Positions 1 through 64,000 of a DNA stretch of 64,000 nt are shown piece by piece. The notes under the pieces were generated by a model. The model was not told the origin of the DNA, made no database searches, and saw only the letters and a program-made list of their open reading frames with translations. Position 1 is the first letter of the stretch; each line of letters starts with the position of its first letter. Where the stretch lies: NCBI GenBank assembly GCA_052327205.1, contig CM126209.1, forward strand, positions 82,894,001 to 82,958,000. The letters run 5' to 3'. Origin of the DNA: Somniosus microcephalus (lineage: Eukaryota). The position numbers and the translations under genes were made by a program.

Positions 1-5
1 CTCAG

Positions 6-210
6 TCGAAATGCGAGTCCAAAACTACGATGGCAAAACCCAAGAATAACAACAGCATCTGCAAAAATATAGCAGCTGATGAAAAATCAAAGGTTGCAGC
101 AGGCGATGAATGCAGAGCAGAGGAACAGACATTCCTCGTCACTCTTTACAAGTACATGAAAGAAAGAAATACTCCAATAGAAAGGATACCGTACCTCGGA
201 TTCAAACAAA
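6..210 (+). CDS. ARID5B: ARID5B internal coding exon (equivalent to human exon 6), start of the ARID DNA-binding domain
   Basis: Acceptor ctcag at 1-5 and donor A|GTAAGT at 211. Translates SKCESKTTMAKPKNNN...EEQTFLVTLYKYMKERNTPIERIPYLGFKQ, matching ARID5B (human VKCEARS...EQAFLVALYKYMKERKTPIERIPYLGFKQ). Ends in phase 1. Confidence 0.95.
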
Positions 211-493
211 GTAAGTGTCACCTTTCTCCTTTTATGGCATTTTAGAAGTTAAGAATTTGTGACATTTGAATTGAAGAAAATCTATTTCATTATCACTGAA
301 TGTACTGACCCAACATTGACCGGGGAAAATCAGGTGATAAATGGATCAGCTCTGCATTATAATAATTAATTTAAAGAATATTTTGAACCAGGCGCAGGCT
401 TTTATCAGCAAAGGAGGACATTGCCGTGAGTGTAATTTGATGAACTCGTAATCTGTGTTTGCATTGGATTCTAGATCTAGCTGTTTTATTCAG

Positions 494-647
494 CCCGGAA
501 TTTCCACCAAGGTTGTCCCCATCTCCAACCATAAACGGCCACTTGCATCATCTCTCCGGGGGCGGTAGGGTCTGGCGATCCAACCCCCCTTCCCCCCAAG
601 TCGAAGTTACGGTGAGAGATCGGAACAGCCCCGATGGAAATTCGGGG
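494..647. mobile_element. Short degenerate MITE-like element
   Basis: cccggaatttcca (494-506) is inverted to tggaaattcgggg (635-647). The termini resemble those of the other MITEs. Confidence 0.4.
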
Positions 648-1295
648 GACCCCGCCTCTCCATTCTTACGCCAGTTGATGTTGTAAAATGTGGTGTTTCT
701 GTTACTGATGAAATGGCTGATTGTAAGTCACTTGCAGAGAAGAGTTTAGGAGTACGAGATTCCCCCTGGCAATAAGTTTATCGAAAAAGTTCCACAAGTG
801 AGAGTACGGTATAAAGCGCTAACGGGATTGTCCTGTGTTTAGTATTTGGCCGACGATTCCTACCTCTTCAGTAAAGGAGCAAAAGCCTGGGGTAATTGCT
901 GGAGTGCGTTGCTGCACTATGAAAATTGCTGTTTAGTGCTCATTAAGACCCTGTTAAAGGCCAGTCATGGGAAGTACATGCAGAATTACACAGCTGTTCT
1001 CAAAGCGCTTCAGTTCAACAAGCATAAAAATAATCAGCCCAGCCGCCACAGCAATGCATAAGGCAGAGGCACTGTCTGTCTCGCTGTGGTCGCTGGCTGC
1101 GCCCCTTCAGTAGAGGAGGGTATAGCCTGGGAGTGCAGAGGCCATTCAGAGCCTCACCACCTGCACCAGGGATTTCACTAGGCAGTAGGTCAATGGCAAC
1201 AGTATCAGCTCCCTGGGCATTTTGGATGCCATGTGTCATCTGTTCTAAAAAGACCCCCCCACCCCCACTCAGAGGGCAAGCAACCATTCACACTG

Positions 1296-1410
1296 CGACA
1301 TGGCAATGAAGGTCACCAGTACCCTCAGCTGTTATTCTGCATGGTCCTACGAGACCCCTTCCAGGGAGGTCACGGGAGTCAGGCAGTTTTCTGTGTGCCC
1401 TTTCATCAAC
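1296..1410 (+). mobile_element. Possible decayed Harbinger (HARBI1-like) transposase fragment
   Basis: AMKVTSTLSCYSAWSYETPSREVTGVRQFSVCPFI resembles the Harbinger HTH pattern AVKVTxALxFYASGSFQxxxGDxxGISQxxVxxxI, recognised by eye only. Confidence 0.4.
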
Positions 1411-2284
1411 GGTAAGCCACTGAAGTCCAGTCGTACTTTGTGCCCGGCTATTTATACATCGGGAGTGAGTAACGGCAGACGCAATCGCTGAGGCAGGTAA
1501 AGATTTAGCACGGTGTTGGGTCCCTAAGGAACAGGGTGTAAATGACTAAACATCTTGTTATTTGCTCACTTCCCAACAACCCTGTGGCACACCTAAATAA
1601 CAAGGGCTGTTAGTCCATCACACGCACATCTTGCTTACTGTTGTGTCCTGCTATCGTACATGCTGCCCTGGTTGAGGGAGTAGCTGGTCAGCCAACCAGC
1701 TGCACGAGCCGCAGAAGGACCTGTTTTTGTGATTAATCCTTTACTCACGGCTATGTGAGTACCCAGGAGCAGGCCATTCGGCCCCTAAGATGTTGCCGGC
1801 CGGAGTGCCCGCTGGTTGCTGCTGTGCCATGGCGCACATGCCACTCTTCCAAGATGGTCTCTTCAGGAGGTCCACTGATGTGTCAGAGTACAGGAAGTTT
1901 GGCTCATCTAAAGTCACTGAACTGACCCGGAAGGCTCCCTGCGTCCTTGCTCCCAGGAGAGTTGAACTGGCCGTAACTGGGTCTTTGGGTTTTGGATCTC
2001 AAACCCTCGATAGAACCAGTGGGAGGGTTTGTGACTGGCATAACTGCGATCCCCACCACGAGAAGTCACTGGTGTTGCCGCCTTGTACAATGGAAGACTG
2101 CAGTTCAGACTGCAGGCTGTTCCTTTATAAGATCACTTGGGTGAGAGATGGCATTGCACACCCGGATGTTTGACTCCTCCCCCTACCCTGACCACCTCCT
2201 GCCGTCGTGTGCAAGGAGTTGATTTGCACTTGTTTCTGTGCTGTTCTCCAACTCAACGATGACCCACCAAGGTCTGTATCCTCA

Positions 2285-2434
<150 letters not shown>

Positions 2435-2861
2435 TCAGTGGTCCTCCAGAGCCAACCTGCACTGTTGTCCTAGCGCACGCTAATTGTGTAAAAAACATCA
2501 CTCATTCTTCCGCAGCTGTTGTATCTGTGCTGCAGCTTGGCGTGAGTATAGATGAGGATAGTTGGTTGAAGTGGCTGCTGACTCTTGCGGTTCATTTGGA
2601 GGACGCCTCTGTTCACCTTGCTGCATGAGAAGCAGCGAGCGGCTGTAAATGACTGAATAGAACATTGGGCCAGCTCCCTGTCGGACCTGCACTCCTCTTC
2701 GCTCGATTTCCCTCTACACCCAGGTGGTCCAATGCACCCAGGCCTAGGACCGGAGAGTATTTCCCCAAATGGGTGTTTTCACGCACTGTATGTACACAGT
2801 CACTCTTGTGCAGGCATTGTCATGTTGCATACTGTAATAAGGCTGGAATAACTGACATAAT

Positions 2862-3598
2862 GGCCCAGAAGTTCGGGTCGGGGGTTTCCTGCGGGTGCAA
2901 GCCCCCGACCTGCACTTACCTAGCGCGCCGGCAGTTGAGCTGTGGGCCCACGTGGAATTCCGATCCGGGGCCTGGTCCAGCTGCCAGCGCGCAGTGCTTG
3001 CGTATCCCAGGGGCGCAGTTAGTTCGATGCGTCCCCTGGGATCACGTGGGCCATGGGCAGCCAATCGGAGCAGGGAATGCTCCATTCATAAGTCTTGACA
3101 GGAAGTGCTGTCAAGACTTAAATACTACGGCCCCAAAATAGTAGTAAACCTTCACATTTTTTTTTTTTAATCACATTTTTTAAATAAACTATAAATTTCA
3201 AAAATTTAAATTATTGTTTAAAATAGTTATTTATTGAAATTTTTAAAAATATTCTAACCGGGCTAAAAATAAACTTACCTTGCTTTAAAGTATTTAAAAA
3301 TAATAAACCTGTGGAAAAAATGTTTTAATTTTAATTAATTGACCACTTACCTTGTAAAAAGCAGGCCTTACGCCTGCTTTTTACATTTCTAAATTCTAAA
3401 GACTTACCCTCACGGAAAAACCTGTTTTTAAAAAAAAAAAAAGTAAGTTCAAAGCGCACGTGCAGACTCGCACGCGTTTGACCTCTGAACCCCTGCTTTC
3501 AGAGGAACGGAAGTGCCGGTTTCCCGCGCATGCGCAGTGCATGCAGGAAACCGGCACTTCCATCGGGCCTACGGGTGAGTACCCCGAATTTCTGGGCC
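2862..3598. mobile_element. MITE with GGCCCAGAA(A/G)TTCGGG termini (Harbinger-like)
   Basis: taatGGCCCAGAAGTTCGGG (2858-2877) is inverted to CCCGAATTTCTGGGCCatta (3583-3602), 19 of 20 matching. GC-rich arms surround an AT-rich centre. Confidence 0.8.
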
Positions 3599-3842
3599 AT
3601 TACATTCCACGAGTTATCTGCTCTCCTCCAACCTCTGAATTCCTACGGCTTCCAAACTCTCTCCGCCAAAGTCCTATAATTGGAGGTCCTGCCTGTCCTA
3701 GTTTATGCCGTGAAGAATTGGAAGCTGAAATTCAAGGTTGCCATTGGCACCGGGAGGTACTCCTATTGACGCCATCTTCTGGAGTGAAACTGCCCCATGT
3801 GTAGTAGTGCAAGGGATTTTAAAAATCTTTATTACTGTATTG

Positions 3843-4140
3843 AGATGTGAATGTCGCTGGCAAGGCCGGCATTTATTGCTCGGCCCTAGTTTCCCTTGTA
3901 CTGAATCGCTTGCTTGCCCATTTCAGAGGGCAGTTAAGAGTCAACCACGTCAGTGTGGGACTGGAGTCGCACATAGGCCAGACCGTGTAAGGGTGACAGA
4001 AAGACATTAGTTGGGTTTTCCCAGATTTTTAAAACTCAGATTCTCAAACTGCCACTGTGGTATTTGAACACCAGTTCTCTATTTTATTAGTCCTGGCTTT
4101 GGGATTCCTAGTCCAGTAACATAAGCACTACACTATCACA
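3843..4140 (-). mobile_element. Second SINE-like family, minus-strand copy
   Basis: Reverse complement matches 20872-21212 (gtcgctggcaaggccggcatttattg, gagggcagttaagagtcaacc, ctggagtc.cacataggccagac). Confidence 0.7.
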
Positions 4141-4744
4141 CCCATAAATAACACCTTTCAGTACAAAGGTACCAGATTCACTTCAGAATAGAACCTGTTT
4201 CAGCTTACAGTGTAAATGGGTCGGTAACCCTAGATGGGTAATTGGCTGTGGAAATTACATTTGTGTAGGTGGATTCATTTTTAGATCACCCCGAATGCCC
4301 TCTTTAAACTGAAGTGAGGATGTAAAGTGCAATTTGTTTTATCTTTGATCTGTGGAGCCTATGAATGGTGTTACCAGAGAAGCTTGTACCATTAAAGCTT
4401 GCTGAGAGTCACCTCAGGGTACTCATCAACTGTGTGAGAGCATTCATATCGTACTCTGCTGTAGATTATACTGTAGCTCTTACATAATGGTAATCAAGTG
4501 GGTCTTAAGATCATGATAAGTACAATAAAAAACATCTATATGTAACTAACTCCTTCAGAGCTGTTTTATGTTCTCCAAAATTACACGGACATCCTTTTTC
4601 ATTTAACAGCTAGTAATACAATCTATAACGCAAGTGCTTTGTAATATGCAGGGACTGCTCAAAATGATTACCTTTAATGATTATCTGTTGATATCTGTAT
4701 TTCTGTTTTACTTGCCCCAGTGCTTGCTGCCTTTGTTAAGAACT

Positions 4745-6400
4745 CATTCTCACAGGCACCATTCCTCTTCCCTTCAGAACTGCAAATCCCCATTAAATCT
4801 GGCCTCTCATCAAAAAGCCCACACTCAACCCCTCCACCTTCTCCAACTGCTGTCTGTGTTTAACCTCCTTTTCCTCTTTAAGGTCCTTGAACAAATCTTC
4901 ACCGTCCAGCTCCTTACTCCCCTCTCTCTCTCTCAATCCCCTGGTCGAATCCCTTCAGTCTGGCTTTTGCCCCACTCGCAGTATTGAGAGCTCACGTTCA
5001 AGTCAACAACAGCACCCTTGTGACTGAGACTGCAGCACGTTATCCTTCCTTGTTCTCCTTAGCTTGCCCACGGCTTTCAGCACAGTTAGCTGCTCCATTG
5101 TCCCTGCCCCCCACCATCTCTCCACTATGGTCCACCTCCTTGGTGCTGTCCTTGCACGTTTCCACCCCATCCTGTCTCAATGTAGCCACAGCATGTTTCC
5201 CACAGTGATCTTCTGCTCTCATCCCAGAACAGTCAACATTCAGACTGCCTGAAGGTTTCGTCCTTTGCCCCTTCCCATGTTGCCCCTCTGTACAGGCATG
5301 GGGTCAGCTTCCATTTGGATACAGTGTCAGACGTGGCTCAGTGGGTAGAACTCTCACCTCTGAGTCAGAAGGTTGTGGGTTCAAGTCCCGCTCCAGACAC
5401 TGGAGCACAAAAATCTAGGCTGACACTCCAGTGCAGTGCTGAGGGAGTGCTGCACTGCCTGAGGTGCTGCCTTTTGGATGAGACGTTAAACCGAGGTCCT
5501 GTCTGTCCCCTCAGGTGGACGTAAAAGATCCAATGGCACTATTTCGAAGAAGAGCAGGGGAGTTATCCCTGGTGTCCTAGCCAGTATTTATCCCTCAACC
5601 AACATCATTTATAAAAAAAAAAAAAAACTGATTATCTGGTCATTATCACATTGTTGTTTGTGGGAGCTTGCTGTGTGCAAATTGGCTGCTGCGTTTCTTA
5701 CGTTACAACAGTGACTACACTCCAAAAAATAAAGTACTTCATTGGCTGTAAAGTGCTTTGGGACGTCTGGCGGTCATAAAAGGCGCTATATAAATGCAAG
5801 TCTTTCTTGATGACACGCAGATCTATCTCTCCACCATTACCCTCAGCTCCACTATTGCCTCTGTGTTGTCATTTATCAGTTTGTGGATGAACCAGGACTT
5901 TTTCCTGAGTGGACTGAAGCCATCGTATTTGTCCCCTATCAAAAACTCTGCCCCTGACTCCATTCCTCGCTGGCTGCTTATCCAGGCTGAACCAGACGTG
6001 ACTCAGCATCAGTATCCTATTCGAACCCGAGTTGAGCGTCAAACCCCGTACCTTTCCATTACCAAATCTGCTTACTTGTACCCCAGCAACATCACCCAAC
6101 TCCATCCTTACCTCGCACCCTCCACTACCGCCGACACCCTTAACCCGACTTTCGTTACCTCCAGACTTGGCTTCTCTAACATCCGCCTCCCTGATATCCT
6201 AAGCTCCACTCCGCACATTTCCCAACTCATCCAAAACTCCGCTGCCTGCTGTCTGTCCACCAATAGGTCCTGCTAGTCCCATTACCGCATGCCAAACCAT
6301 CCCCAACTAAATAAGATTTAAACGCCTCGTTCCTGTTTACAAATCCACCATGGCCTCGCTCTACTCAACCTCTGCAACGCCCCCCCCCCCCCCCCCACCC
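4745..6400 (+). mobile_element. Degraded L2 LINE RT region split by a SINE insertion
   Basis: DDTQIYLS, TFVTSRLGFSN and QLIQNSAA remnants on both sides of the 5326-5808 SINE. Confidence 0.65.
5326..5808 (+). mobile_element. tRNA-derived Deu-domain SINE (SacSINE1-like), full length
   Basis: A box TGGCTCAGTGG, B box GGTTCAAGTCC, central gatgagacgttaaaccgagg..aaagatcc.atggcactatttcgaag..ggtgtcct, and an L2-like tail ggcgctatataaatgcaagtctttc. Confidence 0.85.
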
Positions 6401-6670
6401 CCACCCTGCCTAATATCTCCGCCCATGCCCGAAGGTTCTCGGATTCCTCAAAATCTTGGACTAGACAGTAACGTTTATTAAATACCCCAGGAATAGCTGG
6501 TTTGTAAGTACAGCATATTGTTCCTAAAGCATTTATATCTGGTAATGTTCTTTTTATATATAGGTCAAATAGTTCACTAACACCATCTCTTCTTGAGCTG
6601 TGTAAATGAAAACAGTTGTGTTTTTTTTCTCCATAATCCTTATTTTTTACACTTATTGTCCTTCCAACAG

Positions 6671-6723
6671 TTAACCTTTGGACTATGTTTCAAGCAGCCC
6701 AAAATCTAGGAGGGTACGAAGCG
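6671..6723 (+). CDS. ARID5B: ARID5B coding exon (exon 7 equivalent, 53 nt), ARID domain
   Basis: Pyrimidine tract with ccaacag acceptor and GCG|GTAAGT donor. With the upstream phase-1 A it reads INLWTMFQAAQNLGGYEA. Not in the ORF track. Confidence 0.96.
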
Positions 6724-7397
6724 GTAAGTCCAACATTGCCTCGCTAACCATTACGCTCTTTAACTTTGCCCCTTTTCAGCCTTGCCATTCAGCGGTTTGT
6801 ATAAATAAACAGGGGCTATGACAAGTGCTTAGCATGGCTGTAACCGTTCTGTGTGTGTGTGTGTTTATAGAATTTTTTTTTGCACAGCAGCTAGAGATTA
6901 GATCCAGATTTAGAACGGAGCAGATTTATTGTAAAAAGCTATAAGTGGAAAACACATGTAACAGCTCCTCTGTCAAGGAAAGAAGTGAGCTCTGTAATTT
7001 TTTCCCATGTTGCCTCTCAAAGGGGACAATTATAAAACCAAGCCAAGACTGTAGAATGGAATTTTTACTTGGCTGAATACTTGGCATCTGTTCATTTGTA
7101 ATATGGGAAAGTATTAATGACTGCAAAGTGAGGCAGTAATGGTTGTTAAAGAATTGTAAAGGCCATTTGTCAATGGTTTCTTTGACAAGCTAATGTGGAA
7201 TATTAAAAACCATCAGTATAATGAGGAAAGAAGTCCACATCTTTACCTGTCTGGTCAGGTCAATATAAGACCAATATGATTGACTTGCAGTCTGTATATA
7301 GTATGGTTAACATTTTTTAGACAAACTGTTAAAGTACTAATGTAACAGGAAGAAAATATCTGTAAAAATACTGACTCTTTCTTAAATACATTAGTCT

Positions 7398-8160
7398 TGG
7401 CTGTCAACTGTGACTCTCGTCGCTGAGTCTGAAGATTGTAGGTTCAAGTCCCGCTCCAGAGACATAAGCACAAAATCCAGGCTGGCACTTCAGTGCCATA
7501 CTGAGGGAGTGCTGCACAGTTGGCGGTGTTGTCTTTTAGGTGAGACGTTAAACCGAGGCCTCGTCTGCCCTCTCAGGAGGACGTAAAAGAGTATAGAAGA
7601 TTAAAGGGTGGTCTAATTCAGGAGTTTAAGATGATTAAAGGATTTGATAGGGTGGATAGAGAGAAACTATTTCCTCTGGTGGGGGAGTCCAGAAGAAGGG
7701 GGCATCACCTTAAAATTTAGAGCTAGGCCATTCAGGGGTGATGTCAGGAATCACTTCTTCACACAATGGGTAGTGGAAACCTGGAACTCTCTTCCCCTAA
7801 AAAGATGTTGAGGCTGGAGGGTCAATTGAAAATCTCAAAACTGAGATTGATAGGTTTTTGTTGGGTAAGGGTTACAGAAGCAAGGCGGGTAAAGTTAAGA
7901 TACAGATCAACCATGATCTGATTGAATGGTGGAACAGGCTGGAGGGACTGAATGCCCTCCTCCTGGTCCTGTGTTCTTAAGATGAAAAACTAGTTAATTG
8001 TTTTATTTCCCGTTTATGGGGCTTTGCTGTGTACAAATTGGCTGCCATGTTTGGCTACATAACAAAAGTGAGTACACTTCAAAAGTCAATGATTGGTTGT
8101 GAAGCACTTTGGACGTCCTGAAGGTGTGATGAGATTCAATATAAATGCAAATTCTATCTT
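7398..8160 (+). mobile_element. SacSINE1-like SINE interrupted by a CR1 fragment
   Basis: Head at 7398-7590 and tail at ~8010-8160 match the 5326 copy. Confidence 0.75.
7592..7978 (+). mobile_element. CR1 LINE 3' fragment nested in a SINE
   Basis: RRLKGGLIQEFKMIKG-like coding remnant followed by the CR1 tail ...gaatggtggaacaggctggagggactgaatg... Confidence 0.8.
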
Positions 8161-8464
8161 TTTATAGTGAGCTCTCCAGATATTACACACTTCTATCTGA
8201 GTGAATTATTATTTTTTATTTATATTGCTAGGTATCTAGAAAAGATTTCTCATCTGTTGGAGTAGGATAACTAACATTTCTGATAACTGAAGGACTTGTT
8301 ATTTTTGGAGAGGCAAATTCCTTACAAATGTTCCTAGAGGGAGATTTTCCTTAAAGATCACAGGACATGACATCAGAGTGTAAATGCTAGTCTGTTTACA
8401 TCATCATTAGATTCGAGTCAGAAATTTCCATCCTGCGTTATTTTTGGACATGGTACAATAATGC

Positions 8465-8730
8465 TTTCTCTCTCTTGTGCTCCCTCGCCTTTTCCACTAT
8501 CTCTCTCTCCCCTCTTTCTATGTGTGTGTCTTTCTCTTTCACTGTCTTTCACACTCTCAACCACACTTTTTCTCATCTCGCCCCTTCTCACTCTTTTTCC
8601 GTTTCTCTCGGTCTCTCTCCTCACTGCCACTCTCACACACTCTTTCTCTCTGCCTCTCCTGCTCACTCTCCCACCCCCCCTCTCTCTCCTCTCCCTCTCT
8701 GTCTGTTTGTCTGTCTGTCTCTCTCTGCAC
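8465..8730. repeat. TC-rich low-complexity / microsatellite tract
   Basis: Degenerate (CT)n and (CTGT)n sequence. Confidence 0.85.
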
Positions 8731-10968
8731 TTCTCAAAAATGTTAATCTGATAGTGAATAGAATGTCACAATCTAAGTAGTTTTAGCTTCAGGCTCATTT
8801 ATAAATATATTTAGCAACAGTATTGTACACAAGGAAAATTATGTTTGCTTTGTGCGCAACCAGTGAAGAATTTGTAATGTGTGAATTCATACACATTAAT
8901 ATACCACCAGTTTATTAATAATCTAAAAACCTACTTCATAATTGAATTCTAAATATTATTTACAGAAAGTAGAAAACATAATTGCAGGAGAACAGATGCA
9001 AGAAGCAGCATTGTTTCGGAAAACACACTCTTTTGTATATTTTAATAATAGCAGTCCCTGTCACCTAGGTTTCCATTACAGCTTTTAGTAATGAAATTCC
9101 ATTGAAGATTGCACTCTGCAAAAGCCCATTTTCTCAACATGATACACTGTTCTCATACAGGGCTTTTATGCAAATCAGGCAGCAGTGGAGCTGGGTTTCC
9201 CCTTTGTGTGAGCCCTTTTGAATATGTAACTCAAGTGTACAGTAGTTGTGTCTTCCAAAAATGAAATGAGTACATTAACTAGCAACAGTGTGCAGTGTAA
9301 CTGCAAATCAAGGAGAGACAAACTGAAATATAAAGAGAATGTTTTGTAACAGAATCCCGACACTGTACAACACTAAGAGTGCATTGGTTTTCTGTTCAGT
9401 CATTTCAGTCGTTCTTACGTTACCGAAGCTTGCACACGATTCACGAAGCTTGCATACTCCAGGTGTACGATTGGAGCAGAGCAGCTGTGGCTCCGCACCC
9501 ACGCTAAGTGAGTGTTGTGTGAATCGGGTGTCAGTGCCCGAACTGACCCCGAAGTGAAGCACGTTGCGCCTCTCCCTCCACCAGGGAGACTTGCGCCACT
9601 TTCTTCCAGTGTCCGCTCAGGCGCTGACGCTGGAGTCAGGCTGCGAACAAAACTACTTCACACCGACACTACCGTCATTCGAGTGTAAATGGGAGCCTTT
9701 TTCACCTTCGCTGCTTGAGGGGCTAAACCGGCAAATCTCCCCTCCTACCGCAGCCTACCCCAAACCATTATAGAACCTGCCCAAATTTCATTTCTGTTGA
9801 AATCTGTGCCAATGGAAACACAGGCGCGTTCTATATCGGGCGCGTACAGTCCAAACACAAACTTTTGTTCGGCCTTGATTTGCTAATGTTTCCAGACACG
9901 CTGGTGCAGGCCGGGCGCTGCCACAGATGGTGCGCAGTGAGAGACGAGGCAGAAAGGATTCACATGCCTGTTCCGTTCATGGGAATAACGTTTTGTATCG
10001 TCAATTTTTTCACGCCAGTCGGGTGATCATATGGAGCGGAATTGTACACTTTGTGATCGCTTCAGTTTTAAACCAGCTGCAAGCAGCCCAGGCGATGCCT
10101 TCCTGGGCTCGGCCATGTCGCCGGAGGTGGGTGGTGAGCAGTGGCCCACCGCGAGAGAAGGGCTGTTGGTGGACGGGTAACCCGAACTTGCTCACGCCTG
10201 GGCCCCCCCCCCCCCCAACCCCTGGCCATTCATGCAGGGAGCAGCATCAGCACAGGCACGGAAACAAGTTGCCCTCAACACAGGGATGGTGCACGGAATA
10301 GGAGAAGTGGGAACGGAGGGGAAATTAGATTTTGGAAATCAAAGATTGAATAGAACTGGGGGAAAAAATACATTCTTCTGGAATAAACAGATTTTTTACA
10401 GGCACGTGAATCCCTGTTTCGCTCCCTTGATTCAGGGCTTTTGGGATAGTTCAGATTGCTGGATTTTAGAAAGAAAGACTTGCATTTTTATAGTGCCTTT
10501 CATGACCACCGGACGTCTCAAAGTGCTTTTCAGCCAATGAAGTACTTTTGAAGTGGAGTCACTGTTGTAATGTTTTACATGACTCCTGTCAGTGCACTCC
10601 TAGTTGGTGAGCAGGAGATGGGCTTGGAGTGGGGAGAGGAGGATCCCACTGTTTCCTGTAATATCCAGCGAGGGCATTATATAGGCTAGCACGCCTGGAA
10701 ACTGGCAAAATGCCCCCAAAGTAAGTGGGCGGTGGCATTCAAATGATAGTGGAGGTTGGAATTGAACCTCAAGAACCCCCGGATTATTCCACCCGTGTCC
10801 TACCGAGTCTGCACCTAATGCAGGATTTTAAAAACAATGTTCTGGGTAAATCGGGTGTCTGTGCGTTACATCAGGGATGATTGGTCACGCACTGGTTACG
10901 CTGTCCAGGGATAGAAGTGTAAATCCCAGGCTACCAACTAACGCCAGCTTTCACTGTGATTGTGACAG

Positions 10969-11066
10969 ATAACCGCACGTCGACAGTGGAAGCAGATTTA
11001 CGATGAATTAGGCGGCAACCCTGGCAGCACCAGTGCAGCGACGTGTACTCGCAGGCATTACGAGAG
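10969..11066 (+). CDS. ARID5B: ARID5B coding exon (exon 8 equivalent, 98 nt), ARID domain
   Basis: tgacag acceptor and GAG|GTAAGA donor. Reads ITARRQWKQIYDELGGNPGSTSAATCTRRHYE(R), the ARID5 signature. Phase 0 in, phase 2 out. Confidence 0.97.
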
Positions 11067-11244
11067 GTAAGAGGCTGATCATTGGGGTGGAAACGCACTC
11101 CCTTGCGGGCCTTGGTGTTCGGGACTCTCCACGCCGATATTTGTAGAGTCATAATGGATTTCAGAAATACTCCAGCATGAAATTCGAAAAGATTTCTATT
11201 TTGTTACCTTCATGGTGGGATTGCTTCAATCGTGAAACCACTGA

Positions 11245-14200
11245 GGGATACTTGCAATTTGCCACCGGAATTAACTGGTTATAGAAACTGCTTGATTTTT
11301 ATTTCCACAGATTTCAATGGAAGTGACATTCAGGCGGTTTCTGTAACGGGTGTCTGATCGGCAGCACTAGTGAATCCCGGGTATCTGATCGGCAGTGCTA
11401 GTTAATCCAGGGCACCTGACCGGCAGCGCTAGTTAATCCCGGGCATCTGATCGGCAGCGCTAATTAATCCCGGGCATCTGAGCAGCAGCGCTAGTTAATC
11501 CCGGGCATCTGATCCGTGGCCGTAGTTAATCCCGGGTGACTGATCCGTGGCGCTAGTTAATCCCGGGTGACTGATCTGAGGCTCTAGTTAATCCTGGGTG
11601 ACTGATCGGCAGCACTAGTTACCCCCAGGCAACTGATCAGCAGCTAGTTAATTACGGGTGACTGATCAGCAGCACTAGTTAATCCCGCGTGCCTGTTCAA
11701 CGGCGCTAGTTAATCCCAGGCGCCTGATCAGCAGCTAGTTAATCCTGGGTGACTGATCGGCAGCACTGGTTATTCCCAGGCGACTGATCCGTGGCGCTAG
11801 TTAATCCCGGGTGTCTGATCAGCAGCGCTAGTTAATCCCGGGCATCTGATCGGCGGCGCTAGCTAATCCCAGGCGTCTGATACGTGGCGCTAGTAAATCC
11901 CGGGTGACTGATCTGTGGCTCTAGTTAATCCCGGGTTACTGATCCGTGGCACTAGTTAATCACGGGTGACTGATCGGCAGCACTAGTTAACCTCAGGCGT
12001 CAATTCCATGGCGCTAGTTAATCCTGGGCATCTGATCAGCGGCGCTGGTTAATCCCGAGCGCCTGATCAGATAGTTAATCCCGGGTGACTGATCGGCAAC
12101 ACTAGTTAATCCCAGGCATCTGATCGGCCGCGCTAGTTAATCCTGGGTGTCTGATCGGCGGTGCCAGTTAATCCCGGGTGTCTGATCGGCGGCGCTAGTT
12201 AATCCCGGGTGTCTGATCGGCGGCGCTAGTTAATCCTGGGTGTCTGATCGGCGGTGCCAGTTAATCCCGGGTGTCTGATCGGCGGCGCTAGTTAATCCCG
12301 GGCGTCTGATCGGCAGCACTCGTTAATCCCGGGCATCTGATCGGCGGCGCTAGTTAATCCCAGACACATGATCAGCAGTGCTAGTTAATCCCGGGCATCT
12401 GATCAGCAGTGCTAGTTAATCCCGGGCATCTGATCAGCAGCGCTAGTTAATCCCGGGCATCTGATCGGCTGCGCTAGTTAATCCTGGGCATCTGATCGGC
12501 GGCACTAGTTAATCCCAGGCACCTGATTCGTGGTGCTAGCTAATCCCAGGTGACTGATCCGAAGTGCTAGCTAATTCCGGGTGACTGATCGGCAGCTCTA
12601 GTTAATCCTGGGTGCCTGATCGGCAGCACTAGTTAATCCCAGGTGTCTGATCGGCAGTGCTAGTTAATCCCAGGCGTCTGATCGGCAGCGCTAGTTAATC
12701 CCGGGTGTCTCATCGGTGGCGCTAGTTAATCCCGGGCACATGATCAGCAGCGCTAGTTAATCTAGGGCGTCTGATCGGCAGCACTAGTTAATCTCGGGCA
12801 TCTGATCGGTGGTGCTAGTTTATCCCGGGCATCTGATCGGTGGCGCTAGTTAATCCCGGGCATCTGATCGGCGGCGCTAGTTAATCCCGGGTGCATGATC
12901 AGCAGCGCTAGTTAATCCAGGGTGTCTGATCGGCACGCTAGTTAATCCCGGGCATCTGATCAGCAGCGCTAGTTAATCCCGGGCATCTGATCGGCACGCT
13001 AGTTAATCCCGGGCATCTGATCGGCTGCGCTAGTTAATCCTGGGCATCTGATCGGCGGCACTAGTTAATCCCAGGCGCCTGATTCGTGGTGCTAGCTAAT
13101 CCCGGGTGACTGATCCGAAGTGCTAGCTAATTCCGGGTGACTGATCGGCAGCTCTAGTTAATCCTGGGTGCCTGATCGGCAGCACGAGTTAATCCCGGGT
13201 GTCTGATCGGCAGCGCTAGTTAATCCCAGGCGTCTGATCGGCAGCGCTAGTTAATCCCGGGTGTCTCATCGGCGGCGCTAGTTAATCCCGGGTGTCTGAT
13301 CAGCAGCTAGTTAATCCCAGGTGACTGATCGGCAGCACTAGTTACTCCCGGGCATCAGATCGGCAGCGCTAGTTAATCCCGGGCATCTGATCGGCAGCGC
13401 TAGTTAATCTAGGGCGTCTGATCGGCAGCACTAGTTAATCCCGGGCATCTGATCAGCGGTGTTAGTTTATCCCGGGCATCTGATCGGCGGCGCTAGTTAA
13501 TCTTGGGCATCTGATCGGCGGTGCTAGTTTATCCCGGGCATCTGATCGGTGGCGCTAGTTAATCCCGGGCACATGATCAGCAGCGCTAGTTAATCTAGGG
13601 CGTCTGATCGGCAGCACTAGTTAATCTCGGGCATCTGATCGGTGGTGCTAGTTTATCCCGGGCATCTGATCGGTGGCGCTAGTTAATCCCGGGCATCTGA
13701 TCGGCGGTGCTAGTTAATCCCGGGTGCATGATCAGCAGCGCTAGTTAATCCAGGGTGTCTGATCAGCAGCGCTAGTTAATCCAGGGCGTCTGATCGGCAG
13801 CACTTGTTTATCCCGGGCATCTGATCGGGGGCGCTAGTTAATCCTGGGCGTCTCCTCGACAGTGCTAGTTAATCCAAGGTGATATATCGGCAGCGCTAGT
13901 TAATCCTGGGCATCTGATGGCAGCGCTAGTTAATCCCGGGTGTCTGATTGGCAGCGCGGTTAAATCCCGGGTGTCTGATTCGTGGCGCTAGTTAATCCCG
14001 GGTGACTAATCGGCAGCACTAGTTAATGCCAGGCGTCTGACCCGTGGCGCTAGCTAATCCCGGGCATCTGGTCGGCGGCGCTAGCTAATCCCGGGCATTT
14101 GATCGGCGGCGCTAGTTAATTCCGGGCATCTGATTGGCGGCGCTAGTTAATCCCGGGCGTCAGATCGGCAGCGCTAGTTAACCCCGGGTGTCTGATCAGC

Positions 14201-17200
14201 GCTAGTTAATCCTGGGCATCTGATCGGCAGCGCTAGTTAATCAGACGTCTGATCCACGGCCGTAATTAATCTCGGGTGACTGATCGGCGGCACTAGTTAA
14301 TCCCAGGCATCTGACCCGTGGTGCTAATTAATACCGGGTGCCTGATCGGTGGCGCTAATTAATCCCGGGTGACTGATGCATGGCACTAGTTAATCCCGGG
14401 TGTCTGATCTGCAGCGCTAGTTAATCCCGGGTGTCTGATCGGCAGCGCTTGTTAATCCTGGGTGTCTGATCGGCTGCGCTAGTTAATGCCGGGTGATTTA
14501 CCAGCAGCGCTAGTTAATCCTGGGCATCTGATCAGCGCTAGTTAATCCTGGGTGTCGGATTGGCAGCGCTAGTTAATCCCGGGCGTCTGATCGGCAGCGC
14601 TATTTAATCCCGGGCATCCGATCTGCAGCACTAGTTAAGCTCGGGTGTCTGATCGGCAGCGCTAGTTAATCCCGGGTGTCTGATCGGCAGCACTAGTTAA
14701 TCCCGGGTGTCTGATCGGGGCACTAGATAATCCTGGGCGTCTGATCGGCAGCGCTAGTTAATCCAGGGCATCTGATCAGCAGCACTAGTTAATCTCGGGC
14801 ATCTGATCGGCGGTGCTAGTTAATCTCGGGCATCTGATCGGCGGAGCTAGTTTATCCCGGGCATCTGATCGGCGGCGCTAGTTAATCTCGGGCGTCTGAT
14901 TGGCAGCACTAGTTAATCGCAGGTGTCTGATCGGCAGCGCTAGTTAATCCTGGGCGTCTGATCAGCAGCGCTAGTTAATCCCGGGTGTCTGATCAGCAGC
15001 ATTAGTTACTCTTGGGCAACTGATCAGCAGCTAGTTAATCCCGGGTGTCTGATTGGCTGCGCTAGTTAAGCCCGGGCATCTGATCAACAGCGCTAGTTAA
15101 TCCCGGGTGTCTGATCGGCAGTGCTAGTTAATCCCGGGCGTCTGATCGGCAGCGCTAGTTACTCCCGGGCATCTGATCTGCGCCGCTAGTTAATCCTGGG
15201 TGTCTGATCAGCAGCTAGTTAATCCCGGGTGACTGATCATCAGCGCTAGTTAATCCCGGGTGACTGGCAGCACTAGTTACTTCTGGGCATCTGATCGCCG
15301 GCGCTAGTTAATCCCAGGTGTCTGATCAGCAGCGCTAGTTAATCCCGGGTATCTGTCGGTGGCGCTAGTTAATCCCGGGCATTTGATCTGCGGCGCTTGT
15401 TAATCCCGGGCATCTGATCTTCAGCGCTGGTTAATCCCAGGCGTCTGATCGGCAGCGCTATTTAATCCTGGGTGTCTGATCAGCTGCGCTAGTTAATGCT
15501 GGGTGTCAGTTCAGCAGCGCTAGTTACTCCCGGGCAAATGATCAGTGCCACTAGTTAATCCTGAGCATCTGATCAGCAGCGCTAGTTAATCCCGGGCATC
15601 TGATCTTCAGCGCTGGTTAATCCCAGGCGTCTGATCGGCAGCGCTAGTTAATCCTGGGTGTCTGACTGGCAGCGCTAGTTAATCCTGGGTGTCTAATCGG
15701 CTGCGCTAGTTAATGCCGGGTGTCCGATCGGAAGCGCTAGTTAATCCCGGGCATCTCATCGACAGCGCTAGTTAATCCCAGGTGATTTATCGGCAGCGCT
15801 GGTTAATCCTGGGCGTTTGATCAGTGCTAGTTAATCCCGGGTGTCTGATCGGCAGCGCTAGTTAATCCCGGGCATCTGAGCGGCAGTGCTAGTTAATTCT
15901 GGGCATCTGACCGGCAGCGCTAGTTAATCCCGGGCATCTGATCTTTGGCGCTAGTTAAACTGAGGCATCTGATCAGCAGCGCTAGTTAATCCCGGGTGTC
16001 TGATCGGCAGTGCTAGTTAATCCCAGGTGACTGATCGGCAGCACTAGTTAATCTCGGGCATCAGATCAGCGGCGCTAGTTAATCCCGGGCGCCTGATCAG
16101 CAGCTAGTTATTCCTGGGTGTCTGATCCGTAGTGCTAGTTACTCCCGGGCATCTGATCGGCGACACTAGTTAATCCCGGGTGTCTGATCAGCAGTGCTAG
16201 TTAATCCCGGGCATCTGATCGATGGCGCTAGTTAATCCCAGGCATTTGATTGGCGGCATTAGTTAATTCCGGGCATCTGATCGGCAGTACTAGTTAATCC
16301 CAGGTGATTGATCCGTGGTACTAGTTAATCCTGGGTGACTGATGGGCAACACTAGTTAATCCCAAGCGTCTGATCCATGGTGCTAGTTAATCCCGGGTGT
16401 CTGATCAGTGCTAGTTAATCCCGGGTGACTGATCGGCAGCACTAGTTACTCCCGGGCATCTGATCGGCGGCGCTAGTTAATCCCGGGTGTCTGACCAGCG
16501 GTGCTAGTTAATCCCGGGCATCTGATCGATGGCGCTAGTTAATTCCGGGCATCTGATCGGCGGCACTAGTTAATCCCGGGCGTCTGATTGGCAGCGCTAG
16601 TTAATCCCGGGTGTCTGATTGGCAGCGCTAGTTAATCCTGGGCGTCTCATCGGCAGCACTAGTTAATCCTGGGCATCTGATCTGCAGCACTAGTTAAGCC
16701 CGTGCGTCTGATCGGCAGTGCTAGTTAATCCCGGGCATCTGATTGGCAGCGCTAGTTAATCCCGGGCATCTAATCGGCAGCGCTAGTTAGTCCTGGGCGG
16801 TTGTTCCACTAGTTAATCCCGGACGTTTGATCCCTACCGCTGGTTAATCCCGGACGACTGATCAACAATGCTAGTTAACCCCGGGTGTCTCATCCACAGC
16901 GCTAGTTAGTCCAGGGCGTCTGATCAGCAGCACTAGTTAAGCCCGGACATCTGATCGGCAGCGCTAGTTAATCCCAGGTGACTGATCGGCAGCGCTAGTT
17001 AATCCCGGGTGTCTGATCGGGGCACTAGTTAATCCTGGGCGTCTGATCCAAGCGCTAGTTAATCCCGGGCGTCTGATTGGCAGCGCTAGTTAATCTTGGG
17101 AGTCTGATCCACAGCGCCAGTTAATCCCAGGCGTCTAATCGGCAGCGCTAGTTAATCACGGGTGTCTCATCAGCAACACTAGTTAATCCCGGGCATCTGA

Positions 17201-17643
17201 TCGGCAGCGCTAGTTAATCCCAGGTGTCTGATCGGCAGCACTAGTTAATACGGGCGTCTGATCGGCAGCACTAGTTAAGCCCGGTCGTCTGATTGGCAGC
17301 GCTAGTTAATCCTGGGCGGTTGTTCCACTAGTTAATCCTGAACGTTTGATCCCTAGCGCTAGTTAATCCCGGGTGTCTGATCCACAGCGCTACTTAATCC
17401 CGGGCGTCTGATCGGCCGCGCTAGTTAATCCCGGACAACTGATCAACAATGCTAGTTAACCCCGGGTGTCTCATCCACAGCGCTAGTTAATCCCGGACGT
17501 CTGATCAGCAGTGCTAGTTAATCCCGGGCATCTGATCCACAGCGCTAGTTAATCCCGGGCGTCTAATCGGCAGCGCTAGTTAATCCTGGGTGTCTGATCG
17601 GCAGCGTCAGTTAACCCCGGTGGCAAATTGAAAGTCTACTCCC
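11245..17643. mobile_element. MITE-like non-autonomous DNA transposon (possibly PIF/Harbinger) enclosing the 31-bp array
   Basis: Inverted termini gggatacttgCAATTTGCCACCGGaattaactg (11245-11277) and cagttaaccCCGGTGGCAAATTGaaagtctactccc (17608-17643), with a perfect 14-bp core. Confidence 0.75.
11345..17616. repeat. 31-bp minisatellite array, about 200 copies (consensus CTAGTTAATCCCGGGYRTCTGATCGGCAGCG)
   Basis: Directly visible tandem periodicity over ~6.3 kb in ARID5B intron 8, with no ORFs. Confidence 0.98.
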
Positions 17644-18784
17644 ATTATGTTCTTTGAAAGCTTTGTGCAGCACCAATCATTCTGAGTGCATCTTCGGTGT
17701 TTGATACAAGCCCGAGTTAACATCAGCTACCTCTGATTGTATTAAAAGGGATTTCATTACTGTGTTTCTTTCTGGTGAGCTACAGTCACATCAGACATAA
17801 AGACAAACAGCTCCTATTTGAAGCTGATAGATTGGCCTGATTTAGTGATCCTCCCCCCCCCCCCCCCCCCCCCCCCTTAGAAAAGCAGCGACTAAATATG
17901 TGGAAGCTACTGATTCAGGCTTTGCTACAGCACTTTAAAATGATTAAGTGGGGGCAGTGCATTGTCGGGCTGAATTGCGCTCAGTTTCAGAACCTGCACA
18001 GCATAATGTTTATTTTCAAGTGGATTATTTTGCATTCTCTGCAGAATAAATTCATTTGATTTTTCTATCTTGTGATGTGGTCTTGGATGCTGGATGGAAG
18101 CTTTTATTTTAAGCAAAGCAGGAATAATTTAATGCTGATGATTTCACTGATGTCCCTCAGGCTTTAACTGGTCCAAGCCTGCCTCTAGTTTGTTTTAATT
18201 CAAATCAGCTCAGATATTTTATAAGCAAATGTCTTAGTCAGCCTTAATTCACTCAGAAACTATCCATCACTGTCAGAATTTAATAAAAATTACCAGTCAC
18301 TTGGCTAAAGTTCTTCACTGCTCCAAATTTAATTAGTTGGATTACTGATGATTAACTGTAAAATCAGTGTTGATGCAGTTCTCTCTGTGAGGCTCTGCTA
18401 AGAGTGTGTTTAAAGTTAATTTTATTCAGGCCTATAATTAGGTTGTAAACATGGATCTGTTTGAGTTAATTTAAAAGACACAGACAGTATCTGCAAACTA
18501 TTCAAGGGATCTGTAATCAGCAAGTGGACTGTGAAGTTCAGCAGGATAAAAAAAAACTCCTTTATTTAGAACGTTAAGAGAACCTTCAGAGTATGAGGAT
18601 CTCTTGCTGCGCACCGCATCTTAAAATTGAAGACGGGATAATTCTCCCCGCATGTCTAGAAGCTGGCGCATTCTTCCCCTGTGTTGGCCAGCCGAGCTAT
18701 CTGCCCGTCTGAGCAATACAATGGGGTAGGTTTTCAACTTGCTGCCGAGCCTAAAACATTTGGTAGTGTATCGGAGAATTAAAC

Positions 18785-19797
18785 TGTAAGATTATGTGGC
18801 CATCTCCTAGTAGTAAGATAGAACCTACCTCAGATAGTCATTAGAACCCCGGAGCAGGCTGCGGAGACACAGGTACCGAGAGCCCGGGGGGACCCTGCAC
18901 CCCGCGGGTCAGAGTGCTCGGGGTCACAGTGTCCAGGGTTGGTGCGTGTTTGAATTGGCCTCTTCCTCCAGTGGTTATTGTCTTAATATGTTTCGCTGGT
19001 CCCACTTTATAAATAGCAGGCCCCAGAGCCTGAGCCACAGTTACATTGTTGGCTGAGGTGAGATTTCTCTCTCACCCGGGACCCTACTTCAGATCCTGGT
19101 CAGAGACGGTCCGGTGCTAAGCGCGCTCTCCCTGCTTCGGGCGGCCCGCTCGCTCCCGCAACCGGAGCGAAGTGTTCGGCGAGTCGGGCGGAGGCAGTGC
19201 AGCGCAACGAGCAGCAGCCACGACGACCCGCTAGAGCACGTCGGCCGGCAGCTCCTCGGCGGGAAGTCATTCCGACTGGGAGGAGGGGAGCCAAGCATGG
19301 CGGCCAGAGGCCGGACCGTGAGCGGGAGAAGCAGGCCCCGGGCCGTCGGACCGTGGAGCCGGCGACGGCGAGGAGGAGGCCGCGGCGACCAGAGCATTTA
19401 CATTCCGACTATGTGTTCGGCGAGTCGGGCGGAGGCAGTGCAGCGCAACGAGCAGCAGCAGCAGCCACGACGACCCGCCACAGCATGTCGGTCGACAGCT
19501 CCTTGGCGGGAAGCTCGCAGTCTGACTGGGAGGAGGGGAGTCAGGCATAGTGGCCAGAGGTCGGATCGTGAGCGGGAGAAGCAGGCCACCACACATGGAG
19601 CCGGCAACAGTGAGGAGGAGGCCGCAGTGACGAGGAGGATGGAGCGGCTGAGGGACATCGTGCTCCAACTGCCACTGGATGCCATTGATTTGACTTTCTG
19701 AACACGGCGCTGTAAGAATAGCTGACGTGTCCCTACGGGGGGAGTAAGCCTTCCATTGTACTAGTTACATATGGCAAATAAAATTGAATTGAGAACA
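18785..19797 (+). mobile_element. Unclassified GC-rich LTR-like or DIRS-like insertion with an internal ~180-bp direct repeat
   Basis: CpG-rich island in an AT-rich intron with TG..CA candidate ends. TATAAATA at 19008 and AATAAA at 19777. 19172-19348 is repeated at 19414-19587. No TSD found. Confidence 0.45.
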
Positions 19798-20269
19798 GGC
19801 CATAACAGGCTAAAAGGAGCTTTTTCAGTAAACAAGATCTGTTATTATATTAAAACAGGAGTGAACCTTCCTGACTGGTAGACAGTTGCGTGCTTCACTG
19901 CCAATTAGTAATGTCAGATCTGAACTTATAAAAATACATACAAGTTACAACATAGAAACGAGCCATTAGACCCAACTATCCCTGGTAAAACAGGGCCAGA
20001 TACGAATTGTTGAATGGTTTTATTTTGCAGACAGCAAGTGAACGTATAGAACAACCACTTTGCTTGTACTCACTTAATTCAATCAGTCCAACTTGTCTTC
20101 ATGTAATAATACAGAACAATGAACACGTTACATTTCTCCACATCATTGGGTCGTCTTACTACCTTCCTCATTCTAGTAGCTTTCTGGTGGTCAGTGTGTG
20201 TTCCTGCCCCTGTTTTATATCCCTGTGCCTACAACCTGAGGAGAAGACCAATATCAGATCGCCCTCATA

Positions 20270-20453
20270 CAAAAAGAAAATACCGCAGATGCTGGAAATC
20301 TGAAATAAAAACAGAAAATGCTGGAGAAACTCAGCAGGTCAGGCAGCATCTGTGAACAGAGAAACAGCGTTAACGTTTCAGGTTGCAACTCTGTTTCTCT
20401 CTTCACAGATGCTGCCTGATCTGCTGAGTTTCTCCAGCATTTTCTGTTTTTAT
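20270..20453. repeat. Long inverted repeat (fold-back) element, probably Penelope-derived
   Basis: Arms at 20305-20371 and 20387-20453 are near-perfect reverse complements. A single-arm relative lies at 55640-55768. Confidence 0.8.
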
Positions 20454-20871
20454 ATCCAATAGCCCTCGCCGAGTTCCTGGGACAATGGGGGGAGGTGAGG
20501 TGTTTACCACATAGAATTTACAGCACAGAAACAGGCCATTCAGCCCAACCAGTCCATGCTGGTGTTTATGCTCCACTCGAGTTTATCAGTTACTGAGACA
20601 GGCTGGTGAATTGCTTATTATTTATAGCCTTTGGGGAAACAATTTCAGGGTCCAGCTCATCAGCATTTTAACCAACTTTAGTCTTCTCGGTGCCTTTTCA
20701 AAAAAAACTTGCATGAATAAACTTTGTTTTAAAACACAACCCAGAAATGTAACTCTTCCCCCCCACCCACCCCCCTTCAAAAAAAAAAAAAAAACCCTTG
20801 CTGTGGAAAAATGGTCAAAGAATCCCTAAATGTGACCGATGGATATTTACATTTTGAAATGATGGGTATTA

Positions 20872-21212
20872 GCAGCCTAGAGGTCGTGAGTATAAACCCC
20901 ACTATGACAAATCACAAAGCTGAATTGAATAAATCTGGTGTTTTGAGCGCTGGCAGTCAGAATAATGGTCTTGTGGATTGTCGCAAGAACCCAATTGGTT
21001 CGTTAATATCCTTCGGGGAAGGGAACCTGCCGCCCTTACCCAGTCTGGCCTACAAGTGACTCCAGTTCGCCGCTATGTAGTTAACTCTTAATGCCCTTTT
21101 GAGGTATCCTATCAAGTCACTCGTTTGTAAAACAACCGCCACCATTTCTCAAGGGCAACTAGGGATGGGCAATAAATGCCGGCCTTGCCAGCGACGCCCA
21201 CATCCCGAGAAC
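20872..21212 (+). mobile_element. Second SINE-like family, with a gggcaataaatgccggccttgccagcgacgcccacatccc tail
   Basis: Homologous minus-strand copies at ~3843-4140 and ~24050-24160 within the window. Confidence 0.7.
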
Positions 21213-21913
21213 ACATTAAAAAAATTTTTTTTTTAATTAGTTCACTTTGGACTGCAGGAAATTCTGGAATTGCCCAGTAATGAATTTTTCACTCATAGAA
21301 AATAATTAACTGCAATTTCAGTGTTAAGAAAGTGAGTTTTTTTCAATCGCCCCAACTGTCTGTCGCTGTTGCAGGGGCAGCATTTTTAAATAATGGGACT
21401 TGGGACAGATTAGTTACAAGACCTGTGGATAGCCTCTCTATTCCCCCTCTTATCCTGACAAAAGCTTTCACAGAGGAGAATAATCTTGTTTCCACACTGT
21501 AATCTTTAGGTGGGATCTGACCAAGGTGTGTTAAGATAAAGCCAATGATTTCCTCCAGAAACTTCATCAGGACAGATCGACGGAGATATTTTTCTCAAAG
21601 TATCCCAAGCCTGACTTAAACAGGGGAAAGAAAGCTGGTTAATACCAAAATGTTAGTTAGGTGACTTTCTCATCAATGTGTCATGTTAATGGATTAATAA
21701 TAAAAGGATGACCTGCGCTGATTATTTTTCAAAAGAAAATATCATATTAACATCCTTGCGGCAAAATCCTGAGAATTAGTGACCACCACAGACTTTTTTT
21801 TGAATTACTGAGGAGTCTCAATGCCACAGATCATCAATATTAATTCACCTCTGGAACAGGCATTCAGATCCAGTGTGGACAGATGGAATGAAAGTGCCTT
21901 ATCTTTGATTAGG

Positions 21914-22332
21914 TGTCAGCTGTGCCTTTGTGGTGGCACTCTCGCCTCCGAGTTAGAAGTTTGTGGGTTCAAGCCCCATTCTAGAAACTTGAGCCCATAA
22001 CCCCTGCTGGCACTCCAGCGCAGTACTGAGCGCGTGCGGCACTTAGAGGCACCATCTTTTGGATGAGATGTTAAAACTGTCCTCTGAGGCGGATGTAAAA
22101 GAGATGGGGAGTTCTCCTCAGTGCCTTGGCCAATATTTACCCCTCAACCAACACCACTAAAAACAGATTGTCTGGTCATTTAACATATTGTTGTTTGTTG
22201 GATCTTGCTGTGCACAAATTGGCGGCCTAATTTTGCAACAGTGACCACACTTCAAAAGTACTTCAGTGGCTGTAAAGAGATTTGCCACCTGCTGAGGTCG
22301 TGAAAGGCGCTTTATAAATGTAATTTCTTTCT
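21914..22332 (+). mobile_element. SacSINE1-like SINE
   Basis: Colinear similarity with the 5326 copy, including B box and tail. Confidence 0.8.
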
Positions 22333-24927
22333 AAGCGATATAAAAATCACTTCTTCCTGAATAAAATATTTTTAATCTGCTGCATTGGAAAGTACCTCTA
22401 AGAAGGGTTAACGAATAACAGCGAAGAAGTTACTCATTGTCATCTGTTTTTTACATGCTAGATAGTGATTGGCAGAATGCCAAGCTACAGATAGTAATGT
22501 ATTTTGTTAATCTTTGGTCCAGTACTGCAGTGAAAGATCCAACAAGAAATTAATTTGAATTGCTGACTACTACAATTCTGGTATTTTGCAGTGTCTGAAT
22601 CCCAAAATGATGAACACAAGTTGCTTCAATAAACAATTGCTCCAACTAATTTAAAGCAGAGCGTGGCACTCTATCCAGCTCTGTTCATATTACAGTCACC
22701 TTACCCCAGTAAGAAGTCAGTAAAAAATGCACCTGAGGAACATCTCTCCGAATTTACTCATTGCCAAAGTCATAACACTCACAATTCACAAATCGGACAG
22801 AATATGCTCCTCACTCTCTAGCGTTTTTTGCTGGGCTGTAGTTACTAAAGGAAACTCGGGCTGGGTTTTCACATGACCTGTTTTTCAGAGAGGCATTCGA
22901 GGATGGTCAGAGTTTTGTTGAATGTTTCCCGAGATTCTCATTAACAGGATAGTCGATGGATACTCTTGTAATGCAATAGTTCAAAGGGCAGCGATGTGAC
23001 CAGTGGTCAGTGTCCTAAGTCCAGGTGGGTTCACCGATTGTCAAAGCAAATGGCACCATCATCGTGCGGTCCGTGCAGTGGAAGGGCTGAGCAATGTTTT
23101 CACTCTACGAGTTTTTTTCCAACTCCTTTGAGCATTGTTTTTTTTTAAGCTTGGCTCTTGCCCTTGTGAGGTGGATCACCTGGTCCATCACATGCTATTT
23201 CAATGGTGTGTCAATACATTTCTATTGCGATGTAGCACTCTCCTTGTGTAGTGTTTTATTCACACTGGAAGTTGGGTCCTTGAGTGTAGTCTAAGCTCTA
23301 CTTAGAACATTTAATAATTATATTATTATATCAACAACCCTTCACATTGTACCTGAGGACTTGCTTATTTTGCACCTTGATGGATTAAATAAAGCATTGT
23401 TTATAAAATATGGGTCAAGTATCAGAATACATTATAGCTTTGAGCTATTTCCATGAAGCCAGGCTGTCATTAGATATGATGTTCCTGTAGATTGATCTCG
23501 GCTCCATCTCACCATAGTAACTATGCCAGTTTTGTATCTGCACAGTGTTTGAGATGCTATAAATCAGTTTTACCAACCCCAACAGTATTTGAAAATGTGG
23601 GATGTTAACACACCTCAATTCTTTGAACCCCTTTGGTAATTCCAGTTGAGTATATTTAACCAAAAATACTGTTTCTTCTCCAACTACATTTTTTTAAATG
23701 TGTGCAGTTTTCGTGCTACCTACCAGTTTTGTTGTGCCTTTTAAAAAAATTATTTCTGGTTTGGCAGGAGCTTTCAAACAAGTCTATACGAATGTGATTC
23801 TACCCATTGGAAGTTTCATTCTGGTTTTAAACTGCAACGTAGCATTTGGTGGGTTGGATTGAAGCAGGTGGTAATGAGTGAAAACTGCAGAACACACACT
23901 GTAACTAGGTATATGGGTGCATGTCTGATCCTCCCATTGTGTTAACATTTAAACAGCATTCAAATCTCTCTCGCACAACATTTTTCCTTTTGAAATATTT
24001 AGCCCACGTACAACGTTAGGGTCTTCTGTGTTTTTCTTATTTGTTCATGGCATGTCGCTGGCAAAGCTGGCCTTTATTGCCCATTGCTGGTTGCCCTTGA
24101 GAAGGTGGTGGTGAGCCTTCTCCTTGAACCGTTGCAATCCTTGTGGTGAAGGTGCTTCCACGACAGTGTTGGGGAATATACTAAGTTACACATTTTCCAG
24201 AAGTGAGGGTTCTTGCACTTGTGCTTTCCAACAAACAGTTGGTCATCAAAGTCATAACTAGAATTGTTTTGAAAGCTGCACAATGTCTAAAAACAAGGCT
24301 GAATTAGAATTTCCCATTTTCTCCCCTGTGCATCACAAGCAGAGGACCTGTTTCCTGCACTTTATGGAGCTGCCCTGATTTAACATACTTTTGGCCAGAA
24401 CATCATTTCTGGAGGACTGTGTGAGGGACGGCTGGTTTCCTGGGAAAAGAGACATTATTTGAGTGTGCCCTGTAAGGGGTCAGTTACCTCAGCAGTTACA
24501 CGGAGAGCAAATGATGGTTGGGAGTGAGTTACTGGACTGTAATTCACTAGTAGGGATCGGATTACATAATAAAGCGGGAGAGCCAAGCTCAATCAGTTTA
24601 CGCCATCAATTTTTTGAACCCCAGACTATCCTTCAGCTACGGCTATGTTCTGGAACTCCACGTCTTAATAGAGCCCAGTTTCATTTACCTTTTCAGGGCT
24701 TTATCATTAGCCTCATCACAGTTTTAATCATCACAGCTTTTTAACAGCCCCATGTATATTTTTATAGAGCTGTGTATCACATGACAGGAAGCGGGTGTTT
24801 TATGACACAATGCAGTGCAGGGTTAATAATGGGATTAGATGACAGGAAAAAGGAGAGCCTTGCTGACAAATCATTTTTATTAAACCGAGGACACGAGTTG
24901 GGCAACTAGTATAAAATGACTAAAGAC

Positions 24928-25350
24928 TAAACAGGCTGGGGCTCTTTTCTCTAGTACAGAGAAGACTGAGTGAGGGGTGACCTGATAGAGGTCTTTAAAA
25001 TGATGGAGAGGTTCGATAAGGTAGACGTAGAGAAGATGTTTCCACTTGTGGGGGAGTCCAAAACTAGGGGTCATAAATACAAGATCGTCACTAATAAATC
25101 CAATAAAGAATTCAGGAGAAACCTCTTTACTCAAGAGTGTGGTTAGAATGTGGAACTCGCTACATCATGGAGTGGTTGAGGCGAATAGCATAGATGCATT
25201 TAAGGGGAAGCTCGATAAACACATGGAGAAAAGAATAGAAGGATATGCTTACGGGGTTAGATAAAGTAGGGTGTGAGGAGGCTCTTGTGGAGCATAAACA
25301 CCAGACCAGTTGGGCCGAATGGCCTGTTTCGGTGCTGTAAATTCTATGTA
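24928..25350 (+). mobile_element. CR1 LINE 3' fragment
   Basis: GDLIEVFKM and VVRMWNSL..SIDAFKGKLDKHM remnants, with tail gggccgaatggcctgtttcggtgctgtaa. Confidence 0.85.
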
Positions 25351-28300
25351 AAATATAATGTTTTTTCCTCCATTTTGCCCACAGCAGAGTATCACTTCTA
25401 ACTGGGTTATGTGGCACTGTGTCACTTTGTATCATTCTACTCTCTCCCTTAAATATTTGTTTCCCTGCGGTCTGTTACACAAATTGAGGCTATTGATTTT
25501 TATCAAAGCTTAAAAAAATCTAGCAAACAATGATGCCTTAGTAAAAGCAGCAACCCAATCAATGTTGATCAATTCCTGTCTTCCTGGATCTGTTGTTCTT
25601 CGAGCTATTTCTTTGAAAAAAGCTTGAATTGATTGATTTCACAGCCAGCAATGATTTATTTCTACCCAATTTTATAGCTGTCGTAATAGGCGCTGAACCT
25701 GTTACTGTTGCCATTCATGAAACGTCAATGCAAAACAGACAATTATAGTGCAACGTGACAAGGACACAGCTGTTGCTATGTAATATGTTCAGGCAGCAAC
25801 AAAATAACAGTTGCAAGGACCGGTAGAACAGTAATTTTCACCAAACAGAGCTCTGTTCCTGATATTCAGCAGGAGTTGCAAAGCAGAATAATGATATGAT
25901 GTGTACTGTCAGCATTCTTCATGTAATGGCTGGTCGAGGGAAAGTTTACGACTGTGGAGAATTTAATGAGTGTTTGTGCTATTTATGTGAAGTAATATAT
26001 CATGTTTGTTCAGCTGCTGTCACCGTTAGCAGCGCAACCGGAAAAATTGATGTTTTGTTTATTCCCCCCCACCTCTCCAAATTCCATTGCCACTGTGCCT
26101 ATTCTAAAATAAAACATCATGCCTGTATGAAGCAGATATCAGCATTTGAAATCAATCCAGATTCGGTGTTTGCACCTCAGAAGGATGTCGCCTTTTGATT
26201 GCCCGTAGCTCGGTGCAGTCGGAATGTAAGGCTGTGTCGAATTCTTAAAATCAGTGCTGTGGAAGAGGCACATGCAAAAAGTGAATATCGACAGTTTTGG
26301 AATTGTGTTCAGCTGTTGTTTTCATTGTAGCCTTGCCAGTAAGTGTTTAGACTGTTTCCTCCAGTTTCTAGATAAAATGTTTAGCAGAAGGAAAATAAAT
26401 TATGTTCACATTCACTTAAAAATCTAAACAAAACTTATCTTTAAAAGCTCAGACGTAGAATACGTCTCGAGTTACAGGTTGGAATGCCCTTTGAACCTCG
26501 GACAGCTCCTCTCTCTACCCCCACCCCTCCAAACCAGTATATACATTATTTTCCACAGGCGCACCGCCTTAAAGAGGTTGAGTTGGTGAATTTGTCTTGC
26601 TATTTGGAGAACTTTAGCCCTCTTTACTGAATCTAATACATACAGGGAGGCAATATGTGAAACGGCCCATTTATATTGCTGTACACTATATTTCTGGGCC
26701 TGGTACAGAGGCAAATAGTCAGGATTAACAGTAAACGGAAGTTTGTGCATTTAAAAGGCAGTGGTTCAGAGAGGGTTTTTTTAAGTTTAAATCAAATCGC
26801 AAGAGCATTCTGCTGTTTGTACTTTGTGACTTTTTTCTTTGCCTTTTTTTTTGATGGTGAAATTTATGATCCAACCTGCCTCTCAGAAACAGCAACAGAT
26901 TAGTCCGGATATCAAAAACAAAACTGATAGTCTGGAACAAGCAAATCTTGTGTTTTGATTCCGATTTTACCTTAGTCATGACTCTACAGATACAAGGAAC
27001 ATTTAATTCTAGATTTCCTGCAGCTGGCAGAAGGACTCCAGCCCAGCTGTGTTAAATGTATTTTTACCCTTGTCTCACTGCCAGCTTCTGAGCTCTGTGA
27101 AAAATAAAATAAAATTAAATGTTTCACGTCCCAGCTGAACTGTTAAGAGATTTAAAAGGGAAGTTGTAACCATAGGCACCTAATTTGCTAATCAACATAA
27201 TGAGCTTTTTCTTTTATTTTGAAGAGGGGCTTGTATTTCAGAAGGGGGTGGGGGGGAGACATTTTCAGAAATCTCCATAGATGGGAACGTGGAAAGAATG
27301 TTGGGTCATTAATCTTGTCGAGTCTCATCTCGCTGAATTTTTAAGATTTCCATTCTGGTTCAGAGACTCGGGTTTAGTGGAAAAATGTTCACACGGTACA
27401 ATTTTTTTATTAAATGACCTCAAATCGATTACATCGCCGCAGATCACGAGTGCAGCGCATCACTGTTTCCAAGAGGCTGGTAATTCTGTTATACAAAGGG
27501 AAAGAACAGAAAGAGATGGGCCTTGCGTGCGGTGTCTGTCCGGACAGGGCGAGAGCATCAAGCCCTGCAGCCAACATAAACACATGGACAATGTGGTCGA
27601 TACCAGTTTGCAGCGTTGCTGAGTGTTGGTGCTGTTAGTGAGCTGGAGGTTCGGTCACTGCTCCTCTCCGTGTTATTTGTCATCTTTGCTCAGCATCCTC
27701 AGAGCGGTTTTTTTTTAAAGAGCCCTTCTAAATTCTACACTTAGCTGTTCAGTGTCGTTTATCATCGTTCTTGCACCACTCCTTTTTAGTCATTAGATTT
27801 ACAGTGTGTGAGCAAGAGATCGCACAGGATGGAGATCACTGCAAGAAATACTGTTTTCTTTTTGCCTCTCACATTTAATGGAACTTAATGCGAGCCAAAT
27901 TACTATCCAGTGCATTAATGTGTTATTCATTATGTAAACGTTACTATAACATTACTGCAGGGAGTAGGAATTTGGCCGGTGCTCATTATTTTGGTATCAG
28001 TGTGCGTTTCCAGTACTCAGAAAGAACTCCTCCTCCTCCTCCCCCCCCCCCCCGTTTTAGCAGCTGCAACATATTTAAACATTCCTTGTAATGGCATCTA
28101 ATGATAAATATACCCCGTGGTCTTGAACTGAAGCCTTGTCGCTGGCAAGCTGCCCTGCCACTGGCAGTGAAAGCTCGTTCATGCCCCCTTCTGCACGGAG
28201 AATGGGAACTCATTTCCACGCTGGTAATATCTGTGCTCCGGAAATAAAATATTTGCAGGAATGACATGGTTAGCTTTCCCATGTTGGAAAAGATCAATAC

Positions 28301-28841
28301 TTTCTCGGATGGAGTGCTGCTGTATTGTTTCATTATATATTGCTATTTAAAGCCCAACATTGTTTAATGGCAAAATAGATTTCTGACTGACTTGGAGCCA
28401 CGAGTTAATATTTTTATAATTGCTTCGGTCGAACTTTAATCCCTCTCAGACCCATTAATGATCGCAATCCTTAGATACCAAGCAGAATTTCTACCACATC
28501 CCCATCCTGCTCTCTCCCGAGTGTAAAAGGGCTGAATTCACAAGACCAAACAAAAGTCTGTCTTGTGGTCTCATATTGATTTTCACCATCACTTTGCCTC
28601 CCAGTGACCAAAAGCAGGAAAACCGCCGAGAATGCAAAGTATTCTACAAGTCGATGCAGTCTGGTGTGTTTCTCTGAAAGAGAGCATCTCTTCCCTCCCT
28701 CCCCCACACACAACCCTTGGCTTGGCGTTAGTTTTGTTTTTTACAATAAAGGACGTGCAGCTAAGAGTGAGGGTGGACTGACTGACTGGCGTGTTTGCAC
28801 CGAGTTTCTCCCTCATCGAGTGTGTTTCTCGGCTGTTGCAG

Positions 28842-29040
28842 GCTGATCCTGCCCTACGAAAGATACATCAAAGGGGAAGAAGACAAGCCGCTGCCTCCAG
28901 TCAAGCCTCGAAAACAGGAGAACAGCCCCCAAGAGAGCGACAGCAAGATGAGGGCAGCTGGAACCAAACGGAAGAATGAACAGAACAGAAAAATGAAAAA
29001 AGAAAGGGAGACCAGCCAGAAAGTGAAAGAGTACTCTGAG
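28842..29040 (+). CDS. ARID5B: ARID5B coding exon (exon 9 equivalent, 199 nt), end of ARID domain plus basic region
   Basis: ttgcag acceptor and GAG|GTTAGT donor. Reads (R)LILPYERYIKGEEDKPLPPVKPRKQENSPQE...KVKEYSE, in phase with both neighbouring exons. Confidence 0.96.
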
Positions 29041-29417
29041 GTTAGTGCTGCTCCCCCCTCCAAATCTGTGTACCAGGTCTATGTAATAAAGTTGTTAATA
29101 AGTGTAAGTTACCTTCCTCGGAAAAGCCACGTACTTCATCTCTCCGAGACCTGGCTGTGGGACATAAAAGTTACTGGATGGAACTTTCCCATTTCCACAA
29201 TTCGCCATCTAACTGCACAACTACATTACACCAGCAGTTTTCAAAACATTTCTTATCAAGTGCGCAACAAGAATTCTACTTTAACAATAAGAGCAATGTC
29301 ATTGCAGTGTAATATTTAGCAATTCCTCCCCTTTAATTTCAGCATAAATACCTAAAAGAAAACTTGTGTATATATACATTGTGCTCAACTGCAAAGATAG
29401 TGATCACTACAATCCAG

Positions 29418-30865
29418 TGTGGTGGTTTGGTGTGCACTAGTGCCATGTGGTTTGTGCACTATTGCCGTGTGGTTTGTGCACTATTGCCGTGTGGTTTGTG
29501 CACTATTGCCATGCGGTTTTGTGCACTATTGCCGTGTGGTTTGGTGGGCACTATTGCCGTGTGGTTTGGTGGACACTATTGCCATGTGGTTTTGTGCACT
29601 ATTGCCGTGTAGTTTGGTGTGCACTATTGCCGTGCGGTTTGTGCACGATTCCTGTGCAGTTTGGTGTGCACTATTGCCGTGCGATTTGGTGGGCACTATT
29701 GCCGTGTGGTTTGGTGGACACTATTGCTGTGTGGTTTTGTGCACTATTGCCATGCGGTTTGGTATGCACTATTGCCGTGTGGTTTGGTGGACACTATTGC
29801 CGTGTGGTTTTGTGCACTATTGCCATGTGGTTTGGTGTGCACTGTTGCCGTGTGGCTTGTGCACTATTGCCGTGCGGCTTGTGCACGATTCCTGTGCAGT
29901 TTGGTGTGCACTATTGCCATGCGGTTTGGTATGCACTATTGCCGTGTGGCTTGTGCACTATTGCTGTGCAGTTTGGTGTGCACTATTGCTGTGCAGTTTG
30001 GTGTGCACTATTGCCATGCGGTTTGTGCACTATTGCTGTGCAGTTTGGTGTGCACTATTGCTGTGCAGTTTGGTGTGCACTATTGCCATGCGGTTTGGTA
30101 TGCACTATTGCCGTGTGGCTTGTGCACTATTGCCATGTGGCTTGTACACTATTGCCATGTGGCTTGTGCACTATTGCCATGCGGCTTGTGCACTATTGCC
30201 GTGCGGCTTGTGCACTATTGCCATGCGGTTTGGTATGCACTATTGCCGTGTGGCTCGTGCACTATTGCTGTGCAGTTTGGTGTGCACTATTGCCGTGCGG
30301 TTTGTGCACTATTGCTGTGCAGTTTGGTGTGCACTATTGCCGTGTGGCTTGTGCACGATTGCCGTGCGGTTTGTGCACTATTGCCGTGCGGTTTGTGCAC
30401 TATTGCCGTGTGGTTTGTGCACTATTGCCGTGTGGTTTGTGCACGACTGCCGTGCGGTTTGTGCACTATTGCCGTGCGGTTTGTGCACTATTGCCGTGCG
30501 GTTTGTGCACTATTGCCGTGCGGTTTGTGCACTATTGCCGTGCGGCTTGTGCACTATTGCTGTGCAGTTTGGTGTGCACTATTGCCGTGTGGCTTGTGCA
30601 CTATTGCCGTGTGGCTTGTGCACTATTGCCGTGTGGCTTGTGCACTATTGCCGTGCGGTTTGTGCACTATTGCCGTGCGGCTTGTGCACTATTGCTGTGC
30701 AGTTTGGTGTGCACTATTGCCGTGCGGTTTGGTGTGCACTATTGCCATGCGGCTTGTGCACTATTGCTGTGCAGTTTGGTGTGCACTATTGCCGTGCGGT
30801 TTGTGCACTATTGCCGTGCGGCTTGTGCACTATTGCTGTGCAGTTTGGTGTGCACTATTGCCATT
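29418..30865. repeat. 22/25-bp minisatellite (GTGCACTATTGCCGTGTGGTTT[GGT]), about 60 copies, with degenerate copies to ~31090
   Basis: Visible tandem repeat in ARID5B intron 9. It accounts for the three overlapping Cys-rich ORFs. Confidence 0.97.
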
Positions 30866-31894
30866 GCTATGTAATTTAGCACATACAAATATGAGGTTTC
30901 GTGTATACCAATGCTGTGCGTTTTATCCAAATTTTGCACTTTGTCGCTGGGCAGCTCGACCCATACCATTGTGCTCAGTTTGGTGTGTGCCTCTGCTGCT
31001 TGTGTTGGTGCATGCCGTTGCTGTACATTTTGGTTACTGCAGTTTGCCGTGCAACATTGTCGTGAGGTTTGGCACATGCTGTTGGTGGAATTCTAGTGGT
31101 GTAAAGTTTGTTAGCCCCCATGCCATGTGCGAATTACAGTTGTTGGTCACTGATTCTTGGGCTATTTCCATGATACAATACTCGAGTGGATAGGTATCAG
31201 ATCCTACAGTCAACTTTCTTCATGCTGAAATAAATTTTGAGTCTACACTGCAGGTGGGAGGTTGCTCAACTAATCATTATGAATTTTCCTCTGATAACCT
31301 TCTCGCTCAGCTATTCTGATCTAACCATGAGGGTGGATCAGGAGGGTACAGTTTCCACTCAAATGTTCCTAGCAGGGAGGGGCTGTCGAGGGCAGGATTC
31401 GTACTTCTAAGAGAAAAGCACAAAAGGATTGCATCTTTTTCTTGTCTCTAAGCAGTGGGATGCTCCCACCTAGTGGCTTGGCCAAGAGCTGACACAAAAT
31501 GGAACTCATTGCTGGCATTGAACATGGGAACAACCTCCGACTCTGGATTTGGATGCTCTGAATCCAGATATTTAATTGTGAATTTGAACTATCTTGTGTA
31601 CAGTCAGAGATCATTCCCACTGTCACTTCCGACCAGGCACTGGGACAAATGCCTGCTATTAGACTGGCAGAGGGGTAGAAAGCATCCACTCCCCTCCCCA
31701 CCATCCTCCCGTTGAGGACTCGGTATTTCTGAAGCTGAGGATGGAGGCCGGTAAACGCCAGGCCGCTGGGCAGCCCTCTGGGAGGGACTTTGAAATGGAG
31801 CCCACAATCAGATGCTTATTCAGCACGAGGGGAACATAATCACATCGGCCGAGAGATTTGACCCCCGCCCGAAACGCCGCCAAGTCCATGGGAC

Positions 31895-31995
31895 CAATGT
31901 TCCCTTTAAGCTGCGTAGCCATGCAGCGCTCTAGAGGTCCCGCGCAGCCAGCTTTTAAATGCAAAAACCGTGCATGTGCGGATTAGGGAACGCTG
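31895..31995. mobile_element. ~100-bp hAT-type MITE
   Basis: Termini CAATGTTCCCT..AGGGAACGCTG with an 8-bp target-site duplication catgggac (31887-31894) / catgtgac (31996-32003). Confidence 0.75.
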
Positions 31996-33999
31996 CATGT
32001 GACCCAAACCAGATTGGAGTTAGCCCTAGTTTAAACACTGCTGTTGCCAAACGGGAAGGAGGGAGATTAGCTGGGCTGGCCGGCAGATCAGGTCTGGTGG
32101 GGGGAAGGGTTGTTTCGAGACTATCCTGGGGGAGAAGGGTGAGGGTGGTGGGGGGCCTCGAACGGGCTGATAGTGGCCCGGAGTTTATTTCTGGGCCCAG
32201 GAGGAGCACTCGCACAAAGGTCAACACTCACAATTGCCATGGCCATTTATTGAACGGGCTGCAGCCGTCACTTTAAGGACCGCTAGTCCGGCCACTCGCC
32301 CTTGGCGTGGCTGGGTCGAGGCGCGCACCGCAAGCTCCACCCGCTTGCACTTGAATCTTGCAATTGGGGTCCTACAACCGGCCCAGGGCCCCAATTCGCA
32401 TATTTAATCAGCCTCACGGCTGTTTCTGGCGGGCTGCTCACCCATTTACAGAATATTGTATCAGGCGGAACTTGGGCATCAAAGGAGAAGTTGAGGTTCT
32501 CCTTCACCATCCCCCTGATTTCAAACTGCTGGACACCCATTTTTCAGTGGCAAAACAGGAGGCCATGAGTTGAATTTCTGCCCCCTTATTCTCCCCGTAC
32601 TAGCCCACTGGTTATAACTAACGTGGCACAGCCTGGGAACATGGATGCTGACCAGCTTTTGTACAGTGCCACTGATAGATGCCTCGAGGTTTTCCAGCTT
32701 GTCGGCCAACCCCTGCTTTCTCTTGCTGAGCTGCTAGGAATTGGATTGTAACGTGTTTTGTCTTCCTCCTCCACATCGGAACATGTGGAAACATTTTTAA
32801 CAAGTGCAACAATTTCTTACGATGGCTCCACGTGCCATAGGCTGCCACCGCATTGGCAGGGTTGTTCGGGGCTTGACTTTGAATGTGGCATCACCTATGT
32901 GTGGAGGCATCGTTACCACCTTGGGCACTAATGCCCACCATTTGAAAGCGGCTAAACACTAAATAATTCCCTGAAGCCACCACTACGTGTGATTTGGTGT
33001 TTGTCCCTACGTTGGAGCCCAAGTTAAGTTCACTGAGTGAAATAATTGCAGTACAGCATCAGTACAAATAAAACCCATTGTTATGCTACTTACCACATGG
33101 AACGGTTCCGTGAATGTACAATACATATATTTAGCATGCCCGCATTAATGCAATGCACACGTACATTACTGACCAGTCTGGACTTCCTCACGTTAAACAT
33201 TAGCTCCTGTTTAAACATAGTTGAACATTGTATCACTTTCAGTTAATTCATATCAGATCTAGAGAGAGTTGTTTTCCAGGCAGAAACAGAGGTGACCGTT
33301 TAATATTGCAGAATACACGTCAGTCTTCCGTAGTTTGCTCATCTGTCTGGTATTTTTCATGCGATGCCATAGGCCCCTGAGATTGAATAATACTCAATCG
33401 AAGAGCAGAGTATTCACAACTTGACCCTTTCATGCCATTTAAACTTGGCAGAAAAGAACAAGGCCTGAAATCCGTGGAGATTTGAAAGTTGTAATGATAC
33501 TTGTTACATTTCCATCGATTTATATTTTCCTTCAACACTTTTTAGGAGCTTATAAAAGAAAGTGATGCTTTAAAATAGATTTACTGCTGTTTTAGAAATT
33601 CTTCATTTCTTACAGTTGACGAGGATCCATATCTCCGATATAGTGGAGCTTTAATAAGAGCAACTTGCTTTTCCCTTTGGGAAAACTATCAGAAAGGTTT
33701 AATCCTGTCAGGAGGATAAACTACATTAAAAATAAATCTTGCCCAAATCCTAGCTCTAGTTTTCCTCAAATATCGACTCACTGAGTAAATCGATCTTCAA
33801 TCCTGCAACCCTTTCCTTTCCAGTATTCTCCTGCAAAGAAATCCCTTCACGGGAATTAAGCTGCTGTTAAAGAGATCATGCGGCAGTTTCAGCCTCGTAC
33901 AGTTGTGTGGAAGCTGAAGGCCTTGACACAGTCTGCTGGCACAGTGAGTTAGGGTATGAGCTCATGGCACCTCAGACAGATGGGATGGAGTTGTGTTCA

Positions 34000-34347
34000 A
34001 ATCCCTCCCCGCCCTATCTCTGTAACCTCCACCAGCCCTGCAACTCTCCGAAAACTCTGCGTTCCACCAACGCTGACCTCTTGCACATCCCTGATTGCCT
34101 TCGCCCCCTCCATAGGCGGCCGTGCCTTCGGCTGTCTTAAGCCCTAAACTCTGGAAGTCCCTCCCTTAAACTTTTCCTCCTCTCTCCTCCTTTAAGACGC
34201 TCCTTAAAACCAACCTCTTTGACCAAGCCCTGTCCTAATATCTCCTTATGTGTCTCGGTGTCAAAGTTTGTCTGATTACGCTCCTGCGACGCGCCTTGGG
34301 ATGTTTTACTGCTTAAAGGTGCTATATAAATGCACGTCGTTGTTGTT
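34000..34347 (+). mobile_element. L2 LINE 3' end
   Basis: PPYLCNLHQP remnant and tail ...gggatgttttact..taaaggtgctatataaatgcacgtcgttgttgtt. Confidence 0.8.
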
Positions 34348-35289
34348 AAGTCTTTGCCGTTCTCCACCTGGAGCATTTGAGCTTCAGCCAAGCTTGCCTT
34401 GGGCAGACAGCGAGAAGAGGTAACTGGGAAAGTGCTGCCTTCTCGAGCTCGCAACACTTGCCCGCTGAATGATAATCTGGCCCAAGGAAGGTTAAAAAAT
34501 GAGCAGGAAAACAGAATACAAATTAGACTTTTAAAAATATAGTTATACAGGTAAAACAGAGTTCAAATACATGTCAATGCTACTATTAAGTGCATTTCTG
34601 GCTTACAGGTTTGTAGCTAAAAGGACCGTCTTAATATGCCGCTTATCTTGACAGTTTACTCAGCAGAAAATGAAACTCTTAGACAATGCTGCCATTTAGA
34701 GTGCACAAAGGCGCATTGCAACAGAGTGACAAGCTCAAAAAGGTCTGTCAGTCAGCACTGGTACAGGTAGTGCGTTGGACTGGCTCTGGGTGTCAGTTCA
34801 TTATCCTACATAATGCTATAAATAGGGGAAATTATGCTCACAAGTCACAGTGCAGGAAATTTGAATCACAATCTCCACAGCGGCAGCGCCGTGTGAAATG
34901 CTATATACATCTGCAGTGACGCAACTTTAATTGCAAGTCCATGGATCAGCACCATCTGACGTTAAAACATTCACAATATTTTTAATTTTGAGGCTATTGT
35001 GTAATAAAACAGCCCCTCCCCTCTCAAGTTCTGCTAGTTTTGAGCGTATATATTTTTTAACAGCTAAAAGTCACGTTCAGGCCCATGACACAGTGAGTAA
35101 GAATGGTTGGTTTGCTTTTCGTATATGCCCTTGGAGAACAGTGTGAAATAGTGGGAGGATGTACAGGCTGATAATAAATAGTTTGACAGGCCGCGACATG
35201 AACGCTCCATCCATGGCCATAATCATCTTTATACCAGTCGATAGGGTGGTTAGCCCTGTATGGTGAGAGAGTTTAATGGGGTCACAACT

Positions 35290-36885
35290 CATAGAATCAA
35301 AGAGTGGTTACAGCACAGAAGGAGGCCATTCGGCCCATCGAGCCCGTGCCGACTCTCAGCTAGTCCCACTCCCCTGCCCTTTCCCTGTAGCCCTGCAAAT
35401 TTTTTTCCTTCTGATACTTATCCAACTCCCTTTTGAAAGATAAGATTGAGTCTGCTTCCGCCACCCTCTTAGGCAGTGCATTCCAGATCCTAACCACTCG
35501 CTGTGTAAAAAAGTTTTTTCTTACGTCGCCTTTGGTTCTTTTGCCAATCACCTTAAATCTGTGTCCTCTGGTTCTCGACCCTTCCGCCAATGGGAACAGT
35601 TTCTCTCTATCTACTCTGTCCAGACCCCTCATGATTTTGAACACCTCTATCAAATCTCCTCTCAATCTTCTCTGCTCCAAGGAGAACAACCCCAACTTCT
35701 CCAGTCTATCCAAGTAACTGAAGTCCCTCATTCCTGGAATCACTCTCGTAAATCTTTTCTGCATCCTCTCTAATGCCTTCACATCCTTCCTAAAGTGTGG
35801 TGCCCAGAATTGGACACAATACTCCAGTGGGGGCCGAACCAGTGTTTTATACAGGTTCATCATAATTTTCACACTTTTGTACTCTATACCTCTACTTCTG
35901 AAGCTCAGGATCCCGTAAGCCTTTTTAACTGCTTTCTCAACCTGCCCTGCCACCTTCAACGTTTGCGCACATTTACCCCCAGGTCTCTCTGTTCATGCAC
36001 CCCCTTTGGGATTGTACCATTTAGTTTATACGTCCATTCCTCATTCTTTGTACCAAAATATATCACTTCACACTTTTCTGTGTTAAATTTCATCTGCCAC
36101 ATGTCTGCCCATTTCACCAGCCTGTTTATGTCTTCCTGAAGTCTATCACTATCCTCCTCACTGTTCACTATACTTCCAAGTTTTGTGTCATCTGCAAATT
36201 TTGAAATTGTGCCCTGTACACCCACGTCCAAGTCATCAATACATATCAAGAAAAGCAGTGGTCCTAGAACCGACTCCTGGGGAACATCACTGTATACCTT
36301 CCTCCAGTCCGAAAAACAACCATTCACCACTACTCTCTGTTTCCTGTCACTTAGCCAATTTCGTATCCACGCTGCCACTGTCCCTTTTATTCCATTGGCT
36401 TCAACTTTGCTGGCAAGCCTATTATGTGGCACTTTGTCAAATGCCTTTTGGAAGTCCATGTACACCACATCAATTGCATTATCCTCATCAACCCTCTCTG
36501 TTACCTCATCAAAAAACTCGATCAAGTTGGTTAAACACGACTTGCCTTTATCAAATTCATGCTGGCTTTCCTTAATTAATCCACACCTATCCAAGTGACT
36601 GTTAATTTTGTCCCTGATTACTGTTTCTCAAAGCTTCCCCACTACCGAGGTTAAACTGACTGGCCTGTAGTTGCTGGGTTTGTCCTTACACCCTTTTTTG
36701 AACAAGGGTGTAACATTTGCAATTCTCCAGTCCTCTGGCACCACCCCTGTATTTAAGGAGGATTGGAATATTACGACCAGTACCTCCACGATTTCTGCCC
36801 TCAATTCCCTCAGCATCCTAGGATGCTTCCCATCTGCTCCTGGTGATTCATCTACTTTAAGTACAGCCAGCCTTTCTAATACCTC
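35290..36885 (-). mobile_element. 5'-truncated CR1 LINE (ORF2 reverse transcriptase and 3' tail), frameshifted
   Basis: Consecutive ORFs with CR1 motifs: NYRPVSLTSVVGKL, GKSCLTNLIEFF, DVVYMDFQKAFDKVPH, SKFADDTKLG, YKTLVRPPLEYCVQFWAP, RRLRGDLIEVFKIM. Confidence 0.95.
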
Positions 36886-37869
36886 ATACGATGGAGTGGG
36901 TGGGCGGCAGGGGAGGAGGCACTCGCGTCCACTGGACGCGGGCACCCTACTGGATGTTAACCCAGAATTCAGAGCCGAGCTCCACTCACCGGGAGTGTCT
37001 AAAGTGGGATTCGAATCCTGCACCTTCTGACTCAGTGGTGGGAATGCTGCCATTATGCCAAAGGTTTGCTCGGTAAGGTTGGCAAGAAGGCAGTAACAGA
37101 GGGAGAGGGGTTTTACTCATGCACAAAATCATGAGGGCGGAGTTAAAGCAGAACCTGGAGGTAGTGTTGCAGTTGGGCAGCTCACTCCCAGGGTATCATC
37201 TTAAACACAAAGTATGTCTGCCCTCGCTATTTTTCCCCCATTGCCGAGTTTTCCTCCTCTAAATGTGTATCTGCTGTTGCGACCACCAACTGCCGTTGTG
37301 GTTTTTGTGTCATGTGATGGAGGAGAAAAAGGATTTTACAGGAAAGGAAAATGTGTGGTTTTGTCATGTGACCGAAAGAAACAGCTTTACTAACACAAAA
37401 AACAGTGCCATTTATTGGGATCCTCTCTGCCATGAATGAGATACAGTAACAGGACATTTGGTTTGTTATATCAGAATGGTAGAGGAGTTTTCAAGTATAG
37501 TTTTATGAATATGTTAATTTAAGTGCACAAGTGAATCCAGCTTTGTTATATAACACAAACTTTGAATTTCATTTGCATCACAGTGGTAACCTCCTAACTC
37601 TGCTCTAACAGCCAGTGCTGTTCCTTTCCTGTTTAAAACACAGCCTGAATCATATCCTTTCTGTTTTCTATAACCATACTTCAAGCAATTAGGCATTGGT
37701 AGTTTTTTTTTAAAGTATATATTGCAACACTTTCCTGTGGTGAAGATTTCAGTAAGTTTTAATAGATCAAAAACATTGTTATTGAAGAGCTGGGAAATGG
37801 GCCAGGATTCCTAACGTCTTTGTGTGGTTTTAGTCCTTGAATCATTCTACCATTCTATTGCTGTATCTC

Positions 37870-38303
37870 TGACATGATACCAGAACTGAGAGCTTATAAC
37901 TATCAGGAAAGACTGAACAGACAGGGGCTCTTTCTCTGCAAAAGAGAAGGCAGAGAGGTGACTTGATAGAAGTAAGATTATGAAAGGGTTCAATAGGGTA
38001 GACGTAGAGAAAATGTTTCCACTTGTGGGGAGTCTAAAACTAGAGGGCCATAAATATAAGATAGTCATTAATAAATCCAATACCCAGAGAGTGGTTAGAA
38101 TGTGGAACTTGCTACCAGAAGGAGTAGTTAAGGTGAATAGCATTGATACATTTAAGGAGAAGCTAGATAAACACATGAGGCAGAAAGGAATAGAGGGATA
38201 TGTTGATGGGGTGAGATGAAGAAGGGTGGGAGGAGGCTCGTGTGGAGCATGAACTGTTGGGCCGAGTGGCCTGTTTCTGTGCTGTACTTTCTATGTCATT
38301 CAA
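37870..38303 (+). mobile_element. CR1 LINE 3' fragment
   Basis: MKGFNRVDVEKMFPL..QRVVRMWNLLP..FKEKLDKHM. Same subfamily as the 24928 copy. Confidence 0.85.
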
Positions 38304-38635
38304 TGTAATGTTACAGTGGAGAGTGAAATCAGGAACACTTTAATACTTGTGTTAATTTGGATATCTTCTGGTTAAAGAGATTTTAGCCTCCGTAAGACAA
38401 GCCCATGTGTTTAGCCATCCATTACAATGGACATTGGGCATCGCGATTTCCCCACATCCTCAGCCAGCGGGTATGGCTTGTTACTGGTAGCCTGTTTTTG
38501 GAAAATTGTCCCATATTAGTTGTACATACACATTGAGGACAGTGGATGCCTGGAAGGGATCGGGTAAGGCAGCAGTCTAACCGAGTGGATCGGAAGATGT
38601 CATAAACCATGGAAATACAGTTCAGGTGGCTTCAA

Positions 38636-39116
38636 ACTGTCTTTCGGATGAGACATTAAACTGAGGCCCTGTTTTTCGTGCATGGTCCCTCTAAATTTGC
38701 TGCACGGCCGCTATTGTATGGCGGTATCCTTTCCACCCGCAACAGCTTGTGAGCAACCTGCACGGGACCCTCGGAGTGATGCGTGGCACCTTAGGGGAAG
38801 CGTTGCCTGTCTACACTCTCAGGTGGACGTGAAAGACCCCATGGCACTATTCGAAGAAGAGCAGGGGAGTTCTCCCCAGTGTCCTGGCCAACATTTATCC
38901 CTCAACCAACATTAGTGAAAACAGATTATCCGGTCATTATCTCACTGCGTACAGCGAGATCCCACAAACAGCACATTGGCTGCCGCGTTTCCTACATTGC
39001 AGCAGTGACTACACTTCAAAAGTATTTCATTGGGTGTAAAACACTTTGCGACGTCCTGAGGTCATGAAAGGCGCTATGAGGTCATGAAGGGTGCTATATA
39101 AATGCAAGTCCTTTCT
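38636..39116 (+). mobile_element. SacSINE1-like SINE (5' truncated, with nested MITE)
   Basis: Deu-domain core and tail match the other copies. Confidence 0.8.
38681..38805. mobile_element. Related small hAT-type MITE nested in a SINE
   Basis: catggtccctctaa...ttaggggaagcgttg interrupts the Deu-domain SINE. cctgt occurs near both junctions. Confidence 0.55.
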
Positions 39117-39996
39117 TTTATTTATCTAACCCTTGTGATCGATGAGGGGGCTTTGTGATCATTCCCGGTTATTTTTCTTGCTGCGGTTAAAAATAAACCT
39201 CAAGATTTCACTGCTATGTTTGGGCAGGGTAAAGTGGGGGGGGGGTGTTGCAGGGGAGCTGGTTATTCAGCTGTAAGTCTGTCTTTTGAGCTGGCAGTGG
39301 CTGTCGGTACCAGCACCTCGGGGGGAGGGGGTGGGTAAATTCCTCAGGGTGGTGAATGTTAGGGGGGTTCTCCTGATCGGCTGCTGTAACTGGTGAAAAC
39401 TTCGAGGTGCAGATGAGTCATGATCTAATTGAATGGCGGAATGGGCTCGAGGGGCTGAATGGCCTACTCCTGTTCCTATGGAAACCCAGCATCCTCCGAT
39501 CTTGCATCGACGTTACGCTGGCTGACCAAGAGAAACCCCCTCTTGTGGAAACTCACGGCAATGATGCGACAATGGTGTTCACACTGAGGGCTGCGGAATC
39601 ATTGACTGAAAATGTTAGCAAGAAAAGAGTTTACAATTGTTTACCGGGAAATGATATAGCCAGTGCATATTATGTTCTAGCAACTGCTTTGTTATAAAAT
39701 AATCACACAAAATGCCAAAGAAAGTAGGTTATTGTTGTCATGGTAACCTTTTATGTTATAAATTCAACAATTATTTACAGCGCTGTGTTCCATTTTGTTG
39801 AAAATCCAATTAGAGCTGATAGATTATGAAGAAAATAAAATAGTTTAGTAATGTCTAAACATTAAAAGTTTTGAGTTTTTCTTGAATGTGATCCAATGTT
39901 ATTGTACAGAAATATCAGTGCATTTTATTTTAGTTGCTGCGGTTTTTGTTCCCCGGTTTCTCCAAACCACACACACAACACATTGGCCTGTGCCGG

Positions 39997-40309
39997 TACC
40001 ATTCTGAACCGGCTGTTAGGAAACATGCCAGCAACCAGGTCACAGGTCTTTCCCCTCTCTTTCTCTCGCTCTTTCCACCGCCCCCCCCCCCACCCGTTTG
40101 AAGCCCCTGGCCTCTGCTCGCTGCATCCCCACTGCAGCACGACCGAGATAGGGAACTCATCAAAATGAGTCTGATCTCTCACCATCTGTTCTCCAACCAG
40201 TCACTTTGGCTGGAACCTGGATTTTTCGAACATTGGAATTTTTAATGGCGTTATTTTAAAAATGGCAGTGATAAATTAACTTGGTGATTTTATGTTAAAA
40301 TTTGTTTCC
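39997..40309 (+). repeat. Copy 1 of a local ~300-bp direct duplication
   Basis: Aligns to 45606-45643 plus 46218-46469. Confidence 0.9.
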
Positions 40310-40574
40310 ACTTTAAACGACCACAGTTAAGCAGCGCTAGTAAAGACAAAAGAGGCGGCTTCTATCCGGCACAAAGAACAGATGCAGTCATTATCAAAAT
40401 GTAAACACACAGTTCGAAGTTTAGCACATAAACAAGAGGTTCCAAAGTGGATGTTTCCATTATTTCGCAGAGTTTTTTCCCCCTAATTTAGCCTAAGATT
40501 ATTTTTTTCCCTCTCCCAGGAGATTGCGTGACTGTGAGGAGTGGGGGGGTGAGGAATGAGATGGCGGTGATAAT

Positions 40575-40873
40575 GTGAGCTCTACAACCTTCTGGGAACT
40601 CTACATTCCTTCGACTCTGGCCTCTTGTCCACCCCCACCATTGGCGGCCATGCCTTCAGCTGCCTAGGCCCTAAGCTCTGGAATTCCCACTTTACTCCTC
40701 TTTCTCCTTTTAAGATGCTCTTTATAACCTACCTCTTTGACCAAGCGTTTGCTCACGTGTCCTAATATCTCCTTATGTGGCTCGGTGTCAATTTTTGTCT
40801 GATGACGCTCCTGTGAAGTGCCTTGGGATGTTTTACTACGTTAAAGGCGCTATATAAATGCAAGTTGCTGTTG
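40575..40873 (+). mobile_element. L2 LINE 3' end
   Basis: Same tail as the 34000 copy. Other L2 fragments at ~52015-52215 (-), 53100-53550 (-) and 63005-63180 (+). Confidence 0.8.
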
Positions 40874-40982
40874 TAAGCTGCACCATGCTGGGACGGCACC
40901 GTCTCACTGGGCCCACCGTCTATACCTGTGCTCCTTTTACGTAAGTTTCGTGTTAATAATTGCTTTTTTTAAAATTAATTAG

Positions 40983-43178
40983 GCAATTGCAGCCACAGAG
41001 GGCAGTCGAGAGACGGACGAATCGAGGGGAGTCTTGGCCTCGACACGGGAAGCGGCGGTGACGCAGTATGAGAACGGAGCGGAGGAACAGCACTGCTGTG
41101 ACATCACCGAGGGCTCAGACGGCAAAGGAGGCCGTCCCAAGGACAAAGTCGGCAAAGCCAACGGTGAGCAATTGAAGGGAAAGGAAGCCGAACCGTTGTA
41201 TTTGCACCAGGGCCTCACGGCCCATTCGGGAGATGCGACGGCACAAAGCCCAGTGGATGGACAGCCTCAGGAAGAAAGCAAGGCTGCCCCAGCCGCCCCC
41301 CAGGATCTCGAGTCGCCACAACGCCCGCCGGACGCACTGGCCAACGATCTCCAGGAGAAAGCTGTCAGTGAAGTAACCGCAGCTGAAAAGTGCGCAGAGA
41401 GAGACTCCCCCGATCGGGGATCGAGCACGGTGTCGCAAGACGCGGCAAACGGCTCCATTCAGGCTGATCAGTCGCCGAAGGAGGAGGTTGAAAATCGGCT
41501 GGGGAGCAACCGACCACATAGCACACACAGACGGTCACTGGGGCAGGCTGCGAGGGTTAAACTGAACCCCTCGCCTGGCCCCCACAAAGAGAAAGAGGAG
41601 CTGCTTGTTATGACAAAAAGTGAAGCTTGCCCCAGCTACATGCCTTTGGTGTACACCAGGGGACATCCTGGCATCATGTCGCCACTTGCCAAGAAGAAAT
41701 TCTTATCACAGGTCAGTGGCACTTTGCCCAACAACTATCCAATCGGAGCCCCACCCCCGTTAATTAGCAGTAAAAAACCTGGTGACATTGGAGAGGACAT
41801 GGTTACGACTGAGTGTCATGTTTTACAAGGTTCCACGTCAGACCAGTTGGCCATTAATAGACCCTCTGTGATTCAACATGCGCATAGTTTTCAGAAGAGA
41901 AATGCTGATGAGCGAGGGGAAGCATTTAAGCACGATGGTTTGAATAAATTATCAGATGCTGAGGCTGCTTATCTTTCCAAGCATCACCTCAATTGCTCAG
42001 ACTCATTCAAAAGTGGTGCTCCTTACCCTTTCACCTCTGACCTTCTAGACAATGAAAATAAATGTTCTGAGAAGAAAGGTTGCCAACCATCACAAGTGTC
42101 GAGTTTTCTAGCAGACTTCTACTCCTCCCCCCACCTGCACAATCTTTACAGACAGACAGAGCATCACCTTAATAACGACCAAACATCAAAGTACCTGAGC
42201 AGTACCACAAAGGATAAAAGTTCTTTATATGTGCAACATAAAAACCAGGATACGGTCTATTTAAATTATCTTTCAACACTGCACCAACCGGAAAAGAAAT
42301 GTGCAGTGAAACCTCCCACAGAGGAGCAGCCCACTGACTTGAGTCTTCCAAAGCTGAAGAAAACATTACCCAAGAACTTGGCAAACAGTGCCCTTCATTT
42401 ATCACCGCATCTAGACATCAAGAGCACGACAGCAAGTACGCAGTCGGCCCATAGCGACTGCAACCCCAAATCTTGCCGTGTCCCTCCAATGCCAATCTCG
42501 ACCAATACCAAGAGCGGTGAAGCCGTTCCGCCACCGTCGGCAAAGCTGGAGGAAGTGGTCCGACCCACAATGAGTTCCAAAGGCAGCTCGCAGGTCATCG
42601 GGACCACCAAGCCCGTCAAGAGGAACCGCGAGGGCGCAGACAGTGGTAGCAGCGAGAACCCAGAGAAAAAACTCCGGGCCGTGTCTCCCATGCCGCTGTC
42701 AAAGGACATGGCGATAAAAGAAAAGCCGTCTGACTTGGAAGGTGAAAGCAGCAAAACTCTGCCCCCCGGGATCTTCTTGGAGGGCCACAAGTTCCCGCTG
42801 CCGACTCCGATTTTCCCGGGTGTGTATCCTGGAGCCTTTGTATCTCAGGTTCAAGATATGTGCGACGGCCTGGGATCGCGGTTTCCGGTTGACTACGTCC
42901 ATCCTTTACAATACTTGAAGAACCAGGCTGTGCTGTCTCCGCTCATGCAACCACTAGCGATCCATTCCTTCATGATACCGGCGATGCAGAGACAGATCCT
43001 TGCTTCGACTGGCACCTCCCCACAACTGTATAGACATCTGTCCGCGGCTGCTACCCCAGTCGCGGCTTCTTACGGGGACATTTTGCACCATAGCCTTTAT
43101 CCTCTAGCTGCTCTGAACCCACAGGTTGCCTATTCCACCTCGCCGATCTCTTCTCTACATCCCAGCACAAAACTATAA
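40983..43178 (+). CDS. ARID5B: ARID5B large terminal coding exon (exon 10 equivalent)
   Basis: T-rich tract with ttag acceptor at 40981-40982, in frame with ORF 41034-43178. Contains the ARID5B motifs GIMSPLAKKK, RPSVIQH, SSFLADFYSSPHLH and QPTDLSLPK, and the C-terminus LHPSTKL followed by TAA. Confidence 0.95.
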   Translation, partial: AIAATEGSRETDESRGVLASTREAAVTQYENGAEEQHCCDITEGSDGKGGRPKDKVGKANGEQLKGKEAEPLYLHQGLTAHSGDATAQSPVDGQPQEESKAAPAAPQDLESPQRPPDALANDLQEKAVSEVTAAEKCAERDSPDRGSSTVSQDAANGSIQADQSPKEEVENRLGSNRPHSTHRRSLGQAARVKLNPSPGPHKEKEELLVMTKSEACPSYMPLVYTRGHPGIMSPLAKKKFLSQVSGTLPNNYPIGAPPPLISSKKPGDIGEDMVTTECHVLQGSTSDQLAINRPSVIQHAHSFQKRNADERGEAFKHDGLNKLSDAEAAYLSKHHLNCSDSFKSGAPYPFTSDLLDNENKCSEKKGCQPSQVSSFLADFYSSPHLHNLYRQTEHHLNNDQTSKYLSSTTKDKSSLYVQHKNQDTVYLNYLSTLHQPEKKCAVKPPTEEQPTDLSLPKLKKTLPKNLANSALHLSPHLDIKSTTASTQSAHSDCNPKSCRVPPMPISTNTKSGEAVPPPSAKLEEVVRPTMSSKGSSQVIGTTKPVKRNREGADSGSSENPEKKLRAVSPMPLSKDMAIKEKPSDLEGESSKTLPPGIFLEGHKFPLPTPIFPGVYPGAFVSQVQDMCDGLGSRFPVDYVHPLQYLKNQAVLSPLMQPLAIHSFMIPAMQRQILASTGTSPQLYRHLSAAATPVAASYGDILHHSLYPLAALNPQVAYSTSPISSLHPSTKL

Positions 43179-45312
43179 ACATTTCATTTTGTGAAAATCG
43201 TCGAGAGATGTAACGTAACAGCCTGACATTCCACGTTACATCGTAAGACTTCAAGTGATTGCAAGCTACCAGCAACTGGTTTATGTACCTCTTGCATTCA
43301 CTTTAGGTGTTCTTATCATCTACAGATCATAAGATTTGTGTATTTTTTTTAGTACATTGAATGCGTAATATTTTTTTGTACATAGAAATGTTATTTGTCT
43401 GCAACCTAACACTATCATGCTTGCAATATCAACACATTAAATGGCTGTAAATATTCACTACAAACATTTACATCTTAATTAATTTATGCAACTGTAGTCA
43501 CGTTTTTACTTCCCACTTCTGTTGTTTTGTTGTGCGTTTCTCGCAGTGTCAGATGATGGATGTGTTGAGTATTGTGTTCTTGTTCCAGAACAGGATAGAC
43601 ATAATAACTACAGGAAGTTCTCTGCAGCTGTAAATGTCTGTTTGGATTCTTTTGAATCCTTTCTGTAGAACCCATATGTGGTGTTTAATTTCTGCACTAT
43701 GTAATAGTGCACCACTGTTTTTTCCCACTTTTTTTTGGATGTAATTGCCATTCTTGCAGTTGTTAGGAGCTTGACTTTCACCTCGATAAAAGCAGAACCG
43801 TTTACAAAGAATAAAGTAACTGTAACTCTGGAAACACTTGCCTCAGCTTTAATATTGTTCCAAAATAAATGTAAATATTCAAATTCAATTTTCATACTTT
43901 CACTGCCATCCCTGGCACGGTTCCAAACCCACTGCTGTTAAACGGCTACCAATCCCGAGATAAAGATTTGTATATAAGATATGCTAGCTGTAGTTTGCAA
44001 TTGCTACACTGCAGGAAAAAAAACGATAATTTTATATTTCGATCCTGCCTGCCTTGCATTTAAGGTCACAAAAGTATAGCTGCAAGGGTTCTTTCTGTGG
44101 TTCCGCATAATGTTTTGTCAATCAAGTATTTGAACCGTAAATCTAGCTAATGTAAACAAGGCAGATTTTGAAAAGAAGCAAAAGTGAAGCTGAATAATAA
44201 AATGGAAAAAACAAGATTCCACTTTGGCATCCGCTCGCATTCTGCTGGTTTTATAATAAAGCCCCTTCAGTCTATTCCCGTTGTCTCTGCAGCTGTTGGT
44301 GAAGCTTTAATAAGATTTGTGTTGAAATGCAATTCTGGCTCTTTGTTCAACTCCTGGACTTGGCTCTCAATCTGTGGCAGCCTTTTGTTTCTCATTTAGA
44401 GTTTGGAAAATTTCACTTTACGTTTAAAAGTGCCCTCATGCTAAGCAAATTAAACATAGGCAAATACTTTCAAAGAAAGTCTTTCTTAAACTTATTAGAA
44501 CATTTGCTTCTAGAGAACTTGACATTTGGTTACAATAATTTCCTTTCAGTTCCACACTAAACATGTTTAACTGATGCCTCAGTATTGCATGTGGCTTTCT
44601 GGCAACTCCACTGCTACATCAAGAACTAGCTGTGCCTTTTCATTTCAACAACACATTAAAACTTCAGTACTTAACCGCACATGTTTGTCAATGGTATACC
44701 GTGGTCACATCTGGTCTAGCTTTGCAAAGAGCATTATGATAAGTATTGTGAAATCAGGATATATTATTTTTGCTGGTTTCCATGCTCGTAATGATCATAA
44801 TGGGCACTTAAGAGATTGTTTGTTTGATTGTGGCTATATTAGTTACAGAGAATATTGTTCTCAAATGGTTGTTTTATTCACCAAGACACATTGCTTAAAT
44901 ATTTTCAGTCTGTATCTTATCAGCAAGATGTTTATACTGACATGTTCTTATTATAAAACTTGTATTTTGTAAATAATGAACACATTTCTTTTTGCATTTT
45001 TGTTTTGGTTCTATAGCACATTTTCATGTATGGTGATTTGTACATAGTTAACAGTGAAGACTAGTAACATTAAGATGAGTCCTGATAGTTTAAGGTTATT
45101 GAGTAACCTTGCATTAGGTTCAAACTTTAAATCTAATGTTGCTGAGCCAAATGTAAACACTAAAGTTTTGTTTTTGTATGTTCTCAAAGTGTACTTCTTG
45201 GCAAATGCTTTTGATACTTTGTGCCAATAGTTTATCAATCACATAGCTGGCAAAATATTTTGTACTTTCTGATCCACTGTTATATTTAATAAAAGTTTTA
45301 CTACTTAACAGA
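43179..45312 (+). other. ARID5B: ARID5B 3' UTR (3' end inferred)
   Basis: Repeat-free AT-rich stretch after the stop codon, ending at an AATAAA with a downstream GU/U-rich element. Contains several TGTA(A/C/T)ATA elements. Confidence 0.7.
45288..45293 (+). terminator. Probable main polyadenylation signal of ARID5B
   Basis: AATAAA preceded by TGTA (45261) and followed about 20 nt later by gatgtgtgatttttcttt. More proximal AATAAA hexamers exist at 43810 and 43864. Confidence 0.65.
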
Positions 45313-45605
45313 TGTGTGATTTTCTTTAGTTTATATTACTCATTTTATTTTAAAGGTTAGAAGGTTTCTCAAAGTTTCATCATGAAATGAGCTCACTGTT
45401 TTAAATAACAGCTCAGCCACCTACTCCCAATAGTGGAATTACCGTTATGCAAATGATGTACAGGTGGGATATGAAGAGGTACAAGCTAAAGTGATATCTT
45501 AAAATTAATGTCTGAAGGCAATTAAAGTTCAGACATGTTACCTTAACTTACAAAATGTGACATTTTGTTGCAGACCTTTTGAACACCCACCTAATCTTGT
45601 GACAA

Positions 45606-46469
45606 TACCATTCTGAACCGGTATATTAAGAAAAGTATGCCAGTGTAGCGGTTCGTGTAGATCGCCACTAAATAAGAGAGTTTGACTTTGACGAACTATA
45701 AATAAGTTGTTTATTTACAGGAACAGGCTAATTACAGCAGGTAAGATGGCTGACTGTAGGAGCACCGTGGTGTAGGTCTTGTCCCAGCGGGGACTCCACG
45801 AGGACTGAGTTCGCAGTCCTGTGAGGAGCGTGATGACGTCATCACGCTCTGCTGTGTGTTCCCGCGCTTTGGGCGTCACGTGACCACGTTGCGTCTCCCG
45901 GTACGGAGGCTGGCCGTTGAGGCCGAGGTTGCGAGGCCGGGCTGTGCCGGTGCTTGCCGCGGGGGCAGAAGATCGCGTCGCTCCCGTCGGCTGGCCGATG
46001 CGGCCGAAGTCGCGGTAGGCCGGGCTGTGCCGGCGGCCGTCTTGGAAGACCGAGTCGGGCCGGCGGCCGGCGCGCATGCGTCACGTGATGCGTGACGTCA
46101 GCACGTTAGGTCGCCTCTTAAAGGGGCAACGGCCCCAACAGGTAAGTTATACATACATAAGTAAGTTAAAGGGAATTATGTGACTCAATGTAAGGGACAA
46201 CCAGTGGTACCGCCACACCAGCAGCCTGGGCACATAGATCCTTTTTCCCCTCTCCCACCCATTTGAAGCCCCTGGCCTCTGCTTGCCGCATCCCCACAGC
46301 AGCACGACCGAGATAGGGAACTCATCAAAACGTGTCTGACCTTGCACCAACCATTTCAAACAAATCACTTTGACTGCAGCCCGGACTTTCCGAACATTGG
46401 ACTTTTTAATGAGGTTATTTAAAAAATAGTGATAAATAACTTGGTGATTTTATGTTAAAATCTGCTTCC
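45606..46469 (+). repeat. Copy 2 of the local direct duplication, split by the solo LTR
   Basis: Identical 32-bp core gcagcacgaccgagatagggaactcatcaaaa at 40134-40165 and 46299-46330. Confidence 0.9.
45644..46217 (-). mobile_element. Solo LTR (Gypsy-like), 574 bp
   Basis: TGTAGCGGT...ACCGCCACA termini, 4-bp TSD CCAG (45640-45643 and 46218-46221), AATAAA on - at 45710-45715, and a CpG-rich body. Confidence 0.85.
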
Positions 46470-47679
46470 TTTGGGCCTTGAAGCCTTTGGGTTTTTGTAA
46501 ACTAGATTTCTTCAGGTCCCCAGTTCAGCGGACTTTCCTAATGAAAGAAGCATGATATTGTGTAGCAACCTGTGACCGCTAAAAGAGCTTTAAATAACCG
46601 TAACATTACAAAGAATCATCAGACCCATGTAAATCACAAAGTGCTGTAATATCTCAGATACAGGAAACCGGACTATAACATGAGGTCTCGCTTTTGAGGA
46701 AAAAATTGAAAGCTGATATCCTAAGTAAATTATATTTTTTTTAAATTCCATTATTTGCTGAAAGTGTGGTGAAATCAGTCATAGTCTGTGTCTTTGAAAT
46801 GACTGGACCCCTGAAACTAGCACTGAAATGAGATTTGTGTTTTAGCACTGTCAGCCCGTTTTCAATTCTACTCTAGATATACGGGAGGAAAGGCACAATA
46901 GGTGTGAATCCACAGTTTAAAAGAAAGACTTGCATTTATATAGTGTCTTTTACATTCTCAGGATGTGCCAAAGCGCTTTACAGTCAATAAATTACTTTTG
47001 AGATGCAGTCACTGTTGTTTTGTAGGCAAATGTGGCAGCCAATTAGCACACAGCAACAGTAATGAGATGAATGACTGGTTAATCTATTCTTGGTGCTGTA
47101 GGTTGAGGGATGAATGTTGGCCCAGGACACAGACTGCAGATTAAACCACAATTGAGCACAAATCTTGCTCAGGCAATAAGAAATAGTGCTGCTGAAAATG
47201 GGGGGAAAAAGTGAGTGATGCTCTTCGGAGATTGGGGTTAAACCAAATGCTTTACTCTCCATCTCGTCTGTCCTGTACTTGACCCAAGAGTGCTTGATTC
47301 TGTCAGTGAGTAGTAAAATTGGCCAAGTATTGCATTATTTATCACTGGTATTCTTCACCTTGATGAAGGGAATTCAACAAAATATATTTTTAATGGAAAG
47401 TAATAGTGATGAAATCCATAAAGTCAATTTTTAAAAAAAAACCTCCGATTGATTCTGGAGATGAATCACAATTCGATCAATCCTTCGATTGGATGTGTTC
47501 TGAGGGATATTTTTCATTTATGTCATTAGAACATGCTCCACTTCACTCTCAAAGCAATGAAATGAATGACTGAGTTACACAGAGGAATCTACCCACTCAT
47601 ATAGCATCTATGGGTATAAAGTGAAAGTGTCACAAGTGTAGATATTTTTTTAAATAAGTAAAGGATTTCATTGTGTGCT

Positions 47680-47985
47680 GATATAATGTGTTACATGGTC
47701 AAGCAACATGTGTTACATGTTATAATGCATTGAGTGTTACGTGGCATATTACATTGTGTTTTCTAAGAGTATAGCATATTACTATAATAACATTTCGTGT
47801 TACATAGTATAATGTGTGTTGCATAAGATGTGTCAGATGGTATGATATGCTGTTACATGATAAGTTACATGGTATAATTCGTATTACATGGCATAATCAA
47901 GTGTTGCATGATATAACATGCATGTTACATGGTATGATGTGTATTGTAGGGTTATAACAACACGTATGTTACTTAGTATGACACA
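47680..47985. repeat. Degenerate AT-rich tandem repeat (GTGTTACATGGTATAAT-like)
   Basis: Recurrent gttacat / tataat motif, resuming briefly after the MITE at 48404. Confidence 0.6.
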
Positions 47986-47986
47986 T

Positions 47987-48403
47987 GGCCTAGAAATTGG
48001 TCCGTTTTCCGGGTGCTACTCAGACGAAGGCCCCAATATGGCAGACAGGAAATGCGCCACCCGCCATGTTGGGTAAGGAGAAACGAGAGGCGTCCTTTAC
48101 CTACACCTGAAGCAGGCATTAGGACCTTTCCATATGCAAATAAAGCACCTAACACCTGTTTGAGGACCTTGCTACAACATTGGTTTGCCCTGAGGCATCA
48201 TGGGAAACCAGCCCTAGCGATCCGATCACCTGCAACAAAGAAAGTAAATAACTTAACCTGAATGTGGAGCCCAGAGTGCTCATTCCACCCCCCACATTAA
48301 AGGAACCGATCACCGCTCCAGACCATGCCAATCATCACCGCACTCTCCTCTCGCCGCCCCCCACCCCGTGCCCCAAACATGGCTGCTGCCCAATTTCTAG
48401 GCC
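47987..48403. mobile_element. MITE with perfect 14-bp TIR GGCCTAGAAATTGG
   Basis: ggcctagaaattgg (47987-48000) and ccaatttctaggcc (48390-48403). Inserted into a degenerate gtgttacatggtataat tandem repeat. Confidence 0.8.
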
Positions 48404-48881
48404 GGTGTTACGTGATATAAGTTATAGAGTGTAACTGCGATTTGCTGAGCTTTGACATCAGCCGAGCAAGGTTAATTTTCAGTGGTCAAAACTAATAGTC
48501 GCTAAGAAAAGAACATAAGCAATTGGAGCAGGAGTGGACCATACGGCCCCTCGAGCCTGCTCCGCAAACAACTTGGATTTCTATAGCCCTCCCCACATAC
48601 AGGAAGCTGTCTGAAATCACACTTAAGAGGAATAGGGTGAGGAGATAATCGAATGAATATCATCCTGAACATATAATTTTGGGACACAATCATTTCCTTG
48701 CTCCTTCAACCTCAAGCCATTCTGCAGAACTTCCCATTTCAAGATGCTACTCAGAATTCGGTTGAAGTCAATGTAAAAGAATGTTGGGCGGGGTGTAAAA
48801 CGGGCTGCCAATTCGCTATCGCAAGCTTTTCGTTACTGCCCAAGGCAAATTTCAGCCCCAGAATATCCATTCATTCAGGAG

Positions 48882-49201
48882 GATGTTTGCCCTGGCTGGG
48901 GGGTCTAGAACAAGGGGTCACAGTCTCAGGATACGGGGTTGGACATTTAGGACTGAGATGAGAAATTTCTTCACTCAGGGTGGTGAACCTGTGGAATTTT
49001 CTACCACAGAAGGCTGTGGAGGCCAAGTCACTGAATATATTTAAGGCGGCGATAGATAGATTTCTAGACACAAAAGGCATCAAGGGGTATGGGGAGAGAG
49101 CAGGAATATGATGCTGAGATAGAGGAATCAGCCATGATCATATTGAATGGCGGAGCAGGCTCGAAGAGCCGAATGGCCTACTCCTACTCCTATTTTTCTA
49201 T
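48882..49201 (+). mobile_element. CR1 LINE 3' fragment
   Basis: NFFTQGGEPVEF/RVVNLWN-type remnant and tail gccgaatggcctactcctactcctat. Further short CR1 tails at ~2290-2410, 39405-39480 and 49605-49754 (+), and 20508-20580, 48505-48562 and 54410-54580 (-). Confidence 0.8.
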
Positions 49202-50217
49202 TTGTGGGATCTTGTTTGCCTAAGTAACTGCACTTCATAATTAATCTATTTTGGGTTGCTGAATATTTTGAATGTAAGTTCTTTAACTTTCTGAGCTGCC
49301 TCGCTTCCGACAACAAACTACAATCTTAGCTATCCCATGTATGGAGCAGCCAATATGAAGCACGTTGAGGAATTGGACACAGCAATCAAATAGAATTACG
49401 AATGTGAGAGGGGGAGGGTGCTGGGGCATTAAGATTTACTGCCCACAGATTGCTGTGTGATTTTAGCAAATATACAATGGCTTTATGTTGGGATGTGACT
49501 GTGTTACTTAAATATCAGTCCTGACAGAAGTGCAGAGGTGTGATGTACAATGGAATAGTTTATGTTGTATTGTGAAATGGTAGGATATTGATATGAAATA
49601 CATATTAGGGGAGACTGGATAGACACTGGAGGGAAATAAACTTGCAGGGCTACGAGGATAGAGTGGGGGAATGGGACTGACCTGGACTGATCTACAGAGC
49701 GGCATGGATTCAATGGGCTGAATGGCCTCCTTCTGTGCCGTTATGACTCTATGACATCACTGGTTAGGAAACAATATGCTAGTGGGGGACAGTGATGTCA
49801 CAATGCTTCAAACCACTGCTTCTTGATAAAAGCTGAGGTACTGTACATGTTTGGATGATTCATTCTTTATTGGATTGATTTAAAACTTAATATTTGTTGT
49901 AAAAATTCTTCAAACGGCCCATTGAACATGCAACAAGTTTCATTGTAATATCAGTTTCAAATGCATCTCCTGGGAAAATGCCTGTTTTTCATATACTGGA
50001 AGCTGAAAAGAAGCCATGTGTTTTCCTTTCCCCCCCAGTTGTGTTTAAATTAGTTGCACAGATTCTCTAATTGCGCTGTATTTTGGGGGCTACTAATGGA
50101 GGCAATTTGAGATGGTCACCAAAGGAGGATGAGCCTGGACATACACGTAGCCGCCAGCTTCTGTCCTCTTCCCACAGTATCTCTGGGGTGTCACCTTTGG
50201 GAAATGTCCAACACCAT

Positions 50218-50612
50218 GTCAGCCGTGGCTCAGTTGTTGCAATCCCGCCTCTGAATCAGAAGGTTGTGGGTTCAAGTTCCACTCGAGACTTGAGCACAAA
50301 AATCGAGGCCGATGCTCCACTGCAAAGTGCCATCTTTCAGATGAGACGTTAAACCAAGGCCTCCTCTGCTCTCTCGGTTGGATGTAAAAGGTCCCACGGC
50401 ACTATTTCGAAGAAGAGCATGGGAGTTCTCCCCAGTGCCCTGGCCAATATTTACCCTTCAACCAACATCACTAAAAAAAAAATTATCCAGTCATTATCAC
50501 GTTGCTGTGTGCAAATTGGCTGCAGCATTTCCTACATTACAGCACTACAAAAGTACTTCATTGGCTGTAAAGCGCTTTGGGATGTCCTGAGGTCATGAAA
50601 GACGCTATATCT
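50218..50612 (+). mobile_element. SacSINE1-like SINE
   Basis: gtcagccgtggctcagttg head, B box, core and tail. Confidence 0.85.
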
Positions 50613-51623
50613 TTTTACAGAAAGATTCCCTTGCACCTTACAAGCAGGCCTATGTATTGATATAATTAAGGCCTTCTTCCTGTTAAGCTACTGGCACAGA
50701 AGGCTATAATGTTGCTATTAAGCGCAGGCAGTCTCGCCAAGAACTGCTCCCAGTAGGTCCCAAAGGAATTTGTATCTGAACAGAGTACACACTGCCAAGA
50801 CTGACCTAGATACTAGCTGCTCGTTCGCTGTGCTTTAACTGCTCAATGTAGCTCCTCTTTAGGTTGAACGATGCTTCTCATTAATGTACGCAGCCTCTCC
50901 AAACTGCTGCTTTCCCCTTTAAAAAAATAAAACGATCAATAAACAACATGACTTTGAAATTACTTCTCGGGTTTTACCCACTAGTTAACGGGATGATCAT
51001 TTTCCAAAACTTAGAATTTACAGGGCATGTGGGAAATGAGACTGCTTGCTAACCAGTGGTTAATTGGTAATAAATACTTGTCCCCTTCAGTCGTCATAGC
51101 TTTCGTTGTTAACAATTGTTAACCGCCTATCCCACACCCTGCCCGAGGTGACATTCAGTGTTCACAATGTAACATTGGACACATACAGACCGTGCAATAG
51201 CTATAAGTGAGTTGGGAGAATGAAAGTATATGGTATGCAGACAATCCCCCTTCCCCAGCACATGGCAGCAGCCCCAGAGGTTTGAGGCAGTATTAATTAT
51301 GTGAAACAGATGTTGCTGAATTACATTAAGTGCTATATTAAACATGCAAGCTCATTAAATGCCCTGTTTTTAGTGTTTTATCTATTTTGGTACATTCCAT
51401 TTCTGCACTTTAACTAACCTTAAATGCTTTAAAGTGCTGTGCATTAGTTCAGTTGGGTCAACTATTTAAGATTCCACAACTTGCCCTACACAGACTAAAG
51501 GATAAATAAACTTAGACACTTGCAAGATATTATAATGTAAATGGTACGGGTGTGTTGCTAGAACACGTCAGCTCAAATAGCATTTCTACTATAAACCAGC
51601 ATGATTTAAAGATTCAAGACCAG

Positions 51624-51975
51624 TGTAGGAGTCTCTGCACTCCTAGCAAAGAATCTATAAACTCACTAGTAGTTAACAAACTGAGTTTAATGTACTAAAA
51701 CTTTACAAAACAAGAAAATGCAGGAGAAGCTCTAAACAGGTCTATTCACTATCACTCCACACGAGGACTGGCTGGAAACGCCCTCTACCTCTGACGTCAT
51801 GACATCACGTTTCCCGCCGTTGGGAATCACATGACCCACGTGATGCCATCATCGCGTCAGATAGCAATTTTGTCGATCTAGCTCTGTTTAACCAGAGCCA
51901 ACATTAAAAGGTAATAAACATGATTAAAGGCAATTGTACAAGTCACTGTGAGAGTCTCTTAGTGGCTTTGCCACA
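51624..51975 (-). mobile_element. Related older solo LTR, 352 bp
   Basis: TGTAG...GCCACA termini and TSD CCAG (51620-51623 and 51976-51979). Shares cacgaggactg, tgacgtcat, ttcccgc..ttggg..tcac.tgacc blocks with the 45644 element. ATTAAA on - at 51686-51691. Confidence 0.75.
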
Positions 51976-54077
51976 CCAGCACAAATTAAAAACATAGTGA
52001 ATGGTACAAACAAAACAACCACAACATGCATTTATACAGCACCTTTAACGTAGTAAAACATCCCAAGGTGTTTCACAGGAATGTTATCAGACAAAAATTG
52101 ACACCGAGTCAAAAGGAGATATTAGGATAGGCAGTAAACTTTGAGGAGAGAGAGGCGGAGAGGTTTAAGGAGAGAATTCCAGAGATTAGGGCCCAAACAG
52201 CTAAAGGCACAGCCTCCAATAAATTTACGTAAAATGTTTCAGAAAAAATTAAATATTGATTAGATCCTGGGTTTCTAGTGATCGCAGCGGGGGTGACAGT
52301 ATGGGTGCTAGAACTAGAATGATGTCCCAGGGTTAGGGATGGACAGTGGGTGAGGGTATCGCTGATGCCCAACAATGTCAAATAGTTTCCTGACACTCAT
52401 GACCTTGGCTTGAACAATAACAATGGCCACAAATCTCCACCTTTGGGAAGAGGAGTGAATACTGTGAAGGAGTTGCAGGCTGTCACTCAGTCCGAGGGAG
52501 AGAGCTAAATTCTCATCAAGGAGTAGACTGCTGTACACGGAGGAGTCTGAAGGGTTTAGAATTTTCTGGGCTCCAGGGCCATACAAGTTCGATCAAAAAG
52601 TTTCTAGTTGCTGTCTCGGGCGTCCAAAAAAAATGTAAATTGTGGAAAAGCTTTTAAGGATTTGGAATTACTTCTTGCTGGGAGTCTGAACAGATCCCTT
52701 GAATGATAGATCTGTTGATCTCTTGGTCGACATTTTCTATTGGTCACAAGGGACCATTTTTTCCTCTGTTGTCAAGGTTTGGGTTAATGGCTATTTTTCA
52801 TTCTTATTTTTGACTCACTAACAATGGCTGGAAGGAGCGCACAATTTGGAAAGGTTCATGGCCCAAGAACACAATCTCATTAGTAGGATCGATAAACACA
52901 CACAGACACACATTGACAATCACACACACTCGCAATAATAGTTTAAACACTTCCCACACTAGCCCACAGGTCGAAATGTGCACAACGCATTCAGAAATGG
53001 CACATTGACCACAAGGAGGTGGGGGAAAGTTCAGATTAAGTGGCCAGGTACTGTTCTTCTGCAATCTGTGACCCGGGGTGGAGGGGGAGGGGGCGTGCAA
53101 ACATGGTGGCTTCAGCCTTCCCAGTACTTAACTGGAGGAGATTGCGGATTATCTAGTACTGGATGTTGGATAAGCAGTCTGATAGCACAGACAGCGAAGG
53201 GGTTAAGAGAAGTGGTTGCGGGGGGCGAGCAGAGTGTCATCAGCATACACGTGAAACCTGAACCGTGTCTTCGGATGATGTCGTCGAAGGGCAGCCTGCA
53301 GATGGGGAATCGGAGGGAGCCAAGGATAGATCCTTGTGGGACTCCAGAGGTAGTGGTGGAGGGTTGAACGAGAAGGCATTGCAGGAGATGCTCTGGCTAT
53401 GATTGGCTAGGTTAGAGTGGGACCAGGTGAGGGCAGTCCCACTCAGCTGGACAACAGAAGAGGTGCATTGGAGGAGGATGGTGTGGGAGTGTGTCAAAGA
53501 CTGCAGACAGGTGGAGAAGGATAGGGAGGGATGGTGCACTGTGGTCAGTCACACGAGATGTCAACAGTTGTTGTCATGGTGATACATTGAATTCTCAGCA
53601 TTTACGGAAATCACTAACTGCACGTCTGACCTGGAGCAATGCAGTCACTTTGATTACGCTCCACAGTTCCATACTTCTGCAGGCATTCTTCATGATTATA
53701 GCTGTTAACAAGGCCTTAAGTTTAAAAAAAATCAGCTTTTCCTCCCCCGGCCCGGTTAGGAAGTCATTTTGGAGTATGGAAAATCCTCAGAGCAGGCCTA
53801 GACATGGACAAACGGGAAGGGTGGGGGGTCCTGTGTCCTTGGACACAACAAAGGGGAAAATTGGGCAGGGTGGGGAAGGGGAAACGTGCACCCGATTCTT
53901 TGTCCATTTTAATTAAGGAAATTAATGGAATGGTTTCCTTACACAAGTGTGACACTCCGCGCCCGATTTTGCTCTGCTCACTGCGACAAAGCAATTCCAT
54001 ACACCCAGGCGCAAGAAAATCCACCCCGTCGCCTGCTAGCACTTCGTGGGCTGGCGCCGCCCCCCCCCCCCCCCCCC

Positions 54078-54177
54078 CGAGGAGACCGGTCTTGCGGCCT
54101 GGGCTCCCCCCGAGGAGACCGGTCTTGCAGCCTGGCGCCCCCCACCCTCCTGAGGAGACCGGTCTCGCGGCCTGGGC
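54078..54177. repeat. Three tandem ~33-36 bp GC-rich units (GAGGAGACCGGTCTTGCGGCCTGGG...)
   Basis: Directly visible triplication. Confidence 0.75.
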
Positions 54178-55639
54178 CAAACATCTTCACGAGCGGAACA
54201 ACTTTGTGGAAATCAATCCCTGCAACTCCATGATGCCGCGTCGAACGTTCCATCCACAAGGTAAGCCGTCAGATCATCGCACTGAGGGTACCACGAAGGT
54301 TACTCCCCCACCCCCCCAACCAGGAATTGAACAGCCAAAGGCATTGGTGCAAAACCTCAAAATCAAGAGAAAAGCAGCAAAATTATGCACCAGATTTTAT
54401 ATGAATGACAGAATTTACAGCACAGAAACAGGCCATTCGGCCCAACGGGTCATGTTGGCATTTGTGCTCCACATGAGCCTCCTCCAACCTTACTTCACCT
54501 AACCCTAATCCTTCTTTTCTCCCTCATGTTTATCTAGCTTCGCCTTAAATGCATCTATGCTATTCGCCTCAACCACTCCATACGATTTAAGCGTGAATCT
54601 TACGTTTAAAATGCACCTTCAAATTTTATAATAGCACATGGCAGACCGCTCAGAGAAAGAAACACTAAAGTTTTATGACCTAAATCAATCCTGCAAAAGT
54701 CTACAAAGTTCCATACGGTTTAGACATTATGTTAAAGCAGTGAGTTCCACAAGTTAGAATGCTTTTGAAAGAAGATTATTACTTTGGTGAGAATAATACT
54801 CTTGTTCTTGGAGGTTTAGCCAGGTAAATAGCAACAACTGAACCCAAGAATGTTGTTTGATCGGAAGTTCACAGCCCTCACCAAGGGTTGGTGGAGCCGA
54901 CACACAAATGGCTGCACCTTGAGTGTGGGGAAAGTGCACTGGAATGTAAGAGAAGACGGTTCTGGAGCCGGTTATTATTAATACACAGTGCCTGGAGGCG
55001 GAGGAAGTATCCTAATTATTTTCATCTGTTTCCAAATATGATACATTGAGAAATCTTTTGCAGATTTCAACTAGACTTCGTACCCAAGTTCATGGGGCTA
55101 CTGACTCGGGCAATTTATATTATCCTTATAGTACAGCAAACTTCTTAAAATAAAGAAAACAATACAGATATTAAGAGAAGAAATAATGCTCTTTCCATTA
55201 TAATATTCTGCAGTGCGTTAAAGACAGGGACATGGTGGTGTATGGGAGTTCGCTCTTAGTGAGGAAGCCATGATCAATTTGTGAAGGGTGTATACTGTAC
55301 TAATTATTACTCTTGGCTGTAAGTGTGTTTATATTGTAGCTACCAGTGAGAGACCAGCAGCCACAATATAGGCCCCTCTTCTCCCATGCAGTTTCTTGCC
55401 TGACTCCCTGATTTGGTGTCTCCGAGAGGAGGCAGCTCATCACACGCAGACTCTACCCATGACCAAAGCCTCGCTCCCCACTTTTAAATGTTTCAAGTGC
55501 GAGGAAGGAAGTGCTCTCAACCCTGAATATGTTTAAATCTGTGCTGAACTTAAGCAGTAAGAGATTGGCCTTTCCCCGGAGTCAGGCCAGGGCTTGAATC
55601 ACTTCAGAGCACTTTACATACACCCTCTTTTTTTTTTAA

Positions 55640-55768
55640 AAAGCATAATACTGCGGATGCTGCAAATCTGAAATAAAAAGTGTAAAATGTTGGAAACACT
55701 CAGGTCAGGCAGCATCTGTGGAGAGAGAAACAGAGTTAACGTTTCAGATCGATGACCTTCCGTCAGAA
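55640..55768 (-). mobile_element. Penelope-like repeat fragment with a degenerate minimal hammerhead motif
   Basis: Homologous to the 20270 arm. Minus strand reads CTGACGG-AAGGTCATCGATCT-GAAA-CGTTAAC. Confidence 0.55.
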
Positions 55769-56431
55769 TGGTTTCAGAATTTTAAGATGGATTCTTTTCC
55801 TCCTCCTCTTCAATTTTTTTGTGGGGGTTCAGGTGAGGTACATTAGAATCGATCTCTTCCCATTTGACCCACCGTGTCAGCATCAAGCACTCCCAGGCAA
55901 GGTGCAACAAAGGCAGATGCAGAGCAGAGCTCCCAACTATGTGCCTTAAGTTCCAACAGGCACCCGCCCCCCTTCACTGCACCCAGTGTGACATTCTTCC
56001 ACTTCCCACACCACTCACCTTGTGCCTTCGAGTGACATGGCCAGTTAGTGCTGAATTCGGGACAGCTTTGTGCTATAGGCCAATGCCCGCGTGGTATGAG
56101 GCTGACAAACTCATTTCACTGTGATGGGAATGGGTGAGAAAAGGAATTTAAAAAAATCATCTTCAAAAATGAATCACCACATTCAAAATCAGGGATGAAA
56201 ATTTATTTTTGAAGGTCAGAGAGAAAAAGAAAATCAGTAGCAATAGAAACCGAACGGTGTTAATTCATTGTAGGTAACATTTCTAAGGAAGCAAGTAGGA
56301 AGAAACTGTACATCAAAAACTATTGAATCACATTTAGCCTTCATCCCTGCTTTCCTGACAACTACAATTCCTGCAACAGTCACCTAACCACGACACAGAC
56401 TATTAGTTCATCATGTACTTTTCAATACTAT

Positions 56432-57992
56432 GGGTCAGAATTTGCTGTCAAAATAACGGAGAGGCTAATGGCACGCGCCATTATTTAAGCGTAAATGGTA
56501 CAGCAGCTTAAGGCGACGGGCAGATGCGCGGTTAAATGCCAACTACAACAACAACAACTTGTTTTGATATAGCACCTTTAACTTAGTGAAACAACCCAAG
56601 GCGCTTCACAGGAGCGTTCTAAAAGAAAATCTGACACCGAGCTACATAAGGAGATATTCGGGCAGGAGACCAAAAGCTTGGTCAAAGAGGTAGGTTTTAA
56701 GGAGTGTCTTAGAGGAAAGAGAGGTAGCGAGGCAGAGAGGTTTAGGCAGGGAATTCCACAGCTTAGAGCCTAGGGAACAGAAGGCACAGCCACCAATGTT
56801 TGAGCGATTATAATCAGGGATGCTCAAGAGGCCAGAATTAGGGGAGCGCAGATATCTCAGGGGGTTGTGGGGCTGAAGGAGATTACAGAGATAGGGAGGG
56901 GCGAGGCCATGGAGGGATTTGAAAACAAGGATGAGAATTTTGAAATTGAGGCGTTGCTTATCCGGGAGCCAATGTAGGTCAGCGAGCACAGGGGAGATGG
57001 GTGAACAGGACTTGGTGCGAGTTAGGACACGGGCAGCTGAGTTTTGGATGAGCTGTTTACGTAGGGTAGAATGTGGGAGGCCAGCCAGGAGTGCGTTGGA
57101 AGAGTCAAGTCTAGGGGTAACAAAGGCATGGATGAGGGTTTCAGCAGCGGATGAGCTGAGGCAGGGGCAGAGACAGGCGATGTTACAGAGGTGGAAATAG
57201 GCGATTTTAGTGATGGTGTGGCTATGTGGTCGGAAGCTCATTTCAGGATCAAATATGACACCAAGGTTGCGAACAGTGTGATTCAGCCTCAGACATTTGC
57301 CAGGGGGAGGGGCGGAGTCGGTGGCTAGGGAACGGAGTTTGTGGCGGGGACCGAAAACAATATTCAAAAGTCTCTGTCCGAATTGCACCGCTCCGCCATT
57401 AGGTTCGTGAAAACGGCATCTTGCCGTCAGGCTCACCATCGACATGCAGTGAATTGCGTGAAGTTGCTGTATTTGCACGGTAGATATGAACGAAACCCGT
57501 CACAGATAGTTGGGTCTTTTAGCGGGGTGATAATTATTAATTACTGCCAATCAATCTATCCGGTACCGAAAATTAACTATTACAGGTGTGGAGTCTCATT
57601 CCATCAGGTTTTGAATTTTTCGGGTAGATTTTTAAAATGTCCAATTTTTAACTTTAAACATTTTTTTCTTACTTTTTCTCTCTCTCTTAATCCAATCTTT
57701 CTTTCCCTCTTTTGGTACCTGATTTGACATTGAATTCACGCCTTTCAATTCACCCGCCTTCTCAGTCCTCCCGCTGTTTAATTCCCAATCCTTTTATCTC
57801 ATTGGCTAACGAGATACCCTGTTGTTTGCCCTGTTCACTCAGGTCCCAGTTGCACGTTGCCCCTCGCTGCTCCGTTATCAGCTCGCACTTTCAGCAACTT
57901 TGTGGGTGGGTTTTTTGGATCTGCAGGGTGCAGGGGCAAGTCTAACTAACGGCAGATGGCGTTAGATACCCTGCTGCAACAAATTCTGGCCC
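56432..57992. mobile_element. MITE with GGG(T/C)CAGAATTTG termini, interrupted by an L2 fragment
   Basis: gggtcagaatttgctg at 56432 is inverted to caacaaattctggccc ending at 57992. Confidence 0.7.
56546..57345 (-). mobile_element. L2-type LINE 3' fragment
   Basis: VRNLGVIFDPEMSF..AETLIHAFVTPRLDSSNALLAGLP..QLIQNSAARVLT..LHWLP..SKLWNSLP, with a (GTT)n tail on the - strand. Confidence 0.9.
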
Positions 57993-58934
57993 AATGATTA
58001 TTTCTTTATAACAGTCATCCAGATTCACAGTGGTTAAAAATAGGAGCCTATTTTCTGAATGCGGTTGTCTGGATCCCACATCAGATTCGAGTTTTTCCAA
58101 ACATACAGCAAAGCTTTAAACTATTTACTCTAAAAATAGTAAATGCCAGAAATCAAACTGTTGTTAGTAATAATTGTTGCTGTTAAAAAGAGTGTCTAAA
58201 AAAAATATAAAAATTTGCTGATACTAAATTGGGGGCGTAACAAACATGATAAATGCAGGAGACAAGAGGATTGACAGTTAGGGGCAGCGGGCAGATATTT
58301 GGCAAATGCAGTTCAACGTAAATAAATGTGAACTAGCACATTTTGGGAAAAATGCTCCCACAGTGCCTCTGGGTTAGGGAAGGATACCCGGGTTCCCACC
58401 GGATTGTCAGGAGTGGCAACCCAGATATTCCTCTCAAACCCAAAGGCACCGCAGGAGCATGACATCGCAGCTGAGCCCAGGCTGTGTGAGGATCGGGTTT
58501 GACTGGCATATCATGCCCCCACAGTCGAATAGCCTGCCGACGGTCACCGATGAATAACTGGATGAGGGAACAGGAAGGCGACCGGCGCTGGTGGAACTGT
58601 CGCCCGGTGAAGAGAACAATTGGCAGAGAAGATTGGCAACTAAAATATTCTTCTCTTCTCCCCCGCCCCCCCCCACCCCAAAGCAGCAAACCTTGGAGCT
58701 CTGCCAACACCATAAACTGTGGGCAGTCGCGCTCTGAAGTTGGTACGTCAAAACCATGACAATCATTGCGCTTCAGACTGCTGGAAGACCTGCCTTTGGA
58801 ACTGGGTTTTCAGCCAAACAGAAACCAAATCTGGAAGATATTGATCCCAGTTCCAGAATGGAGGGCAGCACCCAGAGGCCGAGGGAAATAGATGGGCGAG
58901 TGGAGTGCTTCAATATATACAAACGGGTATAGGG

Positions 58935-59382
58935 GTCAGCCATGGCTCAGTGGGTAGCACTCTCGCTCTGAGTCAGGTGGTCGTGGGTTCAAATCCCACT
59001 CCAGAGACTTGAGCACAAAAATCGAGGCTGACACTCCAGTGCAGTGCTGAGGAAGTGCTGCACTCTCGGAGGTGACGTCTTTCGGATGAGACGTTAGACC
59101 GAGGACCCGTCTGTCCTGTCAGGTGGAAGTAAAAGATCCCATGGCACTATTTCGAAGAGGAGCAGGGGGAGTTCTCCCCGGTGTCCTGGCCAATATTTAT
59201 CCCTCAATCAACATCACTAAAAAGAGATTATCTGGTCATTATCACATAGCTGTTTGTGGGAGCTTGTTGTGCGTGATTTGGCTGCTGCGTTTCATACATT
59301 ACAACAGTGACTCATTGACTAGAAAGTGCTTTAGGACATCCTGAGGACAAGGAAGGTGCTATATAAATGCAAGTCTTTCTTT
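58935..59382 (+). mobile_element. SacSINE1-like SINE, full length
   Basis: gtcagccatggctcagtgggtagcac head through to the aaatgcaagtctttctttc tail. Minus-strand fragments also at ~10470-10572, 36960-37060 and 46921-47130. Confidence 0.85.
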
Positions 59383-59531
59383 CAAAAAAGAGTTGGGTTG
59401 GGGCACATTGGAAATAGAAGAATTGGGAGGGGGTGCAGGAGTAGTGCTTCATTTTATAACATTTTCATTTAAACTTTTTAGTGGTGGATTAATAATTATA
59501 GTAATAAAACTGCTCCTGCCATCTGAGTTGC

Positions 59532-59537
59532 TTTATT
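59532..59537 (-). terminator. Candidate RTKN2 polyadenylation signal
   Basis: TTTATT on + (AATAAA on -) about 580 nt past the RTKN2 stop codon. Hexamer evidence only. Confidence 0.3.
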
Positions 59538-60119
59538 ACTTCAATAACCGTGCGCTGAACTGAAAACAAAAACAAACACAACTGGCCCAAGAAATCTGGG
59601 ATCCCCGGGAGCTGCCGGCATTTTCAGAAAGTGAAATCGAGACAGAAAACAATCTGCTGAATTTCCTCTATTGCTACATTAACATTCTTCAGTCAACATA
59701 GAAACAAGAAAACAAAATCAACTATTTGAATTTGTTCTCCTCCTCTGCACTATTTTGAATCCAGATTAACACCATTTTCACCGAGACAAACTTTTTTGCT
59801 CAATTCAAAAGTTAGGGTGAGAAAATAAAGGCAGACAAAAATGTCCCTGAAGTGGAATTACTTCAATGGGGGGAAAAAGTGCTACTGAGAGTTTTACTAA
59901 AATTGCTGGGACAGATTTTGAAAGTGTAGTACCTGTAATTCCATGGCAAAAATATTCACAAATAAATCAATAATTCAGGCTAATGACTGGCCCTTGAAGG
60001 GGCACATTAAGCCCAAATGGTTGAGTTTATCCAAGCAATCCAAAAGAAACACTTTTTTACAGCTACAAGAGAGGAACTATCTGCATTTGCCACAGTTTCC
60101 GTGTGTTAAGTGTCCACCT

Positions 60120-60637
60120 CTAAATGTCCGACACTTGAGACAGAATCCAGGTTCTGGGGTTGAGCTTGGCCCTGATGGAGCCCTTCTGACGGGGAGCGGG
60201 TACGGGCCTGGCCGCTGTTGCCTGGGCCGTGTCTTCACCCGGGACCTGGCTGGCCGGCCGGTGCTCCGGAGGAGGCGGTGCTAGTGCACGGTCCAGTGAG
60301 GAGCCTCTGACGGAGGAACACGGGGCTCGCCAGGAGTTCTCCTCCTGGCTCCGATCTGGGCGGGGATCCCCCGGCTGGTACGGCTGCTTCCCCGCCGGCG
60401 GAGTGGGAGCTGGCCTCTTCTTGGCTCTCCCCGGCGACGTTAGGGCGGGCTCAACCGTCCCATCTGGCGTCAGTACGTTCTTCTGGACGACTATGTTGTG
60501 GGTGCCGTCAAACAGAGCTGCCCACCGAGGAGGGTCGGACTCCTTCTGCTGACCCAGCAAGAACTCGCCGTCCGTCTCCTGGATTCTATTACGGATAACG
60601 TCCATCAGACTCTCGTCCTTCAGCGGAGACTCGACCT
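60120..60637 (-). CDS. RTKN2: Rhotekin-2 terminal coding exon
   Basis: Minus-strand acceptor tgttttacag at 60638 and stop TAG at 60120-60122. Peptide VESPLKDESLMDVIRNRIQETDGEFLLGQ..PPRWAALFDG..KKRPAPTPP..PVPAPRQKGSIRAKLNPRTWILSQV resembles the human RTKN2 C-terminus (..IEETNGQFLIGQ..PPPWATLFDG..KPVPAPRQKSIKDILDPRSWLQAQV). RTKN2 is the convergent neighbour of ARID5B in human. Confidence 0.9.
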
Positions 60638-60804
60638 CTGTAAAACATAGAATGCAGCTGATTATGGGGCTGTTTACCGGTAGTGGGATGGAGTCACAAT
60701 TCACTTGTGGCTCGATGCCTACAGTTTGATTATTTGAACAAACCCCCCCCCCCCGCCAAAAAAAAATCTCTGCACTGTAGACATGTTAAAAAAAATGGTG
60801 GTAC

Positions 60805-60962
60805 AAGAGAGAGAGGGGGCGACGAGACCAGAGAGGGAGAGGGCGATGGGCCCCAGAAAGAGAGAGGGGAGGGGGCGACGGGCCCGAGAGAGAGAGAGAC
60901 CAGAGAGAGAGAGAGACCAGAGAGAGAGAGAGACCAGAGAGAGAGAGACCAGAGAGAGACAG

Positions 60963-60998
<36 letters not shown>

Positions 60999-61965
60999 CC
61001 CGAGAGAGAAAGANNNNNNNNNNNNNNNNNNNNNNNNNNNNNNNNNNNNNNNNNNNNNNNNNNNNNNNNNNNNNNNNNNNNNNNNNNNNNNNNNNNNNNN
61101 NNNNNNNNNNNNNNNNNNNNNNNNNNNNNNNNNNNNNNNNNNNNNNNNNNNNNNNNNNNNNNNNNNNNNNNNNNNNNNNNNNNNNNNNNNNNNNNNAAGA
61201 GAGAGGGGAGGGGGCGACGGGCCCGAGAGAGAGAGAGAGACCAGAGAGAGAGAGAGACCAGAGAGAGAGAGAGAAAGAGAGAGAGACCGGCCCGAGAGAG
61301 AGAGTNNNNNNNNNNNNNNNNNNNNNNNNNNNNNNNNNNNNNNNNNNNNNNNNNNNNNNNNNNNNNNNNNNNNNNNNNNNNNNNNNNNNNNNNNNNNNNN
61401 NNNNNNNNNNNNNNNNNNNNNNNNNNNNNNNNNNNNNNNNNNNNNNNNNNNNNNNNNNNNNNNNNNNNNNNNNNNNNNNNNNNNNNNNNNNNNNNNNNNN
61501 NNNNNNNNNNNNNNNNNNNNNNNNNNNNNNNNNNNNNNNNNNNNNNNNNNNNNNNNNNNNNNNNNNNNNNNNNNNNNNNNNNNNNNNNNNNNNNNNNNNN
61601 NNNNNNNNNNNNNNNNNNNNNNNNNNNNNNNNNNNNNNNNNNNNNNNNNNNNNNNNNNNNNNNNNNNNGAGAAGGGGGGGGGGCGCGACGGGCCCCAGAG
61701 AGCGAGCGAGCGAGGGGGGCGACGGGCCCCAGAGAGAAGGGGGGGGGGGGCGTGACGGGCCCCAGAGAGCGAGCGAGAGAGAAGGGGGGGGGGGGGGCGC
61801 GACGGGCCCCAGAGAGCGAGCGAGCGAGAGAGGGGGGCGACGGGCCCCAGAGAGAAGGGGGGGGGGGGCGCGACCGGCCCCAGAGAGGAAGTGGTGGAGA
61901 GAGAGGGGAAAGAAAGGGTAAGAGAGAGGGAATGAGAGGGAGGGAGAGGGGTGAAGAGAAAAGGG
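60805..61965. repeat. GA/G-rich compound satellite (GGGGCGACGGGCCCCAGAGAG.. plus (GA)n) in the last RTKN2 intron
   Basis: Visible repeat containing two N gaps, at 61014-61196 and 61306-61668. Confidence 0.9.
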
Positions 61966-64000
61966 GGAACAAAAACTGATTTTTCTACTCTTATCCACAA
62001 GCAACTTAAGATCTGGTCAACTAGTTAATTTTTATTTTTCATTTCTGTTCATATTCTGCAGATGTCACCATTTTAAATCCCCCAAAGATCTTAAGTGTTT
62101 AAAGATCTGATTTCCAGAACTATTGAGAAATCATCAAGTATGGCAGAAATGACGTGAATTGTGAGAAATAACTTTCATTAAGTATTCGAGTATGTGGTCA
62201 CAACAAGTTGTGAAAGTATTTTTTTGACGTTTCATTTCCTCTCGGTTCAGCAGTTTACCTGAATCACCAAGTGTGGACACATTGTGACTCATCAGCAATG
62301 CTGGGAATTATGATTAGCTACTGCACAACATTAAATATCCCATGGTGGGAATCAGACCGTATATGGTAACAGCTGCAGGAAGATGTGGATTATTCACTGT
62401 GCTCGGTGATTTAAGTGTATTGTTTTTCCTCGCAGCCTTCCAAATTACTGTACAAATCATTAACGTGTTCACAATGGCCTTTTGTATGGACACTGTATGT
62501 GGGAAATAGCATTACAAATATGTTCTATTAATAATGTAAATTGTAATTCAGAAAATGTTTGCAAACACTAAACTGCCCTTTCACAGCATGTGGCATTAAA
62601 CAATGGCGTACAGCCCCACCTAGTGCGGAGACTGTAAACAGCAGCCGCTATACTTTTACAAACAAATACCACTTCCTACTCCAATATGGAAAGTCTGATT
62701 ATCGATAGGGTTGACTTTGGTTAAGGGAAGTGTATGCAAAAACCTGCCGGACTGCAAGCACATTTACGAGCATAGGATTTAGTCATACCGTGAAGTCTAT
62801 ATTACAAAACATCCACAAATAGGTTAGCCAGCATGTTCCATCCAAAGAGTCGGAGGCGCACAGCGCACGAGACAGAAGCCAATGTAATCGAGGACTGATG
62901 TAGAGAATGGAATCTAGGTTCCTTCAGAGGCCGTTATGTAGACACACTGCGCACGGGGTTGTCTGAAAAGTCATCCGGCCTCCCACAGTATGTTACAATC
63001 AAATATGCCTCTTGCGCATCCCCGATTTTAATCATCCCACCATTGGTGGCCGTGTCTTCAGCTGCCTAGGCCCTGAGCTCTGGAATTCCCTCCCTAAACC
63101 TCTCCGCCCTCTCTCTCGTCCTTTAAGACGCTCCTTAAAACCTACCTCTTTGCCCAAGCTTTTGGTCACCTGGCCTAATGCCATACAACACAGCACCTTA
63201 GTTCCACATGGCTTGGTTTTTTTTTTTAAAAAACACCTCTCTCTAAAAATAAGAAAACTGCTGCAAATATTCTGGCCGTGAATCACTCGATTCAGTTATA
63301 CAAGTTGCTGGTGTTTTAACCCTCCACACATGCTATCACTGGCACATAGGAAGGTCGTAAGAAGCAAATGTGCTTAAAGCAGGCTCCTCAGACATACGGG
63401 CGGGCAGGCCGGGGGGGTGGGGTGGGGGGAGGGGGGAGGCAAGAGAGGGAGAGATCTCCTTTGAGTGCTATAGGCAACAAAACCAGAAACCCCTTTATGA
63501 CGAACGGGTTTGCAATTCCACCCCAGTTGAAATCCCCATCTCGTCCCACCGACCCCGCAGGTCAACTGACAATTTGTAGTCATGCTCTTAAATTAAAAAC
63601 CTCCGCCCATTTAAATTAAAAACCTCCGCCCATTAATCAGAAGCAGGCAGGATCAGGGAAGAGAGAATTAGTGATCGGATCCCTGAACAGCAGAGAAATC
63701 AATAAATGCAGCCAGCCCATTTTTCGCTTTAGTCATTTGTTGAAATCCTGGTACAAAGGAGACAGAAACAACCTGTAGAAATATGAAGTGTATTAGACCT
63801 GAGTTTTATTGGGGGGGGCAGGGACCAAAAAAAGGAGAACTGTGCCAAATATCGTATTTTTGCTTTGCTTGGAGCTGGAGAATTAAGAACTTAACCTAAA
63901 AGAATACTGCAGACAAATAAGGAGTTAAAGAACAATGCAGCATACAAAGTTACAATGAAGTACAATTTTCACCCTGGCACATTTCAAAGAATGTGCCTTT

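Follow-up and report, generated by a model that had tools for sequence, protein, structure and literature searches.

A 31-bp minisatellite inside a palindromic MITE of an ARID5B-like intron, probably born between short direct repeats

Minisatellites have been described as starting from a segment of DNA that lies between short (5-10-bp) direct repeats (Haber and Louis 1998, as cited in the relevant passage of PMC6947457). Minisatellites derived from Alu elements are stated to arise by this short-direct-repeat route in sections of PMC3389668, which also record hotspots of tandem duplication within transposons (AluS, LTR12). In Xenopus, the MITE tandem repeats Xstir (in Xmix) and miDNA4 have spread and become satellite families, according to passages of PMC9659126 and PMC6947457. 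Regarding the elements themselves, target duplications of 3 bp are given as typical of Harbinger in a section of PMC9179366, where no Harbinger is recorded for the elephant shark and other cartilaginous fish are left open, and a table of PMC9033116 enters AWT as the target of PIF/Harbinger MITEs. A search of the literature returned no publication on transposon-derived minisatellites of chondrichthyans and none on the element described here, although its family may already be named in Repbase or Dfam. In this report, we describe an intronic array of Somniosus microcephalus and conclude that it is very probably an old single-locus minisatellite within a dead palindromic MITE, begun through slippage or an unequal crossover at direct repeats spaced 33 bp from each other and extended by unequal exchange.

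The window, that is the whole stretch of 64,000 nucleotides analysed, carries exons of an ARID5B-like gene on its forward strand. An ARID-domain exon at 6671..6723 was read from the sequence as NLWTMFQAAQNLGGYEA, flanked by AG and GTAAGT. A second ARID-domain exon at 10969..11066 matches ARID5B residues 51-83 and is followed by its donor GT at 11067; its peptide (P0001) is identical to human ARID5B (PDB 1ig6) at 32 of 33 amino acids (E 5e-18). The match of P0001 to the Pfam ARID model (E 5e-4) stays under the gathering score because the piece is only 33 amino acids long. The next ARID5B-like exon begins at 28842 (its first part lying in 28842..28995, forward strand; ARID5B residues 83-107, E 1e-9), and the intron between them, 11067-28841 (17.8 kb), encloses both the MITE and the minisatellite. 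The MITE starts 176 bp after the donor of exon 10969-11066, in agreement with the distance of about 180 bp given in the initial annotation, while the minisatellite (11347-17620) makes up 35% of the intron and lies 280 bp from the donor. Another minisatellite (22/47-bp period, 1.4 kb) was seen at 29424-30862, about 600 bp past the start of exon 28842, and an inverted repeat at 20302-20456 (70 bp, 94% complementary, 15-bp loop) is likely another small MITE.

The locus was compared with contigs from 6 of 14 short-read runs, which provided the junction contigs and three relatives, designated A, B and C; these contigs break at the repeat. Analysis of the window using TRF detected the array at 11347..17620 (forward strand) with period 31, 204.1 copies, 80% matches and a score of 6625. 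Anchor spacings within it were exactly 31 bp in 178 of 202 cases, and the roughly 200 copies of a 31-bp unit first reported are therefore real. The 14-bp inverted core claimed at the two ends (11255-11268 and 17617-17630) forms an exact reverse-complement pair, and 25 of 28 positions match when it is extended. A 21-nt pattern over this core had two matches in the 6.45-Gb genome, both of them these termini (control, 0). The inverted repeat is thus genuine, but it is not the short terminal repeat that had been supposed; it comprises the whole 93-bp arm of a palindrome with its centre near 11312/11313. Alignment to a 186-bp family consensus placed the left arm at 11243..11312, where 20 bp are missing from the segment whose right-arm counterpart was amplified. 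In the same alignment, the right arm runs from the centre to the first short direct repeat over 11313..11346. The right terminus, past the second short direct repeat, lies at 17621..17643, and in relatives A and C tandem units adjoin it. The start of the MITE at 11243 is backed by variants of relative A. A possible left target-site duplication, ACT at 11240..11242, differs by one mismatch from ATT at 17644-17646, and relative A has ACC at the left site. The central stretch of the MITE matched many genomic loci in BLAST searches, several of them on both strands. Short-read contigs of the same sequence cross both junctions with 0 differences (X12, 10700-11430; X13, 17590-17850), which argues against a join artefact, with the reservation that the assembly may have been built from these contigs.

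A BLAST query of 151 bases from the left end, with 40 of its 77 candidates scored, gave at least 46 matches, some of which lay on both strands at one place. The family consensus, built from 26 aligned loci with L011, L018 and L027 left out, is a non-coding, end-to-end palindrome of 186 bp with no spacer. Compared with its reverse complement, it shows 12 mismatches, 10 of CpG type and 2 at the centre. A 26-nt arm pattern had 636 matches in the genome (control, 0); since only 7 of 85 sampled family arms pass this pattern, the family must comprise several thousand copies or more. In 260 kb of unselected DNA, 3 family-profile matches turned up, sister families counted in. Both ends were present in 37 of 57 mapped copies, and together with the arm matches this establishes the termini as those of a paired, dispersed MITE family, as originally proposed. 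An exact 3-bp target duplication was found in 8 of the 37 two-ended copies, where a mean of 1.5 was expected under the null (p 0.0002), and its flanks are AWT-like; in the same copies duplications of 2, 4, 5, 6 or 8 bp were not significant. On account of the 3-bp duplication, the family is likely of the Harbinger type. The window copy, minus its array, is identical to the family consensus at 128 of 158 positions. A partial copy of the same family lies at 9765-9842 of the window, 1.4 kb upstream, and a weaker match at 48759-48831 likely belongs to a sister palindromic family. A further sister palindromic MITE (L075:874-1035) has the same GGGGTAGA-type end and another interior, suggesting a group of related families.

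The origin of the unit can be read from the arm. Each MITE arm contains the word CGGGCGGC twice, at a distance of 33 bp (consensus 128-160), and the unit consensus aligns to this 33-bp segment at 30 of 37 aligned bases with a 2-bp gap. The alignment score of 40 compares with a maximum of 31 in 5000 shuffles (p < 1/5000), and the match spans from one CGGGCG to the next. The claim that the unit derives from subterminal sequence of the MITE was upheld by this alignment. Moreover, the array begins at the first direct-repeat word and stops at the second, and in the relatives it ends in a canonical unit followed by GGTGGCAAATTG. The unit thus corresponds to a parent segment between repeats of 5-10 bp, and the array is bounded by the same repeats, an arrangement in keeping with the short-repeat origin already described for minisatellites. 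A hairpin-prone unit was considered as the driver of growth and rejected; folding energies of trimers equalled those of shuffled units (z -0.05 to 0.5), and since the unit folds no better than shuffled ones (z 0.2 and -0.05), a hairpin does not explain the growth.

The following course of events is proposed. The 186-bp palindromic MITE lying past the ARID5B-like exon would have been inserted by a Harbinger transposase, as the target duplication of the family suggests. This copy then diverged, and the alignment shows that, among other changes, the segment became 2 bp shorter. A dimer probably arose through one duplication between CGGG(C/T)G words, as indicated by the phase of the units and by both array ends; replication slippage and unequal crossover would look alike on this evidence. 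The dimer would have grown into a long array, likely by repeated unequal exchange, before the split from relative C, in which units are seen at the orthologous right end. Since then, decay has prevailed in the array, with the observed loss of CpG and rare block duplications.

The state of the array is consistent with such a history. A degenerate unit pattern had 127 matches genome-wide, all 127 of which lay inside this array. BLAST with the unit found only this locus and one 24-bp array on C41, and the same query missed a related array on C6 described below. The C41 match was rejected as a related array, being an unrelated 24-bp repeat with no match to the MITE profile. Three unrelated minisatellites (43, 24 and 33 bp) occur there within 10 kb (L063, G000:C41:30152001-30162000), and a unit similar to the 33-bp one adjoins a MITE copy in L023. 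Divergence of the units from their consensus was 13.5% (27% at CpG sites and 8.6% elsewhere, or 5.4% minus three bimodal sites), and non-CpG divergence of the MITE copies was about 12.5%. None of the 204 units is identical to the consensus, 181 of the 204 are distinct, and the mean pairwise difference is 21%; the homogeneous monomers and multi-locus arrays of satellite concerted evolution are absent. CpG is retained at 388 of 798 array sites (49%) compared with 211 of 838 MITE sites (25%), and the array is therefore younger than the MITE insertion. Within 12454..13780 (forward strand), units 37-45 have been duplicated to 55-63, now 2.2% apart, and units 46-52 to 73-79, 1.4% apart, the latter block being exact over about 163 bp at a spacing of 833 bp. 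Three block duplications exceed the shuffled-order maximum of 48 (two scoring 86 and 66). As two of the blocks have diverged by just 1.4% and 2.2%, slow turnover continues. In 110 loci picked for intact arms or centres, none of the 105 family matches was overlapped by a tandem array with a period of at least 12, and the dispersal to many loci that marks a MITE-borne satellite was not observed.

Evidence on age was also provided by the relatives. The flanks differ at 33 of 653 and 8 of 232 positions in relative A (3-5%), and at 57 of about 460 and 23 of 221 in relative C (10-12%). In both, unit sequence is joined to the orthologous right terminus, and the array therefore predates the split from these relatives. 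In addition, a 61-bp unit contig of relative C reached a depth of 123.6, about 9-20 times that of the flanks (13.2 and 6.1), and relative B has a contig with tandem units. The left contig of relative C continues for 110 letters past 11342 with no first-unit match among the matches listed. Units of the relatives differ from the consensus at 1-7 positions in 42-62 bp. At a rate of 7e-10 per generation, taken from a passage of PMC10587355, the 10-12% flank difference corresponds to tens of millions of generations; this uncalibrated rate supports the conclusion that the array is old and no date.

Comparison of the array ends modified the view of the termini. The right terminus of the window copy does contain a variant of the repeat unit, as initially annotated, but this variant, CAGTTAACCCC, looks lineage-specific, the last unit in relatives A and C being the canonical-length TAGTTAAT. 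The left arm of relative A carries two other letters and one extra base inside the core, and since the perfect 14-bp match is absent there, the core arose late; from these alignments it is best regarded as a late coincidence or repair. One base per arm (11255-11277 and 17608-17630) was lost in the window lineage, and the arms have become more symmetric since the split from A, matching at 21 of 23 positions in the window versus about 19 of 24 in A, if the one unlisted difference of A lies there. Such symmetry could result from the decay of CpG sites and from slippage in G runs. Copying between the arms across 6 kb of array is a possible alternative. Its family-wide signal is weak, with 28 changes shared in 45 copies, just 1.4 times the level in between-copy pairs (p 0.03). 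A symmetric MITE subfamily behind the shared arm variants was rejected; three genome pattern searches, which gave 2 own matches plus 1 outside the family, 2, and 30, disclosed no such subfamily. The best candidate cluster, at C12:202.08-202.57 Mb, consists of segmental duplicates of one insertion, with the other arm free of the variants. This stretch (G000:C12:202.08-202.57 Mb; L118, L119, L130-L136) holds nine copies of one MITE insertion with duplicate flanks 82-92% identical, and likely represents a tandem gene cluster.

A second array was identified on C6. The family copy at G000:C6:218057769-218090754 (L146, L151, L152, L154, L155) spans 33 kb, retains both termini, and contains about 1,050 units of 25 bp (about 26 kb) from the same arm segment, interrupted by LINE-like and gypsy-like inserts. 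It shows one duplication at the same arm junction, followed by the 25-bp units, of which 957 are forward and 95 are inverted in 22 short blocks. Many of the inverted blocks have common junction letters and they likely go back to a template-switch inversion that was later duplicated. The first repeat on C6 has a canonical tail (TTTTA, not TTAAT) and the arm deletions are unlike those of the window copy; because of these two features, the C6 array likely represents an independent birth, as judged from sequence. Genome searches with the duplicated-junction pattern gave 0 matches at 1 mismatch and 5 at 2 mismatches, namely four ordinary arms and the C6 array. Two further tandem-pattern searches found no third array (0 matches in one; 6 in the other, being 4 chance matches outside the family and the 2 known arrays). 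Such junction and tandem searches can miss derived units, just as BLAST with the window unit missed C6. As the C6 copy duplicated the same junction, the arm segment is likely a weak hotspot for such births, with two cases in a family of several thousand copies or more.

A stronger interpretation can be attached to these two arrays. The 21-bp arm core may be a nursery of giant minisatellites that is determined by its sequence, with two independent births (6 kb and about 26 kb) that acquired the same two substitutions, amplification selecting the unit sequence, and with window arms that may still copy each other. We regard this as doubtful, though worth stating, because if it is true the thousands of unexpanded sister copies form a natural experiment on the birth and persistence of tandem repeats. 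The substitutions in question, A>G (in 8 of 84 family arms) and C>T (12 of 84), are shared by both unit consensuses and were noticed post hoc. They could also be invoked, along with the use of the same junction in both arrays, for descent of the window and C6 arrays from one duplication-bearing MITE copy that transposed. The first C6 units, however, keep the ancestral C, and the C>T change must therefore have arisen within the C6 array; arm deletions and unit tails differ as well, and the searches for the junction added no further copy, with no match at 1 mismatch and, at 2 mismatches, 5 matches of which one was real. Descent from one such copy is accordingly judged very unlikely.

Retention of the array for a regulatory or splicing role within the ARID5B-like intron was given a slightly lower probability, and we consider it very unlikely. 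The array persists across species, lies close to the donor, has a CpG observed/expected ratio of 0.96 (elsewhere in the window, 0.53), and is represented in the relatives by units near the consensus. Yet such consensus-like units are expected when the best of about 200 are picked, CpG sites have decayed three times as much as other sites, as expected for methylated neutral DNA, and the non-CpG divergence of the units (5.4-8.6%) is no smaller than the flank divergence to C counted per lineage (about 5-6%). Proximity to the ARID exon indicates no functional link, and the array is likely without function. Lastly, the initial view of the locus as a snapshot of satellite birth, in which a young satellite spreads with its MITE after the Xstir/Xmix or miDNA4 model, can draw on the MITE-derived unit, on the recent (1.4-2.2%) block duplications and on the related array on C6, but is largely refuted, and highly improbable, given the confinement of 127 of 127 unit-pattern matches to one array, the absence of consensus-identical units (0 of 204), orthologous units in relatives whose flanks are 10-12% diverged, the other period, canonical first repeat and different arm deletions of the C6 array, and the lack of tandem arrays over the 105 family matches in the chosen loci.

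The origin of this minisatellite, growth within a MITE from a segment between direct repeats, is well explained; it is a system of a known kind and reveals no new mechanism. Its value lies in an unusually legible record, which comprises the parent consensus, the direct repeats, thousands of unexpanded controls, orthologues and a second birth. The locus indicates that arrays of this kind can last long without spreading, and the 35% of the intron that it occupies illustrates one route by which introns lengthen in very large genomes.

Among known systems, as far as these are described in the passages cited, three offer comparison. The family resembles PIF/Harbinger (Tourist-like) MITEs such as Harbinger-N12A_XT (PMC12676858, PMC9179366, PMC9033116) in being small, non-coding and palindromic with a 3-bp AWT-type target duplication, and differs in forming one 186-bp palindrome without a spacer and in being known here from non-autonomous copies alone. 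With Xstir and miDNA4 it has in common a tandem repeat born in a vertebrate MITE, Xstir being likewise derived from an inverted-repeat region (PMC9659126, PMC6947457), whereas the 31-bp unit is confined to one locus, is decayed, and forms no satellite family. The closest likeness is to the transposon-derived minisatellites of Haber and Louis (1998) and Jurka and Gentles (2006), as presented in parts of PMC6947457 and PMC3389668, in which the unit also lies between direct repeats of 5-10 bp; as in minisatellites of the Alu type, growth took place at a single locus after insertion, and some regions of the element are more prone to it than others. In contrast to the Alu- and LTR-derived cases, the parent is a palindromic DNA-transposon MITE, not a SINE or an LTR. 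With 204 and about 1,050 units, the arrays are also longer than the 100 units that PMC6947457 names as the usual upper limit for minisatellites, and they persist across species, unlike those minisatellites as described.
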